A stretch of DNA of 64,000 nucleotides from Lama glama (Eukaryota), in the NCBI GenBank assembly GCA_028534125.1, contig CM052816.1:16494001-16558000 (forward strand). Direction: 5' to 3'. Of this stretch, positions 1 to 64,000 are shown piece after piece. Below the pieces are notes generated by a model that was not told the DNA's origin, searched no databases, and saw only the letters and a program-made list of their open reading frames with translations. The position numbers and the translations under genes were made by a program. The first letter of the stretch is position 1. Every line of letters begins with the position of its first letter.

Positions 1-1049
1 TAATGGACTATCCTATTACTTGTCAAGAAGGACAACTTACTTCCATTAAACACCATTGCTCCTTTGGAGAATGCTCCCTCATTCCTTGTGTCCTGGAGTG
101 TACATGTGAGCCAGACTGACTAATCAACTCCTCTAACAACAGAAATTGGTTCAGTGCTGAGTGTGGCCAAAGCAAAACTAATTAGTCCCCTCTAGGACTA
201 AGACACAAAGATTGAGGAAGAAAAGTTTTTTCTGCTGGGATGACAAAAGTAGGATGACCACCTCAAACTAGAGGTGGACATCTTATCCAATATGCATGTA
301 TGAAAACAAAGGTAAACTGAAATACATGGACTCAAGTAATGAAGAAAGTCTCAAATCTTTTCAGTCAGTCACATCTAGCCATGCCTGAACTCAGGGTCTA
401 CTCCTAGAATTCCCAGTTACAAAGACCCATAAACTCCTTTTTTGCTTAAACAAGTTCGAGCTGAATTTCTGTAACCTACACTTGGTGAGGTTATATGACC
501 ATTAGCAAACTAGATAGACAGATAGACAAGATAGATAAATAGATAATAATCCTACTGGAGAACAATTTAGAAATACATTTTTAAAGTCCTAAAACCTATG
601 TCCCTGAGGAAACTCTCTGTATGGTAATTACATGGTTACATATACATGTAAAACTTTATCAAACTTTACACCAATTTGTGTACTTCACTGGATATAAATT
701 ATACATTAATTTTTTAAAAAAGATCTGTGCCCCTATATTTCTACTCCAGGAAATATGTCTTAGAGCTATAATTTTTTTAAAAAAGGGAAAACATTGTATG
801 TAAACGGTGTTCACTCACTATAGCATTATTTATATGAACAACATAAAAATAACCTGTAAGTCCAATAATAGAGAAATATGCAATAGAAAGTATAGAAAAC
901 AGTTTTAAAGATTAAAAAAATCATTGAAAAAACCTACAATTAGTGTTAAAGTTTTAGAAAAAAATAACAAAAATGCTACCAAAGTTAGAAATAAAACTAG
1001 GGTAAAATGCACTAAATATAAAATACTATTTATAATAATTCAAAAATAA

Positions 1050-2550
1050 AAATAATGTAAACCTAGGAAACATACAGAGAACTCATATGCTAAATACTAA
1101 TGAAAGAAACAAAAAAAAATGACCCAAATAGATGGAAACATTTTGTTCAGACTGAAAGACTCAATATAGTAAAAATGTCAACTCTCCCCAAATTGATTAC
1201 AAGTTTAATGTAATTCCTGTCAAAATCCCAAGTTTTTATACATATAGACAACACTATCTAAAATTTATACGGAAAAGCAAAAGAACTAGAATAGCTAAAA
1301 CTATTTAGAAGAAGAATAAAGTGAGAGGAATCACTCAACGTAATTCTAAGACTCATCGCTACAGCAATAAAGACTGGGTACTGACAGAGGGATAGACACA
1401 TTGATCAATGGAACAAAACAGAGAACCCAGAAATAATCCCACATAAGCACAGCTGACTGATTTTTTACAAGGTGGGGGCAAAAGCAATTCAATGAAGGAA
1501 AGACAGTCTTTTCAATAAATGGGACTGCAACAACTGTATGTTCATAAGGGAAAAAAAGAACTCAACCTAAACCTCACATGTTATACAAAAACTGACCCAA
1601 AATGATTCGAGAGTTAGCTGTAAAATATAAAAATACAAAACTTTTTAAAGAAAACAGGAGAAAATCTTCATGAGCTAAATAAAGCTTGCTGAAGAATTCT
1701 TCAACCTAACACCAAAAGCATGATCCAGAAATGGGAGTGGGGGAGTAAATCAACAATTTGGACTTCATCACAATTAAAAACTTTTACTATGCAAAAGACC
1801 TGTTAAGAAGATGAAAAGACAAGCTATACCCACACCATGGAGTACTCATGGAATACCCTCTAGCAATATAAAGTTAATACTATTGATATACCACCTTGGA
1901 TGGCTCTCACGTTGAGGGAAAAAAGGCCCATCTCAAAAGGTCATATATTGTACAGCCAAAGATATCACCATTTGTGTATGGGGAAACAAATCTACCTATA
2001 TTTATATACATAGATATATAGAGTGCTATATATACACACACACACACATACATACATACATACATACACACACACACAGTTTTACATAAAGTAAATCTTG
2101 TTATACTTTTCTAGAAATTGTTTCACTTGACATTAAGTAATGAATATCTTTCCATGTCAATAAAAATAATTCAACATAAAAAAGTCATATATTGTTTGAT
2201 TCCATTTATACAATATTCTTGAAATGACAGGATTTGAAATGACAGATTACTTGCCAGCGGTTAGGTATGATGCAGAATGTTAAGAATATGGGTATGAATA
2301 TAAAGACATGGCATGAGGGAGAGCTTTGTGGTGATAGACTTGACTGGAGAGGTGGCTACACAAATCTACACAGGTGATAAAACCAGAGAATTATATACAC
2401 ATATTGTGCCAATGTCAATTTCCTGGTGTTGATATTGTACTACAGTTCCATAAAATGTAACCACTGGGGGAAACTGAGCAAAGGGTGCACTGGACTACTC
2501 TGTACTATCTTTGCAACTCCCTGTGAATCAAAATTAAAAGTTAAGAAAAA
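1050..2550 (+). mobile_element. Old L1M ORF2 3' part plus 3'UTR, degenerate
   Basis: L1 ORF2 motifs (GAAAGACTCAATATAGTAAAAATGTC, GATCAATGGAACAAAACAGAGAACCCAGAAATA, TTGGACTTCATCAC). 3'UTR motifs extend to ~2550. Confidence 0.8.
2031..2078. repeat. (CA)/(TACA) microsatellite
   Basis: Direct reading. Confidence 0.9.
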
Positions 2551-3589
2551 CAAAGTAACCTGTTAGTTGACTTTTATTAGTATAAATAAACACAGGGGAA
2601 AAAAATATTGTAATGAAATTTTTTTTAACTTGACAGAAAATTGCATAGCAGAATCTTAACAGCTCTAAGCTGAGGAGAGTATGCTAATTTTAGGTAATTC
2701 ACCCGGAATTTTTAGTAGCACACACTGCCTCAATACATACCCTAAACGTTTCAAGTCTCAGAAAAAAAAAATTTCACATACAAGATCCCTTAGTTTTATC
2801 TATAAAGAACATCAGGGGAAAAAAAAAAAAAACAACCACCACCACCAGCCATTTATACAGGCCCAGCTGTCAGTAAACCTGCAAGACACCTAGCCAATCC
2901 TCCCTTTCCATGGTCTGATATAGCAGTCCTTTCTGTGACAGCACCATCTCATCGCCCACTACCCTGATGATCTCTTGACTGTTGGTCCTGCCTCCAGGCT
3001 CTCCCCCAACCCCTGTAATTCTTCCTTCACACACCTGACACTAATCTCTCCAAAACACCACTCTTTTTCTTATTCTGTGTTGCCCAGATGGCAGAACTCC
3101 TTAAAACAGGAAGAAAGTGAAGGAGACATATTTCAGTTTAATTTCAGGAAAAAAAAAAACTTTAAAAATAAACCCAAAGTAATGCTGGGAAAAGCTGAAA
3201 AGCGCAAGAATACATAAATGGGCACCTCAGACTCTTGGGGCCTTCTTCTCCCTCATTCACCTGGAAATGACCACGAGCTATGAGGAAGAAGTTGCTGATG
3301 CAGTGGCAAGTCTCTGATTTTGGGCTCTGAGATCTAATTGAACTGTAACTAATAGATTAAAAAACCCTGTTCTAGTAGAAACTATTCCTCATCACTCCAC
3401 TTTCAACTTCCCATCACTGGTCCTCCTTTTTCAATGTCTCTCCCCTTTTCAAACAAGTCTCATTTAGGCCTTCCCATTTCTGTCCCTCAAATGTACCCTA
3501 CCCAGCTAAGGGCTCTCTTTTTCTCATCAGAGCCGTACTCAAGGACAGGATTCATGAAATACATTTAGACACTGTTTTCCAGGTATTGA

Positions 3590-3775
3590 TAAAATATGTA
3601 AGGAATGACTGCTAATGGATATGAGATTTCTTTTGGGGGTAATGAAAATGTTCTGTAATCAAATAATGATGACAGCTGCACAATTCCGTGAATATACTAA
3701 AAACCACTGAATTACAAACTTTAAAAGGATGAATTTTATGTTATGTAAATTATACCTCAATTTTTTTTTAAAGTT
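3590..3775 (+). mobile_element. Short L1MB-type 3' end
   Basis: GACTGCTAATGGATATGAGATTTCTTTTGGGGGTAATGAAAATGTTCT...ATGTAAATTATACCTCAAT. Confidence 0.75.
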
Positions 3776-4563
3776 AAGACTCTCCATTGGTACTCCTGTA
3801 TTTACATTTAGCACTGAGGAGGAAAACACCTTAATTTTTGAGATGAGCCTTTTCTTGGAGAACACAGTCAATTATCTTCCTCAAACATCTAAGTGCCTAT
3901 CAAGGACCAGGCACCATGATTGCTGCCACAAAGAACAGTCGCTAGACCAGCAAAGAACCCACCTTGCTGGAGCCTAGAGAAAGGAAGACAACCAATTATT
4001 TAATTACCACTGTGATAAGAGCCAGGAAGAAAAGTCTAAGGTAAGAATGATCTAACCAAAGTGGGCAATGTCAGGGTGGGTAGGGTCCCAAAAAGAGAAA
4101 AGAGCACATTTCTAAGAGGCACTTGTATGCCTCAGTCCATATAAGGCAGTTAACAACTAGTTAAGGTTGACTGGCAGTACAATGAAACCCCGAGATCAAC
4201 AAGGGTTTCAATGCCATGCAATTGGTAATTGGCTCCCATCTACCACAGGAGACTCACCTGGTCTTAAGGCAAAGTGACCCTGCATTTATGTGAGTGCTTT
4301 ACCCACTGACAGTGTCAGATAAGTATTTAGTGTACTCACAGATGTTTGTGTTTATTATTCATGTAATCAGAGGCAAATAAAAAAAATTAAGTTATGCTAA
4401 AAAACTGTATACATTAGTCTGTTATTAATTATGACTGCAAAGAAAGCACAGGGCTTATACAAACACAAAGATACAAAAGGTCTAATTTTTGGCTCAAAAG
4501 CATTATTAATAAGTACATAAATCAATACTTATTTGAAAACAGTAAGCTCATATGTTTAATAGG

Positions 4564-4643
4564 CTGGGAAAACCCTATATCAGAAGTACAGTGGGTCAAA
4601 TCTGGGAAAACCCTATATCAGAAGTATAGCGGGTCAAATCTGG
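4564..4643. repeat. 38-bp tandem duplication at the start of a MER58-like fragment (element extends to ~4720)
   Basis: CTGGGAAAACCCTATATCAGAAGTAYAGYGGGTCAAAT at 4564-4601 and 4602-4639. Confidence 0.9.
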
Positions 4644-5009
4644 CCAACCCCATGTTTTTATTGTTTTACTGGAATACAGCATGTCCATTTGTTTATATAT
4701 TGTCTGTAGCTACTTTCCCAACCTAATACCTAATCCCTTTTTTGGGGGGGGGGGGAATGCCAACTTATACTAGACGGAAGTAGCCCACATTGATTCAGAA
4801 CAAGAAAATCTTCTTATATACCCCTTAGCAATTAAGTGTTCCACTGGATAAGCACAGACTTCAAGTGCGAAGAATTCTAATTCATTAGTCAATCTGTTAT
4901 GGAGCTCTAGATAAATCATAATTACTCTGCATTTTATATACCAGTAAAATTCAGAGCAATTAGGTCAGTTTTGTGTAAGTGCTCAGGACCACTGAAAGCA
5001 GGCCTGGGA

Positions 5010-5470
5010 AAGGTGTCTGTATAAATTATCTTTTCCTGCCCAACAAATCACCCCCAAAGTTGGCAGGTTAAAAATGACATTATCTCCCTAAGTTTTCTGT
5101 GGATCAGGAATCAGGGTGGGTTGGGGCTGCCATCACCTGAAACTTGACTGGAGCTGGGGGATCTGCCTCCAAGGTGGCTTATTCACATGTTTGATAAATA
5201 GGTGTAAGAGGTCTCAGTTCCTCACCACAGAACCTCCTGAGTGTCCCTCATAACATAGCAGCCAGCTTCCCCCAGAAAGAATAATTCACCAGGAAGAGAC
5301 AGCATGACAGTACACTCTTTATAATTTTGCTTTAAAAGTAGATGATGTAAATTTCACACCACATTCTATTCTTTATAGAGCCAAGAGTCTCTTAAGTCCA
5401 ACACACATTTAAGAGAATTAAGTTAGGCCCCACTTTTTAAAGGGAGAAGTGTCCAAAATCTGCAGATAAC
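5010..5470 (-). mobile_element. MLT1-type (ERVL-MaLR) LTR, old
   Basis: AACAAATCACCCCCAAAGTTGGCAGGTTAAAA...TTCTGTGGATCAGGAAT...TCTGCCTCCAAGGTGGCTTATTCACATG. Confidence 0.65.
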
Positions 5471-6233
5471 ATCACTTCAAGATTTCAAGCGATGAGTAAA
5501 CAGCTTTAACAACAGAACCAGCAAGGTTTGGTTGACTAAAGAATCTGTGCATAACCATTTTCATATCATATATTTTGCTCTATTTATGATAGGAGAGAGG
5601 TTTCATCACCATTTCTTCACATTCTTCAAATAAAAAGCAACCCAACAGAAAAAAGCAAGGCACTTCAGCTTTTCACAATCTGATACAGTAATGATGGGAA
5701 ACAGTTGTTTTTGTTTAAGTTATAGGGTTTTTTTCCCCTGCAAGAAGCAGGTAAATTATGGGGAATAGATCATGGATAGATCACTTATAATTGCAAAGTT
5801 GCACTAGGACAGGTAAGTACTTATGATTCAGGCCACATAAAAGATTTTCTGGGATATAAACAAAAACAACAAGAAAACAAAAAGTTTAGATGCATTCGCA
5901 ATTTGGGGGGAGTGTATTATACCATGATTGCTACAGATTTGTATCACAGTAACTTCTGAAATAAGAAACATATATAGTGAAAAGCAGATACATGTAACAT
6001 TAAACACATTTTGAAAATAAATGTCTTAGTCACTAGAATTAATGAACACTAGACCAAATTCACTCATTAATATTGTGAGTTTCATTCAGAGGAGGCAAGA
6101 AAACTTGGAGAGCAAAACTTTCTCACAGAGGACAATGAAGTAATAGGCATCCTAATTTCCTCAACAGAAAGCTCAAAAATTATCCTGCATTGCACAATTA
6201 AACTGCTTTAAAATAAATTCATTCAAAACCCAC

Positions 6234-7305
6234 TCTACTAGGTTGAATACTGTCCTCCCAAAATTCAAGTCCACCCAGAACATATGACTGGCATCTTTTT
6301 TGGATGTAGGGTCTTTGCAGATACAATCAAGTTTAAAAGGTCATAGTGACCCAGGAATCTTAATCCTGGGCATATATCCAGAAGGAACCCTACTTCAGGA
6401 TGACACCTGAACCCCAATGTTCATAGCAGCATTATTTACAATAGCCAAGACATGGAAACAGCCTAAATGTCCATCAACAGATGACTGGCTAAAGAAGATG
6501 TGGTATGTTTATACAATGGAGTATTACTCAGCCATAAAAACGGACAACATAATGCCATTTGCAGCAACATGGATGCACCTGGAGAGTGTCATTCTAAGTG
6601 AAGCCAGAAAGAGAAAGAAAAATACCATATGAGATCGCTCATATGTGGAATCTAAAAAAAACAAAAAACAAAAAACAAAGCATAAATACAAAACAGAAAT
6701 AGACTCACAGACATAGAATACAAACTTGTGGTTGCCAAGGGAGCGGGGGGGGGGGAGAGATAGACTGGGATTTCAAAATTGTAGAACAGATAAACGAGAT
6801 TATACTGTATAGCACAGGGAAATATACAAGATCTTATGGTAGCTCACAGAGAAAAAAATGTGACAATGAATATATATATGTTCATGTATAACTGAAAAAT
6901 TGTGCTCTACACTGGAATTTGACACAACATTGTAAAATGATTATAAATCAATAAAAATGTTAAAAACAAAAAAAGGTCATAGTGGATTAGGCTGGACCCT
7001 AATTCAATGACTGTTGTTCACATAAGAGGGACTTTGCACACAGATGCAAGGAGAATAGCATGTGAAAAAAAGGGCAGAGACTGGAGTAGTATGTCTACAA
7101 GCCATGGAACACCAAGATTGCCAGCAACTGCCAGAAGCTACGAAAGAATATGGAAAAGATTTTTCATATGAGCCCCCAAGAATCAACCTGATGACACCTT
7201 GGTTTCAGCTATCTGGCCTCCAGAACTTCAAGAAAATAAGTTTCTGTTGTTCTAAGCAACCAAGTTTGTAATAATTTATTACGGCAATCCTAGAAAACTA
7301 ATATA
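6234..7305 (+). mobile_element. MLT1C-like MaLR solo LTR interrupted by a young L1
   Basis: GGTTGAATACTGTCCTCCCAAAATTCA...TGGCCTCCAGAACT...CTAGAAAACTAATATA. 5-bp TSD CCCAC/TCCAC. Confidence 0.8.
6349..6970 (+). mobile_element. Young 5'-truncated lineage-specific L1 (ORF2 C-terminus, 3'UTR, A tail)
   Basis: [44 protein letters not shown]. 14-bp TSD AAAAGGTCATAGTG at 6335-6348 and 6971-6984. TT/AAAA nick site. Confidence 0.95.
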
Positions 7306-8264
7306 TCCACTTAGCTAATATTATGAAATTTAAATTATCTCATTATTTGCAGTATTAAGGAATATTTACTCACAAATTCAAAACAACCGGAGACAGCATC
7401 TCCATTAAATGCACTGTCCTTTTTGGGTACTGTCATAGGAATGAATTTGACTTAAGACTCCAATGGACTATGCACATTGCTGTCAGCCAACAGAGATCCA
7501 CTCAGGTTCTCCCAAAGGCCAGTAAAGCAAATGCACAGAGTAGGGGGTCAGATCGATTTACCTGATGTCCAAAAACCTATGTCTTTGTTGAAGTCCTCCT
7601 GCTGGACCAGAAGTTCAACACAAAACTATAGGTTTCAAGAAGTTAATCTTCCAGATTTAAAGACCTCTTATCATATATGTAGCATCATGGTGAGGACAGT
7701 TTTTCTAATAGTAACTACTGATAAGCTGTATGTTATAATTTCACTTTTTATTATTTCTGAGTTTCCCAAAACATGATTCCTTTAAGCTCAGATTTAAATT
7801 ATTTCAAACTCAAACCAGTGCAAATATGGATGACTGATTTAACATATGAGTCTGACAGAATGGAGCAGTTTCAAGGGTATTTTCATAATGGCTGGACATT
7901 TTTCCATTTTATCACCCCTATGTCTTCAGCATGAACAAGATATTACATAGGATGAAAAGTAAACTTCTGCCCCATTTATTTCCTATCAAATTGTGTTACA
8001 ACACTTCTAATACTCAACTATTACTTATAACACCAAAGAGAAACGGATTCAGATCTCTCAAAATAGATGTTCCTTTGTTAGTATCTCTTCTGATTGAAGC
8101 TTAAGCCAGTACAATTTAATACTTTCCCAATAACTGAATATTATGTTATCTGAACAACTGGTAAGCATATAAGAATAAAAATATTGACCACAAAAAGTCA
8201 CCTTCAAGAATTTTCTAGAAAGGCCTGCCTTTCTCTATATATGTAAAAAGCAATATTGACCTAC

Positions 8265-8460
8265 CTTGTTTTCGAACATCTTCTACAGCAGCCACAAGCT
8301 CCTCCTTGAGAAATTGACTCTCCTTCGCAATTTTATCCCCCTTCTCCAAGAAATTCTCAGTTGCTTGTTCAACAGATGCAGCCAAAACATGGGCCTTCTT
8401 AGAACGACCTCTCTTCTTATTAGACGGCCCCTTAGTATTGGTGTTTACCAGAGTTGTAAC
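8265..8460 (-). CDS. CTNNA1: Catenin alpha-1 exon 3 (196 nt, codons 36-101 partial); the gene continues beyond the left edge
   Basis: Translates VTTLVNTNTKGPSNKKRGRSKKAHVLAASVEQATENFLEKGDKIAKESQFLKEELVAAVEDVRKQ(G). Acceptor AG at 8462-8461, donor AAG|GTAGGT with GT at 8264-8263. In frame with exon 2. Confidence 0.98.
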
Positions 8461-9816
8461 CTAGAAGTTTCATTTTTGAAAATTAAACTGCAGTCAATTA
8501 AAATAACAGAAAAACTAACATCTTTAAATATAGCAAGAATAAATTATTCATATCAAAATGAAACATCACATTATGAAATTCCACTGTTAATAACATACAA
8601 CTCTCTCCATACTGAAAATATTCACAAATGATACTCTAGTTTCCAAAATAATTTAGCTATCTCAATGTGTAAGGTAAGAAATATAGTATTTTAATTCCTC
8701 AAACATGATCATTAAGCTTTTAAGCCCCATTTTACAAATTAAAAACTGACAACAACCAAGTTACACATCTCTATAATATGTCATCAAGAAGTTCAGAAAG
8801 AGGTTAACAATGACCTTATTAGCTTTGCCTGGAGGTTACATTTTTCAATGTTTTCAACCAGTGCAAAATGTTTTAGGAGAACTTGCTTCTGAAATCTTTT
8901 CACAGTTTATTCACACAAATCTCAGCAATTAATTAGGAAAGGCCCTCAATAAAGAAATGAACAACTGCTCAAAGCAGCCTACTGTGATGGCATTTAAGTC
9001 CCAGACATTAACCGATAATACTACCAGATGATCTGTAGGTTGAAGATAACTAAAGATTTGTGATTAGGGTAATTTGCCCCTCAAAAGACCTACTGACCCC
9101 TCAAAAGAGCTGCAGTAGCTAGGCTCCAAGAAAGCAAACATTACTGAGTCTTAGTACACACTCCTACTTACTTATTTATAATACTAGATTATATTTATGA
9201 GCTGGAATGGAGTTTTTTTAAGAAGAAAGCACATGCCGCTACATCTCATTTTCTTACACACTCTCACACATACACACACACAAGTGTAAAATGTGCCAAA
9301 ACACTGAAAGTGCATAGCTAGTAGCTAACAGTTAATAAAATGTTATCACATTGTGATATCTGTGCTAGTAACAGAACATTCCAAACCTACCTCCTCAAAT
9401 TAAACGACCTGCTAAGAGATCCTAGACAATCAAAGGTGTGTTAAGCAGAGTGAAGAGACTTAACAGTCAAGGCTCCATACCCCATCTTTCTTAGAAATAG
9501 CTTCCAAGCAAAGAGTGATACCAAAAAAACATCTATAAAGTGCAAACATTTGGAAAGTTGCACTACATACCACTGGCTCCTATTATGGCCAATAAGACTG
9601 AAAAAAATGGCAGCAACTACGTTTCTAAAGAGTTAAATGAATCCATGTATCAATATTTAATTATTAGTGGAGCTAAACTGTCTAATTACTATCAGCCTAA
9701 ACTCAGCCACTCAAATGAAGGCTTTGAACTAAATAACCTTGCCCTGTGTTTGTTACCCAGGCCTATTGCTATGGAACCATGTTACAACAACTATGCATTT
9801 GTTTGTAGATTCTTAC

Positions 9817-9921
9817 CTGGGTAACAAGAGGCTCCAACAGTCTTTCAACTGCCAAAGTCCTGATCTCTAAACTTTTGGGATCCCATTTGAAGTTTATGTT
9901 GCCTGCGTGGACAGCAGTCAT
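9817..9921 (-). CDS. CTNNA1: Catenin alpha-1, first coding exon (exon 2 spans 9817-9923 with 2 nt of 5'UTR), codons 1-35
   Basis: Translates MTAVHAGNINFKWDPKSLEIRTLAVERLLEPLVTQ, the alpha-E-catenin N-terminus. Acceptor TTTCAG with AG at 9925-9924, ATG at 9921-9919, donor CAG|GTAAGA with GT at 9816-9815. Confidence 0.98.
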
Positions 9922-11718
9922 TTCTGAAAGAGAAACAAAAACCTCGTCAGGCAAATATCAAACACAAACATGCTAATACATAACAAATCTTCTCCTAGTT
10001 AAGGACTTTTATACTAGGAAAGTGACATTCACCACAAGATAAAAAATTCTTACTAGCCTACACATTAGGGACTAATAATTCTTAGAATCGCTTATACTTA
10101 AGATTTTGAGTTTATAAACATTAGGGGTGTTACAAGAGGGCATTCCCAAGCACATTTGAGCTTTTCTCTTTGGACTTCCCTAGAACCAAGAAACTGTCAC
10201 CTCCAGTTTTTCCATACTGACTTAGAATCAGCATGAAAAGGTAAAGTAAATGAAGGCTAATACAGAAGATCCTAGTTTTTCTTCCTCCACAACATTTATA
10301 TAGTACAATATTTCTAAAAGGTATACACTCCACTTCATTTTTTGATGGATTCTTAGGGAACATCTTGTCTTACTATATTGAAACATAATGCTTAAGGTCG
10401 GCTGCCTTCTGTACCTACAGCTATTATCACTAATAGCCAGAAGCAATTTCCAGTTGCACTTAGTCAAATATCACTGTATCAGTGTCAAGGTAAACTTCCA
10501 TTAGACAGAGGCCATAAGAGTAAGGGGAAAGACTTCAACCAAAATATCAAGCAGTTGGTGTTTGCTTCTATAAGTAGTGCCTTAAAGAAAAAAAAAGAAA
10601 AACAGAAGTGTGTCCTTGAGGTAAACAGTAACATAAAATTTCCAGACAACAAACTGTTGATAGAAATATAAAACCTTTTTTTAAAGGGTACATTCTTACG
10701 AAGGAGAAATTCTACTTCTTGATTCTTATTCTAAAGGAGAAATTAAGGTATGTGTAAAAACTTGGATACAATGACATTCCCAACAGCACTGTACACAATC
10801 ATTAAAAACTGTAAACTAAATTTCAAACAACAGATCACTGAATAAATCACATAACCAACCACACAATGGGATACTATGCTGCTCTTAAAAAACAATGTTG
10901 ACAAAATTTAGAAAAAACACTAAACAGTGTTCTCACTGCCCATCTTTATTTCTACTAAATATTATTTCCTTCAGGGGAAAAAAAATGGGTGGGGCTTATT
11001 CCAGGTCTGATATATACTATTGTGCAGAAAGCAAGGAAAAGCACAGAGACTAACAAGATCATATCAAAAAAATACAAGAACCAAGGGCTCCAAGTTCAGT
11101 AAAGAATAAGTGATGACTGTAACTATATATTAGACAGACAGATAGCCTATGACCATAGGGATCCTCACAAGAAAAGAAAGGGAGTAGGAAAGGAATTTCT
11201 TTACCATGAATGTAGAATAGAATTAGAAAATGACCATTTGTTAATACCAGTGTAATAACTGATTGAGGCAAGGATTACCCATGGACATTAACACCATTAG
11301 GTGACAGGTTATTTATTAGAAAACAGCAGATTTGTAAGGTGCCAAAGTATCACCTGACAGGTTGGTTACTTACTAATTACAAGGGGGGCAGGCTAAACCT
11401 TTACAAGGGTGAGATCTAATGGTCACCCCCTTAAATAACTAAATTTAACATTGCTAATAATGAAGCTCTGATATTATATGCCTAATATGATGAAATATGA
11501 AGTGCTCTACACTCCCTAAAAAGTATTCTTGATGGAAAAAACGTTTTAAATGTGTTTTTCATGAGCCTCGGTATTACTATAAACTGAGCAAAGTTAGTTG
11601 TGCAACAGCCAAGTTAAAATTAAATGTTTAACCTGAGTCTAATGAAGCCTCTGCATAGGGATTCTAAATCTTTCTCAATGCCATGGACCCCTTTAGCAGT
11701 CTACTACACCCTATCGAC

Positions 11719-12208
11719 CAATGTTGTCCAACAGAAATAATACAAGCCACCTATATAATTATTTTCTAGTAGTCACGTTAAAAAAGTAAAGATAAACTGA
11801 TGAAATTAATTTCAACAATATATTTTATTTAAAATAGTATATCCAAAATATTATTTCAATATGTAATCAGTATTTTTTTCTATTAGAGATGTTTTACATA
11901 AGTACATGATGACATGACTAAGCAGTCATCACTGCTGGTTGGGGAGCCAAAGCTGAGGGCGTTGGGCGTGCTGAGGCTGCGGCCACCAACCCTGGTGGTG
12001 AAGGGGACATCATCCTCCCGGGGGCGGGGCTCGTCCTCACTGGGCGAGGCCATCAGGCAGATGTATGTGTGCAGCTGGATGAGGAGCCTTTACATAAGAT
12101 TGAAAATCCGAGATGTGTTTTAAGCTCATTTAAATTCAGAAAAGCCACATTTCAAGCACTCAATAGCCACATGTGGCTAATGGCTTCTATATTGATTGCA
12201 CAGTGCAG
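11719..12208 (+). mobile_element. MER33-like hAT-Charlie MITE interrupted by the NPRL3 fragment
   Basis: TGTCCAACAGAAATAATACAAGCCAC...AGCCACATTTCAAGCACTCAATAGCCACATGTGGCTA. Degenerate 8-bp TSD CTATCGAC (11711) / CTATAGAT (12209). Confidence 0.8.
11925..12088 (-). pseudogene. NPRL3: NPRL3 mRNA-derived internal fragment (no poly(A) tail)
   Basis: Minus strand translates [55 protein letters not shown], nearly identical to NPRL3 (GATOR1 subunit) as recalled. GC/CpG-rich patch in AT-rich DNA, flanked by TTTACATAAG direct repeats at 11893-11902 and 12089-12098. Confidence 0.9.
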
Positions 12209-13609
12209 CTATAGATCCTTTCTCAGAATGCTTTTTAAGATGCATGAATTATAATTCAAATAATTACAAATAAAACACGTATACTGAAAATTAGTTATCA
12301 AAGTACTTTACAAATGTGTGATGCAGTTAATACACATGCTCTTTATTAACATACTAAATGACATGTCAAGAAGTCTGATAACTACTTCAAAGTAATAATG
12401 AACATGCACTTTTTTCAAGATATAATCACAGCATACATGAAAAGCACTGAGATTCCTACTGATGGAACAAAGTTACAGGTTCAGTTGAAAACTGGAATTT
12501 GTTTTCTACATTAATAGAAGGAAACACTAAATTCCTGTTAATAGTAACAAAGACAATACTTTTCCAATCCAAATTCAGTACAGGTTAAGAAACCCTAAAC
12601 CTAGACTGAATTTCAAGTTTATATGATGTATAGAAGTTTATAGGGGATACAGAAAGAACAGGTTAAGTAACACCATGAGGAAACAGACAAATCCAGAATG
12701 TAAGGCATTCTACAGGACAATGTGGCCTTAACTTTTCAAAAAGCAGGCGGCTGGTGGGGGGGGGGTATTCTAGACTAAAAGACTTAGGAGACAAAAGAAA
12801 CTAATGCAATACATGTACCTTGTTTGGATCCTGGTTTGAAACAAACAACTATTAAGAGATCTGTAGGAAAACTGGCAAAATTTTAATACTAAATATTACA
12901 TGATATTATGGAATTACTGCTCAGTTTCACAGGTGTGATAATGAAAATGTGGCTATGTAGAAAAATGAGTACTTTTAGGAGACACATGGTGAAATATTCA
13001 GGGGTGAAATATCAAGATGACTGCAACTTTCAAATTCAGCAAAAGTACAAACACATAAACAGAGAGATCAAGGAATTATGAAAAAAAACTCATAACTATT
13101 AAACCTAGATCAAGGACATATGTATGGGTGAGTGTATATCTGAAATTTCTCATTTTAAAAATGGGAGAAATGTTGTAGAGGTTTATGAGAAAATGTTAAA
13201 AAAAATACTACTGAATATGGAAAGGGGATTTCTAAAACAATATGAAGTATAACTGCAGGAGCATATATAAAAGAAAATATTAACAATATTACCTTTAAGA
13301 GTTAGGGATGAGTGGTAATGTTCTTTTTTCTTAACTGTATTTTCTGATATTATAAAATTATAAAAATAACTTTCTAAATACCTGTGTAATAAAAAAAGTA
13401 GAATCTTTATTTTACAAACTATAAGGACAATATAATCAAAAGGCATGCTTGATCATCACTTAACCACTCTAAACTTGTTTCCTCATTTATAAAATAAGAT
13501 TATCATTTACTTAAAAGAAAAAAAAAGACTATCATTACCTTTAGAGAGCTTCTGTGAAGATTAAACAAACTATGATCCACTGAATAAGTTCTATGCTAAT
13601 ATGAATAAA

Positions 13610-14350
13610 AGAGAAGGAAAATTTCTTCTCTAATAGAAAATCAACTAATAAATATAGAAGGAATAGCATTTAGAAAAATCACCATTTAGGAAATATCATA
13701 ATAATATTCAGGCAAGAATTATGAAAGAATGCTAAAGCAAGTAGGTGAAAATTTACTAAGAAACTGAGTATTTACATAGTCTCACAGTAACTCCCAACAG
13801 ATTATTTATTGATTACAAAGAGGAGGAATACAGTAACTCTCCAGTGGAGAAACCTGACAAACAACACTTTAACTATGTAAAGAAAATAACATCCCCAATA
13901 ATGGGACAAATAAGCATCATGTATCTCCTTATAAAAAGCACTGAGAAGGATACAACATCATTTTCTGTGGTAATTCCTGTCAAAATTACATTAACCTCAA
14001 TCTTGTCATGAGGAAACATCAGACAAACTCAAAGTGAGGGATATTCTACAAAATAATCAGCTAGTCTTCAAAAATGTCAAGGTAGAAAAAACAAAAATAG
14101 ACTGAGAAATTCTTCCAGATTAAAGGAGGCTCACAGACATGAAAACTAAATACAGGCATTTTGGATTGAAATTGTACTAGAAGAAAAATACTGATAAAAT
14201 TTGATTAAAGATTCTGAAGTAAATAATAAACAGTATTGTATCAATGTTAAATTTTCAAATTCTCATCATTATAGTTATGTCCTTGTTCTAAGTAACAGAA
14301 ATGATGTCTGTAAGTTACTCTTATATGGTTCAGAAAATGTATTAAATATA
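13610..14350 (+). mobile_element. Old L1MC-type 3'UTR
   Basis: CAGTGGAGAAACCTGACAAACAACACTTTAAC, ATGAGGAAACATCAGACAAACTCAAAGTGAGGGATATTCTACAAAATAA. Confidence 0.7.
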
Positions 14351-14387
14351 TGTATACATACAGAGAAGAATGGAAAGTGGAATGGAA

Positions 14388-14572
14388 AGTAAGAGGAGGG
14401 GAAAAGAAAAGAGGGAGGAGAGAGACAAGGAAGAGGGAAACTGAAAGGAAGAATGAGGAATAGGAATCGAGAAGGCATGGAGAGAGGGAAGGGCAGGAGG
14501 AGAGAAGATAAGGGAGGAGGAGGGGAAAGAGAAGGAGAAGGGAGGAGGAGGAGGGAAAGGGAGCGTAGAAGA
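14388..14572. repeat. Polypurine (GA-rich) low-complexity tract
   Basis: About 185 bp of almost only A/G on the + strand. Confidence 0.9.
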
Positions 14573-15675
14573 AATGTGGGTAGTATAGCTGAGAATTTTT
14601 TTTTAATTTTATTTCATTTTAATTAATGTTTAATAGCTACTAAGGACTATTTTATCAGATAGCATAGTTCTAGATTCTCTATAGAAAACAACATCAAACA
14701 CATAAATTCTTTATTAGAATAATGACCAGGACAAGGTAGAACTGCACATGTCTGTACTATCCCACTCCTGACAACTTTAATATAAAAATACCTGTTTGTA
14801 TCCTCTTGCATAAAGGCATGCTTGAGGCACAAATAGGTAGGCCCCTTTAGATACTGCTGAAAATTAGTGCAGACATCAACTAACATCTCACCAAGACTAA
14901 GCATCAAAAAATACTAGAATCAATGAAGATGGGATGCCAAAAGGAATTTGGACCTGTTTAATCTGTCAACTCAGAATGCCAGTTTCCAGGGAATTTGTTT
15001 CACCACAAGTGGGCAAATTTGCTCTCTACACTCATATTATGAACAGCCTATACTTTGGTTTTTCAAAGGTTATTTGTCCACTAAACTGATCAACCCAAGT
15101 CAGTCAACCTTGGGAGATGGGAGTGCTAGATTGCTGAAGGGCTGACAACAGCTCCAGCAAATGTCATCAAATGTCACAGATAAGACATTTCAGAAGGAAT
15201 GATTTGTCCCATGGATACTGCATTCCTGTATCCTAGCATTCCACTGCCACTGCATCAACACAAAACAGAAAAGCTTTCAAAGGTTACACAGGGAGGGAGT
15301 CAAGAGATAACTTAAGTGAAGCCAGCTCCAAGTAGTCATGTGGTCATGTTTGGGTTTTAATTATTAAACAAGTATAACATATGACAATTCACTTTCCCAA
15401 AGAACGAAACTCTTTTTTTTTTTCTTCCTTGAAATAAAAAGCCTTCTTAAAAGGAGCTCAGAGAAAAGCTGTTAGCTCAATCCTTGTCTGTGGAAAGAAA
15501 CTCATCTGAGGACTTAATGGCTTTTCAAAACCAGAAAATCAAGGTCCAAACAGCATACATATGCACTCTTATATTGTTTTAGAATCTACAACTTGTGCCC
15601 AATTTCTTCATAAGTAAAACTGGGGTCAGGATGAGAGTCCTGAGCTGAAAGACAAGTATGAAGCCACAGGGAAGT

Positions 15676-16327
15676 TGTAATGGAGGACTCTATGGGGCCT
15701 TCTGGAACAGACTCCCCTACCTCCCCCAGTGTCGTCACCTTGACTCCTGTCTGTAGAAAAACCTTAGCCAAAGAATAAATTTAATCAGAGAAATGAAAAA
15801 ATAGATAAGCAAAGAAAAGCAGTCAAACAGGGCAAAATAGTAATAGTTTAGTTATTAAATAAAGTCAAGGACCCTTAGTTCCTCCTCAAAGGCTATAGAT
15901 AATATTCTGAGCCATATCCTTTGAGCTGCTTTATAGACACTAAAACCCCTACCAGGTGGAATAAGTTAACTACAAGATGGCCAGAGTATAGCCATGACAG
16001 AAGTTGCTCCATCTTATACAATTTCAAGAACTGGTCTCAAAGAAGTGTGAACAAACCCTGGAACCAAAGATTAACTGTACTTTAAAAATCAAGATGACGC
16101 TAATCAGACCACCGCAGGACCAATTTCAAGATGACTATCAGAGTTGACTGTGCAGTTCTGCACGTAGACCCCTCCCCTCCACCTATACACCCCCGAAACT
16201 CCCCTTTTTATTAAAAGCTCTTGCCCACTGACAGGTAGCAGAGAGTTGGTTCTTTAGGACATGAATTCATCTTCTCCCGAGGTTGCCAGCTTCCTAAAGA
16301 AAGCAACCTTTCCTTTCCTACAAAACA
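15676..16327 (+). mobile_element. ERV1-type solo LTR
   Basis: Starts TGTAATGG and ends CAAAACA. Near-TSD AAGT/AAGC. ATTAAA at ~16210 followed by a U5-like end (AAAGCAACCTTTCCTTTCC). Confidence 0.7.
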
Positions 16328-19300
16328 AAGCTGTCAAGGAGGAAAGCTGTTTGGAGATAACTCAAAGAGTGAGGAAGCTACCCAAGGTGGGCCTGGGAAG
16401 CCTGAGTTAAGCCACTCAGAGAAAAAAATAAAAGACTTTAGAAAAATTAAGATTGTCTGAGAGAAAGAACAAGAGTCCTCTGATGATTTGTACATGCTGT
16501 TTAAAATAATTTTTTTCTTAATTCTCAGGGGAAAAAAGTCTTCTTGGTCTGTTATTTTCTTAATTTTGACACTCTGGGATACAAAACAATTTCAATTTCT
16601 GCTTAACGGGAAAAAAGGCAGAGTGTAAGCACAATAATAATAAATTGCAAATGATAACCTGACTTCTCTGGGTCTCGGGAGACCTCTAGGAGGGGCCAGG
16701 ACTGGTAAATGGGAAAAGCATGTGCCCAGCTCCCATCAGCTCCAGGCAATCTTTACTACACAGACCTAGGGTCAGCAGATCATTTGATATTTCAAGAGAC
16801 CCAGACATGCAGATTTTTATGTGAAATCTCCCAATTTTAATGATAGCAACTTGTTCCAAAAATGTTTCCCTCTGTGTAGGACAAACAATCATCTCTGCAA
16901 CCAATGAACAAGATTCTCCCCTGAAGTCCTTTCCAGTTCTACAGTCCAGAACTCTACAACCTCTTAACTAATGTCTCTGAGGTCTCCAGCCTCCCACATA
17001 AAAATTCACCAGACTCAGACTAGCACTAAAAGGTGTTAAGGGAAAGGGCTCAGTCACTCACTTCCATTGAGAAACTTGAAATATACCCACACTTGAAAAT
17101 TGAGAACTCATTCAGTGTGTTTTCAAGTCTTTCAATAACCATGATGGAAGCAGACTGCCTTGTGCAGCATCTTTAATCAAAGGCCCTGCCAAGAGTGACA
17201 CCGCACATTATTAAACTACACAATGCAACCAAGCTATACTTCTGGTGACTCCAACCATAAAGATTACAAAAAGTAGAGGTAGAACATTTAAAATCTAATG
17301 AAAACATGTTCTCTGGAAAGAACATGGCTTCTTGAACCACCTTTGACACTTACTTTTTTTCTGACCTTGGGCAAGTCACCTCACCTTTCTGGATCCCCAG
17401 TTTTCTCATCGATAAAATGAAAGGGCTTAAATTCTAAGCTCCAAATCCTCCTAGCTCTCAAATTCTAGTGTTCCCTTCATTTAAATTTCTCTCAATGGCC
17501 TCTTAATTGTTTCATTAAATGTAATTAATTATTCCCAGGTTTAGCCTGTGGTCTTCCTAGCTGTATTTTAAGGTTAAAGATAACTATGCTTATGCTTCCT
17601 TATATGTCTTAAGTTGCTGGCAAGGTACTTTATGCAAAGATGGTTTATGCAGAGCACAGCATTAGCTGAACTAAATTTATGCAACCTGGTTTTAAAATAT
17701 TTACAAGCCTACCAAGACAAAGCTCCTGCCTCAGTCTTAGTCATATCTTCTGCTTCTCTACAATTAATGGTATTGTTTAGAGTAGCTAAACAAATAACTT
17801 TTAAACTCTTGGCAGTTTCTAGTTTTCCAATTAAGTTACAGAGCACTCCCTCACAAGATCTATTACAAAACTTACTAGAGCTAGCCAACCTTAATGAATT
17901 ACAGCAACCTTAGGTTTTTCCAGGAGGGATCACGCTTAGTTCAACTAAATAAAAAGTTAAACTGTAGTTATTTAGTTTTCATTACCTTATAAATAGCAAT
18001 CCTGTGTATAAAGCAAAAGTTCACTATAAATTCAGAAAGGGGCAGAGATGTAGGTGTTTGACTAGCTATCTTTACAATAGAGAGAGAAATGGGGAAGCAA
18101 CAAGCAGAAAATAAAAGCATAGTTCCAGCAGAACCAAGGAAGCTGACTGTTGGCAAACTGCCTCATTCGTGCAAAGAGCTACATAACCTTCTCCAAAGAC
18201 ATTAAATGTTCATTTACAACAGAATGGCTACATCATTCTTAAAATGTGTCTGCGCCAAAGCTTTAGGATATCCTTACCTAGCTACTCAATGCCAATTTTT
18301 TTTTTTAACAGCAAGGTTAAGTTAATGCAATGTTAGGATGGTTCATTTAAATGCAAATCAGGAAATTCAGAAATTAAAAGTACCCACAGAAACGGTAACT
18401 GTCACACTGCAAACGATACAGGATTGTGTTATTACTCAGTGCAGTCATAGGGATGCCAGGTTGCATCTGCATTAAATAGAGAACACAGCTGTTGGAAACT
18501 CAACTCTCAAATCTCCCGGTTACTGACCAAAAATACAAAGTAACCCTTATAATTAAGACTCACTCTGATACCTATCTATTTTACTAAATCCACCCCTAAG
18601 CCTGTCACTTTCTTCTAAAATGTAAACTAGGTGGGGATAGGGGAAGAGGGTCAAGAGGAGTAAAAGAAAGTATAAAACACAGGTTCATGTAAACAAAACT
18701 TGCTTTACCCTGCCACCGCAAAAAAAAAAAAATGCAATCTCTTTCTAATCACAAGTATAATATCATCATCCCCCTCCCTCAAAAAAAAATGCTGAGCCTT
18801 AGTCAAACCTGGGGGCCAAAATATAATCAGAGTAAAAAATCTCCTATTTACTGCAGAGTACTGGATCACATAAACCATCATTTGTATGTAATCAACTCAT
18901 TCTATACAAATACATTTTGTATCAGGCACTTTTTTGGCACACAGTAGAAGTCACTCTCTTTCCAAGTATATAGATCACTGAGAAAAATGACAACTGGCTA
19001 GATCTTTATTATTTTTAAAGATTATAATTATTATAGTTATTTTATTACTTTTTTAAAGATTATAATTATTTTTAATCATAATAAAACATACCATCACTCT
19101 CATTTTATTCCTTTTCTTACTTTCTCTAGAGTACCAAAAGCAATGGGGAAACACAGGGAACAGCTGATTGAAAGTACTGCCATGCCACAAACATCAGGAG
19201 ACACAATGATTACCAAAATGCCAAGAAAAGGACAAAAGGTAAACCTTAAAAAAAGAAAGTTCAGTCAACCATTTAGCTGCTCAATCAGCAAATATTTGAG

Positions 19301-21432
19301 TGCCTTCTCCATAAAGTCAATATTCAAGACCAAAAAACAGCCTTCACGAAACTTCACTGTGGTAATAGCAGGAATAAACATATGAGACAATATCTGTGCT
19401 AGGAAATAAATTAGGCAGGGTAACAGTAATGAAATTAGGTAGGGTCCTTCGAGGGCCTTTCTGCCTTGATAACATTTGAGCTGAAATCTGAAAGTCAAGA
19501 AAGAGCCAATCAAGTGAATTATCTGGAGGAAGAGCACTGCAGGCAGAGGTAACAGAGATGAGGCAGCATCTCCCAGGACTTAGAAGAAAAGGCGGCAAAC
19601 GTGGCTGAAGCACAGAGCAAGAAGAGGTGAGAAGAGATCAGGTGAAGGAAAAGAACAAAAACAAAGCCAAGCTCCAGAGCTGCTGAAGTAACTGCAGTCT
19701 GAACTCAGTATCTAGGTTTGTTCACTTAGCTTCCACCCCCACATGGCTGAGACCATTAACAATGGAAGAGTGTTTAACAGAAAACTGCACTAAGCCCTCA
19801 TAACAGACAACTGATTATGGATGCACAGGAAGTCTCTTATTTCCACAAGGAACTGGATGACTCTGGTCTCAAAAACAAAGATGAAACCAGCATCTATCTG
19901 GACTGGAAGCACAAGTGAAAAGAGAAATAAAAAGGAAAAGAGGTTTTTGTTTTGTAACAATGGGACTAAAAGGCAGAGAAACTTCTCTCACATCTGAGAA
20001 ACCCACAGGAAGAAAAGGACTGTACTTTTCTTGGAGAACCAGGAGAAAAGATGCCTAAACTTGACCAGAGTCTAGGAAGTTACCCACACCGAGTGAGAAA
20101 ACAAGAAAGAACTGTCTGTAAAACTTGTAGTAAACACCTTTGATGACCTATTCTGTCGTTCATTAATCAATGACTGACCAATTACTACATTCTTGGGATC
20201 ATCACAGCAGTTAATTATTAAGCACAAAAGGAAACGGGTGCAGGTGCCTTTACAATGGAGAAATCTGGCAGAGGTCACTTAATGCCAAGTGTTTAAATTT
20301 AACCTCACCACCAGTGGAACAACTTGACAATGGCTGCGATGTCGAGAAAGGTACATCATTACATACGCAGCGTTCTTGTCAAAAGTGGAAACAATGAGAC
20401 AAATCTAAACTGCAGACATTCTTCAATAGTGGCCTAAAAAGTGTCAATGTCATTAAAAAAAAAAAAAAAGACTGAAAATCAAATCGACAGAGACATGACA
20501 ACTAAATGCAGTATAGGATTTTTATTGATGCCTGGAATTTAATATGAATATGGACTGTACACGAAATCAGTACTTCCGGGAATCTTATTTAAAGGAAAAT
20601 TCTGAATCAGTAGTTTCAGGGTACCATGTAAGAGTCTACATTTCTTGCAAGTTCCTAAGGAGAACATACACCAGTTCTTGGACCACTCTTTAGAAGGAAT
20701 CATATGTTACCATAACAATGTAAATTTTCTTGCATGCTATTGTACTTAAGGGCAATGTCCTTATTCTTAGGAGTTACATGCTAAAAAACTTAGCAGTGAA
20801 GCACCCTGGTGTCTGCAATTTACTTTCAAATCTCAGAAAAAAGTTTATATTGAACAATGGAGCAAATTTGAAAAATGTTAACAACTGTCTAGATGAAGGG
20901 ACAAATCAAGTGCTCACTGTACTTATTACTCTTCAAACTTCTCTATATATATTTGAAGATTTTCAGGAAAAAAAAGTTGGGGAAAATGCTCAGTCTAGAC
21001 AGGAAAACAGTTACAAATACAACAAAGTATAAAGTTGTAAAGTAACCCATCACTGCAAAGAGGGGCACCCAGGAAGGAATCCCCAATGGCCAGGGAATCC
21101 TCACTGAGGATCTGATGTACTAGGCAGGAGGGAGAGCAGCTGTTTCAGGTTGTGCTAAGGGAATAGAGAGCTCTGGCACCTTCTAAGAACCACAATTATG
21201 AGCAAAAAACAGAGGATAGTGAAACAGCAAAAGATAAGTCTGAAAGATACACAGAGAAATTAAGACATTAGAGGTTTGGGTTTTTCTTTCTTTTTAGTCC
21301 AACAGTTTTATTGAAAGATATGAACAGAGACCCTCTCCCCCTGCAGTCCTGACAGCATCAGCCTCAAGCTCTGAGCATCTAGGCAACCTGAGAATGTACT
21401 TTTTCTTTTGTGACTTAAAAACACCCATTCTA

Positions 21433-21800
21433 CCCACACACCTACAGTTGATTAATCTTTGACAAAGGAGGCAAGAATATACAGCGGAGGAAAGACAGTC
21501 TCTTAGCAAGTGGTGTTGGGAAAACTGGACAGTCACGTGTAAATCAACGAAGTTAGAATACTACTTCACACCAATGGCTTAAACACTTGTACATGAAGAT
21601 AAGACATGATAAACCTAGAAGAAAGCATAGGCAAAACATTCTCTGACATAATAAACCTTAGCAATGTTCTCCTAGGGCAGTCTACCAAGGGAATAGAAAA
21701 AAAAAGCAAAAATAAATAAATGGGACCTAATTAAACTTAAGCTTTTGCACAGCAGAGAAAACTATAAATGAAAAGACAACCTATAGGAGAAAATATTTGC
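21433..21800 (+). mobile_element. Internal L1 ORF2 fragment with TSD but no 3'UTR or poly(A)
   Basis: L1 ORF2 sequence (AATCTTTGACAAAGGAGGCAAGAATATAC...TGGGACCTAATTAAACT). Flanks AAAAACACCCATTCTA (21417-21432) and AAAAATACTCATTCTA (21801-21816). Confidence 0.85.
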
Positions 21801-24800
21801 AAAAATACTCATTCTAATCTTACTGTTTATAATAATTACTTGAGAAATCTTGAAATGCACCCCTCCTCCAAAAAAAAGATTAAAAAAAAAAAAAGGAGCA
21901 AGCTCCACCTCTTACAGTTACCAATGAAGACCAAAAGCCGACAGCATGTGTTGTCCTGACCAGAACAGTATTTCCCCAATCTAAAGGACTCCAAAACACA
22001 ACTGGAGAGAGAACTCAGTTCCTTAAACTCCACAAGCCCCAAGCCAAGAGTTTTCCTCCCAATCTACTACCCCTGTGGCCTTCCTCACCTCTGCTGACCA
22101 AAGCTCCAGCAAATTGGTCCCCTAGAAAAAGACTCTAGGCCCCCCTTTCTCCTCTTCCCTCCCCTCCTCTGCATCTTAGTAAACATCTCACTCTACTAAC
22201 CCTTCCCATTCTTAGGAGTCTTATTTCCAATCATTCTACAGACAGCACCCAGTTATCACTGTCATGGAACTCCCCTCTGAAAAAAACTTGGGACTGCTTC
22301 CCTATTAGAGGCAGGTTGGAACCGAAACTCCTACAAACAAACCTGACCCGCACTAGCCTGTCAGACTCATCACCTGTCTCCACTCAAAACTCTTCTCCAG
22401 ACAGTCCCAGATCTTTATAAAACCCCTATCCTCTGCCCAGAGACCTATTCCAGACTTTTCCATTTTCCTTCAAGGCTCAGAAAAATGTCCTCTGCTTCCA
22501 TAGAAACAGCTGTTCCCTCTTTTCTGGGTTCCCCAGCACTTTACAAGCATCTCTATTATAGCACTGGCCATACAGCACTGTATCAGTGTGTCTGTCTCCC
22601 ACGAAGTTGAGAGCTCCTTTGAACACAGGTACCACGGCTTTTCTAAGCATGGTATCTTTCACCTAATAACATTCTATAAATGATTAACTGAACTGGTTAG
22701 GCTGTTTTTCAGTTTTATTTAGCAACACATCTAGCAAATGTCTCTCTCCCAATATAGATTAGCAAAATGGGTACAGATTGCCAATTCTTACCCATTAGTG
22801 ATATTACTAAAGCTAATCCCATTGGTTTGTAGCAGTGGTGATTTACACATTCCTAACATCTCCCCTAGCACCGTCTTTGAAAGGCAGACTTAATAAATGC
22901 ATTGTATTTAACTGAATCCTTCTGACTATAATTGAGATATAGCAAACTAATGCCTTAGACCTAATTTAAAGACACTTAGAAAACATCATATCTTTCACTG
23001 GTCTTAACAAACCCAAAGAAGCTTAAATTTCTCTCAAGGATTGCCATCTTCCATTTCCTTCAGTTTTTCCACTCCTCCCAAGGGATCAAGCTCACATTTC
23101 ACTTAGCCACTTCTGTGCAAAATGACAGGTTTCTAAAGATACACTTCAAGGTCAGTCTAGAGCTTTCCTGAGAACATGATGACCCCAGGTTCAAGGAAGC
23201 AAAATAAAATTGTAACAGATAAGAAACCTTTGCCAACTTACAGATCCCCAGGAATAAAAAACCCCCACAAACACTGACTAGTCAGTAATAGTAACTCACC
23301 CATTCAGCTCTGCCTATTCAATGCACTATCATATTTCACAAACCATGATTAAGAGTCTAGATTAATATTGAAATATTTAACATAATGAAATGCTCAACAT
23401 ACCATTGGAGAATAGTAACAATGCATTTTTGCTTGGAAAGAAAGCATGTATCAGAGCTGCACAGGACAAATGGACTATTAGCAAAGGCTCCTATCCTTCA
23501 TGTCACTTGAAATGGGCCACACTGAATGCATTTTCTGAGTTATGGCAGCACCTTCAGTTTCAAGAACAGTCTGCAGTCTAACCTGGCTAATAAACCAGTA
23601 CAGGATTATGTAACCTGATAATTAACTGGGCTCCCAGTTCACATCTTCAATTCATAATGTCTAATACTAACAAAACAAACCACAGCAAAAAACATTTCCA
23701 AAATACAACTGATGATCCACTTGTTTATAACAATATTTAATAATGCAACTCAGAATAAGAAAATGAAGGAAAGCCACAGCTTGATATAATGAAATGGAAT
23801 AGCAAAAACAAAGCAATCCAAGAAAGAACTACCTTTTAAATGCAATTAAGGAATCAGATCAGTTATTTAATACAATTAAATTGGATTAAATTATTCATTA
23901 CCAAGTTTTTTAATGCAAATGATAAGTTTTTTCTTCTGTAAAGCCCTCAAAGTCTTTTTTAAAAAATTCTTACAAATGAAAATTATAATAACCTCCACAA
24001 TTATCTCTTCTTTTACTACAGCGGGTACATGGAACAATGACAAGAAATTTTAAAAATCTAATCACACTACTTATAAAATACTTGTTCCAAATGACCAAAT
24101 CCTTTTTTTACAAATACTTAGAATAACACTCAAAGTTGCCTTTCGAACTATGTTTACCTTATATGCATTGCTCCAAACTTGCAGCCAGTGAAAAGGTACA
24201 AATTAAGCCCTAATCAAAAAGTGGGGTTGAAAGATGATCCTACTTCCATCAAGAAGTAAACAGAAATGCATGCTAATTTCAACCTCCATTAGAAATAGGT
24301 CAGGGGTATGCTTCCACATGCAGAAGAGATAATTTGACAGTTATTAAAAAAAACTAAAGAGAAAAATAATGAACATTTAGAGGCTCCAACAGAGAAGGGG
24401 CAATGCTAAAGTTTTATTTTGAAGAGTGGTTATTTCTGCACACTTGGAACTTTCAATAATGGATAAATGAAGTGCAGCCTTCTTGCAAGTGAGCAAAACT
24501 ACATGAGCCAGGGCAGATCGAATAAGCTGTCTACCTCCCTACACTGTTCAGCCCATTCAGCCCAGGCCTACAATATCGGAGGATAAGCGGACTACCACAC
24601 TACACAAACAAAAACCAACACCCTTGTGGTCTGGAAGCAAGCACACTGGCATATGGGCAAATTTTAGGAACTGTTGCCTGTGAGATACTCCCTGATGCCT
24701 GCTGTATTTAACTTTTTTTCTTAAGAGAAAACAGAAGGTACTAATAAGACTTAAATTCTCCAACATGTACAGTATAACCAAAATTCCTTTAAGACTTCTA

Positions 24801-25139
24801 AAAGTGTGGCTTCAGTCACTCATGAAGAATAAAATGATTTGGGCTGGGAAAATAGGAAGGATTTGATGTTTTTCACTACTCGTTTAACTCTATATAGAAG
24901 ATCAAACTTGCAAAACATGTATTTTTTGAATGAATTTATTTTTTTATCTGTTTATTTTTTCACTTTTTACATGCAGTAAAATTCACTCTGGTATACTATT
25001 GTATAACTTTTGACAAACTCAAAACAGTTGTGTAATCTCCTCCGCAATCAAGATACAGAAAAGTTAAAAGAATTCACTATATTTTCACAACAGCATGCAC
25101 ATACAACTAAACTGAAGAATATAAACATACAAAATATTA

Positions 25140-26188
25140 GCTTCAAGAGCTAATTTGGTACCAACTTACTACAAAGCTGCAATAATCAAAATAGTGTGGT
25201 ACTAGGAAAAAAAAAAGAAAGAAAGAAAAAAAAAGAAAGAAATACAGTTCAACATAACAAAACAGCCCAGAAACAAACCCTCTCATAGTCAAATAAGTTT
25301 CAACAAGTGTGTCAAAACCATTCAATGAGTAAAGAACAGTCTTTTCAACAACTGTGGCTGAGAAAACTGGAACTCCACATGTTAAAGAATGAAGCTGGAC
25401 TCTTACCTAAAAAATTAACTCAAAATGGATCAAACATCTAAATATAAGAACTAAAACTATACAACTCTTGGAAGAAGTCACAGGGCAAAAGTTTTACATT
25501 AGATTTGGCAATGATTTCTTAGATATGACACCAAAGGTACAGCTAACAACAAAAAAACAGGTAAATTGGACTTTATCAAAATAAAAACTTTCATGTACTA
25601 AAGGACATTATTAACATAGTGAAAAAGCAACCCAGACAATAGAAAATGTCTGCAAAACATGTATGTGCTAAGAGATTAGTATCTAGAATATACAGAGAAT
25701 TAGAACCAAAACAAACAGTCCAGTGATGTGTGAAGGACTTGGACAGACATTTCACCAGAGATATACATATGGCCAATAAACATATGAAAAGACACTCAAC
25801 ATCACTAATCATTTGGGGAATGTACATCAAAACTACAATGAGATACCACCTCACATTCATTAGGATGGCTACTATCAGAAACACAGAAAATAACAAGTGT
25901 TGGCAAGAATGTGGAGAAATTACAGCTCTTGTGCCCTGCTGGTAGGAATGTAAAATGGTACAGCCACCGTGGACAACAATATGGCAGTTCCTCAAAAAAT
26001 TAAAAATAAACTTACCATATTAATCCAGCAATTCTACTTCTGGGTACATAGCCAAAAGTAGTGAAAGCAGTGTCTCAAAAAGATATCTGTACACTCATAT
26101 TCATAGCAGCATTATTCACAGTAGCTAAAACTTGGAAGCAATCCAAGTGTTCACTGACAAATGAACAGATAAGCAAATTGTAGGATGG

Positions 26189-26225
<37 letters not shown>

Positions 26226-26980
26226 TATATCTATAAAACAGTATTCAGCCTTAAAAAGGAAAGGAAATTCTGACATAAGCTACAACATGGATGAACCCTG
26301 AGGACATTATGCTAAGTGAAATAAGCTAGTCACAAAATAAGCTGGTCACAAAATAAGACAACATAATTCCACTTAAATGAGGTACCTAGAAGAGTCAAAG
26401 AAACTAAGTAGAATAGTGGCTGCCAGTGGCTGGGATAAGGGGGTAATGGAAGCTGTTGTTTAATGAGTATAGTTTTAATCTTATAAAATTAAAAGACTTC
26501 CCGAGATGCACAGTGGTGATGACTTCACATCATGAATATACTTAATATAACTGAACTGTACACTTAGAGATGGTTATGATAGTAAATGTTATGTGTATTT
26601 TATCAGAATTTTTTTAATTAAGAAAAAATAAGAAAGGTTCGGAAGAAACTTGACACATGCTAAAACATGGATGAACCTCAAAGGTATTATGCTAAGTGAA
26701 ATGAGCCAGACACAAAAGGACAAATATAAGATTCTACTTATATGATGTACCTAGAATAGGCAAATTCATAAAGAAAAAAAGTAAAACATAAGTCACCAGG
26801 GGCTGGGGACAGGACACGATGGGGAATTATTGTTTAATGGGTAGAGTTCCTGTTAAGAATAAGGAAAAGTTCTGAAAATGGACAGTGATGATGATTGCAC
26901 ATCACTGTAAATATGCTTAATGCCACAGAACTGCACACTTAAAAAGTTAAAATGGTAAGTTTTGTTACATATATTTAACT
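25140..26980 (+). mobile_element. L1MA/MB-type ORF2 3' part and 3'UTR, followed by a second L1 3' end (26641-26980)
   Basis: ORF2-like peptide DLDRHFTRDIHMANKHMKRHSTSLII...MRYHLTFIRMA. 3'UTR motif ACATGGATGAACC..ATTATGCTAAGTGAAAT occurs twice. Confidence 0.9.
26191..26221. repeat. (CA)n microsatellite
   Basis: Direct reading. Confidence 0.95.
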
Positions 26981-27176
26981 TTTTTTTTCCTTTTCAGAGT
27001 AGTAAACCTTTTGCCCCAGGTATTTCACTTTTAGAAATACGGATGGGTAAAAGATTTAGCTACAAATTAAAGCAGCCCTGGGAAGCAAACTAAATGTCCA
27101 ACAGAGGACTGAGTAAAGAAGCTACACTGGAATAGGAAGGGATTATTAATATCCTACCCTAGCATTGTGCGATTAA

Positions 27177-27260
27177 CCGTATTTCATCAGTTCTAAAGTA
27201 TACATATTTCACATTGTTAGGTCTCTATAATCTGTATGTCTTACAATTAATGGCATTTCC
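27177..27260 (+). mobile_element. Tc2/MER104-like DNA transposon fragment
   Basis: Begins CCGTATTTCATCAGTTCTAA, a Tc2-type terminus. Confidence 0.45.
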
Positions 27261-28153
27261 TTGCTTGGCAGTGTTTCTTTTTTCTTAGGGGTACATAAAA
27301 TAAAGCTTAATCTTATACTACTAACAGGGAAGATGTTCAAGTATGATTAATGGACAGCAGATTACAAAAGAGCAAATAAAGTAAAATCTAGTTTCTATAA
27401 AAGTTATAGTCAATATACATGCCTAAGAAAAATATCAAAGGAAGTACAACAAAATGTCAACAGTGTTTATCTCTAGGTGATATAAATCAGTGGTTTTATT
27501 TTTTTAAAAAACTTCAATAAAATGGATGTAAAGCCAGGCCTCCTCCATCCCCCTATCAATCTGGTACAATCCTATTTATAGCATACCTACCATAATTAAT
27601 TTAATATTTATTGAATAGTATCTGCTGTGGGTTTAGATAAGTCAGTTATCACAAAAGACTAAAAGATACAAAAGAATGTCATTGCCTTGAGGGAGCTCAG
27701 TATCTAGCAAAGGAAGTTATGGTCTAGAAGAGTGTTTCGGAAGGTAAATCAGCAACTCAATACTATGTAAATAACTGAACTAGTCCACTGGTTTTACTCT
27801 TAAACCAACTTAATATGAACAAAAAACATGTCCTGTCCAGCACTACATAACTGAAAGAATAAATGAACATTTTATCACATTAGAAGTTAAATATCCTTTA
27901 TAAGTCATCTTATATATTACATGGCTGACAAAGTTCAAATTCTCCAGCTGAGACTCACAAGATTAAAAACTCCTACAAGCAGAATATCTTCATAAATCAT
28001 CGGATAATAGACAATGACAAATTAGCAAAGCAGGAAACACCCCGCCAGACAATTGTTTGCTATGACCTTTTAAAGACCACATTTTTAAAAAATTATTTCC
28101 AGAAGCTTTCCTTCCTCACCAAGTGCTCACTGTAGTGCAGAAAAAAAGGGAAA

Positions 28154-28310
28154 GGAAGGAACTTCTGATACATGCTACAACATGGATGAAGCTAAAGGGA
28201 TTATGCTAAGTGAAATGAGCCAGACATAAAAGGACAAATGTATGATTCCACTTGCATGAGGTACCTAGAATAGGCAAATTCATAAAGAAAAAAAGCAAAA
28301 TAGAAATTTC
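28154..28310 (+). mobile_element. L1 3'UTR fragment, close copy of 26641-26790
   Basis: Shares GTACCTAGAATAGGCAAATTCATAAAGAAAAAAAG with 26747-26781. Confidence 0.8.
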
Positions 28311-28494
28311 AGAATTTCAGATAAGTTAAAGATCACTTTCAGCAAAAATGATCAACATCGCAATAGAAAAAGCCTATTAATCAGCCTTCAAATGGATAGC
28401 ATTTGTGTCAGAGAAGGATGGAGCATTCCAGAACAAATGCCTTGCAGATGCAGAGACATGCAGCAACAATTTACAATAGAAGATAAAACTAGAT

Positions 28495-28950
28495 CCATTT
28501 CCCCATCAGTCTGGAAGGATGATGTTGAGCTGTCAAGGAGAATAACTACCACAGCTTCCAGTCCTTTGACAAACCCTCAGACGTGTGGCCTTTTGGCCAA
28601 CTATGCGCGATTTCATACTGTTGGAGCATTCATTGCATCCCAGAGAGTTTCAGCTTTCTGTAAGTTTTCTGTGGCTGAACCAAAAAAGGAAGCATATACA
28701 GATTTCCACAGAAATATGATCCATAAAAGATTTTGAGGAGATAAGGAAGGTTGGTAAATTTCAGAGTGCAAAGTGATTTTGGAATGTAAAGAATTTCTCT
28801 GGGTTGAATTCAGTGGAAATTTGTCACTTAATCTGTGTTCCTGAACCATGAAACTATGACTATCTGGGTTAAGGAATAGTTTCTCTTGATAAATAAACAA
28901 TTAACAAATAAGGAAAGGAAAGGAAAAAGAAAAAAGAAGAAAAGAAAAAG
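28495..28950 (+). pseudogene. COX6C: COX6C processed pseudogene, antisense within CTNNA1 intron 1
   Basis: Intronless 28551-28776 reads (T)ASSPLTNPQTCGLLANYARFHTVGAFIASQRVSAFCKFSVAEPKKEAYTDFHRN..IKDFEEIRKVGKFQSAK*, matching COX6C (MASSALAKPQMRGLLARRLRFHIVGAF...KDFEEMRKAGIFQSAK). Start codon is decayed to ACA and 2 nt are lost near 28715-28722. AATAAA at 28892-28897, A-rich tail ~28906-28950. Confidence 0.93.
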
Positions 28951-29359
28951 AGCTGAAAAAGTAAGTTAGGGCCAGAACTTAAAAGGTACTGAATGCCAGT
29001 CTAAGAGTCTGACTAGTGCAGTAACAAGACAGCAGTAAATTTCCCCAAAGAACAGTACTGTTTATATGTAAAAGACTGATCAGTGAAGAACACAGTAAGA
29101 AATTCAACTAACTTTGGCAAACACTCATAGATAGAGCAACAATGTTTCAGATCCTCAAATTAAAAACTGAAGGGAGCAGAGGGGTGAGCAGTGACTTCAA
29201 AGGGACAAAAAGGGATTTCCAGAGTACTGGTAACTTTATTTCTTGATCTGAATGGTGGATATGGATGGTGTTCACTTAAATAATTCATTCAGGTATTCTT
29301 ATAATTTGAGTATTTTTGTACATGTATACTTAAAAAGTTTTATTAAAAATAAAGGTCTA

Positions 29360-29795
29360 CATTTGCAGCAACATAGATGGCCCCGGAGAATGTCATTCTA
29401 AGTGAAGTAAGCCAGAAAGAGAAAGAAAAATATATATCACTCCTATTTGGAATCTTTAAAAAAAAAAAAAAAAAGGACAAATGAACTTATATATAAAACA
29501 AAAGCAGACTCACAGACATAGAATACAGACTTGTGGTTGCTGGGGGGTGGGGGGAGGTGGGAAGGGATAACCTGGGAGTTCGAGATTTGCAGATACTGGT
29601 TTACATAAAATAGATAAACAAGTTTATATTGTATAGCACAAGGAAATATATTCAATATCTTGTAGTAGCTTACGGTGAAAAAGAGTATGAAAACGAACAT
29701 ATGTACATTCACGTATTATTGAAGAATTGTGCTGTACACCAGAAACTGACACAACATTGTAAACTGACTATACTTCAATTAAAAAAATTTAAAAA
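29360..29795 (+). mobile_element. Young lineage-specific L1 3' end
   Basis: CATTTGCAGCAACATAGATGG...GACACAACATTGTAAACTGACTATACTTCAATTAAAAAAA. Same family as the copy at 42578-43067. Confidence 0.9.
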
Positions 29796-31891
29796 GAGAA
29801 TATCGGGGGCGGGGGAAGGCCTAGACCCCACTTCTAAAAAATCCCCAGCTGAGAGGAAGTCATCCATAAAAATATTTACCAAACAGCACGAAAGATGCAA
29901 CCAGAGAATATGTACAAGGTACCCAAGAAGCACTGAGATCCAACAGAAAACCCAGAGGCAGTGACATTTAAGGTGGGTTTTAAAGAATACATGAGTTTGT
30001 CAGATGGGTGAGAAATAGGGTGCTCCAGACAAAGGAAAAAATAAGAAAAAGGCACCAAAGCAACAACAGAACAATTTATCCAGAGAACTACAAGTAGTTC
30101 CAATAGTTCAAAGATAAGACAATCTAGAGTGGAAGCAGAGAGAAGGGGAAAGAGGAATTTATGTAAGATAAAGACCAGATGGAGAGGATTGTATCTGATT
30201 AGATCTAGGTGGAAAGGGTAAGAATGGAATAGAGATAGTTCTCAGCTTGCCCAAAACAGCAACTTTGTATTCAAGACCCTCCAAACTGACTGTTGCCTCA
30301 TCTGTCACAGTTCTACCCACAAGCTAGGCTCCAGACAGAAAAGACTCTTTTTCCTCCTTCATTCAACATGCATCTTTTTTTTTTTTAATACCCAGGCCAG
30401 GTACAACGCCACAGGCTAAGGCTATCAGTCCCTGCCTTCAAGGCTCACTTTCTAGCAGGAAAGGCAAATAGGGATGTACACTACAATGGAATACCCCACC
30501 TGGTGAGAAGGGGTTTGCTGCTAAGAAAGTGCCAACATGAGTCTTGAGAGATGAGTAAGAGCGCCTCGTAAAAGTGACGGAATACAAATTGTATGGGGTG
30601 AGGAAGGAGCAAGGTGTATCACCGAAGAAACAACAAGAGTTCGGATAAGCCTAGGCCCCTACATCCAATCTTTATGTAAGGCCTATCTCATTTCTCCCAG
30701 TAATGGCTCCTTTTATCTCCACCACCTTCACTCCCACCATTTTCCCAGCTCAACTGGGAAAGTAGGCTTCCACTTGTACACAAATACAAGTCTTGTAAGC
30801 ACTAGCAGGAGTGATCCTCTTAAAAAGCAAATCAGATAGTGAAACTTCCTACAATGGCTTCTTACAGTTCTCATAATAAAATCCAAACATGTGATCTGGA
30901 GTTCCCTGGCAATCTCATGTGAGGCCTTCTCCACATTCCAAAAGTATTCATGCTACACAATCTTTCTCTTAGGTCTCTAAACACATAGAGTTCTTTCCTG
31001 TCTCAGGACTTTACACAAGCAGAGGACCCTGTTACCTCTGTCCAGATCTTCACCAGTACACAACCCCCCTCACCAAAACCAAGGTCTGTCTGTCATGTTT
31101 CACACTATTGTTACTTTCTCACATCCCAGAACTCTGCCAGTTACCACTGATCTCCACATTTGGGTTAGGTCTCCAGAAAAAGTTGTCTCATTTTGGTCCT
31201 ATTGAGTTTTAAAAAGCCTCCCAAAAGCAGCTCTCTAGTGCAAAGGTGACAAGGTGAGACATCTGCACTCAAAATAGACACTTCTGCTTTAGCACAAGCT
31301 TTGGACTTTAAAGTCTGATGCAGAAAAGAGAGTCTCATCTTGGAGGGACAGGGCACCTCCGACCTCTAAGTCACCATATGGTACAATACGTTACTGATGG
31401 AAGGAGGGTGATACAACACCAATGGTGTTAAGGACTGAGATACAGTGGATAGAATCTTGGATATGAATGGAGTGGGAAAGAAAAAAAAAAAAAAAGACTG
31501 AGAAGCAAGTGCAAAAAATATAAAGAAAACCAGGACAGATTTATATCACAATTGCACAAACTCCTTTACTCTTTATGCTTTCTCCAGACAAAACACTACT
31601 CCTGTTTCACCCAATTCAAATGCCCTCCAGGAAGCCCTTCAGGTCTTATCCAAACAAAACTTACCAGCTCCTTCTCCATGCCTCCACAAGTTTCTCTTAC
31701 CATTACTATTACTCAACAGTTGACCCACTGACAAGTTTCTCATCATTACTGTTAACAGCACTTAATGCCCTTGGCCTCACATGTACTACACTTGCAGTGC
31801 GTGTGTCTTCCCTATTACTCTGTGCGCTTTTAGGCTCAGAGATCATTTCTTAATCATCTTAATCATCTGTGGGCCCTTAAGAAAGTGGATA

Positions 31892-32030
31892 GGGGAGCAA
31901 GGGTATAGCTTAGTAATAAAGTGTACGCTTAGCACGCACAAGGTCTTAGGTTAAGTCCCCAATACATCCATTAAAAAATAATAATAATTAAATCAATAAA
32001 TCTAATTACCTATTCACCCTCCCCAAAACA
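31892..32030 (+). mobile_element. tRNA-derived SINE (camelid Vic-1-like)
   Basis: GGGTATAGCTTAGT...GCTTAGCACGCACAAGGTCTTAGGTTAAGTCCCC with A-rich tail. TSD AAAGTGGATA at 31882-31891 and 32031-32040. Confidence 0.9.
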
Positions 32031-33262
32031 AAAGTGGATAAAAAATATTTTTTAACCTGACATTAGTGAAAAAGGGTTAACTGGGCAAAATGTATAATTT
32101 CTTCACCCATTCCTCTTGTAAAACAAAATAACACATCCTAATCAATTTGTTTTACAAATTCGTACTTCCTTAAAGTAACCTACACCTGTACAATCTTTAA
32201 AAATCACTGCTAAACAAAATACCCTCATTGAAATGCCTATCCGGTTGCAACAATACAATGATGTAATCATTTCCTTCAACATAAATATAAAATGTCCTTA
32301 ATTTAGTTGGAGACTTAACATAACTTACTCTTTCCTAAATTATTCTAAGTTCTGTACAAAACAAACACAAAGAACATCGCAAAGACGCAGGAAGACATAA
32401 AAGGGTGTCAATCCTGGATTTGAGCCAACTGCCGCCTGCATTACTGGGAAGCCATTCCTGCCAAGCCAAGCTTAGGCATTCAGTCAACATTTCTCCCAAC
32501 AAGTGCTTCACACAAGCACACTTTTTTAAAGTCAACAAAAAATATTCCAACGCCACTCGTGAAAACCGGGACTAATCAGAGCCAAGTGCGTCCAATCAAC
32601 CAGCACAAGAAGTCTTGAATAATTTCACAACAAAAGTTAACATGGTACACGCCGAAAGTCTACACGGGCGTGGCGCCTTCCCCGCCAGTCAGAGAAAAGG
32701 ACACTCAAACTTTCACATTCGCTGGGGCAGGGACTGCCGGGGTGCGGACCCAGCGAACTTCGGTCCACCTGACCGGGAAGTTTCGGGAGCGGGGGAGCGA
32801 GGGGGGAGACCACAGAAACCACAGTCACTTCACTGGAAAACTCAACTCCCAAACACACTCGCACCGGGAACAACGCGCAGACTCTTCCCTCAAGTAGGGC
32901 GGCCGAAGGGGACCAGCGCGGGGCTGGCGCGCGCACCGAGTCCACTTGAACAAAGTTTAGAAACCGAGAGAAACTTTCCCGAGAGGAAGCGCCGCGGCGG
33001 CGCGGGGCCTGCCGCTAACTCTCCTCCAGCCGCCGCGGCCCCCCACCTTCCCGAGCGCCAGGAAGCGCCGGCCCCGCCTGCCCGACCAGAGCCCAGGACC
33101 AGGGCCCAGGCCCGGGGCCCCGCAGGAAAAGCGGGCGGGAGGCCGCACAGGCGCCGGCCTGGGGCCCGATTCCGAGCGGGGTCGTGGAGGAAACCGTGCC
33201 CCGCCCGTCCGAGGAGCCCCTCGGCCCTGCTGAGGGGCCCCCACCTGCCTGAAGAGAATTAC

Positions 33263-33355
33263 CTGCGGCGAGCGGAGAAAGCGCAGGAAGATTCCCGAAG
33301 CCCGAAGCCGACGACCGCCGCTTTGTCTTCCCCTGTCCGGCTCCGAGGAGGAAAT
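33263..33355 (-). other. CTNNA1: CTNNA1 non-coding exon 1 (5'UTR); TSS approximate
   Basis: Minus strand reads CCATTTCCTCCTCGGAGCCGGAC...GACAAAGC...CGCCGCAG|GTAATT, resembling the human CTNNA1 5'UTR as recalled. Donor GT at 33262-33261. Inr-like CCATTTC with A at 33355. Confidence 0.85.
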
Positions 33356-33371
33356 GGGCCGCCTGGCGCCC

Positions 33372-33431
33372 CCGCCCTGGGCCCGCCCCCTGCCCGCGGC
33401 CCCCGCCCTGAGGCCTGGGCCCCGCCCGCCC
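33372..33431 (-). promoter_or_regulatory. Cluster of five GC boxes (Sp/KLF) in a TATA-less core promoter; minus strand is G4-capable
   Basis: CCGCCC at 33372, 33383, 33403, 33422 and 33426, directly upstream of the Inr-like site. Confidence 0.75.
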
Positions 33432-33689
33432 TTCCCAGTACCTCCCTCCGGAGCGCTCTTCCCGGAGCCTCCCGCTGCCGTCCGGCTTTCCAGGTCCTTG
33501 CTTTGGGGGCGAGCCCCGCACCGAGAGCCTGGCGACTCCAGGCCCAGACCCCCAAAAGGACCTCTCGTTCTCGGCCCCTTACCCTAGAGTCACTTCATCC
33601 CAGGCCCCTAGTGAGTACTCAGGCTGGGAGTCAGCCCCCGAGAGGAAGGAGGAGCGCTGACTCCTGGAACAGCCCTCCAGCTGGGAACG

Positions 33690-33722
33690 CAGGTGAGTCA
33701 CCGCTCCGAGCACAGGTGAGTC
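33690..33722. promoter_or_regulatory. Paired CAGGTG E-boxes with an overlapping AP-1 site
   Basis: CAGGTGAGTC at 33690-33699 and 33713-33722. TGAGTCA at 33694-33700. Confidence 0.5.
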
Positions 33723-34188
33723 TCTTGCCCGCTCAGGCCCCACCCCTGGCTGGTGCTGCAGAGTCCTGGGCATGCTCCTCTGAGGAGTGCTACAGGTGTT
33801 TCCAAGTAACGGGCTTCCAGAAAAGTGCTCTAGGCCCACCTTCTGGTTTATAGTAGGATAAAGTGAGGCCTCACCGCTTGAGGCAAAGTGGAACTAGAAT
33901 CCGACTCTAGAGATCGCAGAATGTGCAATGGAAGCCCTCCTGGAAATTACCGAACACGGTCTGCCACTTGACAGTTGGGGAAACCGAGGGCACCCGATGG
34001 AGGACAAGAGGCATGTCACAGCAGCATCCCCTCCTGAGATTGATTGCTCCCCGCTCTACACACACTCACAGACACAAATTTGAAGAACCTGACTTCTATC
34101 CTTATCCCTCTGGCCATTTAGGGTATTTCATTCCCACTTGTCCTTCCTTATCTTCCTGGTTAATGCTCTCCAAAAAACTACAAAATTA

Positions 34189-34192
<4 letters not shown>

Positions 34193-34221
<29 letters not shown>
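34193..34221. repeat. (TA)n microsatellite
   Basis: Direct reading. Confidence 0.95.
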
Positions 34222-34393
34222 CATGTTCACTATCAGCCTGGTATAGAAAACCCTAATAAGGTATTTCGTCAACCATGGGATGATGAACAAGTTTGATTTC
34301 AGTATTGGTCTATCACTACAAATTTATCCAAAGTTAAAGGACTATGCTCCATAACTCTATATATTCATGACTTTACTTAAGGACCAGCTACTT

Positions 34394-35463
34394 TCCAAAG
34401 GAGACAACCAGATGGCCAACAAGCACGTGAAAAGATGCTGAACATCACTGTCAGAGAAATGCAAATCAAAACTATGAGGTATCATCTCACACCAGCCAGA
34501 ATGGCCATCATTAAAAAGTCTACAAACGATAAATGCTGGAGAGGGTGTAGAGAAAAAGGAAGTTTCCTACACTGCTGGTGGGAATGTAAATTAGTACAGC
34601 CACTATGGAGGACATTATAGAGGTTCCTTCAAAAAACTAAAAATAGACTTACTGTATGATCCAGTAGTCCCACTTCTGGGCATATACCCAGAGAAAAATA
34701 TAATTCAAAAAGACACATGCACCCAATGTTTATAGCAGCAGTATTTACAGTAGCCAAGACATGGAAACAACCCAAATGTCCATCAACAGATGACTGGAGA
34801 AAGAAGATGTGATAGATAGATAGGTAGATAATGGAATACTACTCAGCCATAAAAAAGAATAAAATAATGCCATTTACAGCAATATGGATGGACCTGGAGA
34901 TCATCATTCTAAGTGAAGTAAGCCAGAAAGAAAGAAAAATGCCGTATGATATTACTTATATATGGAATCTTAAGAAAAAGGACACAAATGAACTAATTAT
35001 AACAGATGATTGAGCAGAGGGCATGGCTCAAGTGATAGAGTGCATGCTTAGCACGTATGAAGTCATGGGTTGAATCCCCAGTACCTCCTCTAAAAAAATA
35101 AATAAATGTAATTACCTCCTCCCCACCCAAGCCAAAAAGAATTAAAAAATAATACAATAATATAACAGATGATTGATTTCTTGATTACATGGAAGCATCT
35201 TTGACTGTCCTTTATGATTGGACTACTGCATTCTGTTGATTCTTATTTTGTGGTTGGCTTTATTTCTTTGATAACTTTGTAAGTTTAAAAAGCTAAAGCT
35301 ATAAACTTCTTAGAAACAATAAACAGTACATATACGTAAATTTTTTAAAGTATGTACAGAATATTGTATATATGTATTTACATGCAATATATTGTATATG
35401 GGCAAATTACATCAATTTTACCTAGTAAAACTGAAAAATGAAAAAATTAATTAAATAAAATAA
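34394..35463 (+). mobile_element. L1 insertion (ORF2 3' end to ~34997) with an atypical 3' segment and a nested SINE
   Basis: ORF2 peptides [32 protein letters not shown] and MEYYSAIKKNKIMPF. 15-bp TSD AAGGACCAGCTACTT at 34379-34393 and 35464-35478. Confidence 0.9.
35014..35160 (+). mobile_element. tRNA-derived SINE (Vic-1-like)
   Basis: GCTCAAGTGATAGAGTGCATGCTTAGCAC...GGGTTGAATCCCCAGTACCTCC. TSD TATAACAGATGATTGA at 34998-35013 and 35161-35176. Confidence 0.92.
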
Positions 35464-35577
35464 AAGGACCAGCTACTTAATTTGTGAGGCTCCTTATTCA
35501 AAAATTACTAGCAATTTCAAGACAGCAACAGTGGAGAACATTAAACCAAGCATGGGGACTTTCTAAGCATGGGGACT
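35464..35577 (+). mobile_element. MER91A-like hAT-Tip100 MITE remnant (target of the L1)
   Basis: CCAGCTACTTAATTTGTG...TTCAAAAATTACTAGCAATTTCAAGAC...ATTAAACCAAGCATGGGG. Confidence 0.6.
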
Positions 35578-35970
35578 TGCTATAAACTTTGTGTCCTCCA
35601 AAATTAATATGTTGAAAACCTAATGCCCTAGGTGATGGTATTAGGAGATGGGGCTTTTGGTGGTGATTAGGTCATGAGGGCAGAGCCCTCATGAATGGAA
35701 TTTGTGCCCTTACAGAGGAGGCCCCAGAAAGATTTCTTGCCTTTTATGCCCTGTGTGGACACTGCAAGAAGGCTCTGACTATAACCAGGAAAAGAGCTCT
35801 CACCAGAACATGATGATGCTGGTGCCTTGATTTTGGACTTTCGAGCCTCCAGAACTGTAAGAAATAAATTTATTTCTGAAAATTCTGAAATTTCTGATAA
35901 TTAAATTCTGTTGTTTATAAGCTACTCATCCTGTTGTATTTTGTGATAGCAGCCCAAACTGACTAAGACA
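35578..35970 (+). mobile_element. MLT1A-like MaLR solo LTR
   Basis: TGCTAT...TGTGTCCTCCAAAATT...GCCTCCAGAACTGTAAGAAATAAAT...AGCAGCCCAAACTGACTAAGACA. Confidence 0.85.
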
Positions 35971-36379
35971 GGCCCTAAAGATGAAAGTGCAGATTTGTTT
36001 GAGTAAGAGAAGAGTCAAGTGACAGAAAAAAAGATGATGAGAGACTTGCAGTGTGCTCTTTAAGCTAAGGGGAATCAGTTCCTGACCTCTCAAAAACCTT
36101 TAAAAGCTTACTAAGGGTAACTTGAGCATTCACTATGTCCCAGGCACTTGCTATGTGCTGGAGAAACAGCAGTGAATAAAACTGACTTGATCCCTGTTCT
36201 CACACAATTTAAAATGTAGTGGAAGAGACAGGTATTAAAACAGGTAAACTATTAAAAAAAAATCAAATGTGAAGATACGGAAGTGATACAAGCAGATTTA
36301 GGGGGAAGTTAACCTAGTCTGGAGTTCAGTGACCTAAGATGGTGACCTTTATGTGGTGACCCACTCCAGTCAGACTTTA

Positions 36380-38130
36380 GCACTCACCTCTCCACCAAAA
36401 CTGCTTTTACCAAGGTCCCTAATGACCTCCATGGTGCCAAATCCAGCCATCAGTTTCCATCCACAGTTGACTTCTACCACCAGCAGCATTTAATCACTCT
36501 CTCCCTTAAAAGAGCATCTTCACTGGACCTCCAGGGCACCAGGCTCTTCTGATTTTCCTCCAATCTCCTTGGTTACAACTTCTTAGGCTCTTTTGACGAT
36601 TTCTTCTAAATCCTCCCAACCTCTAAATATTAAAGCAGCAGTTCTCAAAATGGAGTCTGAGGACTCCTGAGACTTTTCCAGGGGGTAGTAAGATAAAAAC
36701 TATTTTCATAATAATACTAAAATACCATTTGCCTATTTCAGTCCCAATCTCTCATGGTGTACAATAGAGAGTTCCACAGGTGGATGTCTAATACCACATC
36801 AAACAGAATGCAGAAACAAAGATGAGCTACCTTGTATTAAGCCAGACATTAAAGAAATTTGCAAAAATACAAAACAATGACACTTCTCCCCCTCAATTTT
36901 CTTTTGTTTTAGAAAACAAGAGTGTAAAAGGATCTTGAGATCAAAAAGTTTAAGAACTGCTGTTACAGTGTCCCAGGACTCCATCCTTAGACCTCTTTTT
37001 CTTTCTTCCATCAGCCCATTGGTGATCTCATCCAGTCTTTTAGCTTTAAATGCTGACAACTCCAGGTTTGTATCTCAACCTGAAGCTTTCTCTCTGAATT
37101 CTAAACTCCCAGATCTGGCTCCCTACTTGATACCGCCACATGGATATCCAGCAGACATCTAGGCATCTCACACTTTAAATGTCTATTTGACCGAAACCAG
37201 TTTCCTGATACAGCTGTCCAAACTTGCCAATCTCATAGTTTTCTTCATTTCATGAATGGCAACTCCATTCTCTAGCTGTTTAGGCCAAAACTTTGGAGCC
37301 ATACTTGACCATTTTACTTTTCTTACACGTTTCTGATTCCTCAGCAAATCTTGTACCTCTGTCTTCTAAATATGTTCAGAATCCACCAACTTTTCACCAT
37401 CTCCACTGTTACCATCCTGATTCAAGCCATCATCATCACTTAGCTTGAATTTCACAGGAGCCTCCTAACTGGTCTCCCTACTTCTGCCCCTTGCCTCCCT
37501 CAGTTCAGTCTCAATTCAGCAGCTGGAGTGATCCTGTTAGAATATAAGTCCAAACATGTCACTCCTACTCTACCCAAAACCCTCCAGTGGCTCCTATCTC
37601 ACTCAGAGTAAAAGGCAAGGTCTTTATAAGGGCCTTCAGAGCTCACCTGCCCCCACACACTCCTCTGACACACTGGCCTCTTAACTATTCCTAGAACACA
37701 TCAGGCAGGCTCTTGCCTTAGGGCTTTCGCTTTCTGCCTGGAGTACACTCCTCCAAATAGCTGCCTGACTCACTCCCTCACCTCCCCCAGGTCTTTGCTC
37801 AGCTGTCACTTTCTTGGTGAGGCTTCCTCTTGGCCACCCTATCTAAAATTGCAATCCCTTCCCTCAACATCCCATCTTTCCTTTGTTGCTTTATTTTTCT
37901 CCCTAGAGTGTATCACCATCTGACATATCAAGTCATATAGTATACATTTATATATATTTTAAAATTATTTTCTCTTGTCTTCCTCCTACTAGAATTTAAG
38001 CCCCACAAGGGATAAAATTTTTGTTTGTTTTGTTCAGTGGTATGTCTCTGGTGTCTAGAATATTTCTAGAATAGGACCTGAAGGACACAGCAGGTCCCTC
38101 GATAAATGTGTTAAATGAATGAAAGAATGG
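36380..38130 (+). mobile_element. L2 LINE 3' region
   Basis: CAAGGTCCCTAATGACCTCCA, AGCCTCCTAACTGGTCTCCCT, CCCTCCAGTGGCTCC and the terminal GTTAAATGAATGAAAGAATG. Confidence 0.85.
36636..36962. mobile_element. hAT-Charlie MITE inserted in L2
   Basis: TIRs CAGCAGTTCTCAAA ... TTTAAGAACTGCTG (13/14 complementary). Confidence 0.8.
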
Positions 38131-39397
38131 ATACATGGAATCTATAGAAATGCACTGACAAGGTTGATGGGGAGGGAAGAAAAGAGTGATTCTAGACAAG
38201 TGGACAAGCAAGTTTGAAAGCCCGAAGTGCCACTCTAGGAAAAGAAATTCTGTGATTTAGGAGCTGTGAAGCAGGCAGAGGCCGGCCAGACAAGGTTTTA
38301 TAAGCCCTCAGACTTTATTGTGAGGGAATGGGGTACCACAAAGGATTTCAGACAAAGAGATAAGATGATCATATTTTGGGTTTTTTTTAATTCACTTTGA
38401 AAGAAAGCAAATTGTAAAGCAGTGCACATAAATTTTTAAAAATATATATATAAAGCTGTGCACATAATACCTCATTTATGTTTGAACAATGTATACATAT
38501 TCGTTTTAATGCTATTTTCTCATAGCAGCTGAGCCATTTAAAATGTATCATTTGTTCAAAACCCTCCAGTTCTTCCTATTTCACTCTAAATAAAATCTTC
38601 CTGATCTTGCACAGCCACCTCAGACCTGTCTTTGGCTTTTCCTCTCCATCTTTCCACTTCAGCCCACACTGGAGTCCTAGATGTTCCCATAACACAAGGA
38701 AGCACTTTCCTTCCTCAGGGCCTTGGCATTTCCAATTTCACCTGCTTGGAATGGTCTTCTCCCAGATAGCCCCTTAGCACACTTCATGGATTTCTTCATT
38801 CAGATCTCTGCTCAAATATCACCTTGTCCAAGAGGCTTTCCCTAATGACCCTTTCTAAAATAACACTAGCACCTCTGTCCCTTCCCTCCCATCTCCATCT
38901 TATTTCTTAACCCTACTGTACTTCTTAGCACTTGTCACCACCTAACACATTAGGTATTTCAACATCACCAGGTCAGAGAGGCCTTCCCTGACCACACCCC
39001 CCACACCCCAGTCACTCTCCACCACGTAACTGCATTTCTCTCCTTTAAAGCACTCATCCCTCTCTAGAATTGTCTTGTTTGTCTACCGGTTTATTTTCTG
39101 TCTCTTCTATTAGACTATAAGTTCCATGAGGACAGGAATATTATCTGACTTTTTCACTTCTTTACTCTAATAATTTAGCACAGTATGTGGAAGATAAAAT
39201 GAACTTTAAAAATATTTGGAGAAAGAATGAGTGGCCACAGATATAGGAGGAAAGACAGTGTCATCAAAGCCAAGGACTTGGTCGCTGATGTCAGTTGATG
39301 ACATTTGGGTTGAAACTTCAGGTTTCAACTTACTTCAGGTTGCTGAACATAGTATACATAATCATGAGGGTTAAGCTGCATCAGGAATGTTAAGGAA

Positions 39398-39455
39398 TGC
39401 TGTACACCAGAACTGACACAACATTGTAAACTGACTATACTTCAATTAAAAAAAA
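39398..39455 (+). mobile_element. Extremely 5'-truncated young L1 3' tip (~58 bp)
   Basis: TGCTGTACACCAGAACTGACACAACATTGTAAACTGACTATACTTCAATTAAAA matches the end of the L1 at ~29729-29787. Flanked by AATGTTAAGGAA. Confidence 0.9.
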
Positions 39456-39467
39456 AATGTTAAGGAA

Positions 39468-39567
39468 GTGGGGAGGCTATAGCTCAGTGGTAGAGTGCAT
39501 GCTTAGCGTGCATGAGGTCCTGGGTTCAATCCCCAGTACCTCCATTAAAAGGAAAAAAAAAAGAGAG
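39468..39567 (+). mobile_element. tRNA-derived SINE (Vic-1-like), young
   Basis: A box TAGCTCAGTGG, B box GGTTCAATCCC, A tail. Flanked by AATGTTAAGGAA. Confidence 0.93.
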
Positions 39568-40180
39568 AATGTTAAGGAAAAAACAGTCCAAAAAGTCAGC
39601 AAGACTTTATGGAGTGTTCTGGAAAGTAACACAAAATAATGTCAAAATGTCAATAAAGATGAATCATCACAGATCATTTTAGAGGTTCTCTACATTATGA
39701 GCACTTTATTATTTATCTTCATGTGCTGGTAAATAGCTTTACAGTTTACAAAGCACTTTCTTGAATATTATCTCATTTGAGGACGGTAGAACCAAAATGA
39801 GTAAAGATACAAGAATGATGAAGAACTGACTTGGCAGCTTTGAAATAAAACTCTGGAAAACTTTTACCTCTTGTTGTTGCCATGAAATGATGAGCACCCC
39901 CTCCTGCATTAAGTCTCACAGAAGAGACCAAAGGGACTCTTGGATTAGCCTGGGGAAAGCTAACAAAAGGGGCAGATTTGGACAGAAGTCAGTAAAAACC
40001 AAAGGTAAAACCAAAGTGTGGGAGCACATCAGGGTCAAAGGCAATTGATCCCTGCTGGCCCTGGTGGTCTTTCCATTCCTTTTCAGATGGCTAGGGGAGA
40101 GCAGTAAAGCCCTACCACCCTGGCAGTTTTGTCTATTAGCTTAGCTAATGCTAGGGTATTTTCCTCATTTCTGAGTAGCT

Positions 40181-40352
40181 CAGTAATTCACAACTCTGGC
40201 TACACCTTAGAATCACCTGGAGAGCTTTTTGAAAATATGATACCCAAGCACCACCCCAGAGACTCAGATTCATCTATTCTTTGGGAGGAACTAAACACTT
40301 TAAATATCTACCCTGGTGATTCTACTGTGCAGCTGGAGTTGAGAATCACTGA
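40181..40352. mobile_element. MER5-type hAT MITE
   Basis: TTAGAATCACCTGGAGAGCTTT...CACCCCAGAGACTCAGATT...GTTGAGAATCACTG. Confidence 0.75.
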
Positions 40353-41924
40353 TAACCATTCTAAGACTGGACAGAAAATTAAGTCAAGTATACTGAAAAC
40401 TCATTCATTAATTCATTTACTCATACAATAATAATTATTTTAATGCTCAATGACTAAAAATAATAATAGCTTATACTTACTAAATCTCCGGTAAATGCTA
40501 AGACCTTGACATGTCATCCAAGCCTGACAACAACAATAAGGTAGTTACTATTGTATTCCTCATTCTACGAATGAGAAAACAGAGGCTTGGGTCACACTGA
40601 AAGTATGTGGTAATGCTGGGACCCATATCTGCCAAAATCCAGAACCAGGCTCTCAACCTCACCCCACTTAGCCTCTAAAATGTCAATGGCTTTTAAAAAC
40701 TCTTTGTTGAAAAGCAACATTCAAATAGTTTTCACTTCAGACTATATTGTGATGGAGGTAATTTAAGTCCCAGTTATTATGCTCTATACATTATGTCTTT
40801 TTGCACAGCTTCAAGCAGTGTGACAAGCAGTGCTGGCTGGGGGGCTTTGGGGGTGTGTGGTGGGGGTGAGGGTGCCAGGACAGGGGCTTACTTATATCCT
40901 TTCTAGGCTTCTTATAATAGAGGATGTTGGTTTTAACCAGTGAGTTAAGTTTTAAATAAAAGAACCAGACTTTGGCCCTTGACACTTATGAAACATGTGT
41001 AAGGTTCTCTAGATTCATGCTATTCATCTTCCCTGCAGAAACTAAAATCAAGATTTAGTTTTTAAAATCAGTCAGCAGTGGGTGTTCATGATTCTTTCCT
41101 CTGTGATATGATCAAAGATGTGTACACAAAAACAAACACCCCCCTCTTCATGCTCATATTTTTGTTGATAACAATGGAGAAGAAAACCCGAAAAGAAAAA
41201 AGTTAAAGACTGTGACAACCAAGCACAATCATATCTAAAAAGAACTCGTTTAAAAAGGGAAGGAGATGGGAGAGGGGTGTTGTGCTTTATTCTTCTTTTT
41301 AAAATATCAGTGGGCTTTATTATGGAAACCTGGTCCTTTGTATTCACCATTCTAAAAATTCTTTTTTTGTCTGGCACTTTTAGATTTTTATAGGAGTATG
41401 AAAAGTGCTATCAAAATAAGAATTGTCACATTGTAATATAAACTGAATTAAATTAATATACTTTAAATTTCATATGTATTGGTGAATGAGTCATTTGTCT
41501 CCATTCATTGCTTCTGTTGCTTAACAACAATTTTTCTCAATTCCAAGAAACTTTGAGAAAAAGAAAACCTGTTAAAACAGAGCAGATAGATACTTCTGCC
41601 AAGAATCTTTACATGCTCACATATGTCCCCATATGGGCATTCTGAATATAGGAGAACATGAAGTGAAAGCCAGGACAGCCTTTGTCTTTGGTTTACCTAG
41701 AGTGAAACTGATTCTGGGCTGACTAGAGGCAGGTGGTCTGTATAGGCCTGAGATTCTCAGACTCCAGAGCCACAGAGGAGTCTGGCAAGCCTACATTGCA
41801 TCCTGTCTCCTTCCATCCATTCGAACTAGTCCAGCTTCTTTATTTCTTTAATTACAGTAACTCACTCTTCTGTCTGCGTATGAGTTTGGCAGGACCTGCC
41901 CCTCCATTACAGAAGGCTATTACC

Positions 41925-43820
41925 ATATTCATTCATTTATTTGCTCAGTCAACAAATACTTTGGAGCACCTACTCTGTGGCATGCATTGTACTAGACCCT
42001 GGAGATACAGTAGTGGAAATTTACCTTCTAGAGAGGGAGAAAGACAATAAGTAGGTAACAATAAAATGAACAATATGATTCCAGATACAGTAAGTGCTAA
42101 GAGTGATCAGGAGGAGGTGTGCCCATTTAGACAGAAAGGTCAGGAAAGGCCTCCCTGAAAAGGTGATCTGAGCTGTGAGACCTGATGACCAGAATGAGCT
42201 CTGTGATGGGGCAGAATGTCCCAGAGGAGGAGATAGCAAGTATAAAGGCCCTAGAGTGGGACTAAGCCTGGCATATTCAAGAAATCCAAGGGAGGCAAGT
42301 GTGCTAAGGGGGTATTAAATGAGGAAAAGATAGTACTACATACGGTCGAAGGAGTATGTAGAGCCCAAATCATGTAGGACCTTGTAGGTGATGGTAAGGA
42401 GTCTGCGTTGTCCTCTAAGACTAATGGCAAACCCCTGGGGGATTAAGAAATGGCGTAACCGTGATCTGATTTGCATTTAAAAGGTCACTTGACTGCTGTA
42501 TTAAGAATAAAGTGTAAGAGAACATGAGTGAATGCCTGTCATCATTCATTTATTAATCTATTCAAAAATATTTTTGATACTCAGCCATAAAAAATAATAA
42601 AATAATGCCAATTGCAGCAACATGGATGAACATGGAGAATGTCATTCCAAGTGAATAAGCCAGAAAGAGAAAGACAAATACCACATGATATCACTTATAT
42701 ATGGAATCTATATAAATAAATACATACATACATACATACATACATAAATAACAAATGAACTTATTTACAAAACAGAAACAGACTCACAGACATAGAAAAC
42801 AAACTTATGGTTACCAGGAGGGGAAGGGGTTGAGAAGGGATAAATTGGGAGTTTGAGATTTGCAGATACTAACTAATATATTATAAAATAGATAAACAAG
42901 TTTATCCCTATAGCACAGGGAACCATTTTCAATATCTTGTAGTAACCTATGGTGAAGAACGATATGAGAACACATGTTATGTATGTTCCTATGTGACTGA
43001 AGTATTGTGCCGTATACCAGAAATTGACACATTGTAAACTGATTATACTTCAATAAAAATATATTTTAAAAAATTTTTGAGTGCCTAATTGCCAGACAGT
43101 GTGCCAAGCATGGGGATATCACGGTGAGCAAGACATCATTCCTCCCTTCAAGGAGCTTACAAAACAGCTGGAGAGACAGAGAGGTACATAGGCTCTTATA
43201 ATATAATGAGCTAAGTGCTTAACTGGGAATAATCTCCATTTGTTAAGGGAACCCAGAGGAATTCATTCACTCATTCATTTAGTGAATATTTATGTGCCAA
43301 GCTCTTGGGATACAATGGTGAACTAAACAGACAAGGTACATACCCCCATGTGTTTTACAGATTAGTAGAGGAGACAGCCATCAATTAGACACTCTCATAG
43401 ACATATCATTACCCATTGTGATATGAGCTATGAAAGAAAAACAATATGAGAATGTATAGAGAGGAGCTTGGATTAGTCTAGAAAGACTCAGGAGGCCAGA
43501 ACGATGAACTGCAGATAAATAGTTAAGTAGGTAAAAAAAGAGATGATTGTCAATCATGCATCAATAAAACTGGAAAAAAAAAGAGGGGAAGAGTGCTGCG
43601 GGCCCACTGAGCCCTAACTCAAGCTCAGTGGGTCAGGAAAGACTTTCTGACATCTAAGCTGAGTCCTGAAAGATGAGTAGGAGTTAGCCAGGTGAAGGAT
43701 TGTTGGAGGTGAAGGGAAGCCATTCCAGAGCAAGGGAAGAGCCTGTGCAAAAGCATGGAGGCAATAAAACAGAGTAAATTCTGGGGGAAAGCAAGATGTT
43801 CAATATGGCTAGGCTGTAGA
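41925..43820 (-). mobile_element. Cluster of L2 fragments, interrupted by a young L1
   Basis: Repeated ATTCATTCATT starts, GGTCAGGAAAGGCCTCCCTGA, GCAAGTATAAAGGCCCTAGAG. Confidence 0.7.
42578..43067 (+). mobile_element. Young lineage-specific L1 3' end
   Basis: TACTCAGCCATAAAAA...CATTGTAAACTGATTATACTTCAATAAAAA. Near-TSD AAAAATATTTTTGA / AAAAAATTTTTGA. Confidence 0.9.
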
Positions 43821-46409
43821 TTAGAAAGACACAGCAGGGTCAAAGAGAATGGAAAAGCAAGCACGTTAGAATCATGACATACTAATAAATTGTTTTGACT
43901 GTTAAAGGATTTTACGCAAGAGAGTGACCAGGCCAAATTGAGTATTAGAAATTTCTCTGGACACTAAGAGGAGACTGAGCTGAGCCCCTACAACATGCCA
44001 CCCTTCAGCACAGCAGATCCTACTAAAAGTAGGCATCACACCATCAGTGAAATCCCTCTTGGGGCTTTCTGAGTTGAGTGAAGTCCAGTTTAGCAAATGA
44101 CATTGGACCCTATTACTCTTTCTCCCCAGTGCCCACAGCCCAGCCCAGGACCAGCAGGAGTAATGAATTCAGAAGACATCTGCCTGTTGTGCTGAGCAAA
44201 AACCTATCAGTACCTCCAAGACTGGGCACAGCAGTTTCCTCTGCCTCGTGGACCATAATGCAGAGCAAGATCCCTTAGATCTCAATGGCTTATTCCTTTC
44301 ATTAATTTGCTTAAGGTGAGTCTATGACCTCGTGACTGCTATCATTTGTCCTCAGCATTTTGCTCTCACCTTGAGCTTTTAGCCAAACATCTGGCTCTCT
44401 AGACCAAAGCCCTTTTTACCTGGTGGTTAGCAATGTCTTCTGACTGCCCTGCCCACCAAGCGGTCTTTAGGTTTAGAGGGTGGGGAGAAGTTGTCCTGTG
44501 TCTTCACTGAGGCTGAAGCCCAGGAGACTAGGGTGAGATTTCCAAAATGTGGCCAAGGCAGGTGCTCCCTGCCTAAAATGGCTTATCATTGTTACAGGAC
44601 AAAACCTAAATAGTTTAGCCTGGCTGATAGGGCCCTTTGGGATCTGCTACTTTCTACTAACTGTTCCCCTGCCTGGTGGACTCTCCCCTCGATCTCCCTA
44701 TGGCAGCACCTTCTTATCATTCAGGTCTCAACTCAAATGCCACCTCCTCAATTTGGCCTCTCTGATCACCTACTCAAAGGTAGCTGGATAGTCACTCTCT
44801 ATCCCATTACTCCATTGTATTTTCTTCATAGCACATGTCCCCAACCAAAATTACTCACTTGTTTGTCTCCTTACTTATTATTCATCTTTTCCCTCTATGA
44901 TGTGATCTGACATCTTGGACTTTGTCTGTCTAGCTTGCTGTTTTATCCCCCTTACCTAGAATAATGTTCTGGCACATAGTAGGTGCTGAATGAATAAATG
45001 GTGCTGGCTTCTCTTTCCAACCTCATCCCATTCTATTCCTGCATTCATTCCCTGAGCTTTGGAAGGACAGAGGTTTATGGACGTCTTCAGACTGCCTCGC
45101 TAGTCAAAGCCTCTAATTCCCTCAGCCTGGAACAACTTTCCTCCTCTCCTCACCACCCACCTTCTCACCCCAACATTTAATCTCTCTTTTCTTCCAGATT
45201 CTAAAATCCTCCAGATATTCATGCCTGGTACACACCTCTGTCAAGGCTTATCTCACAGTATTGCAATGGCATATGTTTACCTGTCATCTACCCCATCTTC
45301 CCATATCTGTGAACTCCTAAAGGAAGGCATCCATTCACCTCCTTATCCCTAGCACACAACACAATAACCAACACACAGTAAGGCACTTCATTAATGTTTG
45401 CTGACTGACTAGATGGAGAAATGCAGTTCAGAGAAACATGGATTAGGAAATCATGGTCATTTTTATGGCAGTGGTAGGAGAGGTTGTCACACATTAAGAC
45501 CTACAGCAGAGAGGCAGCCCCTTCCTATGGGCCAAACCAGGAAAATAACACCATATTAAATTCTGATAACTAAGAGAAAAAGGCAATGGGTGTGGCCAAA
45601 AAGATCTGACTTCTCATCATCCATGTACTCCCAAGTGGACAAAAGCAATAAATTCATAGGTGAGAAGTACAGGAGCATTCTCACCATCAACTCTGGCGGG
45701 ATCAATCAAAGAGGCCTGGGAGAAGTGCCAGCTAAAGTCTGCACAGTGCTTCCCACTCCTCCAAGTATGTCCTCAAACCTTGTCTCACTAAGGTCTAGGG
45801 GGAAGGAAAGTAGGTTTCATACTACCAAAGACACTCTGAGAGGTTCAGCAGTTTGTCCAAGGAGACATCCCCAGGAGTGAGCTGCTCTATAGCTGTGCCT
45901 TTATTGTGCTATTTGGGAGCCCTTAACATGCTCATCCAAGCTTTAGTTGCTAAGCTCCTAGAAGTCTGTATAATTATTGTCTAAAATACAGAACAGCACA
46001 ATGTGTAATTAGGCACTTTTAATAAAGTCCTTTTGGATGATGCTGACGCTGATGCTGATGATGCCAAAGATGAGGGCAATTTTGATAATGATGATGAAGA
46101 AGATGCCATCCTTGAGGACAAGGGCCAAAAGGGAACTCTTATTTTAGAACAGACAAGAGACAGTGCCACAGGCAAGGGCTGATCAGGATACAGCACTGTC
46201 TAGTAGTTGATCTGGACTCTCGAGTTGGACCACCGGTGGCCCCCTCAGGGTTTTACTTCTAATTAGCTGTGTGACCTTACCAAGCCTCAGTTTCCCCATC
46301 TCTAAACGTAGAGATTATTAGCTGACTCAGGTTGTTGGGAGGCTCTTCTGAAGTAATCAAATAAGCTCATTATCACAGAGCCTGTATTCACAGTAAATGC
46401 TTCATGATG

Positions 46410-46640
46410 ATACTAGCAAATCTTACAAACAGCATTCTTTATGACTGGCAATGTTCTTAGCACTTTACATATATTATGTGATGTCATTATGTGATATCCT
46501 GTAAGGTAGAAACTATCATCACCCCTGTTTTATAGATAAAGAAACTAAGGCACAAACAGGGAGCTTGAATAATTTTCCCATAGTCACAGAGCCAAAAAAT
46601 GCCAGAGCTGGGTGTTAAACTCAGGCAGTCTGATTCCAGA
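46410..46640 (-). mobile_element. MIR SINE
   Basis: CCCTGTTTTATAGATAAAGAAACTAAGGCACA...GTCACAGAGC...AAACTCAGGCAGTCTGATTCCAGA. A second, oppositely oriented MIR piece lies at ~46255-46400. Confidence 0.75.
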
Positions 46641-46756
46641 GGCATTACACAGCTGTGGTGGCTATGGTGATGTGCTGCTCAGATTTCCTTGAGAGAACTG
46701 CTGTAGTGAGCAGAGTTGGGCCATTTCTGCCCAACATGGGACTCCTCTGATAAGTG

Positions 46757-47320
46757 ACTTTTTTGCATGTGTGGTAAAATATACATAGCACAAAGTTTAC
46801 CATTTTGACCATTTTCGTTTGGTTGGCTTTTTTGAGGGAGGGAGGCAATTAGGTTTATTTCTTTATTTTTAGAGGCGGTACTGGGGATTGAACCCAGGAC
46901 CTCATGCATGTTAAGCATGCTCTCTACCACTTGAGCTACACCCACCCGCATTTTAACGATTTTTAAGTGTACAGTTTAGTTGCACTAAGTGCATTTTTAT
47001 TGTTGTGCAACCATTACCACCATTCATCTTCAGAACGTTTTCATCTTCCCAAAATGAAACTCCATACTCATTTAACATTAATCCCCATTCCCTACTCCCT
47101 CCCACCAAAGCTTCTGGCAACCACCTTCCTACTTTCTATCTGTATGAATGTGACTATTCCAGGTGCCTCATATAAGTAGAATCCTACAGTGTTTGTCCTT
47201 TTGTGACTGGCGTATTTTGCTTAGCATAATGCCTTCGAGGCTCACCTATGTTGTTTTGTGCCAGAATTCCCTTCCTTTTAAGATTGAGTAAAAGTCTGTG
47301 TTTTGTATATATGATATTTT
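46757..47320 (-). mobile_element. L1MB-type 3' end interrupted by a SINE
   Basis: TTTTAAGTGTACAGTTTAGT...TTGTGCAACCATTACCACC...TTTGTCCTTTTGTGACTGGC. Confidence 0.85.
46816..46948 (-). mobile_element. tRNA-derived SINE (Vic-1-like)
   Basis: GGTACTGGGGATTGAACCCAGGACCTCATGCATGTTAAGCATGCTCTCTACCACTTGAGCTAC. Degenerate TSD CATTTTGACCATTTT / CATTTTAACGATTTT. Confidence 0.92.
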
Positions 47321-48376
47321 GTTTATTCTTTGATCTGATGGCCAGTCTTTGCTCAGGACTCTCAGTCAGCCTGGCTGAGACTTTTTCAGAATGGCACTTC
47401 AGTGTGGAGCTCTTCCTACCCATTCCTCCCTTACTGCCTACCTCCTTTTCCAGATTGTCAAATCTCACTGTAGTCAGAAGATTCTCACTATCTTTCCCAG
47501 CTCCCTCTCCCTTTATTCCTCACAGATGCTCCCCTGTTAATCTCTCGCATGGCTAATCTCATGTTGGTGCCTATGTCTCAGAGGACCATACTGACACAAT
47601 AGCTTCTTAATAAACATTATTTATCATTATCATTATTTATTGGGAAGGGGAAGAGCCATTTAAAGCAAATTTATAAAAAAGAATTTAGGACAATTAGACA
47701 GCATAATTGTGCATGGTATAGTCTTTTTTTAACCTTCTTTTGGTATATATATCTCATTGTAGAAAAGTTAGAAAACACACACATGTAAAAAGAAGAAAAT
47801 TAAATTCACCTGTTATTGTACTATCCCAGACTGTTTTCAAGTATTACTGTCGTTACTTTCATTTTGGGGTAGATCTCTCTAGATGTTTATATCTACATAT
47901 GCAGTATCCATTTCTTTTTTAAGAAAACTGGTTTCTTCCACAGGATGAAATGGGTGGAAATGACTATGGAGCTTGGATTGTATAAACCGACTTAACTTAG
48001 GAATGCATTCAGTCATTCATTCATTTAATACATATTTATTGAACAGCAACTAAATATCAGGCTCTGTTCTAGGCACAAGGGATGCAAGACAGACACAGCT
48101 TTCATCTGCAGAAAGCATACAATCTAGTAAAACCAAAGACACATCACTAGGCAATTACAATATAATTCTGTATAGACTCTGAGCAAGGCCACCCCGCCCA
48201 ACCTAGTTTCTTAGAGAAGGTGGTGTCTAAGTCAAGAATGGAAGGAGTTAACCAGGCAAAAGAGGAACTTGAAGAGGCACTGTAGGGCTAGAACTAGGCA
48301 AAGGATGTCATGCCCAGTAGGTTTGGCTGCTTAAGGAGCAGCTAACTTTGCCCACAACTGCCAAAAAGGATTAATG

Positions 48377-48380
<4 letters not shown>

Positions 48381-48415
<35 letters not shown>
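48381..48415. repeat. (TG)n microsatellite
   Basis: Direct reading. Confidence 0.95.
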
Positions 48416-48417
<2 letters not shown>

Positions 48418-48966
48418 CAGCCACTCAGACTGAGCAATGGATGTAAGACCTTAACTAGTCAAAGAATCTTGGGCAGAGGTTCTCAGTGGAGAACGCAGAG
48501 ACCCAGGAACCCATCAGAAGAGAGCAGCTAACTGATCCCCAAACTTAGACTGGAAATACTGGCCAAGCATTAAGCTCTCTAAGGGCAGGGATGGCAGCTT
48601 CTTCATCTCTGTGGGATCTTTAGGCCCAAGAAAAATCCAAGTATAAGGAGGACCCTTGGTTGTAACTGGTGCCCATGGATCATTGTTTCTCAACCTAAAA
48701 ACGCCTCAGACCCTGGATGATTCTGGCATCAACATGAGGTATGGAGTCCAGAGCCTTGGAAGCAATGCAGAAAAATACGAAAGCCTAGCCTTTCCTTGAG
48801 AAGATCTGAATTATTTATCAACAGTAGTTGCAACACTGCCCATCACAGAAATTCCAAGAGAGGCTATAGATCAGCAGAAAGTGAGTATTCTTTCAAATAC
48901 TGTTTTGATGTTAATTTTTTTGATTAGTAGCGATCTACATATTATTTTCTGCATCCCATAATTCTT

Positions 48967-49062
48967 ATTTATTTATTTTTTTAGAGGAGATACTGGGGAT
49001 TGAATCCAGAACCTCATGCATGCTAAGCACACACTCTACCATTTGAGCTATACCCTTCTCCC
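48967..49062 (-). mobile_element. tRNA-derived SINE (Vic-1-like)
   Basis: TACTGGGGATTGAATCCAGAACCTCATGCATGCTAAGC...TGAGCTATACCC. Degenerate TSD TCCCATAATTCTT / TCCCATAAATCTT. Confidence 0.9.
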
Positions 49063-52000
49063 TGTGTCCCATAAATCTTGTTGGCCAAGTTCTATTTTAG
49101 CATGCAGGTATAAATAAAATTATTCAATGAGATAATATCAAAAGAGCTCAAAGTGTACTGACAGGCACCATCATCTCATTAATGAGATGAATATCTTTAG
49201 GATGTGACTTGGGTTTAGGGGGGAAAAGTGATAGACAACCACAGTGTGGTATTTTTAGGCATGTAGGTGAGGCAGGCACCCACATGTGCCACCACATCCC
49301 TCTGAACAGCAAAGACAGCTCTCACTTCTCTTGGGCTGGGAGAGGGTGGGCTGAGATGACCTGGAAGTGCTTCCTCACTGTCAATGTCCTTGAGAGTCTT
49401 TGGAGCAAGCCCCTCACTCCACCTCCAAATTCAATACTTGGCAAAGCAGCTGCCAGCAAGTGGCCTAGGGGGTCAAGTTCCACCTCTCTGGTCAGTTAGC
49501 CTTGGCACTGAGATGGACAGGAACATGCCCAGTCCTGGCAGCTGGACCCCCTAAAATAGGCAACCACAAAGACCAGTACTGGCCAGGAGTCTGCATGTCT
49601 TTTGCACGCAAGAAATGTCACCACCTCCCTCAGGGACAGGCCTGGGTGGGGGTTGTCACTGGGTGGGTGAACACCCACTGGTCTTCTCAGTCTATTTAGC
49701 AGTCAGGGTAAAAATAACACCAGCCGCATCATTTTCCAAAATTAAGGGCGATGCTATAGCAAATGTATGCAGATGTGTACAGACACAGATGGGAACAAGT
49801 GTATTTAATTGTAAATGAGTCAGAACGGAGCAAATGAGATTTCCCTTATATTTGGGTTCCAAAAATCACAGAGAAAATGTGCCTGAGGCAGAAACAAACC
49901 AAAAAAAAACCCAACAACAACAACAAAAAAACAGGGGTAGGTTATTGATGCAGAAGCCACATGGGAGGGAACCTTTGGCATCTAGAGCCTGGGGTGGTTG
50001 CGGTCTTCTCTGGGGGTTATGAAAGTGCCCTGGCTCCAGAAGCCCAAGCACTAACGGAGGAACACAGGCACAGATGGCAGGACCCACGGTACCTCAGTCT
50101 CATTTGACCTGTAGGTGCCAGAGAAAGTGGGGAAAGGAAGGGAGGGCTGTAATGGACTGTCCCCAAGGAGGGAGCCAAAAGCTCGCTTTTGTGACCTCAG
50201 GGAAACAAGCTGAGGCAGAGAAAAACATCCCTGCCTAGCTCCATGTGGCCAGAGAGAAAGGAATGACAACAGAATACTTCTTGCTTGGAAAGCACCATTT
50301 CTCCTCGACAGCTTTAGGGAAGGCACTGAGTAGAGTGCCAGGCTGTTGGTAGATGTTCAGTAAATACTAGAAGAAGGAAAAGACAGAGAGAGGATGGAAG
50401 GAAGGGAAAATATGTCCTCCTGCAAGTCCCTCCCATTCTGCAGACTGAAGTGATGCTGGAGGAAAGAGCCTCGGAAGCCAGAAGGCAGACTGCCAGTGGA
50501 AAAGGCCTAGGCTTCAACAGACAAGAGTTTGCCCTTATCAGGGTCCAGGGGAATATGGGGGATGGGCTGGAAAGTGAGGCACATCTATCCTGCCAGACTT
50601 CCTACCTCCGTAAACTCATCTCCTCCACAGGCAGCAGTCTGGAATTCACATCTACCCCCTGCGCCTGAACAACTGTAATTTTCGCTCCACAGAGAACAGA
50701 AGAGATTGGTTTCACCACAGCCAGTGAGCTATCATTAAGGGCAGAAACCTGACAGGCAAGTTAGGAAGCTTTGATCTGGGCCACTTCGGAGCTCAGCACC
50801 TCAAGAAATAAATGCCTGCAAGTAAATGAATATATGAAGGAAGCATGCAGTAATGAATGAACACAACAAAGACCCTTTCACCACCCCAAAACGATCTCAT
50901 TCTGTGGTTTGAGCCCTCTACTTCTCCCTCCCCAGGCTTGTTTCCTCTGTGTCCTGTTGAGTCTGTCTCCCAACCTTGAGGAGCAGCAAACCCAGCTTTT
51001 TTCCTCTGGTCCAGTTCCCTGGCAGCAGGATTCCAGGAAGGCACGGAGCACAAAGGCTCCTCTTGGGGAAAGGGCAAAGGGAGCTTTCATCTACCGCCAG
51101 CCTGCATTCTTTGTCCATCACTTTTGCAGTACTTGCATTCTCACCACAGAAAGCCCAGAGGGCTAGGATGGCCTTCTGGACTTTTGACCCAAGCCTCACC
51201 TCACATCCACCCTCCTAACTCCCCCATCTCCACTCTCCCCCTGCCCCACTCCCAGGATTTCAGCCTTGAAGAAAGCTAATACTGTGTGTCTGGTGGTCTG
51301 CAGTCAGCTCCAAGGAGGGTTCTGAGTGCCACAGACCCAGGGGAGCATATGTCTCAGCTCTGCAGGTCCCCCGAGCCACTCCTGCTAGTTGCCAGCAGAT
51401 ACAGAAGCAAAAGAGGAAACTGAAGAAATGCCGCACAGCATCACCCAGCGCAGCTGTGAGCAGCCCAGCACTGTCACTGAAGCTCCAGTCTGCCACATGC
51501 CAGCCTGGTGGAAAGGTTACTTAAAATGAAGTCAAGGAGAGCTGAAGACCAGCTGCAAGCAGAGGCCTGAGTCTGGGGTTCACAGGCTCTGTTTCAACAC
51601 TGGCTTCCTACAAAAGATCAGTGCCCAAGCTCTGGCTACTTTCTGTAACCTCCCTTCCCTTGCCCTGCCTTTGCCTTTTGTGTCTGACTCTATATTACGT
51701 GCTGTGTTCTACTTTTTTTAGACCTTCCATCTTCTTTCCTCTGTTTTTCTTTTTTTTCTTCCTTCTCCACCTTTTCCTCACTTGCTCCATTTGCTCAACA
51801 CTATAGTTTATGAAGCTCTTTCAGACATGATGAGTTCAGTGGCATATGTGATAGATCAGGGACTGTGACATATACCAAACTAGGCAATCAGAAGGCAGGT
51901 TTTGAAAAGATGGAGAAACAGACATTGACGCAGAAAAGAGACATTATTGTTAATGTAATAACTACCGGAGCTATACCAAAGAGTTCTCCCTTGTAGACGT

Positions 52001-52099
52001 TTCACCCTGACTCTGGGCTTTGGAAAAGCAGCCCCTCGTCTTGCATCTCCCCCAAGCAAGACCTAAAGACTGGTAACTTTGTGTTTTGTGAGACTTCTT

Positions 52100-52555
52100 G
52101 TTTTGGGTTCCCATAAAATAGACCTGAAACAGGAATTCAGGTGAAAATAGTTTATTTGGGAGGTGATTCCAGGAAACACTTGTAGGGAAGTGAGGAAGTA
52201 AGACAAAGAAGAGAAAGAGGCCACTAAAGGGTGCGTTATAAGGTAAGTTACTTTGTGGACAACTGGAACTCAGAGGTGCTGGGAACTCTGGAAGACAATG
52301 TGGAAGGTGCCTCAGGGTTATCCCCATCGAAGGGTAAGGATGTTCGACTAGACACATACTCCTGTCATTGGTTGAGAGCTGCTCTCAGAGCTGAGCCATT
52401 AACTCCCTGGCACTTCCCACTTCCCCGTGCATTGGCCAAGTGCGCCCTTGTGGCCAGAGCAAAACCCACAGGCGGAGTCCCATGTGTTTGCATTAAGCGG
52501 TCACTGGTGTGTAGAGGTAAGCAATGGGAGAATTTGAATCACAACATTTGCTACA
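52100..52555. mobile_element. Old ERVL-type LTR (LTR33-like)
   Basis: AGACCTGAAACAGGAATTCAGGTGAAAATAGTTTATTTGGGAGGTGATTCCAGGAAACAC...CAACATTTGCTACA. Confidence 0.55.
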
Positions 52556-53344
52556 AATGGCTGTAGCCTTCCAATCAGCACCCTTTAACTTGAGCCACTT
52601 TGAGTGGGTTTCTATCCCTTGAAACTAAATAGCCCCTCACTAAGCTATCCCCTCTTTCCCTTATCACCCCTAGTACCTAACCAAGACAGTGCAAAGCTTC
52701 CCCTTCTCCATTTAAAAATGTTTTTGAATCTCCACCCATTCTTTTTCCCTTTACTCTGGGCCTGCAATATTTTCCTTCCACCTGAGCTTCTGTACGCTTC
52801 TGCACGTGTGCCTGTGCATGCACATGTGCACGTGCACATGCACGCACACACACACACACCCTGCTTCTTCCAAGACTTTGTTCTATTATGAGTTATGCTC
52901 CTTGAGTGAGGAGGAGGAATTCTGAAGAGAGAGTGTTCCAGGCAGCAGAAGCAGTGGGAACCTGCTCATAAACTGCGTCTAAGGGCGCCCCTCCCAGTGG
53001 CTTCTCATCACTTGCGATACAAAGTCCCTGAGCCTAGAAGTCAATGCATTAATCCTATTTACATTATTTACCTAATCTATTTCTGTCTTTACCTATACAT
53101 CTCATTAATCAACAAACATTTATCAAGGGCTTTATGATATAATAAGCATGGGCCAGTCACCAGGGAAGAGCAGTGAGTAAGACAGACAGGTAAGCAGCTC
53201 CTGTCCTCATGGAGTTTATAGACAATGAAGGGTGGAAAAGAGAGAGATGGAGTGGAGATCATAGGAAGATTGCCCTTCTTTGAACCAAAAAGCATTCAGG
53301 CGAGGATCCCAGATCCACCTGCCTTCCTGGTCTCTGTGCCTCTC

Positions 53345-53831
53345 CCATTTGTATCCAGCCTCCGATAATTCCTGCCTCCTGGTATTCACACCTGGTGTGG
53401 CTCCTTCCCACACTGTGCCCAGGCAGTCTATGTGACCAATAGAATATGGCAGAAGTAACGTTATAGCACTTCTGAGATTAGGTTATAAAAGACACTGCAA
53501 GTTCTGTCTTGGGCTCATTTTTCCCTCTCGCTCTCACATCATATGCTTTAAGATTCTGTTGTCATATCATAAGCATCTCTGTGGAGAAAATGAGACTTTC
53601 AGCAAACAACCACATCAGTGACTCATGTTAGAAGTAGATACTCCAGCCCCAGACAAGCCTTCAGATGACTTCAGCCCCAAGCAATACAATCTCCTGAGAG
53701 ACCATGAGCCAGAACCACCTTGCTAAACTGTTCACCAATTTCCATCTTTCAGAAACTGTGAGATAACAAATGTTTATTTTTAAAGCTGCTACATTTTGGG
53801 GGTACTATGTTACACAGCGATAGATTAATAC
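53345..53831 (+). mobile_element. MLT1F/G-like MaLR LTR
   Basis: CCTGCCTCCTGGTATTCACACC...CTTCTGAGATTAGGTTATAAAAGAC...CAGAAACTGTGAGATAACAAATG. Confidence 0.8.
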
Positions 53832-54839
53832 GCCACCTCCCACCATACCACTTTTCCCTTGATATCTGGGGCCTTTCTGCTTGTCCATATGGTTTTCACT
53901 GTCCACCTGCTCAACAGCATCTCTTGGTGGTCCCAGCGGAAAGCATTACAACATGATACCCAAAGTGCTTTCAAAGCCTCAAAATTGACTAAAACCCTAC
54001 ATACTTTTCCTTCCCTTAGCAGTTTTCCCCCTTAATTTACCTCCCCTTATATAACTCAAGGGCAAAAAAGAAGCCATGATTTCCTAATTCATTTATATTC
54101 ACTTCTTCCCGATGGCCTTGTGAAAGTGCTTCAGTGTGAAAGAGGTGTTTCTCTGAGCCCCTTAACGTTTCTATTCTTTCTGTGAACAAAAGAAGAGTAA
54201 ATGAAACTTAGACCTCAAAACATTGGAGTTGGATTTTAAATGTGGAATTTTGTTCACCGAGTGGACTCCAAACCTGGCAGCTTCCTTGCCTTCCTCTGAT
54301 TCAGTCCCTCTGCCTCATTGGAGTGCTCTGTCCATCACAGATATGCAAATACTCCCAGGGTGGTTTCCTCACAGGGCATGAAGTACACAGTCAAATACAG
54401 ACTCATCTTAAAGCCATCGTGCAGGGCCTGCACATGCCTAGAATTGAATCAGAGGGCTGGACTCTCTATTAGCAGAGGATTCAAGCTCTGGACTTGGTTT
54501 TCCCCTATTTCTTTTAATTTTCTTTCCTGAGAAGTAGCTCTGAAAATTCTTAAGGGCAATTAAGTCACCTATCTGCCCTAGGTCACCACTGCCCTACGAT
54601 TTGGCATTGAGGGACTATTTCTCCAGGTTTTGTGATAATCCAGAGTGGGACACAAGACAGAAAAGAGAGAAGCAGCTTTAGTTATTTTGGCAACTTTGGT
54701 TGTGTTCCTCTCCTTTGGAATGAGTAAAACTTTTCTGAAAGTCCTAAAGGAGATGGGGGAATACAGAATACTATTTATTGAGCCCCTGTTATGTATAAGA
54801 TTGTTATTTTATTCCTTGGAGGAACTAAGCAAGGGCGAA

Positions 54840-55325
54840 ATTGGTGGCATTTTTAAGCATGGCTACAAATTCTTTGACCCTCCTCTCAGCAAGAGGTGAT
54901 GTCTATTTTATGTTCTCCCTCTTAAATCTGGGCAGGCTGGTGACTTCTTTGACTGTAAAGTATGGTGCAAATGATGCTACGTGAATCCCAAAGCCAGATC
55001 ATAATAAGGCCATGAAGTTGCTGCCTTATTGGCTGGGATACTCACTCTTGGAACCTGGAGACATCATGTAAGAAGTCCCAGAGACCATCATGCTATGAGG
55101 AAGCCCAAGCCATGTGGAGAGGTCATGGATAGATGCTTTGGTCAGCAGTCCCAACTGAGCCCAGTTTCAAGTCATCCCAGCTGAAATCCCAGACATCATG
55201 AAGCAGAAACAACCCAGTGTCCCTTGTCTAAATGATTAACCCACAGAATCTGTGAGCACGACAGATTGGTTGGTTTTTTATGCCACTAAGTTTGGGGTTA
55301 TTTGTTACACAGCAATAGATAACTA
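54840..55325 (+). mobile_element. MLT1-type MaLR LTR
   Basis: ATGGCTACAAATTCTTTGACCCTCCTC...AGGAAGCCCAAGCC...GCCACTAAGTTTGGGGTTATTTGTTACACAGCAATAGATAAC. Confidence 0.8.
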
Positions 55326-57749
55326 TAACAGTATTATTATTCCGTTACACAGATGTGAAAACTGAGACTTGGAGAAATTAAGTTTCGAGGCTAATAAGTG
55401 GCAGAAGGATGATTTGAACTCAGGTCTCTTACTATAAAACCTATTGTTTTCCAAACAGATCCAATCAGGGATAAGATAAAAGGACAGCTGTGTTGCAGGA
55501 TTGGTGAGAATCATACGACTATACTTTTCCTCAGTTGAACCACACCCCAAATCCTGCATTCACCTTTCCATCTCAGGACAGACATGGCCACATACTTTAA
55601 CTCCTGGGGACATTTGGCAAAGATTAATCCAGCTTCTCTAACTGGTTATTGTCTGACGCTGAGTGTGAAAAGCTGGGGCCAGTTTCCTGGGTCTGGAGGA
55701 CTCATCTCCATACAGGTCAGAGCTGTATGCTGGTGCCAGATTGACCCTTTTTTTTTTTTTCAGGTGGATCCTGATTTCCAGGAGATGCTGTGAGCTACAA
55801 TCTCCATGAGGATCAATCAAAAGCCCTTTACAATTGGCCTAAAAAAAAATCTGGATGTGCCTATGAGGTTGAGGTGAGTCAGGTTTGGCCCTTTGCCTCC
55901 TATGAAGAGAGGGTATGGGGTCTGGTTTCTCCTCTTTCTTTCCTGTTTACAATAGAGCTGAGGGTTTCATTTCATTAGTTTTATAAAGTCTCTGGAGGGT
56001 GTCAGGTGCCAGGTGCTGTAATAAGTGTGAAATATAACCTCATTTTTAGCAAGACAAAAAAATCCAGCCTCAGAGATTCAAATACTGGAAATCTTCTTGT
56101 AAAAGGCTGGAACCCTGTTGTTGACTTTAAATAAATTACAACTGAAGCATGATTAGGCCCCGAATTATTACCACAAGTCCTCTCAGGAATTCTCTCGCAA
56201 GGGAAGGCAATAAGACCTTGGTCCAGGAAGGGGACCAGATGGAGGCCATAGTCCTGCTACCTCTCATGGCTGTGGGCTTCCATGGCCCATCTTTTTTTTT
56301 TTCCAGAATGTACCGTTCTCCCTATATAGGTTCACCATCCCACTCCATAGACCTTCCTCAACACTCTCCCCACATCCTCTTAGCCCCACTTCTCTGCACA
56401 ATAATTTCTGGTGAGTGCTGTAGGTCGAGTTTTCCAAAGGTACAGTTCTGGCCATTAACCTTTAAAGAGCAAAATGCCAGCAGTGCTGCATCATAGGGAG
56501 CACATCTTCTATTTACAGCTGCTTTTTCAGATCACAAGGTACTAGGCAAAGAGAGAATTTTGCTTGAACAACAAACAGGCGCTTAGAATTAATGCAGGGG
56601 AGAAAAGGCCATGATGAGATCTGAGCAAGCCATGGAAATAGAGATCAAACACGAGATTCTGGCCAACACACCACAAGAGGGTTCAGGGGCTAAAGCTATG
56701 AGGAGCAGCTCTAGGCAATTCTACAGGAAAGGGAAATCAGCATTTACTGAACTCTTCTTATGTGTCAGGGACCATGCAAGATATTTTACATACATTATTT
56801 ACTCCTCATTTCAGAACTGGGAGGTCCCATTTTATGAATGAGTAAATTGAGGCTCAGAAAAAAGTAATTAATTAACTGAGGTTAATTGCCCCAAGTCACA
56901 TAGCTAGTATGGGAGGAAGCTGGGTTTCAAACCCAGATTTGTTTACTCCTTATTCTTTATCTTACTTACTGCTTGTGAAAGGTGTATACTTGCCTTGGCA
57001 TAGATATCACAGTGTGTGATCCCCACCTTCTTCAAAATGCAAAATTAAAAGTTATTCCTAACACACTGACAGAATAACCTGAATGAAAGAATCTTTTATA
57101 CCTCTTGAGGAGGTCCCAGAAGAAACTGAACATCGATTACTGTTCTCAGAACCTAGAGGCTATGCCACAGAAGTGACTCTGCCTCCTAAACCTCCCAATT
57201 TCCCTCACAGCCAAGCCTAAATGTCAGCCCATCCACAAGGCTTCAGTGCTTCTCAAGTCCCTACACATCTTTCTCTACTTTAAATGCATGTACCAATGAC
57301 TCCAAATACCAGTCTCTCAAGGCTGGCAGAACACTGATACCCAGCAATTTTCCACACCCTTATAAAGCTCAGTGTCTCAGGCAGGGTCAGAGAGATTCTT
57401 CCACATATCAGCCACCCAGGTCACTAGTGACACATCCATTATTCCAGCCCAACGGTATCTTTGGATCAGGAAGCTCTGCTGCTTTGGGGCCAGGCTTGTG
57501 GCAGAGTTTTCTAGGGGATCCAGCCTCCCTAGTGCACTCCCTCAGAGAGTCTGCAAAGAGTAGGGTTTAGGTCTGCACAGTTTGGAAGATTCCTGACTTC
57601 AGATTTCCTCCCAATCTGGCTGCCCTCCAGGGCACCGTCCCCCCTCCCTTCCACTTTAGGACCCTAGAAGAGCCTCATCGATGAGCTTAGGTTTGGGGAA
57701 GAAAACAAAGCAACACAACATGGAAACTTTCTGCTCATTCCCTATCATT

Positions 57750-58780
57750 TCCCATTCACCTGCAAGCCCAAAACTTAAGAATCGTTTTCAATTCCTTTCT
57801 TTCTTACACTATAGAATATTACTCCATCAGCCTGTTGCCTCTACCTTCAAAATATATGCAGTGCTACCACCTCAGTGCCCATCACCTCTTATTTGGACTA
57901 CTGTGGTCCTAACTTCAATTCTCACTCTGTTTCAGTCTATTTTATGCACAACATCTAGAACTACACTGTGTAATACAGTAGATACGAGCTACATATGGCT
58001 ATTCAAATTAATTAAATAAAATGAGCTAAAATGTTATTTCCTGTGTCATACCACATTTCAAATGCTCAACAGCCACATTTAGCCAATGGCGACGCACTGG
58101 GCAATGCAGACAGAACATTTTCATCATTGAAGAAGGTTGTTTTCGACAGCACTCATCTAGAGTGAGCCTTTTAACACTTCAGTCAGATGTCTCTAACCTG
58201 CTCAAAATGTTTCAATGACTTCCCATCACACTTACAAACAAACAAACATCCACAGACCCGACCATGACCTATAGATATCATTTCCAGGTTCTGCTATGCC
58301 TCCTGTCTCCTTTCTGATAGCTTTCTCCGTCTCTCACTCACTTCCAGCCTTCAGTCTCTCTGAGCCTCAAATGTACTAAGCTTGGATTCTTCCTCAGAGC
58401 ATTGCACTTGCTGTTCCCTTTGCCTTAAACACTTCTCCTTTAAATAATCACATAGCTGACTCCCCCACTTCATTTAGATCTCTGCTCAAATGTCCCCTTT
58501 CTGGCAACTATCCTATCTGAAAAAAGGAGGCATGCCCTCTCCCTCCACCCCTAGTGACTCTCTAACCACTTATTCTGCTCTATATCTCTTTACAGCACTT
58601 CTCACTGCCTGGCATTCTATTACATACTGATTTGTTTCTTGTCTGCCTCTCCCATTAGAACCCTTACTCCATGAAGACAAAGACTTCGTGGTTTGTTCAC
58701 TGCTCTATTCCCATGTGCATAGAATGCTGCCTGGGACATAGGTGAGACTCATGAATGTTTATTTATTGATTGAATGAATG
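57750..58780 (+). mobile_element. L2 LINE 3' region with a nested MER3-like MITE (~57961-58154)
   Basis: L2 end TTGATTGAATGAATG. MER3 motifs CCACATTTCAAATGCTCAACAGCCACA, flanked by ATCTAGAA / ATCTAGAG. Confidence 0.75.
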
Positions 58781-59465
58781 TATGGTTTCAGTTTTGCAAA
58801 TGTCACAGAGGCAAAGAATTACAAAGAACTTGGCCACCTTCTTGGAATGGAAAGGAGGGAAAAAATGTAGAGAGAACAAATGAATTAGTGTCTTAATAGA
58901 TTACCCTGTTATGAACCTACATTATAGAATTTGGCGTATATAGAAGAAAGTTTTATGCTTCTGTAAGGCTTGTTTTGAAAACATGAACTCTCTGACACTC
59001 ATTAATATTTTAGGAAACAATTTGAACAAAAACACAAATTTCATGTTTGTTTCTATACCCCCTTCATCCACAAGAAACACGAGGTGAGTGCAGAAAAATG
59101 CCCCCACCTGACTCACCTCACAAAGAAATACACAGAGCACACACAAACACCATACACGTGTTATGATCCACACCGAATTTGGTGCTAACTCACAAGCTGC
59201 AACTTTGCCAACATCCACTTCCACAAGCAAACTTCAGGGTTTTTTCTCTTTTCAAATCACAGTGCCATATTTACTATAGTATTTATGTTTTTCTTAACCG
59301 TTTAACATCTGCAAAGCTAGGCTACCATTTTTATCAGGTTCTTATCTTTTTAAAATAAGTCACTGGTTAAAATTTCACTGTTGTGCCCGCAACCTCTAAT
59401 CCCATTTTTCTGATAAGCCTCGAAGGATTTTTCAAAGCTCTGGTTTTTGGCAGAACACGTGCCAC

Positions 59466-60145
59466 TGCTGAGGCCCAGGAAGGCCCCAAATTGTGCCTCA
59501 ATGGCATATTGCTTATTCTGAATTAAAGTTACTTAAAACAACACAAGAGGGGCACCCTGACTCTCCTTTGTTTCCCTGAAAGCCGGAAATCAGTCTCTCA
59601 TGGGACAGGTGCACTCCCTGCATCTGGAGGTAGAAGGATACCCTTATCATGAAAGACAGGTAACAAGGCAGAGAAGCTTACATGTTACTGTGTTACATGT
59701 TACAAACCATGTTACTTCTTTAATTTACCACCCCCCAAGCCTAAACTCCGTTTAGATTCTTCACTAACTGGGCACCCAAAACCTAAGTTTCTTTGCCCTG
59801 TCAATTCCTCACAAATAAAGTTTCTTTGTCTAAAAAGTATAAAAGCTGCCAACTTTGGACATTTCTATGGGACCTCTATGCACATGAATTAAAATTTATT
59901 TCTTGGTGGGAGGGTATAGCTCACGAGTAGAGCTCATACTTAGCATGCACGAGGTCCTGGGTTCAATCCCCAGTACCTCCATACAAATAAAAACCCAATT
60001 ACCTCCCCACCCCAGATAAAATAAAGTTTAAAAAAATTTAATGTGTTTCTTTTTCACATGTTAATTTGTTTTGTGTCAGTTTTATTTTCAGCCCAGCCAC
60101 AAGAACTCAAGAGAGGTAGAGGGGGAAATTTCTCCCTCCTCAACA
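59466..60145 (+). mobile_element. ERV1-type solo LTR (MER34/39-like) with a nested SINE
   Basis: TG...CAACA termini, TATAAAAG at ~59838, and a 3' end GAACTCAAGAGAGGTAGAGGGGGAAATTTCTCCCTCCTCAACA. Confidence 0.65.
59905..60033 (+). mobile_element. tRNA-derived SINE (Vic-1-like)
   Basis: GGGAGGGTATAGCTCACGAGTAGAGC...GAGGTCCTGGGTTCAATCCCCAGTACCTCC. Confidence 0.92.
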
Positions 60146-61509
60146 TTACCTTATAATTACTTGGGTAAATCTACCCTCCCCCCATCCCCCAACTAGAGGG
60201 AAAGCACCCGAAGGGCAGGGAGTGATTTTTATTCCTTTTTTGATCCCTAAAGTCCTCCTGACAAGACAGCACGTGTAATAGATTTCTCAATTTATTTTAC
60301 CCTAGCCTCCTTTAAGGAAATCCCCCACTAGCATTCTATCAAATTGGGCTTGGAATAGGGGAGGCCAGAAGGAATTCCAAAGAAACAGCCCAGGGAAGGT
60401 CTTTGTTGGCAACATTTCCCTCCCAGAGCTTCCAGGAATCCCACTTCAGGGAACCATTAACTTCCGTCTGAGTGGATGGGAGCTAACCCACCCCCCACCA
60501 ACATTCCCAGGAGGAAGAACACGCACAGGGCCCAGGAGGCTGTGTCAGCAGGCAGCCCCCTGTCTGGGCCCTGCAGCACCCAACGGACGCAGCAGCCAGT
60601 GCAGTGAGGAGGCCCAGAAAAAGATGTATTACCATCACAAAAGTTAATGGACCAGAAAGGGGAAAAATTAACATAAATTACCTTCGGCTGAAATCCTGCC
60701 TTCCTTGGCAGCTAGAGAAAAAGTTCATTCTAGTGCTTGAGGAAAACCAGGTCTTGGGAAGCAGAGGCCTTAATGGGCTAAAATATCACCTCCGACCCTC
60801 CCTCAAAAACAATAACTCCCTGATCATCTGGGCCTAGTAACAAATTATGCAAGACAAGTGGCACAAAGAAGCTAGTTTTACTTTGCTGCTCTCTGGCTAG
60901 TCCTTTGTGCAATGAGTGATTTATGTAGCTTTTGCTGGGTGTGCAATGCATTCCTTGGGGAATTGGTAACCTCTACCAATTCAGCAAACCTTGGGGGTGT
61001 CCCTGGCCCTCTTTATTAGGAAACCAGCTCCAAGGCTTTTCTGGATGTAAAAGATATTTTTCCTGCCCCTCCCATGCTCCCCTGCCCCCTTACACAGGGC
61101 TTAGATGGCCACAGTGAGGCTAAGCGAGAGAACAGAATTCCACCGTGAAACTGTTCCCAAGGTGAGGGAATGGGGAAAGGAGAGAGAAATAAGAAGGTGT
61201 TGATGGAAATTGTGTGTACAGAGCAAGGCAGCAAGCTGGCATTAGAGCATAAAAGTTGGATGGTGGCTGAGAGATACCTGGTGTCAGGAATGATCAGGAG
61301 ACTTTAAAGAACAATGATGTCTAAGACACAATTCTAAGTTATTGGCTGTGCTGTGTGGTATTCGACCCCTTCTTTTTCCCCTCAAGCTTTTAGTAAAAGT
61401 CTACTACATGTAGCCTCGAATTGAGACTGCTTTGGTGAGTGAGGAGTATTGGCAGCATGAGAAGAGAAAGGGATGAGAAGCATAGTAGGTCAAGAATTCA
61501 GCAGAAATA

Positions 61510-61750
61510 GGTAATAAGAGCAAATATTTTTATAGCGCTATGGAGTGGCAGATACAGTTTTAAGTGCTTTATATTCATATTACCAGTAACTCATTTCATG
61601 CTATGAAGGAGGAACTTTCACTATTCCCATTTTATATACAAAGAAACTGAAGCCTAGAAAAGTTAAATAACTTATCCAAGGTCACATTACCAGTTAAGTG
61701 GCAGAGCTGGACTGTGAACCCAGGCTCCAAAGCCATTCTCTTAAACACTG
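61510..61750 (-). mobile_element. MIR SINE
   Basis: TTCCCATTTTATATACAAAGAAACTGAAGCCTAGAAAAGTTAAATAACTTATCCAAGGTCACA. Confidence 0.8.
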
Positions 61751-62529
61751 CACACACACTACTGCCCCTTGAGAATTCCCAAAGACACAGAGTTTAGGAC
61801 ATGGGGTTTCCTATTGTACTTGTGGGTGGGGAGCAGCATGAGGTGAGTCCTCCTAGCTGAACGTGGAGGGAAAGATGACCTCAGGGGACTGGGAGACTTG
61901 GATAAACCCAAGAGGCTCATAGTTGGATTGCACTTAAATTAGGAAGGGAGGGCCAAGTGAAGTCCAAAGTTCTTTCCTATGCTAAGGGTCTGTGAGGCCA
62001 AGACAGGGGTCCTGCCCTAGAAGAGGTTGTGGATTTGTTGTGGAGGGTACACATATCTTGAACAAGTAAAATAGTTCACTGTGGAATGAACAGTCACATA
62101 GCATAGAAAGCAACAAAGCAGTAAAGATCTAGTGTGAGCTCTTTGGATCAAAATAATATACGTTCGATGAAATGCTTTCGGGAGAGAAGAAACCAGGAAG
62201 ACTTCGTGGAGGAGGTAGCCTCCTGTAGAACAGTAGACTATAATCACAAGGCTCTGGAGTCTCATTCCAAGCATTTCCCAGTCCTAATCCCTTTCCTTCA
62301 GGTCCCTTCTTCATTCTCTTTCCTTCCATATCCCAGAATTCCTCTTATTGAATCAGCAAAGTGCAAGGGAATGCCTTGTGGAGAGGTGGGAGCAGGATGA
62401 TCAAGGGCAGGTTTGGTCAGTCAGTAGGGAAATGACCTACAACGGCTCTGGTTCCCGAAAATGACCTACAGGCTGAATCTAAATGGAAACTCGGACTCCC
62501 CGTCCCAGATCATCTTTGGTTAGCTTTTG

Positions 62530-63860
62530 TTTTTCAATTGAGATATGATTCATGTAGCTTAATACTCAATACTTTAAAACATACAATTGAGTGGTTTTTA
62601 ATATGTTCACAAAGTTGTGCAACCATCACCACAATCTAACACAAGAACATTTTCATCATCCCAGAAAGAAACCCTGTGTCCATTAGCAGGCACTCCTCAT
62701 TTCCCACTCAACCTCTCTCAGGCCACCGCTAATCAACTTTCTGTCTCTATAGATTTGCCTATTCTGGATATTTGTATCAAGGGAATCGTATAATGTGTGG
62801 TCTTTTGTGACTGGTTTCTTTCACTTAGCATAAGTATTTTTAAGGTTCATCTCTACTGTAGCCAGAATCAGTACTTCCATCCTACTGGTTCCTGGCTCCA
62901 ACAGCTTCTTCTTCAGGTAAAGTGGTCTGCATTCTGGGTATTCACCTATCTCTCTAGTTTTCAGGGTGGCAGTTTGTCCTTTGGCCTCAGTTTCTGACGG
63001 ATCTAAGAGAAGCTGTTGATTTTCAGTCTGTTTAGCTTTTTTCTTGTTGTGAGGCAGCTGGGATTTTGATAGGAATTGAGTTGAATCTGTAAACTAATCT
63101 GAGGAGTATTGCCATCTTAACTATATTGAGTCTTCCATGAACATGAAACTGAAGACAGATTCCTTAAACTATAACTTGCTTAATAAATAATATCCTGTAA
63201 CCTGCCTTTACTGACTAAGCTCGCTTTGTTTTTGCAAAGTGCATACCCCCTTAGCTTCACAAGGCTTAGACAGTATATCACAAGACTCTTTTAACCACCC
63301 CCTATAGGTAACAACTCTGACGTATGGGTTGCTATAGTAACGATTGCTTAAATTGTTTTTCGAAAACATAGAGCTAGTCTTGCCCAGTTCAAGACTATGG
63401 ACCATTCAACTGGGCCTGCGCAAGTGTCTGATGGATGACCTTTGGATACCAGAGGGCCAAAACCCTCTGAGATCATCATTCTTAAGAAGCCATTTCCTGA
63501 ACATGAGTCTCACAAAGAAGCATGTAACTGAGACACACCTGCACAAAACACCAATTACTTCACAATTTTCTTGCCTCCAATCATTCTTCCCTACGTCTCA
63601 GCTTCTTTATCCTATAAACATCCCCAGCCCCTCACCTTTGGAAAGGTGGAATTTGATAACCTGTTCTCCAGTCTGCTTGGCTGAGTCGTGAGTAAACCGT
63701 TTCTCTGCTGCAAATCTCAAAGTCTCAATGTTGGGCTTCTGCACATCAGGCAAACGAACCTGGTTAGGTAACAAACCTGGGATGTATTTTCATTTATTTA
63801 GGTTTTCTTTAATTTCTTGCAACGGTATTTTATATTTTTCAGTGTATCTTCCCTTAACTT
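62530..63860 (-). mobile_element. Fragmented old L1 with nested LTR pieces
   Basis: L1MB-type 3' end at 62530-62880. ORF2-like GGGATTTTGATAGGAATTGAGTTGAATCTGTA resumes after the LTR as TGGGATGTATTTTCATTTATTTAGG. Confidence 0.75.
63144..63773 (+). mobile_element. ERV1 solo LTR (MER41-like)
   Basis: TGAAAC...GTAACA termini, near-TSD AACA/AACC, TATAAA at ~63613, and AGTAAACCGTTTCTCTGCTGCAAA poly(A) region. It splits an L1. Confidence 0.75.
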
Positions 63861-64000
63861 TTGTCCTTCCCTGGCTCAGCTGCTGCAGAGCTGAAGGGTT
63901 AAGATGTGAGAAGGGTAGAGGGGATTGTCACTATTTCTCAGCCAGGGGCAAGACCAGGGCTCCCTTGGGATGACCCATGCAGGGTGTTGGGCAGTTATTA

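Follow-up and report, generated by a model that had tools for sequence, protein, structure and literature searches.

A tail-less, spliced NPRL3 fragment in the llama CTNNA1 locus

A 64,000-nt stretch of the Lama glama genome (the window) carries, within an old repeat of the CTNNA1 locus, a 164-nt piece of spliced NPRL3 sequence that is truncated at both ends and lacks a poly(A) tail. Its origin through an RNA or cDNA intermediate is strongly supported by comparison with the donor gene. The anatomy of its junctions makes it probable that a spliced NPRL3 cDNA was captured at a chromosome break and sealed by alternative end joining.

The NPRL3 fragment and its splice junction

DNA and protein searches matched the patch at 11925-12088 on the minus strand to the genome's own NPRL3, residues 401-455. 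The patch stands out by its GC content, which is 0.58-0.70 inside it versus 0.15-0.40 in adjacent bins, and 158/164 nt are identical to the joined NPRL3 exons. An earlier note, made from the letters of the window alone, had described an unbroken minus-strand frame encoding a 55-aa peptide and had recognized it as NPRL3 around residues 400-455. Both statements were borne out: the peptide matched human NPRL3 401-455 with an E value of 1.7e-30, and the genome's own NPRL3 matched 150 nt of the patch at 96% identity. A Pfam scan of the 55-aa peptide returned 0 families.

Two exons of the donor gene contribute to the patch. Positions 11939..12088 (−) correspond to the last 150 nt of an upstream exon (source G000:C10:26451343-26451492; 96% identity, with all 6 differences at CpG sites), and positions 11925..11938 (−) to the first 14 nt of the following exon (source starting at G000:C10:26452207; 14/14 identical, and unlike the start of the intron). 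In the gene, a 714-bp intron separates the two exons, with a GT directly after the upstream exon and an AG just before the downstream one. The insert skips this GT-AG intron, with the junction between 11939 and 11938, inside a Thr codon; no slide of the junction is possible, so the intron was removed exactly. The earlier note had placed an exon junction at this very codon, crossed by 14 nt, and had proposed as a check that an RNA-derived piece be contiguous in the mRNA and split in the gene. Indeed, two exons that lie 714 bp apart in the gene are joined in the insert.

Searches of the genome for further copies of these NPRL3 exons by DNA (2/2 candidates), by protein (2/2), and with the downstream exon (1/1) returned only the insert or the gene itself among the top candidates scored in this fragmented assembly of 1,072,352 contigs. 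Because the intron was removed exactly and no other spliced NPRL3 copy was found in these searches, an RNA or cDNA intermediate is strongly supported.

Two weak PF03666 (NPR3) profile hits, on C27 and C5, were considered as possible copies and rejected, since both are low-complexity stretches of Lys, Arg, and Ser and neither matched the NPRL3 locus by tblastn. The sequence behind the weak score on C5 (G000:C5:51406273-51406545, minus strand) is a Lys/Ser-rich, coding-like stretch that resembles an exon or copy of an unrelated gene.

The host site in CTNNA1

The start-codon exon of CTNNA1 was located at 9817..9923 (−), and the next exon matches catenin alpha-1 with an E value of 1.7e-28. The NPRL3 fragment has the same orientation as CTNNA1 and lies about 2 kb upstream of the ATG exon. 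A CpG island at ~32.6-33.8 kb (32650-33800 of the window), with a donor-like site near 33262 (−), is likely the CTNNA1 promoter and non-coding first exon. Because this island likely holds the first exon, the insert likely lies within CTNNA1 intron 1; the earlier assignment to CTNNA1 thus holds, and its "intron 1" is likely. Six acceptor-like AGs, with only weak donor-like sites, were seen in or near the insert when exonization into CTNNA1 was considered. Outside the island, a GC content of 60% or more is also reached in isolated 100-nt segments at 49451, 51151, 51301, and 60501.

The insert splits an old high-copy repeat (11715..12215, ends approximate), a putative MER33 by the name used in the earlier note, the left arm of which gave 40 non-self matches at 74-81% identity. 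Both arms were adjacent in 24/48 fetched loci of this repeat, and when duplicates and rows without an anchor were dropped, these 24 two-arm loci yielded 20 distinct copies for the analysis of spacing. The span across the site had a median of 31 nt in the 20 paralogues; at the insertion site it is 17 nt if the empty site held one copy of the flanking repeat, or 24 nt if only part of the left copy is native, and one paralogue in 20 is as short as 24 nt. The site is hence 7-14 nt shorter than the median paralogous copy. Such a short span would reflect either an older deletion that preceded a true duplication, or bases lost at the break, with the flanking repeat being partly filler. The empty allele was not found: flank searches of the genome returned only the self match at full identity, and a 24-nt flank pattern gave 0 matches in metagenome contigs. 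One paralogous copy of the host repeat, on G000:C7 near 64609200, carries a ~130-bp SINE in the same T-rich spacer, hinting that this spacer attracts insertions.

Junction anatomy and routes of insertion

The earlier note had reported 10-bp direct repeats on both sides of the patch, and the two copies (11893..11902 and 12089..12098, plus strand) are indeed exact and form a candidate target-site duplication (TSD). The 5′ junction is flush, and base 12089 of the right copy is shared with the NPRL3 exon (1-nt microhomology). The 164-bp piece was likewise as described, but the repeats enclose 186 bp rather than the piece alone, a 22-nt filler at 11903-11924 having been overlooked. No poly(A) tail, poly(A) signal, or 3′UTR is present, only the 22 nt of mixed filler between the NPRL3 piece and the repeat; this agrees with the earlier account and, together with the exact loss of the intron, supports its view of an RNA-templated insertion that probably was not primed from poly(A). 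A direct repeat this long and flush with such boundaries was obtained in 8 of 20,000 random placements. The repeat thus appears to be beyond chance, and may be a true target duplication or partly filler.

Read on the plus strand, the filler (11903..11924) opens with 4-5 nt that copy the flanking repeat. An inverted stretch of NPRL3 comes next, then a further 4 nt from the repeat, and last 2 nt without an assigned source. The inverted piece, a 12-mer at 11907..11918, corresponds to nt 8-19 of the downstream exon. Seven of its nt are also present in the main piece, and 5 lie past the end of that piece; both the 60-kb NPRL3 locus and the 64-kb window contain this 12-mer a single time. In tests designed after the pattern had been seen, none of ~200,000 random 22-mers from the window had a donor match as good as that of the filler, and 534 of ~200,000 contained a split copy of the flanking repeat of the kind found here. 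Since the NPRL3 mRNA has a 5-nt tandem repeat at the breakpoint, the last 5 nt of the 12-mer could be a slippage product, and they do not prove a longer donor. To judge by its bases, the filler is the footprint expected of templated end joining. Twin priming was considered and rejected, because it would give the reverse of the arrangement found here, with the two NPRL3 pieces touching by their RNA 3′ ends. Across 11914-11929, the filler and the end of the insert can fold, on either strand, into a hairpin of 6 bp with a loop of 4 nt, a possible snap-back intermediate.

The target site was examined for traces of L1 endonuclease and of priming on the mRNA. In the sense of the element, the repeat starts AT/CTTA, with no TT/AAAA endonuclease site at its start, and the target does not fit the TT/WAAAAWW consensus. 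An L1-type nick site, TTTT/A, is present on the correct strand at 11895/11896; such motifs occur twice per strand in 200 nt of flank. When the RNA past the breakpoint was compared with the target over 24 combinations of register and primer end, 0-3 terminal bases paired, and the repeat end at offset 0 gave 0. Further away, there is weak pairing of the left flank at 11881-11894 with the stretch of NPRL3 mRNA at +24 to +37 from the breakpoint, made up of 9 Watson-Crick pairs, 4 wobble pairs, and 1 mismatch; this match, with 8/9 bases, was spotted after the fact and had P values of 0.02-0.07 under three nulls. A seemingly strong flank-mRNA pairing for a 20-nt primer ending at 11895, reached by 0.4% of nulls, proved less striking when fairer 30-nt nulls reached it in 2-7%, and is retained as a lead. 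In one minimum-energy fold of a 120-nt RNA piece, the breakpoint falls at the edge of a stem and an internal loop, although such folding is unreliable for mRNA.

These features are most readily explained by capture of a cDNA at a break. An NPRL3 mRNA would likely have been reverse-transcribed in a germ-line or early-embryo cell, and a chromosome break in CTNNA1 would likely have been patched with a fragment of the cDNA. That capture took place at a break and in one event we propose with moderate confidence, deducing the break from the anatomy of the junctions. The filler was likely written by alternative end joining, in repeated cycles of annealing, extension, and release between the break ends and the cDNA end, as in SD-MMEJ; the repetition of such cycles is suggested, again with moderate confidence, by analogy with that system. 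L1 ORF2p is the most likely reverse transcriptase, and Pol theta, which has been reported to reverse-transcribe RNA (PMC8195485), is a possible one. The 10-bp repeat would have come from a staggered break or would have been made in part by the same templated synthesis.

Capture at a break is supported by the short direct and inverted repeats of nearby sequence in the filler, as SD-MMEJ predicts (PMC5728401), by the 1-nt microhomology at the 5′ junction, by a flanking repeat that does not start with AAAA and RNA past the breakpoint that pairs at no more than 3 terminal bases, and by a site shorter than its paralogues, which fits a microdeletion at the break. Against it, the 10-bp flanking repeat is atypical, class 2 insertions being defined without TSDs (PMC5110952), TTTT/A is found at 11895/11896 on the correct strand, though the motif is common here, and the weak match at +24 to +37 would be in keeping with internal priming.

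The earlier note had named internal priming and cDNA capture at a break side by side. Because the breakpoint shows no complementarity and the filler is templated, capture at a break fits better, and internal priming by L1 ORF2p appears unlikely. On that explanation, which would make the insert a tailless retropseudogene, a nicked or staggered target end started cDNA synthesis at an internal position of the NPRL3 mRNA. The repeat would then be a genuine TSD, and the filler would be left over from false starts at the end where priming occurred. Indeed, the 10-bp repeat falls in the range of 8-30 nt reported for such elements (PMC5322556), the filler sits at the end where first-strand cDNA would start, and TTTT/A is in place at 11895/11896. 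The pairing at +24 to +37 could also be enlisted, but it is weak, lies 23 nt from the end of the insert, and was found after the fact. Staggered breaks can be used for internal priming without an endonuclease site (PMC5402677). Against this route, its defining feature, 2-18 nt of complementarity at the 3′ end of the element, is absent, the target does not match TT/WAAAAWW, and 22 nt of filler exceed the 15-nt gap allowed by Noll et al. (PMC5322556).

Rather unlikely, too, is a history in which an ordinary 5′-truncated processed pseudogene was inserted and a later deletion took its 3′ part and tail, with the repair of the deletion writing the filler. The inverted 12-mer would allow a donor longer by 5 nt or more, templated filler is no less expected where a deletion is repaired, and non-canonical inserts can arise through later variants (PMC12350158). 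Moreover, a perfect TT/AAAA is found on the element strand at 12123-12118, 33 nt upstream of the 5′ junction. However, two events are required at one site, and no remnant of the 3′UTR or of a run of A has survived. In addition, either the nick would have to be non-consensus and the deletion stop precisely at the repeat, or the TSD would have to measure 33 nt, at the limit of the lengths reported.

We consider it quite improbable that the two machineries acted in sequence. In such a hybrid pathway, L1 would have nicked TTTT/A at 11895 and primed in the NPRL3 mRNA through the +24 to +37 match, and Pol-theta-like template switching would have rebuilt the priming junction; the 10-bp "TSD" would then have been synthesized, not cut. 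If this were true, some of the tail-less, "TSD"-bearing inserts of mammalian genomes would be misclassified.

A copy made at the DNA level from a spliced NPRL3 pseudogene, since lost or unassembled, is very improbable. It would account for the missing intron, the missing tail, and the repair-type junctions without new reverse transcription, and the assembly, in which top candidates were scored, is fragmented (1,072,352 contigs); however, no such pseudogene was found, the weak NPR3 profile hits on C27 and C5 being low-complexity sequence.

The reality of the insert was assessed in public sequencing data. Among the 24 runs listed, 20 contained 0.95-0.99 of the words sampled from 11300-12700; as the list puts the best-matching runs first, it says nothing on fixation. 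A genome that lacked the insert would be expected to contain at most about 0.855 of these words, as 199/1371 depend on the insert, and the P value for such a genome reaching 0.95 is 2e-4. With 8 rows of possible source material removed, 12 rows remained, from 11 samples, 3 organism labels, and 5 studies (3 of them without a flagged row). It is accordingly exceedingly improbable that the insert is a chimera of the assembly or stems from contaminating RNA, cDNA, or human DNA, given these 20 runs, the 6 CpG sites at which the insert differs from the present gene, and the non-human residues D419 and T433 (E and A in human) that insert and genome's gene have in common. The doubts raised in the earlier note, namely a piece lying within one exon, a missing NPRL3 match, or an assembly artefact at the junctions, found no counterpart in these data: the piece spans two exons, NPRL3 is matched, and independent public runs contain the words of the insert.

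Relation to known systems, age, and significance

Events of this class have been published before (Ono 2015, Onozawa and Aplan 2016, Noll 2015), and the insert is a clean but ordinary example. Tail-less spliced fragments of Pcnt and Inadl were captured at Cas9 breaks in mouse zygotes (Ono 2015, PMC4516963), and the same report ascribes a natural truncated insertion with a 10-bp TSD to a break. As in the zygote captures described there, the NPRL3 insert is an internal fragment of spliced mRNA, truncated at both ends, without poly(A), and with short microhomology. In contrast to them, it is a natural germ-line fossil for which the break is deduced, it spans one splice junction, and one of its ends carries complex templated filler.

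The insert also resembles the class 2 templated insertions of Onozawa and Aplan (2016, PMC5110952) in its distant template, the lack of a tail and poly(A) signal, and the combination of filler and microhomology; its size of 186 bp compares with a median of 191 bp for experimental class 2 insertions in that report. Class 2 insertions are, however, defined there without a TSD, whereas the insert has a 10-bp flanking repeat that is a candidate TSD. By analogy, it would work like a class 2 or RMDR patch; given that the repeat may be a true TSD, we do not count it as a member of that class.

With the tailless retropseudogenes of Noll et al. (2015, PMC5322556), among which mRNA forms truncated at both 5′ and 3′ ends are reported to be numerous, the insert shares the truncated 3′ end, the missing A tail, and a flanking repeat within 8-30 nt. 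It differs from those described in having no complementarity between target and RNA at its 3′ end, no TT/WAAAAWW, and 22 nt of filler with an inverted piece. The inserts of SD-MMEJ are assembled in several rounds out of direct and inverted copies of adjacent sequence (PMC5728401). The filler is alike in its length of tens of bases and in drawing on direct and inverted repeats of sequence no more than 30 nt away from the junction; unlike in the Drosophila plasmid assays of that work, one template here is the end of a captured cDNA. As a spliced, 5′-truncated copy of a cellular mRNA with a flanking repeat, the insert is similar to a class 1 L1 processed pseudogene, but it lacks poly(A), 3′UTR, and a consensus endonuclease site at the start of the repeat. 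Among 1,019 human genomes, 15.7% of mobile-element insertions were reported as non-canonical, and 66.4% of those were without tails (PMC12350158). A literature search found no paper on an NPRL3 pseudogene in alpaca, though published retrocopy tables could list the locus.

The six differences between insert and gene allow its age to be gauged. All are CpG transitions; at 4 of the sites the CpG is intact in the gene, and at the other 2 it is intact in the insert. The insert has thus lost 4/11 CpGs and the gene 2, with 0/142 other sites changed, and the 7 CpGs still present in the insert agree with the several intact CpGs noted earlier. Of the 4, the one at 12080 agrees with the human residue, and it may be the gene rather than the insert that changed there. 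At residue 404, the genome's gene has Val, and the human protein and the insert have Ile. Assuming that CpGs decay at 15-30 times the background rate, the best estimate of neutral divergence is 0.8-1.6% (about 1%), with 95% limits of 0.2-3.8%. All 17 SINE copies sampled lie further from their majority sequence, at 4-21%, a spread that includes any CpG sites. At mammalian substitution rates, the insert would be some millions of years old. Hence, with 6 CpG transitions and ~1% neutral divergence, the insert is old on the population scale; the "fairly recent" of the earlier note is apt for such a divergence but not in the sense of a new polymorphism. Two of the changes alter residues, and the overall pattern appears compatible with neutral decay. 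No function is evident, and the insert is predicted to be neutral and decaying.

The insert alone settles no open question. It is a clean natural example of a spliced mRNA that entered the germ line without poly(A), with a filler that can be read almost base by base. It may serve as a presence/absence marker for the lineage, and as one case in a wider study of the joining of tail-less inserts.
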